From the NCBI GenBank assembly GCA_019306365.1, contig JAFDLS010000016.1, positions 1 to 44,647 of the forward strand: a DNA stretch of 44,647 bases, written 5' to 3'. Both the position numbers and the translations under genes were made by a program. Shown here piece after piece: positions 1 to 44,647 of the stretch (positions within the stretch are counted from its first letter, which is position 1; the number at the start of each line of letters is the position of its first letter). The notes below the pieces were generated by a model. The model saw only the letters and a list, made by a program, of their open reading frames with translations. It did no database searches and was not told the DNA's origin. Origin of the DNA: Deltaproteobacteria bacterium (GTDB taxonomy: Bacteria; Desulfobacterota; Desulfarculia; Adiutricales; JAFDHD01).

Positions 1-8
1 AAAAAACG

Positions 9-197
9 GTGGGCCAGATCACTATCTTAACACCTAAACAAGTTTCAGAGTATCTTCATAAATCCCGCAGTTGGGTGTATGCTCACGCCGTGGATCTTGG
101 CGCGTCCAGGATCGGCGGATCATGGATTTATAAGTCTTACCCACGATCTGACAAACATCCCCTGCAACAAAAAATCAGGCGGGAGAAATCATCTTGA
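9..197 (+). CDS. Excisionase/AlpA-like winged helix-turn-helix protein (candidate recombination directionality factor)
   Basis: N-terminus ILTPKQVSEYLHKSRSWVY...RIGGSW matches the small Xis/MerR-like HTH pattern and sits directly upstream of an integrase. The start is near the window edge and the C-terminal part is uncertain. Confidence 0.6.
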   Translation: MGQITILTPKQVSEYLHKSRSWVYAHAVDLGASRIGGSWIYKSYPRSDKHPLQQKIRREKSS

Positions 198-223
198 CAC
201 CCGCCGCCCGAAATAGCCATACT
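194..223 (+). promoter_or_regulatory. Putative sigma70 promoter for the integrase
   Basis: TTGACA (194-199), 18 nt spacer, CATACT (218-223); then RBS GGGGAGGT and ATG at 257. Confidence 0.5.
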
Positions 224-256
224 GCCCCTCATGTCAATTATGGGGAGGTAGCTATC

Positions 257-1330
257 ATGAAAGGCGGGGTTTACGAAAACAAATCCGGTCGGGGGGCAAA
301 GTGGTTTGTCAAGTACGGGAAAATATTTAAACGGTTTGATAATTACGAAGCGGCAGAAACCTTCTTAACGGTACTAAGAGGGAGAGACCTTGAAAAAGAC
401 CTCGACGAACGGGATTACCAGGCGGATAAACCCCTGGGCTTTTCACACCAGGCGGACAAATGGCTTAAGATTAGAAAAGGGCAGGTCCGGTGTTTCCGTA
501 ACCTTAAGCTGCACATGCGGTATGCTGAGGATTTCTTTGAGCAAACGAACGTCAAGCATATTACCTATGGTGACATTGAAGATTTCGTTTGCTCATTACC
601 CGAAACTCATTCGAACAAGACTAAAGCGAACGTCCTTACAACTCTACATGCGTTCTTTGTCTGGCTTTCAAAACGAGAAGGCATAAAGATTCCTGAGTTC
701 CCTGTGGTCAAATATGAACTCGGATACCGGCAGGTGATAGACCTGGAGACTCAGACCCGGATAATAGATGAGGTCAAGCGAATTAGCTGTAAGCTCAATC
801 CTAAAATCTGGTTTGGGATACGGCTGTTGGCAACCTATATTGAACTCAGGCCGGGGGATCTCATTAAGCTGAAAGAAAAGCATATCGTTTTAGGCCAGGG
901 GATCCTGACCGTGCCTCACCCGAAAGACAACAGGTATAAAGTTGTTCCCCTGATGGAAGAAGATGTTGTGTTGATCGAAGCCTTTCCGAAAGGATTCCCT
1001 GAACTCCATTTTTTCCGGCATAACGAAAATGTCCGGGGAACGAAACCCGGTCAGCCCTTTGGTAAGGATTATTTCTATAGATGGTGGCGTGAAGCCTGTA
1101 AGAACTTAGGTATTGAAGGCGTGCCTCTTTACCCCGGAACCCGGCACAGCACGACCACGGCCTTAGCTAACTTGCTTACGCCGGAAGAGATACGGATCAT
1201 GTCTAACCACACAACTAACAGGGCCTTTGAGCGTTATTTTCAAAGAGGTACAAGCCAGATTAGGGAGCTAAGGAAGAAAGCGTTTGGCGGTTCACCAAAG
1301 GTTCACTCTGAAAAAACGGTCTCTAAGTGA
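257..1330 (+). CDS. Tyrosine recombinase / phage-type integrase
   Basis: Catalytic pattern R (ELRPGDL), K (HPKDN), YPGTRHS, H (SNHTT), Y (FERYF). ATG 257 has a strong RBS (the ORF track extends to 194). The gene ends 18 bp from a tRNA 3' end. Confidence 0.9.
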   Translation: MKGGVYENKSGRGAKWFVKYGKIFKRFDNYEAAETFLTVLRGRDLEKDLDERDYQADKPLGFSHQADKWLKIRKGQVRCFRNLKLHMRYAEDFFEQTNVKHITYGDIEDFVCSLPETHSNKTKANVLTTLHAFFVWLSKREGIKIPEFPVVKYELGYRQVIDLETQTRIIDEVKRISCKLNPKIWFGIRLLATYIELRPGDLIKLKEKHIVLGQGILTVPHPKDNRYKVVPLMEEDVVLIEAFPKGFPELHFFRHNENVRGTKPGQPFGKDYFYRWWREACKNLGIEGVPLYPGTRHSTTTALANLLTPEEIRIMSNHTTNRAFERYFQRGTSQIRELRKKAFGGSPKVHSEKTVSK

Positions 1331-1336
1331 TTGATA
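1289..1336. promoter_or_regulatory. att-arm elements: GGTTCAC direct repeats and IHF consensus site
   Basis: GGTTCAC at 1289-1295 and 1300-1306 (11-bp period). Reverse complement of 1324-1336 is TATCAATCACTTA, an exact match to WATCAANNNNTTR. Confidence 0.55.
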
Positions 1337-1348
1337 TTACTGTCAGGT

Positions 1349-1435
1349 TGGTGCCGAAGGCGGGATTTGAACCCGCACGAGCGTAGCTCACCGCCCCCTC
1401 AAGACGGCGTGTCTACCAGATTCCACCACTTCGGC
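1349..1435 (-). tRNA. tRNA-Leu(GAG)
   Basis: Reverse complement GCCGAAGTGGTGGAATCTGGTAGACACG-CCGTC-TTGAGGG-GGCGG...GGTTCAAATCC...CTTCGGCACCA: 87 nt, long variable arm, encoded CCA, classic position downstream of secG. Confidence 0.97.
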
Positions 1436-1447
1436 AATAAATTGTTT

Positions 1448-1801
1448 TTATCTTGTATCCTCACCCTGTGTTTCAATGGGTTTTCCCTGCTCCGCCGGTG
1501 CGGCCGGTTGAACCGGCGCTTCCTGTTGAACCGGCTCTTTGATCCCCTTCATGATTGATCCGCCGCCAGTACGATGGCCGGACAATAAATTAAGTCCTAA
1601 TGATGTTAACATGAAAATGATCGCCGCAACAGCGGTCAGTTTGGTCAAAAAGGTACCAGCTCCCTGGCTTCCAAATACGGTTTGACTGGCTCCCGCGCCA
1701 AAGGCGGCTCCAATATCCGAGCCCTTGCCGGTTTGCAGCAGCACGATCATTATCAGGGCCACGCATACAATAATATGCAAAATGATTACAGGTAACGCCA
1801 T
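1448..1801 (-). CDS. secG: Preprotein translocase subunit SecG
   Basis: Two TM helices with VLLQTGKGSDIGAAFG...SQTVFG...FLTKLT; tpiA-secG-tRNA-Leu synteny. Confidence 0.96.
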   Translation of the reverse strand: MALPVIILHIIVCVALIMIVLLQTGKGSDIGAAFGAGASQTVFGSQGAGTFLTKLTAVAAIIFMLTSLGLNLLSGHRTGGGSIMKGIKEPVQQEAPVQPAAPAEQGKPIETQGEDTR

Positions 1802-1834
1802 TTAATACACAGAGCTAAAATGCCCTTATGCTCC

Positions 1835-2602
1835 TTAAAAATTTATGATCCCATAAAAAACATCTGGCTTTAAGCTGGCACCACCAACTAAAGCCCCGTC
1901 AATGTCAGGCTGAGCCAAAAGCGCCGCCGCATTCTCAGGTTTTACGGAACCACCATACAGAATTCGAATATAATTTGCAAGTTCTTTATTAAAGATCCGT
2001 TCCAGCTCATCACGGATAACCCTGTGAGCTTCTTGAGCTATTTCCGTCGTCGCGGTTCGGCCTGTACCAATGGCCCAAATCGGTTCGTAGGCGATAGTCA
2101 GACTTTGAGCGGCCCTGTTATCAACCTCGGCCAAGCCCTCTTTCAGCTGAGCAGTAAGAACCTGAAAGGTTTGATTGGCCTCTCTTTGTTCCAGGGTCTC
2201 ACCAATGCAGACGATTGGGTTAAGCCCGCCCGCTAACGCGGCAATGACCCGGCGGTTGACGGTCTCATCCGTTTCGCCGAAGTACTGCCGGCGTTCCGAG
2301 TGTCCAATTATGACCCACTCAACCCCGAGACCATTGAGCATGGGGACTGAAACCTCACCGGTATATGCCCCTTCGTCTTCCCAAAAAACATTTTGGGCGG
2401 CGATCAGGATTGGTGAATCACCTGCGGCCATTAGCGCAGATTCTAGAGCCGTAAATGAAGGCGCCAAGGCCACGTCCGCTTCAAGGTTGGAAGGCAGCAG
2501 TAGTTTAAGTTGTTCTATATAAGCCGCGGCCTCAGCCCCGGTTTTATACATCTTCCAGTTACCCGCGATCAAAGGCCGGCGATTTGGAGGTGACGCGCTC
2601 AT
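1835..2602 (-). CDS. tpiA: Triosephosphate isomerase
   Basis: AGNWKM, GHSERR, AYEPIWAIGTG, LYGGSVKP, LVGGASL motifs. Confidence 0.99.
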   Translation of the reverse strand: MSASPPNRRPLIAGNWKMYKTGAEAAAYIEQLKLLLPSNLEADVALAPSFTALESALMAAGDSPILIAAQNVFWEDEGAYTGEVSVPMLNGLGVEWVIIGHSERRQYFGETDETVNRRVIAALAGGLNPIVCIGETLEQREANQTFQVLTAQLKEGLAEVDNRAAQSLTIAYEPIWAIGTGRTATTEIAQEAHRVIRDELERIFNKELANYIRILYGGSVKPENAAALLAQPDIDGALVGGASLKPDVFYGIINF

Positions 2603-3868
2603 TCAAGACTCCTCTGTTTGGTTATCCCGCGAGGCATGATCTTCCAGGGCCACGATTCCGGGAAGACGGCTCCCCTCCAGCAGTTGGAGGAAAGCGCCGC
2701 CGCCGGTTGAGATGTAGGTCATGCGTGATGACTCTCCTACTTTGTTAACAGCCACGTCGGTATCACCCCCGCCGACAATCGTTAGGGAATAGGAATTAGC
2801 AACGGAATGAACCATTTGGAATGTTCCCCGAGAAAAGGCGTCTATCTCAAAAGCACCCATCGGCCCGTTCCAGATGATAGTTTTAGCGTCCTGCAGGGCT
2901 TCGGTAAAAAGGTATGAAGTCGCCGGGCCGATGTCAACAATCATCCAATCCTCCGGAACCTCTTGAACAGTTGTCATCTTGGTTTCAGCCTTGACGTCAA
3001 AGCGGTCAGTCACGACACAATCCACCGGGATATAAAATTTGATGCCTTTCTGCCGGGCTTTTCGCATGATAGATCGCGCTTTTTCAACCAGATCTTCTTC
3101 AAGGAGGGATTTTGTTCCGATGTCAGGGTAAATGGCCTTGAGAAAAGTATTGGCCATTGCGCCGCCAATAATTAATTTATCAACTCTCTCCATTAGGTTT
3201 TCGATGGCAGAGATTTTAGAGGAAATTTTGGCGCCGCCGATGATAGCCACAAAAGGCCGCGCCGGATCCTCCATAGCCCTGTAGAAATAAGTCAATTCAT
3301 TTTTCATTAAAAATCCGGCCGCACATTTAGAAAAAAACTTGGTGATCGCGACCACGCTGGCGTGAGGCCTATGGGCCACGGCGAAGGCGTCGTTTATGTA
3401 AACATCAGCCAACCTGGCCAGCTGTTTTGCGAATTCATCGTCATTTTGCTCTTCACCAGAATGAAAACGAAGGTTCTCCAAAAGAATAATATCCCCGGAT
3501 TTCATGTCTGAAACCAGTTTTTCAACCTCCTCACCCACACAATCCGGAGCCAAAACGACCTCTTTTTTCAGCAGCCGTCTCAGACGCCGAGCCACTGGGG
3601 CCAGGCTGAGTTCTGGCACCGCTTTGCCTTTGGGCCGGCCCATATGTGAGATCAGGATTATACGCGCTCCTTCATCAAGCGCATAATTTACCGTGGGCAG
3701 AATGGTGCGAATCCTTGAATCGTCCGTGATGTTTAAATGTTCGTCCAGAGGAACGTTCAGGTCAACACGGATTAAAACCGTCTTACCTTTAAGATCCAAT
3801 TCGTTTATAAATTTTAAACGTTCCTCGGGAGGAGCCATGAGTGACATATAACCAAAGCTGTCAACCAT
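2603..3868 (-). CDS. pgk: Phosphoglycerate kinase
   Basis: [49 protein letters not shown] motifs. Confidence 0.99.
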
Positions 3869-3911
3869 TAATGCGAATCTCCTCTAATCGGATTCGATAA
3901 CTGAGGTGTTC

Positions 3912-3940
3912 ATTTTAATTTTTGAAGCGCTCAACGTCAA
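3912..3940 (-). promoter_or_regulatory. Putative sigma70 promoter for pgk-tpiA-secG-tRNA-Leu
   Basis: Minus strand TTGACG (3940-3935), 17 nt spacer, TAAAAT (3917-3912). Confidence 0.6.
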
Positions 3941-4074
3941 TCACTTTTTCAAAATCGGTTTTTACAATAAATCCCTTATTAAACCCCACCGGTTTTCAGC
4001 ATGCAAGGTCATGCCTCGGCCGGATATTCAGCCATTGTACTGGTAAGAGACGCCTTTAGAAAAATCACTGTAAA

Positions 4075-4548
4075 TCAAAGATTTCGCGCCATCAGTAACG
4101 CGTCTTCTTTTTCTTCCGCGTAGTAGTTTTTACGGCGTCCGGTCATGACGAATCCAGTCTTTTCGTAGAGTTTACGAGCGGCCTGATTCATAACCCGAAC
4201 TTCCAAAAAGGCACGCCGCATCCCCCGTTTGCGTCCCCAGTCAAACATATACTCCAGGAGGTTCCGACCCAAGCCCTGTCGTCTGCGGTCTGGCCTTAAG
4301 GCCAAATTGAGAATATAAATCTCTTCTCTAATTGCCCAGAAGATTAGATAACCCACGACCTGATCCATCTCACACAGAACCAGATTAATGGCGCAGGATC
4401 TTTCCAGCTCCGTCTTGAAACCGTTCCTTGTCCAGGGCCGCGGGTAAGAGGCCTGCTCGATCAAAAGGACCTGATCCAGGTCGCTTTCCCGCATGTGTTC
4501 CACAACGACTCTCTCCTGTGATGCAATCTGGTCTATGGTGGATGTCAT
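4075..4548 (-). CDS. rimI: Ribosomal protein S18-alanine N-acetyltransferase (GNAT)
   Basis: IEQASYPRPW, ILNLALRPDRRRQGLG, LEVRVMN..ARKLYEKTGF, RRKNYY..EDALLM. Confidence 0.92.
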   Translation of the reverse strand: MTSTIDQIASQERVVVEHMRESDLDQVLLIEQASYPRPWTRNGFKTELERSCAINLVLCEMDQVVGYLIFWAIREEIYILNLALRPDRRRQGLGRNLLEYMFDWGRKRGMRRAFLEVRVMNQAARKLYEKTGFVMTGRRKNYYAEEKEDALLMARNL

Positions 4549-4682
4549 GACAGATTGATAAAAGTGAACGAAAGGAAGAAGACCGTGGCCCGCTTAATAT
4601 TGATCGAACTCAAAACCGCCTCGGTTCGGTCTAAGGCAACCAGGCCGCCGATCGCACAAACCATCAAAGTATCAGGCCACAT
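4545..4682 (-). pseudogene. Internally deleted mannose/fructose/sorbose-family PTS EIIC remnant (45 aa, not in the ORF track)
   Basis: Manual translation MWPDTLMVCAIGGLVALDRTEAVLSSINIKRATVFFLSFTFINLS*. GGLVALDRT resembles the EIIC-Man N-terminus. The ORF lies directly after EIIB and its stop overlaps the rimI start (ATGA). Confidence 0.6.
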
Positions 4683-4699
4683 ACACACACTTTACTTGG

Positions 4700-5191
4700 T
4701 TAGAGGTCTTGATAAATTTTATTGATTTCAAAAAAGCTACGAGAAGGGTCATTAGGGGCGTTTTGAATCTCGATCAGAACCCCTTGCTCATTCAGCTGAT
4801 CCAAATTCTCCAAATCACTACTATCTAAAGCGACCGAATAGGTGATCTGTTTCTTGTTGGGAGAAAAATGCAGGTTCCCTATATTCAAACGGCTGTATTT
4901 TAAGCCGGCGTTGAATAGCGCCAGAGCGTCCGCGCTATCTATTAGCAGAAGAATAACTCGCTTGTGTTCCCATCGGCCGTTCCGCATTTCCAGCGCCGCT
5001 TCCTTGACTGGCAGAATCGCAACCTCCACGTTACTCGGCACAGCCATCTCCATTACCATGCGCTGAATCTTGTCCTGCGCAACAACATCATTGGCTACAA
5101 CCAAACACTCAGCCTGAGTAGTGGGCACCCATGCCTCAAGAATCTGACCATGTATAAGCCGGCAATCAATCCTGACCAGTTCTAAAGCCAT
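4700..5191 (-). CDS. PTS mannose/fructose/sorbose family EIIB component
   Basis: RIDCRLIHGQI (phosphorylated His motif), VVAND, LNIGN. Confidence 0.93.
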   Translation of the reverse strand: MALELVRIDCRLIHGQILEAWVPTTQAECLVVANDVVAQDKIQRMVMEMAVPSNVEVAILPVKEAALEMRNGRWEHKRVILLLIDSADALALFNAGLKYSRLNIGNLHFSPNKKQITYSVALDSSDLENLDQLNEQGVLIEIQNAPNDPSRSFFEINKIYQDL

Positions 5192-5208
5192 CCTATATTA
5201 ATTCTCTC

Positions 5209-5619
5209 TCACTTTTCCGCACGACGGCTCAACACCTCACCCGCCACGTTAATACTTTTGCGACCATAAGATCCCACGCTGTCGGCCAGTTCAGAAAGTT
5301 TGACCTTTTCTCTTGCTTGAACCAGCTTTATAATCATAGGCAAATTTACCCCGGTTAAAACCTCAACCTTATTGGCGGACAGAAAAGAAAGACTCAAATT
5401 AGAGGGAGTCCCGCCAAACATATCCGTTAAAATAATAACACCATCCCCTTGATCGACCTTTTTAATACCTTCTGCAATCTCATCGCGCATTTTATCTGTT
5501 GAAGCCTGAGCATCGATCGCGACAGATACTACCCCGTCAATCCGGCCAAGAATGAACTCAGCCGTATTGATTAACTCGGAACCAAGCTGGCAATGCGTGA
5601 CGATCACTACACCAATCAT
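5209..5619 (-). CDS. PTS mannose/fructose/sorbose family EIIA component
   Basis: MIGVVIVTH, ILTDMFGGTPSN, TGVNLPM. Confidence 0.94.
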   Translation of the reverse strand: MIGVVIVTHCQLGSELINTAEFILGRIDGVVSVAIDAQASTDKMRDEIAEGIKKVDQGDGVIILTDMFGGTPSNLSLSFLSANKVEVLTGVNLPMIIKLVQAREKVKLSELADSVGSYGRKSINVAGEVLSRRAEK

Positions 5620-6491
5620 AATTTTATTCCTTGGTTTAAATCTCGATGTCGAACTGAAATGCGATATGGCTTCCCTTCAAATCGCCGGGCCAGTTCATTG
5701 GAAATTGTCACAGAGCGATGTCGCCCGCCTGAGCAACCTATCGCGATGGTTAGATATGATTTGCCTTCAGTTTCATATAGGGGGATTAATTGCTTGAGCA
5801 AATCATAGAACATCGAGACAAACCGGCGGCTTTCATTACTCGCCATAACATAATTAACGACCTTAAGATCCCTGCCATCAAGTTCTCTTAATTCATCATG
5901 ATAATAAGGATTAGATAAAAAACGAACATCCATAACAATATCAGCTTCCTGAGGAAGACCGTATCTGTATCCGAACGAAAGCAGTTCGATGGACATCCCC
6001 CCGTTGGTCTTGGCAAACTTCTGACTGACAAAATCTCTCAATTGATGGACATTAAAATCAGAAGTATCCACCACCTGATTAGCCGCCTCCTTGACCGGCA
6101 CCATGACCCTGCGTTCTCTTTCAATTGCCTCCAGCAGCTTCCCTTCCTGGGCCAGGGGATGCGGACGGCGGGTATAAGAAAAATTTCTTAACAGGATATC
6201 ACTGGAAGCTTCGAGAAAAATCATTTTGAGATCATAATTATCAGATTGAATCTGGATGAAAATCTCTTGGAAGTTAGGGACGAAATTTTTTTCCCGCATA
6301 TCCATAACCACAGCCAGTTTAAGAAAATCCGTGCTGGTTTGATTATACAGGGAAAGAAATTTTGGCAGCAGCAGAACCGGCAGGTTGTCAATGCAGAAAA
6401 AACCCTGATCTTCCAGGGCCGCAAGAGCCGTTGTCTTTCCCGATCCGGACAGTCCTGTTATGATAATGATGTTGCCGCGCCTTTGATCCAT
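5616..6491 (-). CDS. rapZ: RNase adapter / P-loop protein RapZ
   Basis: ITGLSGSGKT, CIDNLP, SFGYRYGLP, DVRFL.NP, IGCSGGRHRSV. Confidence 0.96.
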   Translation of the reverse strand: MDQRRGNIIIITGLSGSGKTTALAALEDQGFFCIDNLPVLLLPKFLSLYNQTSTDFLKLAVVMDMREKNFVPNFQEIFIQIQSDNYDLKMIFLEASSDILLRNFSYTRRPHPLAQEGKLLEAIERERRVMVPVKEAANQVVDTSDFNVHQLRDFVSQKFAKTNGGMSIELLSFGYRYGLPQEADIVMDVRFLSNPYYHDELRELDGRDLKVVNYVMASNESRRFVSMFYDLLKQLIPLYETEGKSYLTIAIGCSGGRHRSVTISNELARRFEGKPYRISVRHRDLNQGIKL

Positions 6492-6565
6492 CTGTTTTAC
6501 GGCGACCTCCCAGAAGATTCCAAATCCAAAATCAGGATAGTATTAATTTATTTTCAGTGGCGAAC

Positions 6566-7024
6566 CTAAAATTCATCATCGCGGGAAGCGATTATTTTAT
6601 AGATCTCCGAACTTCCTGCAGCAGCGGAAAGATCCTTCCTGAAGGAGGCGTCCTTGAGCAATCTGGAAATTTTGGCAAGGACTTTGAGATGGATTCCGGT
6701 GGAATTTCCCGGAGCAAGGATCAAAAAAAACAGATGCACTGGCTGGCCATCCAATGATTCAAAATCAATCCCTTCAAGGCTTCGACCAAAAGCAATCAGT
6801 ATCTTGGTGATATCTTCGCATTTACCATGGGGGATGGCGATGCCATCTCCGATTCCTGTGCTGCCCAGTTTCTCCCGTTCGAGGAGCACCTTGAGTAACG
6901 GCTCTGGATCCAGTTGTTCCTGAGAGGCCAGGGCGGCGCACAATTCCCCCAAAACCTCTTTCTTGTTCCTGCCAGACAACTCGGAAATAGTGGCCGTTTC
7001 TTTCAAAATATCCGTAAGTTTCAT
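6566..7024 (-). CDS. ptsN: PTS EIIA-Ntr type protein
   Basis: REKLGSTGIGDGIAIPH, DFESLDGQPVHLFF, HLKVLA; within the rpoN operon. Confidence 0.92.
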   Translation of the reverse strand: MKLTDILKETATISELSGRNKKEVLGELCAALASQEQLDPEPLLKVLLEREKLGSTGIGDGIAIPHGKCEDITKILIAFGRSLEGIDFESLDGQPVHLFFLILAPGNSTGIHLKVLAKISRLLKDASFRKDLSAAAGSSEIYKIIASRDDEF

Positions 7025-7050
7025 TATTGACTTCCCATGGAGGCTGGTAA

Positions 7051-7599
7051 TTACTCCGTAATCGGCTCGATCAGCCCATAGTTACCATCCTCCCGACGGT
7101 ACAAGATTTTTATAACTTCTGTTTCCGCATCGGTAAAGACCAGAAATTGTTCCTGAGAAAGATCAAGCTGCAAAACCGCTTCATCCGCGTCCATCGGTTT
7201 GGCGGAAATCTGCATGGTTCGAATGATTTGCGGGCCGCCATCTGATTCGTCATCAACCTCCGGCGCGATAACGTTCATCTGAACGGTTCGAGCTTTAACC
7301 CTCTGGTGGGGTTTATGTAATTTTACCTTTTCCCTGTATCGCTTGGCCTGTCTCTCCATTTTATCGATAACCATGTCGATGGCGGAATACATATCCTCAG
7401 TCTGTCCTTGCCCCTTTATCTTGATGCGGTCGGCGATAACACTCACGTCCGCAGTATGCCTGAACTTCTCCACGGACAGGACCGCATGGGCTTCCATGAC
7501 AGAATCGAAATATTTTTCAATACGCGAAATTTTGTCATGCGCATAATCTTTTAATGCTTCTGAAGGTTCCATATGGCGAAACGTAACAGATAGTTGCAT
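7051..7599 (-). CDS. hpf: Long-form ribosome hibernation promoting factor (HPF/RaiA family)
   Basis: TFRHMEPSEALKDY, DMYSAID, C-terminal KPMDADEA...YRREDGNYGLIEP domain. Confidence 0.94.
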   Translation of the reverse strand: MQLSVTFRHMEPSEALKDYAHDKISRIEKYFDSVMEAHAVLSVEKFRHTADVSVIADRIKIKGQGQTEDMYSAIDMVIDKMERQAKRYREKVKLHKPHQRVKARTVQMNVIAPEVDDESDGGPQIIRTMQISAKPMDADEAVLQLDLSQEQFLVFTDAETEVIKILYRREDGNYGLIEPITE

Positions 7600-7646
7600 G
7601 AATATTCTCCTTTGCGACTAAATCTTTAACTACACCATTCGTTTGG

Positions 7647-9089
7647 TTAAAAGTGTTTCTTCCTCTTGCTCGACGACAAAATACCCAACATTTCTCTGTA
7701 TTTGGCTACTGTCCTTCGGGCAATATCAATATTTGACGCCCTCAAAATTTCAACAATCCGCTGGTCAGACAGGGGCTTTTGCGGATCTTCAGCCGTAATA
7801 ATCTTTCGAATACGCTCTTTAACACTTTCCGAGGCCAGGGACTCCCCGTTGAATTTGCTGATGGAGCTGTTAAAAAAGAACTTAAGTTCAAAGATCCCCT
7901 GCGGTGTATGAACATACTTGTTACTTGTTACCCTGCTGATAGTCGATTCGTGCATTTCAACGTCTTCGGCCACATCACGTAAAACCAGTGGTTTGAGGTA
8001 AGGGATGCCTTTATCTAAAAACTGACGCTGAAAATTCACGATCGATTCGGTCACCTTGTAAATTGTGCGCTGGCGTTGATGAATGCTTCTGATCAACCAA
8101 ACCGCTGATCGAAGCTTGCCCTGTATATATTCCTTGGTCTGATCCGAGACAACTTTCTGATTAGTGAGAACATCCCGGTAATACTGGTTGACCCTCAACC
8201 GGGGCAACCCGTCATCATTTAAAACAACCACATATTCATCTCCAATTTTATGCACATAAACATCTGGAGTGATATATTGCGGTTCCTCTGTATTATAAGC
8301 CTTGCCCGGCTTGGGGTCCAGGTTCAGAATGACTTCAACGGCTTCGAAAACCTTCTCCTTAGACACCTTGAATTTCCGGGCGATCTTTTGATAATTCTTT
8401 TTTTCAAGTTCCGGTAGACACTGGTCCACGATTTTTCCGGCCAGGCTCTCCTCCTGCCCCAGGTACCTTAGCTGAATGAGCAGGCATTCACGCAGATCAC
8501 GAGCAGCGACCCCGATTGGATCGAATTCCTGAACCTTGGCCAGAACCGATGCCACCTCCTCAATAGTAGTGAATTCCAGGCTCGCGATTTCCTCAAGACT
8601 GATTTGCAGATAACCGTCACTGTCAAGGTTTCCGATTATCTGTTCCGCGACATGATCCTCCAGGGGAGCGGATTTCCCCATCTGCCACTGCCAGTTCAAG
8701 TGATCGGTCAGAGAAGTCTTTTCCGAAACAAAGGTCTCGTAGTTGCTCTCCTCCGGAATCTCACGCATATTCGGGGCGGAAGATGAACTATATTCACCGA
8801 GATAACTTTCCCAGTCAATGTCTTCGCGGGCTTTTTCTTCCACCCTAACTTCGGCGAAATCATTTTCAGAAGCGGCCTGAGGCAGTTCGGCGTCAGGCGC
8901 GGCCTTCTCATCATTAATTATATCCTCATCCTGCTCCATTTCCAGGACAGCGTTCTCTTCAAGTTCCTGATTAATCGTCTGCGCTAGTTCCAGCCGGGAA
9001 AGCTGAAGCATCTTGATAGCCTGCTGGAGCTGCGGAGTCATTACCAGTTGCTGCGAAAGTTTGAGCGTTTGTCGTAATTGCAGGGCCAT
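7647..9089 (-). CDS. rpoN: RNA polymerase sigma-54 factor
   Basis: QQLVMTPQLQQAIKMLQLS, HESTISRVT, RpoN box ARRTVAKYRE. Confidence 0.99.
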   Translation of the reverse strand: MALQLRQTLKLSQQLVMTPQLQQAIKMLQLSRLELAQTINQELEENAVLEMEQDEDIINDEKAAPDAELPQAASENDFAEVRVEEKAREDIDWESYLGEYSSSSAPNMREIPEESNYETFVSEKTSLTDHLNWQWQMGKSAPLEDHVAEQIIGNLDSDGYLQISLEEIASLEFTTIEEVASVLAKVQEFDPIGVAARDLRECLLIQLRYLGQEESLAGKIVDQCLPELEKKNYQKIARKFKVSKEKVFEAVEVILNLDPKPGKAYNTEEPQYITPDVYVHKIGDEYVVVLNDDGLPRLRVNQYYRDVLTNQKVVSDQTKEYIQGKLRSAVWLIRSIHQRQRTIYKVTESIVNFQRQFLDKGIPYLKPLVLRDVAEDVEMHESTISRVTSNKYVHTPQGIFELKFFFNSSISKFNGESLASESVKERIRKIITAEDPQKPLSDQRIVEILRASNIDIARRTVAKYREMLGILSSSKRKKHF

Positions 9090-9112
9090 CGTTTTCTATC
9101 TATACCTTAAAC

Positions 9113-9892
9113 TCACAGTTTGAAATTGTCTCCCAGGTAAATCCTGCGGGCCAATTCGCTCTCAACGATCGTCTCAGGTGTGCCTTCTTCGATTACCACA
9201 CCCTCATTGAGAATGTAGGCCCGGTCGCATACACCCAGGGTTTCCCGAACATTGTGATCTGAAATCAAAATTCCGATACCTCGTTCCTTGAGGTGTCGAA
9301 TTATATTCTGAATATCTATTACGACCAGAGGGTCTATCCCGGCAAAGGGCTCATCCAAAAGTATAAAAGCCGGTTCAGTGGCAAGGGCCCGGCTTATTTC
9401 CACACGCCGCCGCTCACCGCCGGAAAGAGCGAAAGACTTTGTCTTGGCCAGGTGGGAAATACCCATTTCCTTGAGCAAGCCTTTGAGCCTGTGCTGCCGC
9501 TCGGCTCGGGAAAGTCCAAGCGTCTCCAGAATGGCCAGGATGTTTTCCGCAACCGTCAATTTGCGAAATACGCTGGGTTCCTGGGGGAGGTAGGATATGC
9601 CCAGTTGAGCGCGTTTGTACATTGGGGTGCGGGTAAGGTCGGTTTTACTGAGAAAAACGCGCCCCTCATCAGGCTGAATCAGACCGACGGTCATGTAAAA
9701 AGTGGTTGTTTTCCCGGCGCCATTGGGTCCCAAAAGACCCACAATCTCCCCATGATTAAGCTTGAAAGAAACACGGTCAACAACCCGTTTCCGCCCATAA
9801 TTCTTGACAAGACCATCAGCCTGAAGGCAGACCTTCGGGACTTCGGCTTTAAGGTCTCGCAAATCCGGTGTCTTATGAGGCAGAAAGGGCAT
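9113..9892 (-). CDS. lptB: LPS export ABC transporter ATP-binding protein
   Basis: [51 protein letters not shown]. Confidence 0.97.
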
Positions 9893-10611
9893 TACTGCTT
9901 TTCCTTCGTTTCACTTTTAGGGGCAGGCGGCTCATCTCGCTTTTGGGGCGGCTGGTAAAAGGTAGCCTTGACCTTTTTCTCCGGTCCGCTTTCTATGACA
10001 CTCCGGCCATCATCCAAATACATTGTTATCCGGTCCCCGCTCAGGACATCTTTACCTCGCCAGACTTGAGGTGAATCGGTGAAGGTAATCAGACGGGATT
10101 TGGTTTCATAAACCGCTTTGCCGGCCAGGGCGACGCTGTTCTTCATGGCGACCTTAACATGACCTTCGGCTTCCAGCCGCAAAATTTCACGGTGGACTTC
10201 CGCATCTTTCTTTTGAGCGGGTTTGGAAGCGCTGGCTGGCGGAGATGAGCCGGAGTCAGGGTTCGAGTTCTGGTTTTTCGTGGTTACCCTGATTTCCCTG
10301 TAAAAAACCCGGGCGATATCGCAGGTCAGAACCAAATCCTCCCAGCGAATCGTAACCTTTCCGTTCAAGAATACCACTTTCTTATTGTCATCCACTTCGA
10401 GGCGATCAGTGGTAATCTGAATCGAACCGCTCTGAATCTTTTTCTTTTTAGCCGTGGATGAATCGGGATCGGTTTGCGGCCGTACCTGATCAACAGAGGC
10501 ATTCTCCTTTGACCCGGTTTTTATCCCGGCTGACATAACCGCTTCCGGAAAGGCGAAAACGGCGGAAAAAGAAAAAAAGCTAAGCAAAAAGAAGACTACA
10601 GAAATCCTCAT
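9892..10611 (-). CDS. lptA: LptA/OstA family periplasmic LPS transport protein
   Basis: Signal peptide; [23 protein letters not shown] OstA-like repeats; between lptC and lptB. Confidence 0.85.
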
Positions 10612-10627
10612 TTCTGTTAATATACTC

Positions 10628-11197
10628 CTAAGTTGAATCGAAAAGAGCCCTGGCCTCCCTACCTATCTGTAAACGGCGGCTGTCTACATCCAGGGTAAGG
10701 TCGCGACCATCCAGGGTAAGCTTTGGGCCCATGATTTTGAAGCGACCTGGGACGAGAAGCAGTTTAGTATCCACCTTGTAAATCAGCTCGTTCGCTGTTA
10801 AGCGATAGCCCTCGATATTATGAATCAAAACATGGCCGATCAGCTTAACCATCTTGGCTTTTCGGTCATATTTGGCTTTTTCCCCGCTAACAAGGATCCT
10901 TCCCTGGGAAGCGTTTAGCAGCACGATTTCAACCTGGTCAAAATGAAGAAGTTGATTGAACTTGGAGTACCGCATCGCGTCAGCTTTAAGCGTCCATTCG
11001 TCACGCCCTTCCTTGACCTCCGTGTAATTTACACCTCTCAGGTGCATGTCCACGTTGGTCGGCAGAAGGCTGAGAGCCCGCTTGGGTTTGAGGTCAAGTT
11101 GTTTCCCCCAGAAAAACAAGCCAACGCTTACCACCGCCAGCGCTAAGAGGCTGGTTATAAGCAGTATTTTGATCCTGCGTGCTTGAAACAAACCCAT
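10628..11197 (-). CDS. lptC: LPS export protein LptC
   Basis: N-terminal TM anchor, EWTLKAD beta-jellyroll pattern, kdsC-lptC-lptA-lptB synteny. Confidence 0.82.
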   Translation of the reverse strand: MGLFQARRIKILLITSLLALAVVSVGLFFWGKQLDLKPKRALSLLPTNVDMHLRGVNYTEVKEGRDEWTLKADAMRYSKFNQLLHFDQVEIVLLNASQGRILVSGEKAKYDRKAKMVKLIGHVLIHNIEGYRLTANELIYKVDTKLLLVPGRFKIMGPKLTLDGRDLTLDVDSRRLQIGREARALFDST

Positions 11198-11240
11198 ATT
11201 TTAAAAGCCAATCCCTTGTAAATCCGCTTATACCTTTAAA

Positions 11241-11269
11241 ATCATATCAGGGAAGTTGAGATGTGTAAA
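11241..11269 (-). promoter_or_regulatory. Putative internal sigma70 promoter for lptC-lptA-lptB-rpoN
   Basis: Minus strand TTTACA (11269-11264), 17 nt spacer, TATGAT (11246-11241) preceded by TGn (extended -10). Confidence 0.5.
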
Positions 11270-11348
11270 GCAAATATTATGCCGATTTTTACCTATAATT
11301 TTAGGAAGATCTTTGAAGCGTATGTTGGGTAGGCTGAATAAAATAAAA

Positions 11349-11870
11349 TTAATAATATCTTTCTGTTATTGACTCCCAGAGTCCTTGACCCTTTAATATC
11401 ATCTCAGCCATCTCACGTACGGCGCCCCGGCCTCCGGCATTCTGACAGACAAAATGGACCGCTTCCTTTATTTCAGGCCGGGCGTCCGCCGGAGCCATTG
11501 ACAGACCAACCCGGCGCAGAACCGGCAGGTCAATCAAATCGTCGCCCGCAAAAGCCACCTTCCGGTCAGTCAAACCAAATTCATCCAAAATCTCCTCATA
11601 GACCGTGAGCTTTACTTTAGCCCCCTGGCGAATTATATCCACTCCCAGCTCCGCTGCCCTAAACTCTACGACCCGGCTCTCCCGGCCGGTGAGGAAGGCG
11701 ATTTCAAGCCCGGCCCGTTTCAACCATTTTATGCCTGTACCATCACGCACATCAAAAAATTTACTCTCCACACCATTATTGTCCATAACAATCCGCCCAT
11801 CGGTGAGCACCCCATCCACGTCAAAAATCACCAGCTTTATCGGCTCGATTAAAGCCCGCTCAAGATTCAC
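11349..11870 (-). CDS. kdsC: KDO 8-phosphate phosphatase (HAD family)
   Basis: FDVDGVLTDG, FDVRDG.GI, GDDLIDLP, GGRGAVRE. Confidence 0.95.
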   Translation of the reverse strand: MNLERALIEPIKLVIFDVDGVLTDGRIVMDNNGVESKFFDVRDGTGIKWLKRAGLEIAFLTGRESRVVEFRAAELGVDIIRQGAKVKLTVYEEILDEFGLTDRKVAFAGDDLIDLPVLRRVGLSMAPADARPEIKEAVHFVCQNAGGRGAVREMAEMILKGQGLWESITERYY

Positions 11871-12709
11871 CTGTACTCTCCCTGTTTCACTAGCCTGACA
11901 ACTGAATCGATTTCCTTTAAAAACCGAAGCAGGTCAGAGAATTGATCTTTATGAAGCGAATTGAGGCCATCGCACAAGGCCCGGTCAGGATCAGGATGAA
12001 CTTCCATAAAAACTCCGTCCACTCCGGCCGCGACGGCGGCCCTGGCCAGCGTTCCAATAAACTCCCTTTGCCCTCCCGAAGCGCCTTCGCCCCCGCCTGG
12101 AAGCTGGACGCTGTGGGTGGCGTCAAATATGACCGGATAGCCAAACGACCGCATGATGGGCAGAGAACGCATGTCCACCACCAGATTATTGTACCCGAAA
12201 GACGCGCCTCGTTCGGTGATCATCAGGTTTTCATTACCTGTGGCGGTAAGTTTTCCGATCACATGTTTTACGTCCATAGGGGCAAGAAACTGACCTTTTT
12301 TGACATTCACCGGCTTGCCCGTTCGTCCTGCCGCCTGAAGGAGATCCGTCTGGCGGCTCAGGAAGGCCGGAATCTGGATAACATCAAGAAAATCGGCCGC
12401 TATTTCGGCCTCCCCGACTGAGTGAACGTCGCTGAGCACCGGCACACCCACTTCTTGCCGAATTTCCTTTAAAAAGGTCAAGCCTTTTTCCAATCCCGGA
12501 CCGCGATAAGAATTAACGCCCGTTCGATTGGCTTTATCATATGAGGCCTTGAAAACGTAATTCAGACCCAGCTTTTGTGTCTCGGCTTTTAAAAATCGAG
12601 CCAGGTTCAGCACCATCTCCGGTTCCTCGATGACGCATGGTCCAGCCACTACAAGCAGTGGTTGATCGCCTCCAACCGCGATATCACCAATTTGTACAAT
12701 CCTGGTCAT
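11867..12709 (-). CDS. kdsA: KDO 8-phosphate synthase
   Basis: AGPCVIE, KASYDKANRT, QIPAFLSRQTDL, KKGQFLAP, FDATHSVQ. Confidence 0.98.
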   Translation of the reverse strand: MTRIVQIGDIAVGGDQPLLVVAGPCVIEEPEMVLNLARFLKAETQKLGLNYVFKASYDKANRTGVNSYRGPGLEKGLTFLKEIRQEVGVPVLSDVHSVGEAEIAADFLDVIQIPAFLSRQTDLLQAAGRTGKPVNVKKGQFLAPMDVKHVIGKLTATGNENLMITERGASFGYNNLVVDMRSLPIMRSFGYPVIFDATHSVQLPGGGEGASGGQREFIGTLARAAVAAGVDGVFMEVHPDPDRALCDGLNSLHKDQFSDLLRFLKEIDSVVRLVKQGEYR

Positions 12710-12762
12710 GTGTTTTGTACCTTGCTCCTTTTGTAAATGAAAAAAGCCGCGTAACCGCCAGA

Positions 12763-14466
<1,704 letters not shown>

Positions 14467-14701
14467 TTAGACTAACCCGAAATCCCGCTGGATGTCAAGA
14501 CACATCCGGACCAGATCAAGAAATTATATGAAACCCCGCAAAAGCTCGGTCTAATTGATCCGCCGAGAATCTGCGATCACCCGCGTTGACCGATATTTTC
14601 AAAGGTGAAAATAAAGTGAACATTTTTAAAAAAAATACGGGCTTTGATGTTTATCCTGTCCTATGGTAAAAATTATACTATTTCCTATAAGGTGGCCGCT
14701 A

Positions 14702-15505
14702 ATGAAAAGATTCGCGTTTCTCTTTTTTTATCTGCCCGTTCTGTTTTGGGCTCTGCCGGTTCAAGCCGGATCGATCTCCATACAAACTTACGCTACCTGT
14801 ACTTTGATGGAAGAAAGCGTCAGGGTTAACGTTATCACGGCCAACGTCGGCCAAGAGGCGGCGAAGAACATCCAGGTACATGCCATCTTTCAGGATACCG
14901 TCCGGTCCTCCAAGGTGCTTCCTTCTCTCAAACCAGGCCAGACTTACAAATCTTTTATTGATATTCACCCCAAGCTGGCACTGCCTGGTTCGTACCCGGT
15001 TGAAGTTCGAGTGGATTTCCATGACCTCAACGACTATCTGTTCACCAGCCTGGCCCACGCGTCCTTTATCTATAAGGAGGCGGTCAATATCCAGGTCTTT
15101 GTCCGGCCGACCGAAGCCGAGCTGACCGGCAAAGCCAAGTTGAACCTGGAGGTTTTAAACATGGACCAGGCGGACCGGGAAGTGAGAATTCGATTGCTCG
15201 TACCCCGCGAATTACAGGTGAAACCTGCTGAGCAAACACTGCGCCTCAAAGGAGGAGGAAAACAAAAGGTAACTTTTAAGCTGAAGAATTTTTCAGCCAT
15301 CGAGGGTTCGGCCTATCCCGTGTTTTCTTTCCTTGAATACGAGGCCGATGGACGGCATTACAGCAACGTGGCCGAAAGCAGGGTTCAAGTGACCGCCGGA
15401 CAAAATTTCTTCGAAAAGCACACTTCGGCCCTGATTATTGTCATCGCGGCCCTGGGACTTGTCGTGGTTTTATTTCAGGTATTTCGAACCGTGAAAAAAG
15501 CATAA
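14702..15505 (+). CDS. Exported protein with beta-rich (Ig/CARDB-like) domains and a C-terminal membrane anchor
   Basis: From ATG 14702: signal peptide MKRFAFLFFYLPVLFWALPVQA; alternating beta-strand patterns with GSYPV/GSAYPV; C-terminal hydrophobic helix followed by RTVKKA. The fold assignment is inference. Confidence 0.7.
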   Translation: MKRFAFLFFYLPVLFWALPVQAGSISIQTYATCTLMEESVRVNVITANVGQEAAKNIQVHAIFQDTVRSSKVLPSLKPGQTYKSFIDIHPKLALPGSYPVEVRVDFHDLNDYLFTSLAHASFIYKEAVNIQVFVRPTEAELTGKAKLNLEVLNMDQADREVRIRLLVPRELQVKPAEQTLRLKGGGKQKVTFKLKNFSAIEGSAYPVFSFLEYEADGRHYSNVAESRVQVTAGQNFFEKHTSALIIVIAALGLVVVLFQVFRTVKKA

Positions 15506-15516
15506 GGGGTTAAGAC

Positions 15517-18401
15517 TTGTTCCACTTTCCGCTCAATCAGAAAAACCTGAACCGGCTGGGGGCAATCAGTCTGTTCTTTCTTGTTTATGTCTTTCTTTGT
15601 AGCTACCTCAAGCCGGGGCTTATTCTGAAAGACACCATCATCACCGGCGGTGACACGGCCAGTCATTACTTAACCGCGGTTTATCTCAGGGATCACCTCC
15701 TGCCTCAATGGCGCATCATGGGCTGGTTTCCCGGGAACTACGCCGGATTCTGCCTGTTCCAGTTTTATTTCCCCCTACCCTTCCTGTTCATGAGTCTGCT
15801 CAGCGTTTTAATTCCTCTGACTATCTCATTCAAAATCATCAGTCTGGCCGGGGTCTTCAGTCTGCCCGCCGGGGCTTACGTCTGTCTGAAGCAAATGGGT
15901 TTCAAGGCCCCTGAACCTGAACTTGGTATGGTGTTTGTACTGCCTTTCCTGTTCATGGAAGCCAATTCCATGTGGGGAGGCAATATCCCTTCGACTCTGG
16001 CCGGGGAATTCGCCTATGGCATCGGACTGACACTTTCCCTGATATACCTCGGACGCTTCTACAGGAGCATCCAAACCGGACGGAACGTTTTTTCCAACGC
16101 TTTACTTCTGGCACTAGCCGGGTTGGCGCACGGCTACACGTTGATCTTCTGTGTGGTTGGAGTGAGTTTTTTTTTGATAACGACTCGCAACTGGCTTTTC
16201 AGGCTGGTTTATATCCTTAAGGTCAACCTTCTGGCCTTCTGCTTCATGGGTTTCTGGATTGTGCCTTTACTGCTTTTTCTGCCTTACACGGTGCCTTATT
16301 TTCCCCGGATTCTCTGGCCTTTTATTTTCGCGAGTCTGGCCGGGATTGCTTTGAGCCTTCCTCTGCCGCGCCGGTTGTCACCGGAAAAAAACGGCGCTCC
16401 ATTTCTTCTCTATTTGATCCTGATCACCGGCGTTTTTTATCTTATCGCTCCGAAGATCGGCCTGGTTGATATCCGTTTCATCCCCTTTGGGCAGGTTTTC
16501 CTGGTTCTTCTTGGAGCGGTGGGCGCGGGCCGTTTGCTTGGTCTTTTCCGGCTGAAAACAATCGCGGCCCTGGCTCTGGCCATTGGCACCGTGGTCTGGA
16601 CCGCTCACCAGGTGCATTTTATCGACCGGTGGATGGAATGGAACTACTCCGGTTATGAAAGCAAACTGCCGCGAAAACCAGATCCGTCGGATCGCTTCGC
16701 GCGTTTGAGTCCCTGCCTCTTTTCGCCGGGCGAGCGACTCTGGAAGGGTTGTACATGCAGTCCAGCCTCTCCGCCCCGTTTGTCTTTTATATCCAGTCTG
16801 AAATTTCGAAGATCTATTCCTCACCGCTCATGAACTACAATTACAGCCGCTTCGATCTGGATAAAGCTCAACGTCACCTGGAACTCTTCAATGTGGGCCA
16901 ATACGTTACCGTAACCGAGGAGGCCAGATCCGAGGCGTTTGAAACCGCCGGGCTTCAATTCGAAAAAGACTTCCCTCCTTTTGCCCTGTTCAGGCTGACT
17001 CAAAACAAAAATCGCTACGTGATCCAACCAAAATTCAAACCGGTATTGGCCATATCGGAAAACCCCAAGGCCGACGCCTTTACCTGGTTCAGGTGGAGCG
17101 ACCTTGAGGTGCCTCTGGTATTCTCCACAAAAGCCAGTGAGGAGGAAAAGAATTACTTTGCCGCGGTCCTTGAACCGGAAGCGGCGAGGGAGAAGTTTCA
17201 AAACCTTCCCCGCCAGCACGTTCCTTCTGCGGCGGAAGTTAAAGAGACCATTAAAAACGGTGAAATCATAATCGATGGAGCCACGCCCGGTCAGCCTCTT
17301 TGGATCAAGGTCTCATACCACCCCAACTGGCGGGTTGAGGGCGCTGATCGCGTCTTTCGAGCCAGTCCGGCCTTCATGCTCATCTTTCCGGCCAGCCCGC
17401 ACGTACGCCTGTATTTCAGCCGAACCTGGCCTGAGTACCTGGGTTTGATCCTGACTCTAACCGGCGGCCTGATTGTTTTGACCCGGCTTTTGTTTTTGAG
17501 GCCCCGATCCGTGGAACCTGATTTTTCAACCGTTTTTGATAAGCCCCTGGCCGGATTGACAGCGATCATGCGCCCACGGGCCGGTCTAGTTTTGGGCGTC
17601 ATTATAACGCTGGTCCTGGCCGCGCTTTTGACCCTTGTTTTGGCCGTGCGCTACCAGGACCCCACCATCTACCATAATCGCGGGTTGAAATACTTTCAAA
17701 CCGAAAACTGGAAACAGGCTCGAGCCGTATTCAGCGAGGCGGTGAAGCGGTATCCCCTTTCGCCCATCGTGGATCAAACCCTGCACCATCTGGCCCTTTC
17801 CTACTTCAATGATCAGCGATACGAACAAGCTCTGGCGACCTGGCTCCGCTTTCCCAACGAATATCCGGAAAGCCGCGTTTTACCTGAAGCGCTCTACCAC
17901 ATCGGGCTCTGTCACCAGCGCGCGAAACGACTTGATGAAGCCGGCCGAACCTTCAGCGCGGTGATAAAAGAATTTCCGCATTCGCCCTGGGCCGGGGAAT
18001 CGAGCCACCGTTTATCGGAAATCTACGGGCCAGCCGGACTCTTTAAGAGGGCTATGAATTTTTATGACCAGGCACGCTATAGGCAAGCCTATTGTTTTTT
18101 CTTTGAAACGCGCGAAAAAACTGGAGAGCCGCGCCTGAAGGAGCGCGCCACCTATTTTGCGGCTCTTTCTTTATTCAAGGCTGAAGAATGGGTGGATGCC
18201 ATGGCCGCCTTTCGGGATTTACTGGCGGAATTTTCCACGGGAGAATATAATGCTGAGGCATATTTTCATCTTGGCCTGATCAATCTTCGAATCGGTGATA
18301 TCGGGGAAAGCCGAAAAGCCTTTCAAACAGTTATAAACAGTTACCCTAATAGCCGGTGGAACGGCTTAGCGCGGGAAAAATTAAAAAGCCTTGAACAGTG
18401 A
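15517..18401 (+). pseudogene. GT-C-like polytopic membrane protein (PTPS-related membrane protein family) with C-terminal TPRs, split into two frames near 16660-16670
   Basis: ORF 15517..16833 has many TM helices with GGDTASH, WFPGNYAG...FQFYFPLP, WGGNIPSTLAGEF. A second frame opens after TGA 16656-16658 and reads ...RAFESLPLFAGRATLEGLYMQSS...VSYHPNW, then TPRs to 18401. Confidence 0.7.
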
Positions 18402-18404
18402 GTC

Positions 18405-19665
18405 ATGAAACTACTCTTAATCAATCCAGACTTGCAGACAGTTCGAACCAGGACCAAACGCTATAACCGGGCCTGGCCTCCACTCGATCTGCTCAACTCC
18501 GCCGCCATACTCCGGCAGGCCGGGCATGAAGTCTCCCTGATAGACGCCAGGGCCACAGGTGCCGCAACCGATGAGATCAGGCAGGCGGCCGCCATGTCAG
18601 ACCTGGTTGTTCTCGACTCCAGTCCTTTAGACCGCTGGCAGTGCCCTGACCCCAACTGGAAAGGAATTACTGCTTTAGCCCGAAACTTATTTCCGGAAAA
18701 ACTGATTCTGACCGGGGCCCACGGAACTGTGCAGCCGGAGCTTATGCTGAATGAATCAGGGGCCGCAGCCCTTATCCGCGGGGAGTTCGAAGACTCCCTG
18801 CTTGCAATGGCCAACGCCGGGGCAGACCCCAAAGGTATTCCCGGGTTGTCCTACCAAGATTCGGGAAGGACCATCCACGAGCCGGATCAGACCCCGATAA
18901 ACCTTGCTGGCCCTGCTCGAAACCTCCCGAGGATGCCCGTTCTCGTGCTCATTCTGCCTCAAGGCCATGTATGGGTCAGGCATCAGAATCAAGTCCCTTA
19001 AGCGAGTGTTGGCTGAAGTGGAAGAGGTGGTTGGCCGATTCGGCGCCAAATTCGTATACTTCATTGACCTTGAATTCAGTCTCAATCGGGAGAACACCCT
19101 CAACCTCTGCCAGGAATTGATTCGAATGAATCTGGACTTTCGCTGGTGCTGTCAAACCAGGGCTGATACGGTGGATCGTGAACTGCTGGCCCTGATGAAG
19201 GAAGCGGGCTGTACCCTGATTCATTTTGGTGTGGAAACAGGTTCACCTCGCCTGCTGGACGAAACAAAAAAGAAAATCTCCCTTGAACAGATTCGAGCAA
19301 GCGTGAACTATTGCCATGACCTGGGCCTGGCCACGGCTTGTTTTTTTCTCTTCGGTTTGCCCGGTGAGACCGAGGATGATCGCCAGGCCACGGTCAGGGC
19401 CGCCCGTGAGTTGAACCCGACTTTCGCCTCATTTCACGTGGCCTCGCCTTACCCTGGCACCAGCCTTTATCAGCAGGCCGATGAAGACGATCCGTTTCCG
19501 GTCTGTCTGAACCGCGAGCACGACCTGGACCAGTTATCCCGCCAGGCCAAACGATCCTTTCTTTCCTTTTATCTCCGGCCGGCGTATATCATGGCCCGCC
19601 TTACAGAAGGCACGTTCAGGGAGAAGATCGATAGAGCCCGGCTTTTCTGGGAGTTCGTGCGATGA
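18405..19665 (+). pseudogene. Cobalamin-binding radical SAM enzyme, split into two frames near 18901-18909
   Basis: 18405 frame: B12-binding-domain pattern LLLINP...WPPLDLLNSAAILRQAGHEVSLIDA, LTGAHGT, IRGEFE. 18904 frame: ETSRGCPFSCSFC (CxxxCxxC), QTRAD, FGVETGS, FLFGLPGET, PYPGT. Confidence 0.75.
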
Positions 19666-20387
19666 AACCCGGTATGACAGTGCTGATCCCGGTTTTGAAC
19701 GAAGGGGATATTATCAAGGCGAATACTGAGCGTCTTCTGGCATACTGCAGAAAGCTGAGCCAACCCTTTGAAATCATCATCGTCAGTAACGGCTCCACGG
19801 ATCAGACAAACGAACTGGGCCGAAAACTGGGGAGAGACTTAGACGAGATCCATTTCCTTGAAATTCCGGAAAAAGGCGTGGGCCGGGCCTTTACCATCGG
19901 AGTGAAGCAAGCTAACTTCGATCGGATCATTTCCGTTGACATGGATCTCTCCATTGACCTGGGATTTATCAACCAGGCGCTGGATCTTTTGCAGGAAAAC
20001 CATATCGTGGTGGGTTCGAAGAAAATGGGCTCTCAAAATCGAACCCTATGGCGCATGGCCGGGAGCAGAGTTTTTATTTTGACCGTGCGCGCCCTGATCG
20101 GACTCCCGTTTGAGGATTACTCAATCGCGGCCAAGGCCTACCGCCGGGAAATAATCGTGAGATACCTGGACCGAATCGATTATGGAACTTCTTATGTCCT
20201 GGACATTATCTACCACGCTCTTTCCGACGGCGGGCGGGCCATCGAAGTCCCGGTCTATTGTGAGGATTTCAGGCCCAGTAAATTTAATCTGTTCAACGAA
20301 GCGCTTTATCGATTCTATAATGTCTTCCGGCTCTGGTGGAATTATCACCTCCGGTCGAGCGCCGCCAGGCATGACAATCAGCGCTGA
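19662..20387 (+). CDS. Glycosyltransferase family 2 (polyprenyl-phosphate glycosyltransferase-like)
   Basis: VLIPVLNE, SNGSTD, GVGRAF, DMD (DxD), IVVGSK, IEVPV; ATGA overlap with the upstream gene. Confidence 0.88.
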   Translation: MKPGMTVLIPVLNEGDIIKANTERLLAYCRKLSQPFEIIIVSNGSTDQTNELGRKLGRDLDEIHFLEIPEKGVGRAFTIGVKQANFDRIISVDMDLSIDLGFINQALDLLQENHIVVGSKKMGSQNRTLWRMAGSRVFILTVRALIGLPFEDYSIAAKAYRREIIVRYLDRIDYGTSYVLDIIYHALSDGGRAIEVPVYCEDFRPSKFNLFNEALYRFYNVFRLWWNYHLRSSAARHDNQR

Positions 20388-20393
20388 TATTAC

Positions 20394-21425
20394 TTAGAAG
20401 CCAACGTAACGGTCATAAAGCGCTCTGGCCTGGCCGGGGTCGGCGGTGCCATGGATAATGACCCTACCATCCGGGAAAACCGAAAACTGGAAATCCTCAG
20501 CCTCAAAGCGAACCAGATAATCATTGGAAGACATAATACTATCCTGATCCAGCCGCTGGATTAATTGATTCAGATCCAGCCTAAACTCTTTGGGCGGATT
20601 TACCTGAACGGCGTCAATACCGCACATGATTTCCGTGGTGGACCTGTCACGGCCTTCAAGGAACTCGAATCGCTTCTCCTGACAGCAGGGGCAGTCTTCG
20701 CGGGGACCGCTTTCCAAAGGTATGGCCTGATAAGAATTGTCCCAAAGCTCAAAAGTAAAAAGACCCGGATTCAAGCGTTCCTGTGCGCCGGAAAGTATTT
20801 TCATGGCCTCGCTTACACCGATTGAAGCGGCCACATTTGGAGTTGGACCGATGATTCCGGTGGTGTCACACGTGGGAAGAACGCCTGGCGGGGCCGGTTC
20901 TGGAAATAAACAGCGCAAACAGTTTGTCTCGCCCGGGATGATGGTCATAACGTTGCCGCTGGAACCGATCACGCCAATGTAGATCCAAGGCAGACCCAAG
21001 CTGACAGCGGCGTCATTGATCAGGTAGCGGGTCTCTTGATTATCCAGGCCGTCCAGAACCAGATCAACCCCGGACATAAGCTCGATAACATTATCCGGGT
21101 TAAGGTCCGCCACGACCCCTTCCACCTCGACCTCGCTATTCATCTCCCTGAGCCTTCGTTCAGCCAAGACGGCCTTGGGCAACCCGGTTTTCAGGTCAGC
21201 CTCCGTATACAGCAACTGACGGCCCAGGTTGCTCAATTCCAAAAAATCCCTGTCCACGACCCGCAACCGGCCAATCCCGGCCCGAACAAGCAGGGAGGCG
21301 ATTGTTCCGCCCAGGGCCCCGCAACCGGCGACCAGGACTCCGGCCTGCCTCAATCTGGCCTGCCCAGCCTGACCCAGCCCGTTGAAAAGTTCCTGTTTAC
21401 GATAACGGCGATTGTCCTGATTCAC
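20394..21425 (-). CDS. ThiF/MoeB family adenylyltransferase
   Basis: RYRKQ, GCGALGG, VDRDFLELSNLGRQLLY, DGLDN, CLRC and CPCC zinc motifs. Confidence 0.92.
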   Translation of the reverse strand: MNQDNRRYRKQELFNGLGQAGQARLRQAGVLVAGCGALGGTIASLLVRAGIGRLRVVDRDFLELSNLGRQLLYTEADLKTGLPKAVLAERRLREMNSEVEVEGVVADLNPDNVIELMSGVDLVLDGLDNQETRYLINDAAVSLGLPWIYIGVIGSSGNVMTIIPGETNCLRCLFPEPAPPGVLPTCDTTGIIGPTPNVAASIGVSEAMKILSGAQERLNPGLFTFELWDNSYQAIPLESGPREDCPCCQEKRFEFLEGRDRSTTEIMCGIDAVQVNPPKEFRLDLNQLIQRLDQDSIMSSNDYLVRFEAEDFQFSVFPDGRVIIHGTADPGQARALYDRYVGF

Positions 21426-21605
21426 TTCTTTCCTCCAATGAGATAATAAGGATGCGCTATTATTAGCCGCTTAGAGTTAATGTCAAAATTCGTTACGATT
21501 GGAGATTAAGTTCATATATCTGCAACTATTTTTAAATACAAAAAAATTGGCTGCAATCATAAAAATATCCGGGCGATCGTCTGGCCGCCGCCGCCTTCGG
21601 ATTCA

Positions 21606-21634
21606 TTGACCCATTAATTAAAAATTGTTATAAA
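21606..21634 (+). promoter_or_regulatory. Putative sigma70 promoter about 500 bp upstream of the Na/Pi cotransporter
   Basis: TTGACC (21606-21611), 17 nt spacer, TATAAA (21629-21634) preceded by TGt. AT-rich context lowers specificity. Confidence 0.35.
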
Positions 21635-22132
21635 TTAAGGAATATATTTCCGGTAATCGCTCTGAAGTTATTTTTTATACCAGGCTAACAAGTCTGGGCT
21701 TGATCTATAATTAAATTCACTTTACACTACAGAGGAAAATCTCGCAAGGATACCGCTTGCCAGAATATTATTTTTATTACATTTTAAGCTGTGATTGCGG
21801 AGAGGGATAAAGGCTCCTTTTCCCTTTGGCGGGGTGTAATATATAAATAATGACTCAAAATAAAAATATTCATCTCTCCACAAGAAAGCCGAGAGCGGGT
21901 ATTGCATATTTTCTTAACGTATATGGGAAACTTTGTTATTATTACCTTGCTAGTCAGCTTCACTTGGTGTAGTAGCTAGTGCCAGTAAAAAATGTTCAAC
22001 CCGTTTGTCAGAAATGAAAGGATCCGAAGAAATCTTGTCTGGTTTTAAATATAATTTTATCCAAATGTTAAACAAATCCGGTAACTTTACCTTTGGGGGC
22101 GCAAAGGCGGCTGTTTCTGGCCGGAGGCAGTT

Positions 22133-23815
22133 ATGAGTTATACCGAAATTCTCTTTGCTTCAATCGGTGGATTAGGACTCTTCATCTTCGGCATGAAAAC
22201 AATGTCCGAAAACCTCCAGCGCGTGGCCGGGGCAAGGCTCAGGAACATCCTGGCCGCTGTTTCGGTCAATCGCATTGTGGCCTGTATAACCGGCGCTTTG
22301 ATCACTGGAGCAATCCAAAGTTCAAGCGCCACGGCGGTCATGCTGGTAGGGTTCGTCAATGCCAGACTGCTGACGTTCGCTCAGGCCGTAGGCGTGGTAT
22401 TGGGGGCGAATATCGGGACTACCGTCACGGCTCAGCTCATAGCCTTCAAGATCACCGAATATGCTCTGCCCGCCATTGGTATTGGCGTGGCCATGAAGCT
22501 TTTTGCCAAGAAACGGCGCAACGCTGAAATAGGCGGCGTTATTTTAGGACTTGGCCTGGTTTTTTTTGGCATGGTCACCATGAAAACGGGCGTGGCTCCT
22601 TTGAAGGATTCCGCTTTTTTTATCGAGTTTTTTACCCGCTTCCAGGCAGACAGCTACTGGGGCATAATCCTTTGTGTCATGGTTGGCGCGCTTCTGACTA
22701 TGCTTCTTCAGAGTTCCAGCGCCACCGTGGGTCTGACCATGACTTTGGCCAGCCAGGGATTGATAGGCCTGCCCGGGGCGGTGGCCCTGGTTTTGGGTGA
22801 AAATATCGGTACTACAATTACCGCCGAATTGGCAAGCATCGGCTCCGATAAAATGGCCCATCGAACAGCCCGGGCGCACACGCTGTTTAATGTTATTGGC
22901 GTGACCTACATGGTTATCCTGTTTCCTTTTTTCATAAAGCTGGTTATCTGGGTGACATCTTCTCTTTTGGGTTTGGGTCCGGCCGAAGAAATCGTAAATG
23001 GAGAGCAGCCGAATATCCCGCGCTATATCGCCATCGCCCATACCATGTTTAACGTTGTTAATGCCGTTTTCTTCCTAATATTCTTCAAAGCGCTGATCAA
23101 GGCGGCCATATGGCTGACACCGGGCGAAGAAACTGAAGAAGATATAGACATGTTCAAACCCAAATACCTGGATCCAGCTTTCATTGAAATGCCAGCAGTG
23201 GGCCTTGAACAGGCCCGGCAGGAAATCAGACACATGGGTGATATTGCCAACCTGATGATGGAGGGAGTCATAAACGCCTTGAACGACCGAAAGTTAAAGG
23301 AATTGGGCCAATGGCGGCACAGGGAGGACGCCCTGGATATTCTCCAGCGTGAGATCACCGATTACCTGGTCCGGATTTCACAGTGTGACTGCACGCTTGA
23401 TGAATCGAAGCTAATCTCCTCCATGGTGAGGATGACCAACAACATAGAAAGAATCGGGGATTCTGTGGAGAACATAGCCGAATTAATCGAAGAAATGATT
23501 GAAAACGACCTTTATCTGGCCGATGAAGGCATCACGGATTTCCAGGAAATGTCTCAAAAAGTAACAGAATTCTTTCATTATATCCTGGAGAGTATTAACA
23601 GCCGCAACAAGGACACCGTCATGGACAAGGCTCGTGAGATGGAAAATGAGATCGATGTCTTAAAGGAAACACTGCGGCATAAATACCTCAGCCGCCTCCG
23701 CACTGGTGTCTGCACAATTGACCCTGGAATAATCTTCACCGACATGGTGAATAATTTAGAGAAGATAGGGGACTACTGCTTCAATATCGCTCAGGCCGTG
23801 GCCGGGATCAAGTAA
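22133..23815 (+). CDS. Na+/phosphate cotransporter family protein with C-terminal PhoU-like domains
   Basis: Two repeats QSSSAT...GANIGTT / QSSSAT...GENIGTT; C-terminal NNIERIGD and NNLEKIGD PhoU-like motifs. Confidence 0.94.
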   Translation: MSYTEILFASIGGLGLFIFGMKTMSENLQRVAGARLRNILAAVSVNRIVACITGALITGAIQSSSATAVMLVGFVNARLLTFAQAVGVVLGANIGTTVTAQLIAFKITEYALPAIGIGVAMKLFAKKRRNAEIGGVILGLGLVFFGMVTMKTGVAPLKDSAFFIEFFTRFQADSYWGIILCVMVGALLTMLLQSSSATVGLTMTLASQGLIGLPGAVALVLGENIGTTITAELASIGSDKMAHRTARAHTLFNVIGVTYMVILFPFFIKLVIWVTSSLLGLGPAEEIVNGEQPNIPRYIAIAHTMFNVVNAVFFLIFFKALIKAAIWLTPGEETEEDIDMFKPKYLDPAFIEMPAVGLEQARQEIRHMGDIANLMMEGVINALNDRKLKELGQWRHREDALDILQREITDYLVRISQCDCTLDESKLISSMVRMTNNIERIGDSVENIAELIEEMIENDLYLADEGITDFQEMSQKVTEFFHYILESINSRNKDTVMDKAREMENEIDVLKETLRHKYLSRLRTGVCTIDPGIIFTDMVNNLEKIGDYCFNIAQAVAGIK

Positions 23816-23828
23816 ATAAACAAATGCC

Positions 23829-23906
23829 CCCCGCATCAAGTTGCGGGGAATCAGAACCGATTCGATTTTATCCCCTCATCTCACCCTTTCCCAAAGGGAG
23901 CGGGGA
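23829..23906. repeat. Two GC-rich palindromes between convergent genes (hairpin plus BoxC/REP-like element)
   Basis: CCCCGCA-TCAAGT-TGCGGGG (23829-23848) and TCCCCTCATCTCACCCTTTCCC-AAA-GGGAGCGGGGA (23871-23906). Confidence 0.45.
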
Positions 23907-23961
23907 AGTAAGGATTTGAATCTGTAGCGAATTTCGGGGTATCCTCAATTTAAACGTTTTT

Positions 23962-25221
23962 CTAAGCTTTAATGCGGCGGATGCGGGCCCCAAGCCCAGA
24001 AAGCTTCTCCTCAATCCGTTCATAACCTCGGTCAATATGATATACCCGGGACACCTCGGTCTGGCCTTTGGCGGCCAAACCGGCCAGAACCAGAGAAGCG
24101 CTGGCGCGCAGGTCCGTGGCCATAACCGGTGCGCCCAGAAGAGCCGGAACCCCCTCGACAATGGCCGTGTTCCCGCTCAGCCTGATGTCCGCGCCCATGC
24201 GTTCAAGCTCACTGACATGGATGAACCGATTATCAAAAATCGTCTCGGTAATAACGGAAAGACCGCTGGCGAAACACATCATAGCCATGAATTGAGCCTG
24301 CATATCCGTGGGAAAGCCCGGATAAGGTTCGGTTTTTATGTCGACCGAATTGATCCTGGAAGGACCGGTTACAACGATCGTATCCTGACCTGGGTGATCG
24401 AATTTCAATCCGGTCTGCTTGAGCTTGTTTTCAACGGCGGTCAAGGCGGACACCGGGGCCTGTTTGATAGTGATCCGGCCGCCTGTTATCCCGGCGGCGG
24501 CCATGAAGGTCGCGGCCTCAATCCTGTCTGACATGACACCGTAAGAAATGGCCTTGAGTGATTTGACGCCCTCAATTGTAAGAACATCGGTGCCGATTCC
24601 TTCAATTTTCGCTCCCATGGCGGTCAAGGCGTTAGCCAGGTCAGCGACCTCTGGTTCTCTGGCCGCGTTTCTGAGAATAGTTGTGCCGTTAGCCAGAACG
24701 GCGGCCATGAGCAGGTTTTCCGTGCCGGTTACCGTTGGCAGATCGAAAAAAATGTCGGCTCCCTGCAGCCCAAGCGGGGCCTCCGCCTGAACATAACCAT
24801 GCTCCAGGTTGATCTCGGCTCCCATCGCGGTCAGGCCTTTGAGGTGCAGGTTGATTGGCCGGGCGCCTATGGCGCAGCCGCCTGGCAGTGAGACCTGAGC
24901 TTTGCCAAAGCGAGTCAGAAGCGGTCCCAAAACCAGCACGGAAGCCCTCATGGTTTTGACCAATTCATAGGGCGCGACCAGATTCTCGACGCTGTTGCTA
25001 TTGATTTCCGCACGGCCCGCAGAAAGGTCAACCTCTGCGCCCAGACGCCGTAAAAGGTTGGCTATAGTCCTGATATCAAGTAAATCCGGGATGTTTTCCA
25101 AGGCAGATGTTCCATCCGCCAAAAGAGTTGAGGCCATGATAGGCAGAGCCGCGTTCTTGGCTCCGCTAATGGTCACCTCGCCTTCGAGCCTCTGTCCGCC
25201 CTCAATGATTATCTTATCCAT
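23962..25221 (-). CDS. murA: UDP-N-acetylglucosamine 1-carboxyvinyltransferase
   Basis: [31 protein letters not shown] (active-site Cys), [18 protein letters not shown]. Confidence 0.99.
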
Positions 25222-25227
25222 GTCGGA

Positions 25228-26157
25228 CTATCCTCCGGGATTATTCTTCATGAGAATGGCCAAACGGTAATGCCCGGCCAGATCTTTACACACATTGACC
25301 TGACCATAGCCGAACGCCTCGCCCGCCTCCCTGATCCTGGAGACCTGGGTGGGCCAGATTTCGAGGAGCAGAGCGCCTTTGGATTTTAACAAGGGCGCGG
25401 CCTGGGCAATAGCTTTTTTAATCAGATCCAATCCATCCTCGCCGCCGTCCAGGGCCAGCCGGGGCTCAAAGTCCTTCACGTCCGGGTCCATGCCGTCAAA
25501 GGCGCTCCAGGGCACGTATGGCAGATTGGCCGCGATGAGGTCAAAGCAATCAATCTGATCTTTCAACGGATCGAGGAGGTCGCCCTGCATAAAATTGATC
25601 CGTGCGTTCAAATCGTGTTGTTCGGCGTTGGACCTGGCCACATTCAGGGCTGATTTTGAGATATCCAACGCCCAAATCACCGCCTGTTGTAAATGGCAGG
25701 CCAGGGTAATGGCAATCGCGCCGCTCCCGGTCCCGAGATCAACAACACGAAACGGCTCCATTTCCGAGTCTTCGGTTTCAGTTAATCGTTTCTGAGCTAT
25801 CTTGAGCGCCTCCTCAACCAGAAGTTCGGTTTCAGGTCTGGGGATGAGAACTTCAGGAGTAACCTTTAAATCGAGGGAGTAAAACTCCTTATGACCGGTG
25901 ATGTAAGCGACGGGTTCGAACACGGCTCGGCGCCGAACCCGTTCCTTGAAAGCCGCCAGTTCCGAAGGGATGAGCGGCCGGTCGTAATTGAGGTATAGAT
26001 CAACCCGCGTCAATCCCAGTAAATCGGCCAACAGCACTTCAGCGTCAAGGCGCGCTTTTTTCACGCCCTTTTCGGTCAGATATTTTGTTGTCCATCGGAT
26101 TAGACGCAGAACTGTCCAGGATTCAGAGCGCTGGCTTGATTGGACTTGCTTTTTCAA
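25228..26157 (-). CDS. prmC: Release factor glutamine methyltransferase
   Basis: [41 protein letters not shown]; downstream of prfA. Confidence 0.96.
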
Positions 26158-27215
26158 AGCGTTTTCAATGCTTCGGTTTGATAGTGGGTTGTCAGGGTGT
26201 CGATGATTTCCTGAATATCCCCCTCCATGATCGAATCAAGGCGATACAAGGTCAGGTTGATACGGTGGTCGGTCAGACGTCCCTGAGGAAAGTTGTACGT
26301 TCGGATGCGTTCACTGCGATCACCGGTGCCCACCTGATCACGACGATCCTCAGAGATTTTATCCTGCTGTTCACGAACCTTTATATCAAGAAGGCGGGCT
26401 TTGAGCACTTTAAGGGCCTTGGCCTTGTTTTTGTATTGAGACTTTTCGTCCTGGCAGGTTACCACCAAACCGGTAGGCAGGTGTGTAATCCTAACCGCCG
26501 AATCCGTGGTGTTAACGCTTTGCCCGCCTGGACCTGATGAGCGGTAGACGTCGACCTTGATCTCATCAGGATTGACTTCCACTTCAACGTCTTCAGCTTC
26601 CGGCAGAACGGCCACGGTTACGGCGGAGGTGTGAATGCGGCCCTGAGACTCTGTTGTGGGAACGCGCTGGACCCGGTGAACCCCGCTCTCATACTTGAGC
26701 TGGCTAAAAACCTGATTGCCTTCAACCATGGCGATAATCTCTTTAAATCCGCCCGAGCCTGTCGGATGGCTGCCCATGACCTCCACGCGCCAATTCATTT
26801 TTTCGGCGAACCGACTGTACATCCGGAAGAGATCGGCGACGAAAAGAGCGGCTTCCTCACCCCCTGTGCCGGCCCGAATCTCGAGTAAAACATTCTTCTC
26901 GTCATTAGGGTCTTTGGGCAGCAGCAGGAATTCAAGGTCTTTTTGCGCGGCCTCGATGAGTTCCTGGTATCGAGCCACCTCGGTTTCGGCCATCTGGCGT
27001 ATTTCCTCATCAGGATCGCGCAGGAGTTCCTGGGTTTCCTCCTTTTCAGCCTGCAGTTTTTTTAACTGCCGATAGGTGTACACCACCTTGGAAAGCTCGG
27101 CGTGTTGGCGCACGGTTTTCTGATAAAGCTCTCTGTCATTGATAATTTCGGGCTGAGCCAGCTCGTTTTCAAGACGGTCGAATCTCTCCTCTATTTGGTA
27201 TAATTCTTCAAACAT
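26154..27215 (-). CDS. prfA: Peptide chain release factor 1
   Basis: [21 protein letters not shown] (PxT), [17 protein letters not shown]. Confidence 0.99.
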
Positions 27216-27221
27216 GGCGGT

Positions 27222-28181
27222 TTACGATGCGCTCTGAGCGGCTTCGATGGACAGCGCCCTTTTCAAGGCGATGAGAGCGACCTCAATTTGATCATCCGAA
27301 GGCTCCCGGGTCGTCAGTTTCTGAACCCAGAGCCCCGGGATAATAGCGGCTTTGAGAATTGCATTGTCCATGTGCTGGCTGGCGTAACGATTTAATTCGT
27401 AGGCCGCGCCGGCAATGGGCAGCATAAGAACAATCTTTACGGCCACGTATAACAGCTGCAGGGCCCAGCCCCCTCCGCGGCCAGCCGGGCTTATCAAGGG
27501 GAAAACAATTGTAAAAAGAAGGATGCTGATCATAAGAACGACAATGATAAAGGCTGTGCCGCACCGGGGATGCAAGGTTATGTGTTCTCGCGCGTTCTCA
27601 ACGATCAATTCCTGTCCGGCCTCATATGTATATATAGACTTGTGCTCCGCTCCATGATATTCGAAAAGCCGACCGATCTCCTTGATCTGCGAAATAAGCC
27701 AGATGTAGCCAATGAAAAAGGCGAGTTTAATAACCCCGTCGATCGCGTGAAAGGTTATGGAAGTAACACCAAAACGCATTGGGCCGAAACGGCCGATGAG
27801 CAGGCTCAGGTAGTGAGGCGCGACAACAAACATCAATAGACCCAGACCGATGGCGGCAGCAATGGTAAAGCTCATGGTCCAGAAGCCCATTTCATCCTCA
27901 TCCTCGTCATCTAACGCCTGATTCGCGGAAAAGGTCAAGGCGTCAAGTCCGTTAACCAGGGCCTCGAAGAGAATCACGCTGCCTCGAACAAAAGGCCATG
28001 CCATCCAGGGGAATCTGTCTGACCATGATTTCCATGGAGTTTCCTTGATTGCGACCTCACCGCTGGCTTTGCGCACAGCTACAGCCAGGGCTGAGGGGGA
28101 ACGCATCATAACCCCTTCCAAAACAGCCTGTCCGCCGACTTTAACTTCCTTTTTCGTTATAGATGTCCCAGAGCAATTCAT
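27222..28181 (-). CDS. DUF1385 family membrane protein
   Basis: VGGQAVLEGVMMR, FEYHGAEHK, HPRCGT, LTTREP; usual rpmE-DUF1385-prfA context. Confidence 0.92.
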   Translation of the reverse strand: MNCSGTSITKKEVKVGGQAVLEGVMMRSPSALAVAVRKASGEVAIKETPWKSWSDRFPWMAWPFVRGSVILFEALVNGLDALTFSANQALDDEDEDEMGFWTMSFTIAAAIGLGLLMFVVAPHYLSLLIGRFGPMRFGVTSITFHAIDGVIKLAFFIGYIWLISQIKEIGRLFEYHGAEHKSIYTYEAGQELIVENAREHITLHPRCGTAFIIVVLMISILLFTIVFPLISPAGRGGGWALQLLYVAVKIVLMLPIAGAAYELNRYASQHMDNAILKAAIIPGLWVQKLTTREPSDDQIEVALIALKRALSIEAAQSAS

Positions 28182-28205
28182 CAGAATAATAAGTCAGGAA
28201 TACTT

Positions 28206-28463
28206 TCAGGAATCAGATTTTTCAGATCCGGAAGCTTTCTTTTTCTTCTGGCCGAAATTGTTAGCCACACCAGCGTATTTTCTCTGAAATCGTTCCACGC
28301 GGCCAGCGGTATCTATCAGTTTCTGCTTACCCGTGAAAAAGGGGTGGCAGGCGGCACAGATTTCAACTCGAATTTTTTTGGCTGTAGACCCGGCCTCGAA
28401 CTCATTGCCGCAAGCGCAGCTGGCTTTTATAATGTTGAATTCCGGGTGAATGTCCTTTTTCAT
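28206..28463 (-). CDS. rpmE: 50S ribosomal protein L31 (zinc-binding type)
   Basis: [33 protein letters not shown]. Confidence 0.98.
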
Positions 28464-28617
28464 GATTTCCTTAGTCCTCCATCAATCAATAAATTTTTTA
28501 TTATACATATTTTATCAACAGTTTCAATTCATTTCCCGGGTTACCATGTATTGAAAAGCATAAATTTGGTTATAGCGATTCTTATGAGTCCCGGCCTAAT
28601 CAATTCAATGCCATATT

Positions 28618-28823
28618 GAGACCTCTGCAAAACTTCGTTCTTTAGCCGAACTCATGAACACCGCTTCGCTCATGCTGCAGCGGTTTTGAGCACTGTTTCG
28701 CTGACGCTGCAGCGGCATATGTCAGGCTCAAAATTAAGTCCTCGAAATACTTGGTAATATTCCTGCGGGTTAATTTTTCGCCTTCCACGATTTCAACAAA
28801 ATTACTGATTTTGCAGCGGTCTC
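28618..28823 (-). mobile_element. MITE copy 1 (206 bp), GAGACC-type terminal inverted repeats, 5-bp target duplication ATATT
   Basis: Starts GAGACCTCTGCAAAA, ends TTTTGCAGCGGTCTC, with ATATT on both sides; interior homologous to 30912-31084 and 33403-33610 in inverted orientation. Confidence 0.85.
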
Positions 28824-29024
28824 ATATTATTAAACGGCAATAGTGATTGCCGATTGGGTTGTGAAAAATATTTCTGGCAATCGCGTTGATCCGCTAAAAT
28901 AGCCGAACGGGTCGTCTGTCAGTCGATTTTTAACCGGAACGTACCTCTCGCCCGGAGTTTCACGGGTGAGACAACCTATTGTTTTGACGGGAGAAAGCTT
29001 TCAGGACATATAAGACACAAAAGG

Positions 29025-30272
29025 CTAACTGTTCATGGAGCTGAGAAAGGCTTTATTGTTTTTGGTGCCGCGCATCTTATCCAGTAGAAAATCCATGCTG
29101 TCTATGGGAGTCAGCGGCGAAAGCACCTTTCGCAGGACCCAAGCCCGGTTGAGTTCTTCCGCCGTAAGAAGGAGTTCTTCTTTTCGGGTTCCTGAACGGT
29201 TGATATCTATGGCGGGGAAGACTCTTCTATCCGCGAGTTTACGATCCAAATGGAGCTCCAGGTTGCCAGTGCCTTTGAATTCCTCAAAAATGACCTCATC
29301 CATCCGGCTGCCGGTTTCTATCAAAGCGGTGGCGATGATGGTAAGAGAGCCGCCTTCTTCTATGTTGCGCGCCGCGCCAAAAAAGCGTTTTGGACGATGC
29401 AGGGCGTTGGAATCAACACCGCCGGAAAGAATCTTCCCTGATGGCGGGACCACGGCGTTATATGCCCGAGCCAGGCGGGTGATACTGTCAAGCAGAATAA
29501 TGACGTCCTTTTTGTGTTCGACCAGGCGTTTGGCTTTTTCCAGAACCATCTCAGCGACCTGCACATGGCGCTGCGCCGGTTCATCAAAGGTGGAGCTGAT
29601 GACCTCTCCCTTGACCGACCGCTGCATGTCCGTCACCTCTTCCGGCCGCTCGTCAATGAGTAGTACGATCAAAGTCATATTCTTATGATTCGTGGTGACG
29701 CTGTTGGCCAGGTCCTGGAGAAGCATTGTTTTACCGGTTCGGGGGGCAGCCACAATCAAACCGCGCTGGCCCATACCAACGGGGGTCAAAATGTCCATAA
29801 CCCGCATACAGTAATTATCCGCACTCGTTTCAAGATGAATTCGCTCGTCAGGGTACAGTGGAGTCAGGTTGTCAAAAATGATTTTATCCCGAGATAATTC
29901 AGGGTCATCAGAGTTGACGCCATCCACCTTAAGCAACGCATAATAGCGCTCATTCTCTTTGGGAGGTCTTATCTGGCCGGTAACCGTGTCACCGGTGCGC
30001 AGATTGAAACGCTTGATTTGACTTGGAGAGATATAAATGTCATCCGGTCCGGGGAGGTAGTTGGATTCAGGGGCTCTCAGAAAACCAAAACCATCAGGCA
30101 AGGTTTCCAGAACTCCGCCGCCGTATATCAAACCGTTTTTTTCCGTTTCCGCCTGAAGAATGCTGAAAACCAGCTCCTGCTTCCTGAGGCTGGCCGCCCC
30201 ATCGATATTGTATCCCTTAGCCATAGAGGTCAGTTCGGATATTTTTTTAACTTTCAATTCAGCTAAGTTCAT
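29025..30272 (-). CDS. rho: Transcription termination factor Rho
   Basis: [56 protein letters not shown]. Confidence 0.99.
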
Positions 30273-30824
30273 TTGAATGCTGTTCCTTTCCTTAGGGGTG
30301 AGTATCGTTGCGGTAACATCTCTTTTTAATCTAACTTCCTTTCATTACATTACAATTTAATATTTCTAGCGCCCAATGATCATGGATTACTTACTTCTTA
30401 TGGATTTGGGCAATGTTGTTTATTTTTTAACAAACTCAAAAAACTTGAGTTCTCAGATAAGCCTTTTTATTTCATATAGAAATGTTTTTTACTGGCACAA
30501 ATTACTCAGGATAATCTATGGTTGGCGCCCATCTGTTGTATTTGATCTGCCGTAATATGCCGCCCAGCGTTAAATTTGGGTCAAGTGCGGCCTTGTAATT
30601 CGCGCCAAGGTAAATCAAGGCAGGCGTTCTATTTTTTCTTGGTATCAAAATACTCTATTCTCAATGAATAAAGTCTGATCTTGTTGTTTCCACTAAAGGA
30701 TTTCCTGAGAATCTAGGAATTATAACCAAGCAGTCTAATGGTAAGTCCTTAATAATATATCTAATTGGAGTGGATTTGTCTCCCGGCGCGAGAAGAACGC
30801 GCACTATAATTTGGATTCAGGTTA

Positions 30825-30853
30825 AATATAATCTGTACATTGAAAATTGTCAA
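30825..30853 (-). promoter_or_regulatory. Near-consensus sigma70 promoter for rho
   Basis: Minus strand TTGACA (30853-30848), 17 nt spacer, TATATT (30830-30825). Confidence 0.6.
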
Positions 30854-30911
30854 GCTAATTCGGATTGATATCCTCTGTTTTCAATCTTGATCCGGATAAA
30901 AAATCCAGACA

Positions 30912-31084
30912 GAGACCTCTGCAAAACCAGTAATTTTGTTGAAATCGCGAAAGGCGAAAATGTAGCCCGCAGGAATATTGCCAATATTTCGAGGACTTAA
31001 ATTTGAGACTGACATATGCCGCTGCAGCGTGAGCGAAGCGGTGTACATGAGTTCGGCTAAAGGACGAAGTTTTGCTGAGGTCTC
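30912..31084 (+). mobile_element. MITE copy 2 (173 bp), GAGACC-type terminal inverted repeats, 5-bp target duplication AGACA
   Basis: Starts GAGACCTCTGCAAAAC, ends GTTTTGCTGAGGTCTC, with AGACA on both sides; carries one 32-bp internal unit instead of two. Confidence 0.85.
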
Positions 31085-31389
31085 AGACAGACTCACCTCA
31101 CTAAAGCACTCCTCCTTCAAGGGCGATTGCCAAAAATATTTCCCATCAATAAAGACAGTTGATTTGATGTACAATGAACCCGAAGACAGCGATGATCATG
31201 GAAATCGCCCGGGATTCTTTTTGATTATCAAAAAGCCGCGCTCGCATTCGCAACCTCTGCGGACATTTTAACTCACCCTTCAATCGTAACCAAATTTTGG
31301 CTATCATTCTAACTAGATATATCCTCAATAAGCGGGAAGCCTGAAATCGCCGTTCTGTTGTATTCATTAAAGTTCCGTCATATAAATAA

Positions 31390-32349
31390 TTAATTTATCT
31401 CATCTTTTTCCAAAGACTCAAGAACACGGGACATATCTTCAGGCACATCCGTCTTAAAAGTCATCTCATGGCCGGTAACCGGGTGAAGAAAACTGATACT
31501 CTGAGCGTGAAGCATCTGTCTTTTAACCAGACCCTTTAACGGTCCGCCGCCCTTCTTGAGCCATCCCAGACCAACACCATAAACGCGGTCACCAAGGATT
31601 GGACAACCAATGGAAGCTAGGTGCACCCTTATCTGGTGAGTTCTGCCGGTCAGAATATTCACACGAAGCAGTGAAATCCTCTGCCCGAAACGACGCAGGA
31701 CCGTAAAACGGGTCAAGGCTGACCTGCCTGAATTCGATCTGGTTGACATCTCTTTACGCCGCACCGGATGCCGGCCAATAGGCGCGTCGATTTCACCTTG
31801 ATCCATCTTGGGCCAACCCCGGCACAACGCCACATAGAATTTGGTTATGCGACCGTCCGTAAACTGATTTACTAACGATTGATGAGCCCTATCCGTCTTA
31901 GCCACCATCATGATCCCGGAGGTGTCTTTGTCCAGACGGTGTACGATCCCGGGCCTGGCCTCACCTCCAATGCCGGTTAAATCAGGACATACAGCCAGCA
32001 ATCCCTGAACCAATGTGCCGGTACGATGACCGGCCGCCGGGTGGACAACCAGGCCAGCGGGTTTGTTGACAACGATCACGTCCTGATCTTGATATATTAT
32101 GTCGAAAGAAATGTCAGGCTCAGGTACCAGCTGACTGGGAATCGGGCTTGGCACAAACAGGGTTACTGTCTGCCCTTCTTTTAGTTTTTGGCTGGCTTTC
32201 ACCGGAGCGTTATCAACCTGGACGTGACCTTGATCGATCAAGCGCTTGAGTTGAGACCGCGAAAGGTCAGGATTTACGCCGGCTAAAAAGCGATCCAACC
32301 GCTCGCCGCTGGTATGTTTGGGGACAAGGTATTGCAGACTTTGGGCCAC
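31390..32349 (-). CDS. rluD: RluA-family pseudouridine synthase with N-terminal S4 domain (RluD-like)
   Basis: ERLDRFL, VNKPAGLVVHP, GIVHRLDKDTSG (catalytic Asp), TGRTHQIRVH, RQMLHA. Confidence 0.9.
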   Translation of the reverse strand: MAQSLQYLVPKHTSGERLDRFLAGVNPDLSRSQLKRLIDQGHVQVDNAPVKASQKLKEGQTVTLFVPSPIPSQLVPEPDISFDIIYQDQDVIVVNKPAGLVVHPAAGHRTGTLVQGLLAVCPDLTGIGGEARPGIVHRLDKDTSGIMMVAKTDRAHQSLVNQFTDGRITKFYVALCRGWPKMDQGEIDAPIGRHPVRRKEMSTRSNSGRSALTRFTVLRRFGQRISLLRVNILTGRTHQIRVHLASIGCPILGDRVYGVGLGWLKKGGGPLKGLVKRQMLHAQSISFLHPVTGHEMTFKTDVPEDMSRVLESLEKDEIN

Positions 32350-32516
32350 TGGCTTCTTTAAGGATAAGACAAATAAATAACGGCCGTTATTCGGTTATAG
32401 CCGCATAACAAGGCAATCTCGAACCGGAAGGGATGGTTTTATTCAGCAGATAGATAGTAATGAGTGTTTATATCCCGCCCTTTTAATAAAAGTTAAGCGG
32501 AATCAGGACTTGCGTT

Positions 32517-32999
32517 CTAGTTACGGAAACAGCCGAGTATCTTGCTCTCAACTTTACTCTCAGTCAAATCCTCAGCCGCGGAAATCTCCTTGACCAAAAG
32601 ATTAAGAGCCGTATCCAGCATCTTCCTTTCACCAAAAGAAAGTTCCTTGATGGCCTTTAGCAGAATTAAGTCTCTTAAAACCATGGCCACCTCAAAAACA
32701 GACCCGGTTTTTATCTTATCCATATATTCACGGTATCTGCGATTCCAATTTTGTGTTTCCAGGGAAATATCCTGTTCCTTAAGGATGGTGTAAACCTGAG
32801 ATACTTCTTCTGGCTCTATTATTTCACGCAAACCGACGTTACTTACGTTATCCGTCGGGATCATGATAATCATATCATTTTCAAGGATTCGCATCATATA
32901 AAAGCTTTGCTGGAGACCGGAAAAATCCTTGTTTTCGATAGCCTCGATCCTGCCAACTCCATGGGCGGGATAAACAGCCAAATCTCCCACCTTAAACAT
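32517..32999 (-). CDS. carD: CarD/CdnL family RNA polymerase-binding transcription factor
   Basis: MFKVGDLAVYPAHGVG, WNRRYREY, LSFGERKML; ATG 32999 with GGAGG RBS. Confidence 0.94.
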   Translation of the reverse strand: MFKVGDLAVYPAHGVGRIEAIENKDFSGLQQSFYMMRILENDMIIMIPTDNVSNVGLREIIEPEEVSQVYTILKEQDISLETQNWNRRYREYMDKIKTGSVFEVAMVLRDLILLKAIKELSFGERKMLDTALNLLVKEISAAEDLTESKVESKILGCFRN

Positions 33000-33297
33000 T
33001 AAATAATTTCCTCCTATTTCCAAATAACAACATAACAATTAAATATACTACTTTTTCGAAAAAATTACAAAACAAATCTGAAAACATCAAACAGAATTCC
33101 AATTTATTGATTTCGTTTTATTAGTCATAAAAAACAACATGAACAGGGTTAAATAAAAATGAATTGATAAAAATATAAAATATATTCCCGGATTATATTA
33201 ATTTAGTTGCTCTTTTGTTTTTGGTTGGGCGCTGAAAGAAAAATTTATTTTTTAATGTAATATCAAGCTGTTACAAAACAAGTAACAAACTATATAT

Positions 33298-33326
33298 TTG
33301 ACTAAGGCCGCCTTTTGGGGCATAAT
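33298..33326 (+). promoter_or_regulatory. Orphan sigma70-like promoter facing MITE copy 3
   Basis: TTGACT (33298-33303), 17 nt spacer, CATAAT (33321-33326); no credible plus-strand CDS follows. Confidence 0.4.
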
Positions 33327-33402
33327 TTTTTCTATTACTCATTTAACTAAAGATTTGTGTTTTTAAAATTGTATAAAAAGTGATTAAATGAGGCTAACTT
33401 GC

Positions 33403-33610
33403 TAGAAGCTAACTCAAAATTAGTGTCTTGATCTAAATCGAGGAAGGCGAAAATTTAACCCGCAGGAATATATTTAATATTTCGAGGACTTAATTTTTCG
33501 TACGACATATGCCGCTGCAGCGTGAGCGAAGCGGAGTTCAATACCGATGCAGTGTCAGCGAAGCGGCGCTCATGAGCTAGGGTAACCAAACTTTTTTGAG
33601 ATGATTTCTA
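33403..33610 (+). mobile_element. MITE copy 3 (about 208 bp): same core as copies 1 and 2 but different terminal inverted repeats, TA-flanked
   Basis: Starts TAGAAGCTAACTCAAAA, ends TTTTGAGATGATTTCTA. Core AAATCG.GGAAGGCGAAAATTTAACCCGCAGGAATA...TATTTCGAGGACTTAATTT...GACATATGCCGCTGCAGCG is shared; two 32-bp units. Confidence 0.75.
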
Positions 33611-33931
33611 ATAACAAACCATCTTAATTATAATTCTCAAAAAATTAAGGCCTAAACTGAAAAATAAAAAAAACAGCTAAAACCCCCTGGCAACTAAATT
33701 TTTAATATACTAAAGCGGTATTTTTTTAGCTGTGTGCATGTGAAAAATTTTTTCGCTTAAGCTCAGAAATAAAAAAACGACATTAAGGTTAACCGTTAAA
33801 ATAATAGACGTGACGAAAAAGAGGACTTAAAGGAAATAGCGTTATAGAGCAAGCGCCAAAAAAATGTTCGCTTTTATAAAGGTTTTTGATTTGAGTTGTT
33901 GTTAAAAAAAATTTCGTTTGAGTCGGAAAGG

Positions 33932-33976
33932 AAAAAAAGGACCGGTCACGCATACTTCCGCATGATCCGATCCTTT
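33932..33976 (-). terminator. Intrinsic terminator after the membrane pyrophosphatase gene
   Basis: Minus strand AAAGGATCGGATCATGC-GGAAGTAT-GCGTGACCGGTCCTTTTTTT: long stem followed by a U-tract. Confidence 0.65.
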
Positions 33977-34023
33977 GTATTTTTTTATCGGCCTGGCGTT
34001 CTCCGGCCGATAGTTGGTTTAAA

Positions 34024-36051
34024 TTACATCAGCCACCCGGAGTATTTGGCCAGCAGGGGCGCGAGAACCAGGGCAACGACGGACATCAGCTTGATCAGGA
34101 TGTTCATCGCCGGACCGGAGGTGTCTTTGAACGGGTCGCCCACGGTATCACCGACCACGGCAGCTTTATGGTTATCAGAACCCTTTCCGCCGAAATGGCC
34201 TTCTTCGATGTACTTTTTGGCGTTATCCCAGGCGCCGCCGCCATTGGCCATAAACAGGGCCAGGAAAGCGCCCATAAGCATGGCGCCGAGCAGCGTCCCG
34301 CCGAGAGCTTCCTTACCCAGGAGAAAACCGACCATCACGGGAGTTAGAACGGCGATAAAACCGGGCAGAATCATCTCTTTTAGGGAAGACGCTGTAGCAA
34401 TAGCCACGCAGGTTTTAGAATCAGGCTTGACCCCGGGTTTACCTTCCAACAAGCCAGGGATTTCGCGGAACTGACGGCGAATTTCTTCCACCATCTGGAA
34501 GGCGGCCTTACCAACCGAGTTCATGGTCAGTGAAGCGCACAGCATGGGAACTATACCGCCTATAAAAACGCCAATCACAACAATCGGGTTGGTGATATTG
34601 ATAGATTCAAGTCCTGCCGCCTGGGAGTAGGCCACAAACAGAGCCAGAGCCGTCAGGACAGCCGAACCGATCGCGAAGCCTTTACCGATGGCCGCGGTTG
34701 TATTTCCCAGGGCATCGAGAGAGTCCGTGATTTTTCGGGTTTCAGGTCCAAGGCCAGCCATCTCAGAGATACCGCCAGCGTTATCGGCGATAGGTCCGTA
34801 AGCGTCAACGGTCATCGTGGCGCCAACAGTGGCCAGCATACCGACCGCGGCAATACCGATACCATACATACCGGCGAATTTATAAGAGATGAAGGTGGCG
34901 ATGCAGATACCCATAATAGGCAGCCAGGTTGACTGCATACCCAAGGCCAGACCGCTGATAATGACCGTGGCCGGACCGGTGTCGGTCTGAGCTGCGAGTT
35001 TTTTAACCGGCGGACCGGAGGTGTAGTATTCAGCCAGAAGACCGATAGCGACACCTACCAGAAGGCCGGCCAGGATCGCATAGAAAACTCCTATCGGCAA
35101 GCCCAGGGTCCGATTGATGAAAAAGCTAACGATAACCAGGAAGACGGCCGCGATAAAGGTTGTATACCTCAAAGCGGAAGCCGGATTGATATTTTTTAGA
35201 ATCTGGATGGAAAAGACGCCGATAAAAGAACAAACGAGTCCGGCTATAACCACCATGAGGGGCATAGCCATATAGGCCGAACGATCAACACCGCCCAGCG
35301 CCGCCACGCTCATGGTCGCGCCGATAGCGATGGTGGCGATAATCGATCCGACATAAGACTCGAAGATGTCAGCGCCCATCCCGGCAATGTCACCCACGTT
35401 GTCGCCAACGTTATCAGCTATAACACCAGGGTTACGCGGATCATCCTCAGGAATGCCCGCCTCGACTTTACCCACGAGGTCGGCTCCCACGTCAGCCGCT
35501 TTAGTATATATACCGCCGCCGACACGCGCGAACAGGGCAATGGAACTGGCGCCCATGGCGAATCCGTTGATGTATTTGGCTGTTGTCGGATCTCCGCCGA
35601 ACACCCAGAACCAGAAACCTACCCCCAAGAGGCCCAAAGAGGCCACGGATAAGCCCATGACTGCGCCGGAATAGTAAGAAACATTCAACGCTGCGGCCTG
35701 GCCGCTCTTGTTGGCCGCTTCCGCTGTCCGGGAATTACCCCGTGTGGCCGCAAACATTCCCATCAGACCGGCGACGATGGAGCAAATTGCCCCGGTAAGA
35801 AAGGCTATGGCGGTCCTGTAATCAACGAACAAGAACAAAAGAATGAAGACGACGACGATAAAAACGGCCAGATAAGTGTACTCTTTCTTCAAGAAAGTCA
35901 TGGCCCCGTCGTGAATCATCTTCTCCAGTTCTTGCATGGTCTCGTTACCGTTAGGTTGTTTCTTTACATAAAGATAGACCAGGTAAGCCATAATCAACCC
36001 AAAAATCCCCAAAAATGGAGCAATAACGGTAAAATCAGCTAGCTGGTTCAT
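34024..36051 (-). CDS. hppA: Membrane-bound pyrophosphatase, K+-dependent, probably Na+-translocating
   Basis: [61 protein letters not shown]. Confidence 0.97.
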
Positions 36052-36080
36052 TAAACTACTACCTCCTCATTAGAATTCTG

Positions 36081-36644
36081 TCACTTGCGGTTAAAACGCT
36101 CTTGAGCCTCAGCCAATCCTTTGACAAGAATCATTTCAGCGGCTAAAACAGCATCATCCACCGCATTCTCAATGCTTTGTTCTTCCTCGGATTTAAACCG
36201 ACTCAGCACAAAATCCTCACCTGTCATAACTGGATCAGGCCGGCCAATGCCGATTTTTATACGGGAGAACTCACTATTTTTAAGGTGCTCTATTATGGAA
36301 CCAACACCTTTGTGCCCACCGGCCCCTCCATGAGCCACAACTTTTATTGCCCCAGTTTCAATATCCAGATCATCATGCAGGACGAGGATGTCAGCTAAAG
36401 CCAGATCAAAATAACTGGTCAACTGTTTGACCGCCTGGCCACTCAAATTCATGTAAGTCTGTGGTTGGGCGATTAGAACCTTGATCCCAGCCACAAGACC
36501 CTGGCCAAGAAGACTCTGATGCTTTTCCTGAGCCAGCCTGATTCCATGCCGTTCAGCTAAACGTTCGACAGCCCTGAAACCAAGGTTGTGCCGGGTACTG
36601 ACATACTCTGGACCAGGGTTGCCCAAGCCGATCACCAGGCGCAC
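36081..36644 (-). CDS. pth: Peptidyl-tRNA hydrolase
   Basis: GLGNPG..Y..TRHNLG, PQTYMNLSG, HDDLD, GGAGGHKG, RIKIGIGRP. Confidence 0.97.
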   Translation of the reverse strand: MRLVIGLGNPGPEYVSTRHNLGFRAVERLAERHGIRLAQEKHQSLLGQGLVAGIKVLIAQPQTYMNLSGQAVKQLTSYFDLALADILVLHDDLDIETGAIKVVAHGGAGGHKGVGSIIEHLKNSEFSRIKIGIGRPDPVMTGEDFVLSRFKSEEEQSIENAVDDAVLAAEMILVKGLAEAQERFNRK

Positions 36645-36672
36645 TTAACCTCCAAGGGATTGACCCTTAAAA

Positions 36673-37362
36673 CTAATCCTCTGATTTTGATTTTTCCGAG
36701 GCGGATGTATCTTCTGAAGTCTCGGCCGCTACTTCTTCAGCTGCACCTTCTTCCGCCAGTTCTTCCTCAACTTCTACTTCTTCTTCGATAACGCCCTTTG
36801 GCGGAGCCACGATGGCAATCGTTATCGCCCCATCGGTAACGGCCTCAACACCAGACGGGCACTCAATATCACTGACATGTATAGACTGTCCATTGTCCAG
36901 GTTAGACACGTCCACAACAATCTCATCCGGGATTTCACTTGGCAGAGCGGAAACAAGCAGCGTTCGTCGAATCTGCTGCAAGAGCCCGCCGCTGTCCAAA
37001 CCAATCGGTTTGCCGACCAGATTTACAGACACTTCGACCTGAATCGGCCTGTTAAGATCAACTTCATAAAAATCAATGTGCAGTACCTCTCTCCGGACAG
37101 GGTCAACCTGATAATCCTTTATCATTATCATGGATTCTTGAGACGAACCGTTGTCTTTAACGAGGAGCCGAATAAGAAACCTGCTGTCTTGGGCGGAGGA
37201 CAAAGCATTTTTAAGCTCGGAAGCTCTGACGGTGAGCGCCTGGGCCTCTCGATTGGGTCCATAAAATATAGCCGGGACAAATCCCTGACTGCGAAGCCGC
37301 CGATTTTGCCCTTTTTTCTGAGGCGTGCGAACCGTCGCGTTGATAGTTAGGTTAGTTTTCAT
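36673..37362 (-). CDS. rplY: 50S ribosomal protein L25 / general stress protein Ctc
   Basis: RRLRSQGFVPAIFYG, QVDPVRREVLHIDF, acidic tail; prs-rplY-pth synteny. Confidence 0.95.
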   Translation of the reverse strand: MKTNLTINATVRTPQKKGQNRRLRSQGFVPAIFYGPNREAQALTVRASELKNALSSAQDSRFLIRLLVKDNGSSQESMIMIKDYQVDPVRREVLHIDFYEVDLNRPIQVEVSVNLVGKPIGLDSGGLLQQIRRTLLVSALPSEIPDEIVVDVSNLDNGQSIHVSDIECPSGVEAVTDGAITIAIVAPPKGVIEEEVEVEEELAEEGAAEEVAAETSEDTSASEKSKSED

Positions 37363-37415
37363 TTTTTAAGTTTCCTCCAAAATGACAGACAACTTTTTTT
37401 ACTCTGAATCTGAAA

Positions 37416-38357
37416 TCAAACAAATAATGAACTGACAGAGTCCTCTTGATGGATGCGGCTAATGGCTTCCCCCAGCAAGTTTGCCACGGATGTCGTTTTG
37501 ATCTTTGGGCATTTTTTAGCCTCTTCTGAAAGGGGGATGGTATCTGTCACTACTAAATATTCGATTGAGGAGTTTGCAATTCTTTCAACAGCCGCGCCGG
37601 AAAGAACCGCATGGGTGGCTAAAGCAATAACGGTTTTAGCCCCTTTGCTCAAAACCGTGTCAATGGCCCTGACCATCGTCCCGGCGGTATCGACCATATC
37701 GTCCACCAAAATCGCCACCTTGTCTTCAACGTTACCAACCAGAGTCATGCTCTCAACTTCATTAATTCCGGATCTGCGTTTATCAATAATGGCGATTGAA
37801 CAATCTAAACGCTTGGCATAGGCCCGGGCCCTTTCCACGCCCCCGGCGTCCGGGGAGATTATGACTATGTCATCAAATTGTTGCTCTCGGACGAAATCCA
37901 GGAGCAAGGGCGCGGCGAAAAGATGATCCACAGGTATATCAAAAAAACCTTGGATTTGCCCGGCGTGAAGATCCATTGATAGTACCCGCTTGGTCCCGGC
38001 CACAGTAATAAGATCGGCTATGAGTTTGGCGGTGATGGGCACGCGCGGGGCAACTTTACGGTCCTGGCGAGCATAACCGTAATATGGGATAACGGCGGTG
38101 ATGCGCCGGGCCGAGGCGCGCTTCAAGGCGTCGATGAGGATAAGCAGTTCCATAATATTTTCATTTACCGGCAGACAGGTGGACTGAATTACAAAAACAT
38201 CCCGGCCGCGAACGTTTTCACCTAATTCAACCAGAATCTCTCCATCAGAAAAACGACGCACGTGCGCCAAGCCCAGCGGCAGTGACAAATAATCACAGAT
38301 TGATTTCGCTAAGGCCGGATTAGAACGGCCAGTAACAATAATTAGTTCATTATTCAT
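37416..38357 (-). CDS. prs: Ribose-phosphate pyrophosphokinase
   Basis: [47 protein letters not shown]. Confidence 0.99.
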
Positions 38358-38391
38358 GGATAATTCAGATCAATCGCAGTTTTTTATTTTT

Positions 38392-38466
38392 TGGCTGGGG
38401 TGGGAGGATTCGAACCTCCGAATGCAGGCTCCAAAAACCTGTGTCTTACCACTTGACGACACCCCA
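38392..38466 (-). tRNA. tRNA-Gln(TTG)
   Basis: Reverse complement TGGGGTGTCGTCAAGTGGTAAGACA-CAGGT-TTTTGGA-GCCTG-CATTCGGAGGTTCGAATCCTCCCACCCCAGCCA: 75 nt; ispE-tRNA-Gln-prs synteny. Confidence 0.97.
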
Positions 38467-38605
38467 GTAAAAAGCTTCAATTATTTTAGAGATGCAAGTT
38501 AATCTCAAGGTTGAAACTCGCTAATGGTAATTTGTACAATCATTAAAGCGAGGCAGGTTTCACGGTTTAGAAAACTGCCTCTCACGATTTTTAAAACTGG
38601 GGCGA

Positions 38606-39496
38606 TTACAGATTTCGGGTCATTATGGCGACCCACTTTCCTCTTTCCAGTCCATTTAATCTGATTCGGGCTTGTTTAGCTTCATCCCTTCGGAGAAAAA
38701 CCCCAAAGACAGTCGGTCCGCTACCGGTCATCAGGGCTTCAACCGCCCCCTCAGCCAGTAAATGATCCTTCATGGCCTTCACTTCCGGATATCGAGGAAT
38801 TACAACCGATTCCAAATCATTATGCAGGACACGGCTAATTGTGAAAGAACCCTCATTCACCTGTGAATATATAAGCCCTTTGTGTCTAGATGTCAACTTT
38901 AAATTACAATTTTCATATACCCATCTGGTAGATAACGGCCAGCCAGGATTCAACAGCACAAAATAAAAGGTTTCCGACATGACCGGACCGGGTGACAATT
39001 CTTCCCCAATACCGCTGGCTGCAGCCGTGGTTTCGGGACATATAAAAAAAGGCACGTCAGCGCCCAGGCTCAAGCCCAGGTCCAAAAGCCGGTCCTGCGT
39101 TAACGGTGACCCGTAAAGTTCATTAAGGCCCTTCAAGGCGGCTGCCGCGTCCGAACTGCCTCCACCCAGCCCCGCCGCGACAGGAATATGCTTTTCCAAA
39201 ATTATTTCCACGGCGGGTTCGATCCCCGCGGCCTCGAAAAAAACCCTGGCGGCCCTGACGACCAGATTTTCCTCACCAGCCGGTAGGTCGGCCCCCTGTA
39301 TGTCAAGATGAATCCCTCGCCCCTTTAACGCCAGAACGAGTCTGTCAGCCAGATCCAGCTTCACCATAAGGGTTTCGAGCAGATGGTAACCGTCAGACCG
39401 GCGTCCGACAATGGAAAGGTGCAGGTTCAACTTGGCCGGCGCGAGAAGTTTAAGGGCTGTTGGAGGCATATTTTCGATTATGACCTGAACTCCCAC
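38606..39496 (-). CDS. ispE: 4-diphosphocytidyl-2-C-methyl-D-erythritol kinase
   Basis: APAKLNLHL, DGYHLL, KHIPVAAGLGGGSSDAA, LGADVPFF, MTGSGPTVFG. The true start may be slightly downstream. Confidence 0.96.
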   Translation of the reverse strand: MGVQVIIENMPPTALKLLAPAKLNLHLSIVGRRSDGYHLLETLMVKLDLADRLVLALKGRGIHLDIQGADLPAGEENLVVRAARVFFEAAGIEPAVEIILEKHIPVAAGLGGGSSDAAAALKGLNELYGSPLTQDRLLDLGLSLGADVPFFICPETTAAASGIGEELSPGPVMSETFYFVLLNPGWPLSTRWVYENCNLKLTSRHKGLIYSQVNEGSFTISRVLHNDLESVVIPRYPEVKAMKDHLLAEGAVEALMTGSGPTVFGVFLRRDEAKQARIRLNGLERGKWVAIMTRNL

Positions 39497-39529
39497 CCGC
39501 CCGAGAGACAGGTGAAACCCCTTTAGAAG

Positions 39530-40993
39530 TTAGCCGACCTTCAGAGTGTAAAAAAGAGTGTTAGCCCCTCGCTTGACCAGAAAAAGAACGATATCGTCCT
39601 TTTTAATCCTATTTACGGTGTTGCTGTAAGCTCTCAAGCTGTCTATGGGCTGGCGATTAATCTCCAGGATAAGATCGCCCGGCCTGAGCCCGACTTCAGC
39701 TGCCGGGCTGCCTTCGGCGATCCGGCTTATAATCACGCCAGTTTTTTGGTCTACCCCAAACCGCTCAGCGAGTTCGGGTGTGAGCTCCTGCACGGCCAGC
39801 CCGAGCACTTCTTCCCTGACCGGCTCCCTGCTGGCGATTCTTCCTTCCTTAAGCTCGCCGAGCTTCACCTTGATCGTCTCACTCTTGCCTTCACGAATGA
39901 CCTTGACCTCAACCTCGGTCCCCACACGCGTCGAGGCGACCAGAGCGGGCAGGTCCGACCATTCCTTGATTTTTTTCCCATTGAAAGCGATGATAACATC
40001 GCCTCGCTTGATCCCGGCCTTGCTGGCCGGACCATCTGGATCAACATCAGCTATCAGAGAACCTGATTGATCCTTAAGTTTGAAGGATTCGGCCAGTTCC
40101 GGGGTGATTGGCTGGATAACAACTCCCAGCCAGCCTCGGACAACCTTTCCTTTTTCCCTGAGCTGACTTACTATATCCCGTGCCAGGTTCGTGGGGATGG
40201 CGAAGCCTATGCCCTGACCGGCGGCGCTGATGGCGGTATTGATACCAATTACTTCACCGTCCAGATTCAAAAGAGGCCCCCCGGAATTACCCGGGTTGAT
40301 GGAGGCGTCGGTCTGAAGAAAATCATCATAAGGACCGGCTCCGATAACACGGCTCTTAGCGCTGATAATTCCGGCTGTGACGGTATGATCAAGCCCAAAT
40401 GGATTTCCAATGGCCACTACCCAGTCGCCAACATTGAGACGGTCCGAATCCCCCAATTTAACGGAAGGCAGAGAATTCTCGGTATTGATTTTTATTAAAG
40501 CGATGTCGGTTTTGGGATCCCGGCCAACAATTTTGGCCTTATATTCCTTTCCGCTGGATACCAGCACCAGGATCTCCTGGGCATTCTCAACAACGTGGTT
40601 ATTGGTAATGATGTATCCTGAAGGATCGATAATAAAACCAGAACCCAGTGACCGTTGTTTTCTTTCCTGGGGCGGAGCCTGCCTCCCGAAAAATCTGTCA
40701 AAGAAATCGAAAGGTTCTCCAAATTCCTCAGGTTTTCCCGGCTGACGCGGCGACCGGAAAATAAAGCCCCGGTCTTTGACGACTCTGACGGCGGATATAT
40801 TCACCACGGCGGGCGAAACTTTTTTCGCCAATTCCGAAAAAGAAGCGGGAATCATCCGGGTAGATTCGGAAGCCTGCGCATACTGGAATTGAGAGCATAA
40901 TAGAAAAGCAGACGCTAACAGGATGACCAGCGCCAGGAATTGTATCCCGGTATGTTTATAAAGGAATAAGCCTGACAGCTTCTTAATCCTCAT
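39530..40993 (-). CDS. DegP/DegQ (Do family) periplasmic serine protease with two PDZ domains
   Basis: Signal peptide, LGSGFII, TNNHVV (His), DIALIK (Asp), INPGNSGGPL (Ser), two PDZ repeats. Confidence 0.96.
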   Translation of the reverse strand: MRIKKLSGLFLYKHTGIQFLALVILLASAFLLCSQFQYAQASESTRMIPASFSELAKKVSPAVVNISAVRVVKDRGFIFRSPRQPGKPEEFGEPFDFFDRFFGRQAPPQERKQRSLGSGFIIDPSGYIITNNHVVENAQEILVLVSSGKEYKAKIVGRDPKTDIALIKINTENSLPSVKLGDSDRLNVGDWVVAIGNPFGLDHTVTAGIISAKSRVIGAGPYDDFLQTDASINPGNSGGPLLNLDGEVIGINTAISAAGQGIGFAIPTNLARDIVSQLREKGKVVRGWLGVVIQPITPELAESFKLKDQSGSLIADVDPDGPASKAGIKRGDVIIAFNGKKIKEWSDLPALVASTRVGTEVEVKVIREGKSETIKVKLGELKEGRIASREPVREEVLGLAVQELTPELAERFGVDQKTGVIISRIAEGSPAAEVGLRPGDLILEINRQPIDSLRAYSNTVNRIKKDDIVLFLVKRGANTLFYTLKVG

Positions 40994-41020
40994 TTTTTTC
41001 TCCTTTTTTCGTGAGACCGC

Positions 41021-41379
41021 TTAATGCTTGCTTGCGGCTACATATTTCATTCTTAATTCATAAAGAAGATTTTCAAGTAACTTTGACTCATCTTCCTCAA
41101 GGTTGCCCTTGGTTTTCTCTTTAAGCATCCCGATGATATCAATAGTCTGTTTCGCCAGACCCAAATTCATTACGGTCTGGTTGGTGTTGGGATCGGGTAT
41201 CTCCCCCAGGTGCAGCAAGGCGGACGTGCTCAAAGAAAAAATGAAAGTGGATAAAGTCACCTCTGGCAGAGGACCAGCCTCTTCCCTCTCTTCCCTTCAG
41301 GCGGCTTAACGGCCTCGCCTTCAGCAGGAAAAAGCCTCCGGTCTTTAATCACAAACCCTTTCTCTTCTTCGTCTGACAT
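41021..41379 (-). pseudogene. DUF1844 family protein, frameshifted in the linker (near 41275-41310)
   Basis: ATG 41379 with GAGGAG RBS gives MSDEEEKGFVIKDRRLF..., but the conserved part PLPEVTLSTFIFSLSTSALLHLGEIPDP...AKQTIDIIGMLKEKTKGNL is in another frame. Start-to-stop span is 359 nt, not a multiple of 3. Confidence 0.75.
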
Positions 41380-41400
41380 AAGCTGACTCCTCACATGAAA

Positions 41401-41510
41401 CGGCCCCGGGTGCAACCCCCGGCCGGGTTGTGGACGCGTGAAAAACAGGCCCTTTGCCTTCCCTGAATAAAGGATATCAAAGCACCTGCACCCGCCGACT
41501 CATCTCACGC
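41401..41510 (-). ncRNA. Candidate structured 5' leader RNA (unidentified)
   Basis: Nested complementary segments 41503-41510/41436-41443 and 41478-41488/41446-41456, a hairpin at 41401-41425, and an alternative pairing 41487-41494/41407-41414. Confidence 0.35.
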
Positions 41511-41545
41511 AATTCCCTAATAAGAAAAGCATGATTTCTGTTTGA

Positions 41546-41574
41546 AGTCTATCATACAACGAACACGCTATCAA
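41546..41574 (-). promoter_or_regulatory. Putative sigma70 promoter for DUF1844-degQ-ispE
   Basis: Minus strand TTGATA (41574-41569), 17 nt spacer, TAGACT (41551-41546) with upstream TGn. Confidence 0.45.
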
Positions 41575-41699
41575 GATGCTTACCTGGAGGTTTTGCTTAA
41601 TAAAAGAGTCGGTATTACGCTTTTTGCAATCGGGCAAGCGGACGATTTGGCGAATTGTTCCTCCCTGAAAGATCAACGAGGGGCAAATAAGAAAGAATA

Positions 41700-42806
41700 T
41701 CAGCGGCCAAGCAGGTCCCGGTAGACTTGTTCCGTTTTATTAATCGTTACTTCGAGTGTCCCGGTGCTAAGGACCTTTTCCCGGGCCGCTCGCGACATGG
41801 CTCTCGCTTTTTCAGGGCTCCGGTAAATGGCCAAAATCGCCTCCTTAAGAGCCTCGGGATCTCTTGGCGGCACGAGAAATCCGGTGCGATTATGTTCGAC
41901 CGCCTCGGTGAGCCCGCCAGCAGCCGCCGCGACAACGGGGATCCCAACCAGCATGGCTTGAAGTATAACCTGCGGGAGACCTTCGCCAACGGCGGGCAGG
42001 ATGAACTGGTTCATAACCGCCAGCAGTTGCGGCGTATCCTCTCGAAACCCGGTAAAAATCACCTTGTCCATGACATTAAGCCGCCGGGCGTGCCCCTCCA
42101 CATACCCTGTGGATGGACCGTCCCCCACCACCAGCACTTTGACGTTCGGGATCTCGTCTCCCAAAAGCTTCACCGCCTCAAACAGAAACTCATGGCCCTT
42201 GTTGCCGCGAATAATGGCAATGATTCCAAGAATATAATCATCTTTCGACAGATTGAATTCGCCGCGTACCGGCCCCGGGTCTATCCCGGGCTGGAATCGG
42301 TTGGCGTCCACCCCGCTGGGAATGGAAATGATTTTGTCTGGATTGTATCCGTTCACCCGCACCATATTGTCTTTTATGGCCTGACCGCTGGTTATGACCC
42401 GGTCAGCCAGCCGCATGTAGAGCAGTTTTGAAAAAAATGAACCCCTGATCTCAGCCCCGATATGGCGGCTCCGAATCACCGGTATCCCTACGATGCGGGC
42501 CGCGAGCGAAGCCGTCCAGCTGTCAATGGAGCTGTGCGTTTGAACCAGGTTCACCCGATTCTTTTTCAAGTAGCGGGCCAGGGGAATGATGGTCGTTACA
42601 TCCAGAGGGGCTAAGAAGGGAAACGTGACCACGGGAACGCCTTTTAAAGAAGCGGCTTTCAGGATAGGGCTGTCTTGCTTGCAGGCCAGGGTGACATGAT
42701 GCCCTTTCTTCAAAAAGCCCTCGCAGTCAGACAGAATGCGGATTTCCTGTCCGCCCCAACCGCGTGACCATTCCGTATGCAGCAGAAGATTAAAAATCCA
42801 CGCCAC
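41700..42806 (-). CDS. Glycosyltransferase family 4 (GT-B), probably LPS/envelope modification
   Basis: HTEWSRGWGGQE, QTHSSIDSW, NKGHEFL, FTGFRED, EGLPQVILQAM (EX7E-like with Q), GGLTE. Confidence 0.92.
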   Translation of the reverse strand: MAWIFNLLLHTEWSRGWGGQEIRILSDCEGFLKKGHHVTLACKQDSPILKAASLKGVPVVTFPFLAPLDVTTIIPLARYLKKNRVNLVQTHSSIDSWTASLAARIVGIPVIRSRHIGAEIRGSFFSKLLYMRLADRVITSGQAIKDNMVRVNGYNPDKIISIPSGVDANRFQPGIDPGPVRGEFNLSKDDYILGIIAIIRGNKGHEFLFEAVKLLGDEIPNVKVLVVGDGPSTGYVEGHARRLNVMDKVIFTGFREDTPQLLAVMNQFILPAVGEGLPQVILQAMLVGIPVVAAAAGGLTEAVEHNRTGFLVPPRDPEALKEAILAIYRSPEKARAMSRAAREKVLSTGTLEVTINKTEQVYRDLLGR

Positions 42807-42823
42807 TCGCCCAATCCGCCCAT

Positions 42824-42852
42824 AAAAAAAAGCCCCGGAAACCCGGGGCTTT
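42824..42852 (-). terminator. Intrinsic terminator after the porin gene
   Basis: Minus strand AAAGCCCCGG-GTTT-CCGGGGCT followed by TTTTTTT. Confidence 0.8.
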
Positions 42853-42875
42853 GGTTCAGGTTAAGGTTAGAGGAA

Positions 42876-44231
42876 TTAGAACTCCAGTTTGATCTCACCA
42901 CTCAGGTGAAGGTGGTTATCCGCTGTTCCGCCGTTCAGGTCTTCCCAACCATCCAGAGGCATGAAATAACCGAAGTAAACTCCCACGGTTAAGCCCTTGG
43001 TGAGGTTGTAAGCAACGGCGAAGTCAACTTCATGACCCAGCGCGTCGTCTGTATTGCCGTCCGTAAAGTCAGCCATGATGTAACCGTAAGCCCCGTGAAT
43101 AATCAGCTTCTCGGTCAGGTTGTAATCGGCAAAGAAGTAAATGAAGTCAATACCGGTGGCGTCATCTACTCCGTTAAGGTTCCTGTCACCAGACGTGCTC
43201 CAACCTGTCGAAGTAGGAGTGGCGAACATTATGCCGTCGTAAATACCAAAGGCGGCGTAAAGAGGATTAAACCACCATCCGGTGCTGCTGTGAGTCGTGA
43301 TGTCATTGCTGTCATCCTGGCCATCCATGTGGGTGTACATGAAACCGGCCAGCAGGGGACCCGCTTTGTACTCAGCGGTGAAGTACCAATCCCAGGCGTC
43401 AATATCCTGATCAGCCACACCGGCAGTATACCATTCCCGGGTGCCAAGCCACTTGGAAACGTAACCGCCGATGGTCAGGGGGCCAAAATTCTGAAAACCG
43501 CCAACATTAATCTTGTACTCATTGTCCTTAAAAGGCGCACCTATGTTCTCATACCATTTCTTAATGTACCAACCCAGGTTTAACCAGACCTCACCGCTCT
43601 TCCAGTTGTAATGGAACTTGGCCCAGTGGAGATCATAGTCTTCATCTTGAGTCCCATTGGTAGCATCAAACTCCATGATCTTCTGGAAGAAGTACTTGGC
43701 GGTGAATTTTCCCCAGGTGTTCTGCCAGTAGAAACGGTCGTTGTAGCCCCTGTCTTCATGGTAGCGCTGCGCGTTGACTTTGGACTTCTGCATGCCGCCA
43801 ATTGAACCGGGCACGTCCACGCTTCGTCCGAAGTGGAAGTAACCGATGGGCTGTGCGTAATAAGTGATCAGGGCGCGGGTCCAACGAGCGTCGTTACGGA
43901 AAACACTGTCCTGCCCCGCGTTGTGATCGGTGTCCGTTGTATACAGCGCGCCATAGGGCCAGCCGGAGTTTCCCCACCTCTTTTGAAGACCTTCAAAGGT
44001 GGCTACAAAATTCGCGGCTCCGCCGGGCGAAATGCTGAAGTTTAGGACATAATACATGTCCAGGAAATGGGCAGAATTGGTTAGATCCTCATCCCCGGCT
44101 CCAGGGTTTGAAAGATAAAAAGCACGGCTTTTGGCAAGACCACTTACGTTAAAAGTGGTTTTGGCCGCGGCAGGCAATGTAAAAGCGACCACCAGCAAGA
44201 CGGCCAACGTGAAAAACAAAAATTTCTTCAT
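42876..44231 (-). CDS. Outer-membrane beta-barrel protein (porin-like)
   Basis: Signal peptide ending AAA, amphipathic aromatic-rich strands, LGHEVDFAVAY motif, C-terminal ...GEIKLEF (terminal Phe). Confidence 0.8.
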   Translation of the reverse strand: MKKFLFFTLAVLLVVAFTLPAAAKTTFNVSGLAKSRAFYLSNPGAGDEDLTNSAHFLDMYYVLNFSISPGGAANFVATFEGLQKRWGNSGWPYGALYTTDTDHNAGQDSVFRNDARWTRALITYYAQPIGYFHFGRSVDVPGSIGGMQKSKVNAQRYHEDRGYNDRFYWQNTWGKFTAKYFFQKIMEFDATNGTQDEDYDLHWAKFHYNWKSGEVWLNLGWYIKKWYENIGAPFKDNEYKINVGGFQNFGPLTIGGYVSKWLGTREWYTAGVADQDIDAWDWYFTAEYKAGPLLAGFMYTHMDGQDDSNDITTHSSTGWWFNPLYAAFGIYDGIMFATPTSTGWSTSGDRNLNGVDDATGIDFIYFFADYNLTEKLIIHGAYGYIMADFTDGNTDDALGHEVDFAVAYNLTKGLTVGVYFGYFMPLDGWEDLNGGTADNHLHLSGEIKLEF

Positions 44232-44390
44232 AAAATCAATTCCTCCAAAAATGCTGATTAATTAACCTAAAAAAAACCCAAAAAAATACATACCTTTCCT
44301 CATTTCTCAAGTTAACCCTTATGACCCTACCACCCCCTTTCTTTCCCATATATTCGGAAACACCGAACCTATATTTTGCCGACTGAAAAA

Positions 44391-44420
44391 AGAGTAACAT
44401 GATTATTGTAGGAAAGTCAA
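44391..44420 (-). promoter_or_regulatory. Putative sigma70 promoter for the porin
   Basis: Minus strand TTGACT (44420-44415), 18 nt spacer, TACTCT (44396-44391) preceded by TGt. Confidence 0.35.
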
Positions 44421-44647
44421 CGAAAAATTTCTGTCCCTTTCTTTAATGATGTCAAAAACTCTCCAACCCTTAAAAAAACCCGCGATCCCCAAAAAAACCT
44501 GCGGGCATGGCTCTCAAAAGCGCGGCGGCGGCATCACACTCAAATCTAGAGCGATTCCCATAAATATTTTCCTTTTGCCCCGGAGGTTTGACATAATGTT
44601 CAACAAAACCGAAAATGGCGATTGAGACGGGAACCCCTCGGATGTTT

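Follow-up and report, generated by a model that had tools for sequence, protein, structure and literature searches.

The window, by which we mean the whole 44,647-nt stretch of DNA analysed here, contains three intergenic repeats that have a hairpin core and 32-nt units in common and do not all carry the same ends. This raises the question of which part of such an element is conserved, and whether the core is, as the initial annotation proposed, a discrete cargo that has been swapped between two insertion sequence (IS) end types and a module with a function of its own.

Three copies of an abundant element family

The three reported copies were all found, with their common core and 32-nt units recovered as repeat pairs (I1-I8 and D1-D2) matched at 73-94%. 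Copy 1 (28618..28823, minus strand) is a type A MITE of 206 bp with two 32-nt units and the ends GAGACC.../...GGTCTC, and its central motif, CCGCAGGAATA-loop-TATTTCGAGGA in the minus-strand reading, is located at 28739..28768. The copy lies in the spacer between rho (29025..30272, minus strand; Rho_RNA_bind 7.6e-34, Rho_N, ATP-synt_ab) and rpmE (28206..28463, minus strand; an 85-aa ORF named as ribosomal protein L31 from sequence reading and not from a family search), co-directional with both genes. Full-length relatives of 95% identity occur in the same genome (e.g., C334:58089-58294), and copy 1 is absent from the rpmE-rho spacer in three relatives, which indicates mobility. Copy 2 (30912..31084, plus strand), also of type A, is 173 bp long, with its core hairpin at 30952..31010 (plus strand, invariant motif at 30967-30995) and one 32-nt unit at 31015..31046 (plus strand) that forms a small GC-rich hairpin; 162 genome matches span at least 90% of its length. 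It is antiparallel to both of its neighbours, rho and a gene for an RluD-type pseudouridine synthase (31390..32349, minus strand; PseudoU_synth_2 1.8e-34, S4). Copy 3 (33405..33608, plus strand) is a type B MITE of 204 bp with two 32-nt units and its central motif at 33460..33488 (plus strand), for which eight genome matches span at least 90% of the length. It is again antiparallel to both neighbours, carD (32517..33038, minus strand; CarD_C 2e-30, CarD_TRCF_RID) and the gene of an H+-translocating pyrophosphatase (34024..36051, minus strand; H_PPase 1.2e-262). No promoter-like or terminator-like sites were found in the three window copies using simple scans.

A survey of the genome assembly (90.5% complete, 383 contigs) confirmed that these repeats are members of a very abundant family of miniature mobile elements, present in a number far beyond chance. 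The family accounts for approximately 439 merged homology loci and 64,241 of 3,586,339 bases (1.8% of the DNA), and it is intergenic: overlap with called ORFs exceeds 60 nt for 13 of 275 copies. The basic element of ~141 bp folds into one long hairpin. Type A elements, with the ends GAGACCTCTGCAAAA, are represented by 232 complete A-left/A-right pairs of mostly 141, 173, or 205 bp, and type B elements, with the ends GAAGCYATCTCAAAA, by 51 B-left/B-right pairs whose lengths, not counting the TA, are 140, 172, or 204 bp. The end type of copy 3 is hence not unique, the B end occurring 158 times in the genome (with at most one mismatch). Both types possess the central hairpin along with zero to five copies of the 32-nt unit; the 323 occurrences of this unit in the genome are all within family loci.

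The two types also differ in how they insert, as the initial annotation had suggested. Type A elements target T|AAWTT|A and generate a 5-bp duplication; a perfect 5-bp direct repeat is present at 103 of 227 type A pairs, including ATATT at copy 1 (28613..28617 and 28824-28828) and AGACA at copy 2 (30907..30911 and 31085-31089). Type B elements target TTAY|TA|RTAA, their ends being flanked by T in 87 and by A in 86 of 92 cases. Three B copies have inserted into the loops of type A cores and so supply the empty site for type B: set against the A consensus without an insertion, they reveal a duplicated TA. The TA that had been noted on both sides of copy 3 (33403..33404 and 33609-33610) is accordingly a target duplication rather than part of the element proper.

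Relation of the end types and their transposases

Type A and type B elements can be aligned over their full extent and are almost equal in length (173 and 172 bp). The initial annotation had described the subterminal sequence as different, but some similarity is thus retained there: the two consensus sequences are identical at 11 of 17 end positions, at 17 of 23 positions of the left subterminal part, and at 34 of 35 positions of the unit region, with the flanks differing. These differences are clustered, unchanged blocks of 22 nt adjoining blocks with 4/4 and 5/8 changes, and B-specific changes of the core accompany B ends in two genomes (G000 and G001). Such collinearity does not bear out a discrete swap of cargo, and end turnover by descent fits the relation of A to B as well as capture does. 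Recombination between copies evidently happens, since A/B hybrids exist (12 B-left/A-right and six A-left/B-right); none of them has a common duplication at its two ends.

On the basis of shared termini, the type A ends are assigned to the IS5 family. In the genome G012, two IS5-type transposase remnants are bounded by the A end (15/15 and 12/15 bases matched), and G051 holds an intact 1287-bp IS5-family IS (263 bits on NF033581, cut-off 140) that terminates in GAGACC(R)TTGC and is flanked by 5-bp duplications at three of its four copies. The central motif is absent from the related intact IS and from the IS remnants. The genome under study yielded no transposase flanked by A or B ends, within the completeness of its assembly, and no partner transposase for type B, nor an IS630-type gene with ends matching it, was found in any genome searched. 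The suggestion that both end types are IS5-like thus holds for type A and was not substantiated for type B. Some groups of the IS5 family likewise generate TA duplications, so that the TA flanks do not place type B in a family.

The central hairpin and its distribution

The central motif, CCGCAGGAATA-loop-TATTTYGAGGA, is positioned midway in the ~141-bp elements, with its centre at base 70 of 141. It forms an asymmetric hairpin apex with two bulged A residues and a G-A mismatch, enclosed by covarying stems. In five genomes of the order, the motif is at least 90% invariant and the ends are variable. Within the core hairpin, 83% of alignment cells are paired, a share that falls to 22-45% once the partners are slid out of register. 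Cells changed on both sides of a pair numbered 103 in the order-level alignment (A1), compared with 40 in shuffles, and in the alignment of phylum and metagenome loci (A2) the corresponding values were 276 and 88, with 64 against 46 pair types; in both cases none of 500 shuffles scored as high. The A2 alignment further shows that other complementary sequences have taken the place of the stems on either side of the motif; the motif itself is invariant in A2 by construction, because the loci were collected with that same pattern, and 20 of the 107 metagenome and phylum rows hold misaligning inserts. In a DNA palindrome, compensatory changes can also arise without selection, by template switching between the arms. 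RNAalifold predicted no consensus structure for A1. The stems are AT-rich and interrupted, and the hairpin matches no Rfam family.

One G-U pair is fixed, and the adjacent pair alternates between G-C and G-U (68 : 46 in A2). Through these G-U pairs the hairpin is predicted to be strand-specific, with RNA folding energies for the forward and reverse strands of -71.4/-56.9, -58.4/-45.1, and -64.1/-45.6 kcal/mol.

Among 401 genomes sampled from the phylum, 36 (in 25 of 255 genera) have the exact motif pattern and none has a control pattern; the motif was also identified in at least 113 metagenome contigs. It sits between at least 10 classes of terminal repeats, associated with duplications of 5 bp, 4 bp, TA, or TA-NN-TA, and the elements keep a length of 141-142 bp from one class to another. 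Perfect duplications were seen at 6/15 elements of the GAGACC class (5 bp; 0.00 with shuffled partners), 4/7 of the GAGCC class (4 bp; 0.26), and 9/18 of the GTGYC class (TA-NN-TA; 1.0). TA was also observed at the flanks of type B and several metagenome classes. These comparisons bear out the proposal that it is the core, rather than the ends, that is conserved as a unit. As the core is near-constant in many sulfate-reducing relatives with ends of many kinds, this suggests that the hairpin itself may matter.

A function of the core, as initially envisaged, found no such backing. The divergence of type A copies from their consensus is 0.069 in the core and 0.044 in the ends, and inserted copies appear to be without purifying selection because their core diverges as much as the ends. 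Between tandem genes, 79 type A copies are co-directional and 27 opposite (p = 4e-7), but the bias is not general, being absent in type B (13:14) and in 31 metagenome copies (12 same, 19 opposite). Target choice is excluded as its source because the target site is palindromic, and slow purging is disfavoured because the bias declines from 28:6 in the youngest type A copies to 21:15 in the oldest.

Known repeats and competing explanations

Several known repeats invite comparison. The CORE-SINE and V-SINE elements of animals have in common a conserved central domain and vary in the heads and tails through which they are mobilised, but as eukaryotic retrotransposons they offer a mere analogy. Correia elements generate a TA duplication, and RUP is linked to IS630-Spn1; MITEs driven by IS630 have TA flanks as type B and several metagenome classes do, although a matching IS630-type gene was not found here. 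RUP of Streptococcus pneumoniae is named in the account of BOX elements in S. pneumoniae and S. suis (Croucher et al., 2011; PMC3049150). As described there, BOX elements resemble the present ones: they are intergenic repeats of composite make-up that form hairpins and show MITE features, and their boxB module varies in tandem copy number as does the 32-nt unit. The nearest precedent for one middle with different ends is in S. suis, where the same boxB is reported to lie between boxA/boxC or boxE/boxF pairs (PMC3049150); by that description the common part of BOX is a tandem unit, whereas here it is a single invariant apex, found phylum-wide with at least 10 end classes and four duplication types. 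Correia elements (CREE/NEMIS) of Neisseria, too, are described as hairpin MITEs, ~100-150 bp in size, which have a conserved core and terminate in inverted repeats; IHF and RNase III are reported to bind them, and neighbouring genes to be influenced by them (PMC2649163). Unlike the present family, they comprise a single end type in a single genus. BrickBuilt of Porphyromonas gingivalis is an intergenic MITE with a minisatellite of tandem units (23 nt, compared with 32 nt here); its abstract describes no conserved hairpin apex or multiple end classes, and reports promoter activity, which simple scans do not suggest for the present elements (PMC4596501). The ERIC/IRU repeats of enterobacteria are, by description, imperfect palindromes of similar size that are co-transcribed and have orientation-dependent effects on transcripts (PMC3049150), though their mobilising enzyme and ends are not comparable.

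With regard to the conserved apex, ordinary divergence, in which A and B are drifted subfamilies of one MITE and conservation reflects youth and recombinational homogenisation with no function of the hairpin, is improbable. It would agree with the collinearity of A and B, with the B-specific core changes that go with B ends in G000 and G001, with the hybrids, and with the lack of extra core conservation among inserted copies; but the A/B differences are clustered and not uniform, the flanking stems have been swapped for other complementary sequences, and youth with local homogenisation is insufficient for a motif unchanged in 25 genera and at least 10 end classes. Single-strand mobilisation by a Y1 (HUH) transposase, with the hairpins being REP/REPIN-like or IS200/IS605-derived and not MITEs of DDE transposons, seems barely credible: there are conserved bulges in the core and three Y1_Tnp matches encoded in the genome, but there are distinct inverted repeats at the termini, target duplications are specific to each end class, and type A ends are common to IS5-family elements.

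An RNA module useful to the host, in which the co-transcribed hairpin would be read by a host RNA-binding protein or RNase and alter mRNA stability or translation, is unlikely. The strand-specific fold with its conserved G-U pairs, the intergenic location and the co-orientation of type A are in keeping with it, and such effects are described for ERIC, Correia, and BOX elements (PMC3049150). Opposed to this are the restriction of the bias to type A, its strength in young copies (the reverse of slow purging), the lack of promoter-like or terminator-like sites in the window copies, and the unconstrained core of inserted copies. Those last copies are what would be expected of an aid to transposition at the DNA level, where constraint should fall on source copies only. 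The apex would then serve as a site of binding or bending in the middle of a very short element, or as a cruciform, and would pair the element's ends whichever transposase reads them, a possibility that deserves consideration but about which we are doubtful. The exact central position of the motif, the constant length across end classes, the AT-rich flanking stems, and the inconsistent orientation counts (an orientation-independent effect being expected) are all compatible with it, and Correia elements are reported to bind IHF (PMC2649163); yet the fixed G-T and alternating G-C/G-T positions are sensible for one strand only, the related intact IS and IS remnants lack the motif, and there is no candidate protein.

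The elements of the window thus probably belong to a MITE superfamily, with two end branches in this genome, whose ends have turned over phylum-wide and whose apex has been retained and may be under selection. These non-autonomous transposons would belong to the phylum Thermodesulfobacteriota, the zero to five tandem, GC-rich 32-nt units being a genus-level addition to the basic element. Type A, with ends of an IS5-family clade, would be mobilised in trans with a 5-bp duplication, and type B, with other ends, by a different transposase with a TA duplication. The branches recombine through their common middle, which would give immobile A/B hybrids and transfer 32-nt units from one branch to the other. 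Across the phylum the terminal 10-30 nt would have been replaced many times, yielding at least 10 end classes and four duplication types, with the hairpin apex retained throughout. Individual inserted copies being without visible constraint, selection on the apex would act at the level of the lineages that spread successfully. We infer that the apex works as a single-stranded, strand-specific hairpin, of RNA or single-stranded DNA, which is read by a conserved host protein, and that this recognition may aid the movement of the elements or render their insertions tolerable to the host.

Copies of the family in the window and in the source genome

On re-reading of the sequence, the three repeats described in the initial annotation were all found at the positions, and with the flanks, claimed for them. 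Copy 1 (28618-28823, minus strand) is flanked by ATATT and copy 2 (30912-31084, plus strand) by AGACA, both having type A ends, and copy 3 (33403-33610, plus strand) has type B ends. The coordinates of copy 3 are correct when its TA pair is included, but its extent had to be revised, as the element proper runs from 33405 to 33608 with each flanking TA lying outside.

A BLASTN search with the three copies gave 1617 matches in the source genome (3.59 Mb in 383 contigs, 90.5% complete), which were merged into 439 loci summing to 64,241 bases or 1.8% of that genome. The three repeats belong to a high-copy MITE family, with elements ranging from 141 to 237 bp. There are 232 pairs of left and right type A ends, with lengths peaking at 141, 173, 205, and 237 bp, and 51 pairs of type B ends with lengths of 140, 172, and 204 bp, to which the TA is added. 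Terminal inverted repeats of 15-16 nt are paired in all of these elements. The length steps of 32 bp correspond to tandem copies of a single GC-rich unit, which occurs 323 times inside family loci and nowhere else in the genome. Type A pairs contain no unit (66), one (139), two (24), three (3), or five (0), the corresponding numbers for type B being 9, 36, 3, 2, and 1. A contig end is situated within 20 bp of 18 of the 439 loci, so the family may contribute to breaks in the assembly. With its terminal repeats and duplications, the family does not conform to REP/REPIN sequences with a RAYT; Y1_Tnp genes do exist in the genome.

All of the genes adjoining the three copies lie on the minus strand, and therefore copy 1 is co-directed with its neighbors and copies 2 and 3 are opposed to them. 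By Pfam, these neighbors are a DUF1385 gene, rho, a gene for an RluD-type pseudouridine synthase, carD, and an H+-pyrophosphatase gene, and an 85-aa ORF at 28206-28463 (minus) is read as a putative rpmE. Two 97-aa ORFs overlapping copy 2 matched no Pfam family, and simple scans revealed no promoter-like or terminator-like sites inside the three copies. Rfam places two tRNA genes on the minus strand of the window, at 1352-1435 and 38395-38466. A weak match to Lnt RNA at 33245-33300 (minus), in AT-rich intergenic sequence upstream of carD, is probably due to chance, with E = 0.17 and 30.3 bits where the gathering score is 55. A look-up of public sequencing runs covering 28300-33800 returned no entries, RNA or otherwise.

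The presence of the element varies among relatives at orthologous loci. The matched segments of rho and rpmE are 130-169 nt apart in three relatives (G001, G002, and G003) compared to approximately 485 nt in the source genome, with no element match inside the gap of any of the three. Copy 1 is thus missing there, but the spacers are too diverged for an exact empty site to be read. The orthologous contigs of the same three relatives likewise have no element match beside rho at the site of copy 2, around which gene order is not preserved in G002.

The apex hairpin and its ends across the phylum

That the core and not the ends is the conserved unit of the family was borne out beyond the source genome. 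The exact pattern (CCGCRGGAATA, 5-10 bases, TATTTYGAGGA) was identified in 36 of 401 sampled genomes of the phylum, representing 25 of 255 genera, and in at least 113 metagenome contigs, with a reversed control pattern occurring in none of the sampled genomes. The source genome has 221 exact motifs, followed by 118, 60, and 57 in three other genomes (G453, G300, and G265, respectively). Elements are present in 8 of 41 genomes of the order, counting the source genome, with strong representation in G001, G003, G006, and G012, and in 6 of 95 genomes of the class. Among genomes of the order, the left and right ends vary in concert (G001 additionally having the ends AGACCTCTTAAGAAC and G006 having GAGCCAATTGCAAAAC) and the subterminal parts are widely different, and both arms of the apex are at least 90% invariant.

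From the metagenome matches listed and the phylum genomes, 96 elements were examined and ends were found for 89, which fall into at least 10 classes as assigned by reading the list. The basic length is 141-142 bp in most of these classes, and the center of the motif is base 70 of the 141-bp element. Target duplications were counted per class by script and compared with shuffled partners. Perfect duplications of 5 bp were found in 6 of 15 metagenome elements of the GAGACC class (shuffled mean 0.00) and of 4 bp in 4 of 7 of the GAGCC class (0.26). For the GTGYC class, 9 of 18 have a perfect duplication of 6 bp in the form TA-NN-TA, which may alternatively be taken as 2 or 4 bp (1.0). The TA duplication of the GAAGC/GAAST class, in 4 of 5 elements against a shuffled mean of 2.37, is weak and includes one misassigned row.

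The pairing of the hairpin was assessed with two alignments, in which pairs were counted on a structure drawn by hand from the sequences, a procedure that favors that structure. The order-level alignment comprises 82 rows collected by BLAST and a loose motif without use of the exact pattern. Pairing is seen in 83% of its cells compared to 22-45% with partners slid, and 103 cells are altered on both sides compared to 40 in shuffles (0/500 as high). In the wide alignment of phylum and metagenome elements (114 rows, all 107 distinct elements being kept, 20 of which carry misaligning inserts), 85.9% of cells pair compared to 26-51% with partners slid. Here, changes on both sides are seen in 16 of 25 pairs, with 276 such cells compared to 88 ± 7 in shuffles and 64 pair types compared to 46 ± 3 (0/500). 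As the search pattern dictates the motif pairs of this alignment, these are uninformative, and the signal comes from the stems flanking the motif and from the loop-closing pair (C-G 73, U-A 26, G-C 9). Covariation is thereby upheld by the both-side changes in the two alignments and by the pair types of the wide one, but not by the pair counts and pair types of the order-level alignment, which were within the range of shuffles (59/500 and 157/500 as high), and RNAalifold gave no consensus fold for the latter alignment. Taken together, the apex is retained phylum-wide, with covarying stems, among many end classes.

In the wide alignment one G-U pair is invariant and the next alternates between G-C (68) and G-U (46). 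As this alternation would leave a mismatch on the other strand, the hairpin is predicted to be strand-specific, and folding is more favorable by 13-18 kcal/mol for the forward than for the reverse strand. Other features of the apex are two bulged A residues and one G-A mismatch, and two GGA motifs lie approximately 20 nt apart in the element, though a CsrA-type site formed by them is not claimed. The core is not a catalogued RNA of Rfam, as no model reached its gathering threshold on the elements of the window, none matched them at E values up to 5, and metagenome copies matched only plant microRNA-precursor models (31.6 bits against a threshold of 117).

Other small GC-rich hairpin modules of approximately 16-35 nt were observed as insertions in relatives (metagenome loci L242, L257, and L258; L193, L202, L224, L248, L251, and L264; L213, L218, L225, L261, and L327; and locus L127 of G003). 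Some are located at the internal site that is otherwise occupied by the 32-nt unit, and others directly follow the 3' arm or replace the 5' stem. Such modules seem to have been gained repeatedly.

Insertion of types A and B and recombination between them

The two end types insert differently, as had been proposed from the window. A perfect direct repeat of 5 bp flanks 103 of 227 type A pairs, with a 4-bp match in 16 more and none in 74, and reconstruction of the target gives a palindrome, T|AAWTT|A. Type B has no repeat of 3 bp or more in any of 46 pairs; its ends are flanked by T in 87 of 92 cases and by A in 86 of 92, the flanks reading TTAY|TA|RTAA. Three nested type B copies (C186:15167-15481, C287:15426-15569, and C359:58-392) interrupt type A cores at the TA of the loop. 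There the interrupted sequence equals the type A consensus once the TA is counted singly, which indicates that TA is duplicated on insertion of type B. The type A loop also fits the type B target preference, so that the family serves as its own target. Given that both the duplication length and the target differ, the transposases of the two types must differ as well.

No transposase with type A or type B ends was found in the source genome (90.5% complete, in 383 contigs). Its DDE_Tnp_1 genes were rejected as a source, being IS4-like with other ends, and it has no DDE_3 match. Three IS4-like transposase genes, unrelated to the MITE ends, are truncated by contig ends (C302:5149-5934, C83:3-902, and C382:3515-4651), and that in C382 appears frameshifted. 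Lone end matches at two mismatches lie mostly within ordinary ORFs.

For type A, G012, of the same order, was found to have two degraded genes for IS5-type transposases with an A end at the boundary, the right end agreeing in 15/15 bases with the A end and the other, left end in 12/15. Their best NCBIfam model was NF033581 (IS5 family; E = 7e-10, below the cut-off). Remnants were the sole partner candidates among 50 genomes of the order, and their protein matched only itself in the genome contigs and nothing in the metagenome contigs. When the remnant was used to search the 401 phylum genomes, an intact related insertion sequence of 1287 bp was found in G051, with the ends GAGACCGTTGCA and GAGACCATTGCG, of the form GAGACC(R)TTGC. 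It is present in at least four copies (loci L166-L169), three of four having a 5-bp duplication, and its transposase reaches 263 bits with NF033581 (cut-off 140). A duplication of 4 bp is usual in the IS5 group. Since its ends and its 5-bp duplication are shared with these elements, type A is a MITE of an IS5-family clade with 5-bp duplication. The IS5-type elements and remnants lack the apex motif and have only single half-sites at two mismatches.

The suggestion that both sets of ends recall the IS5 family accordingly holds for type A; for type B no partner was found. Searches of relatives for the DDE_3, IS630, and IS5_3 families gave no gene bounded by B ends, and no B end within 3-4 mismatches borders the PF13358/NF033545 matches in the source genome, G001-G003, G006, and G012. 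A pattern search of five further genomes, G089 included, revealed no B pair of insertion sequence size. In the nearly complete genome of G089, of the same class, a 61-bp element (C2:2281756-2281816) is formed by two B-type ends that face each other with hardly any sequence in between. The TA duplication agrees with IS630/Tc1-mariner elements, but an IS630 transposase bounded by B ends was not found.

The consensus sequences of type A (173 bp) and type B (172 bp) align along their full length. Identity is 11/17 in the terminal repeats at each end, 17/23 in the left subterminal part, 53/66 in the core, 34/35 in the unit region, and 8/17 in the right subterminal part, with the core differences clustering at the base of the stem and in the loop and leaving two unchanged 22-nt blocks between. 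The termini of copy 3 are no isolated occurrence, as the B end (at most one mismatch) occurs 158 times in the source genome, 26 times in the sister genome G001, and 6 times in G003, and its counts do not exceed background in the 47 remaining genomes of the order. B-type ends are also carried by diverged elements of metagenomes and of G089, which indicates an old origin of this end type. In G001, as in the source genome, the core changes specific to type B are found together with B ends, and this argues for type B being a single lineage and not the product of recurrent swapping. The exchange of cargo between end types proposed in the initial annotation is supported insofar as the same core is found under both, but the core changes track the B ends of one lineage, and a common descent in which the ends were replaced would explain the data equally well.

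Types A and B do recombine. Full-length hybrids comprise 12 elements with a B left and an A right end and 6 with the reverse arrangement, three 139-bp elements carry two left halves, and nine elements of 37 nt contain nothing but a B end fused to an A end in inverted orientation (C288:36810-36846 and 37728-37764, and on C125, C182, C267, C334, C353, C123, and C147). Hybrids retain TA next to the B end and an AT-rich flank next to the A end with no shared duplication, and they seem to have arisen when copies recombined and not to be mobile units. Insertion of type B in an A end followed by deletion was rejected as their origin, as the expected remnant of the A end is absent upstream. The near-identity of the unit in the two types fits exchange via the common middle. 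Two of the 37-nt elements, in inverted arrangement, flank a NudC-like Nudix gene, and three sit in the core loop of another element; the 37-nt elements have no common target duplication. The recombinant forms show that the family drives rearrangements.

Orientation, possible roles of the apex and related families

Orientation was scored against crude gene calls (ORFs of at least 100 aa). Between tandem genes, type A copies face the same way in 79 cases and the opposite way in 27 (binomial p = 4e-7), a bias present in all three length classes, compared to 13 and 14 for type B (Fisher p = 0.011). Among the metagenome matches listed, the tandem-context counts are 12 and 19, with 39 of 88 copies excluded for missing flanking genes or for overlap. 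By tertile of divergence, starting with the least diverged, type A gives 28:6, 28:6, and 21:15, and opposite-facing copies are the more diverged (0.069 compared to 0.056, p = 0.015). The bias of type A is real, but it is no property of the core, and it might track replication direction or immediate selection. The type A target is palindromic; in the window, copy 1 scores as same and copy 2 as opposite. The possibility that the GAGGA of the 3' arm represents a masked ribosome-binding site or an RNA thermometer was rejected, as orientation relative to downstream genes is inconsistent.

Within the source genome, conservation of the core does not exceed that of the rest of the element, divergence from the consensus in the 173-bp type A set being 0.044-0.047 at the ends, 0.023 in the left subterminal part, and 0.069 in the core. 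We infer that the apex would be selected in the lineages that spread, where a conserved protein of the host would bind it as a hairpin in single-stranded form. That the apex aids movement of the element is conceivable though doubtful, and a need for it in movement would imply a host factor common to several types of transposase. That it modifies transcripts appears unlikely. We tentatively suggest that CCGCAGGAAUA-loop-UAUUUYGAGGA may be a protein-recognized RNA/ssDNA module riding many unrelated ends phylum-wide, which would make it the bacterial equivalent of the conserved central domains in animal SINE superfamilies, with its partner (an RNA-binding protein, RNase, or nucleoid protein) deciding both its spread and its effects on transcripts. 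The observation of a structured cargo under different ends stands, and the interpretation given to it in the initial annotation is supported in part.

In the accessible parts of the reports, the nearest precedent is BOX, with its variable number of tandem boxB modules and, in S. suis, identical boxB between two different pairs of end modules (PMC3049150). The likeness is one of architecture only, end modules surrounding variable tandem internal modules. Those parts also describe BrickBuilt as a MITE with an internal minisatellite (PMC4596501) and Correia elements as having a conserved core with reported binding of IHF and RNase III (PMC2649163), and for none of the three do they report a single apex kept phylum-wide under many end types. 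No description of the present family was found in literature searches of the articles proper on MITE/IS5, secondary structure, orientation, and Desulfobacterota. When the motif halves were searched as text, only primer-like strings in unrelated papers were returned.

The usual definition of a MITE rests on its ends, with the middle regarded as drifting junk. Here the reverse applies phylum-wide, as the ends and the insertion chemistry change and the 29-nt asymmetric apex and the overall length stay. If the apex acts in RNA, its hundreds of copies per genome would represent a ready-made regulatory layer between the genes of these uncultured relatives of sulfate reducers.
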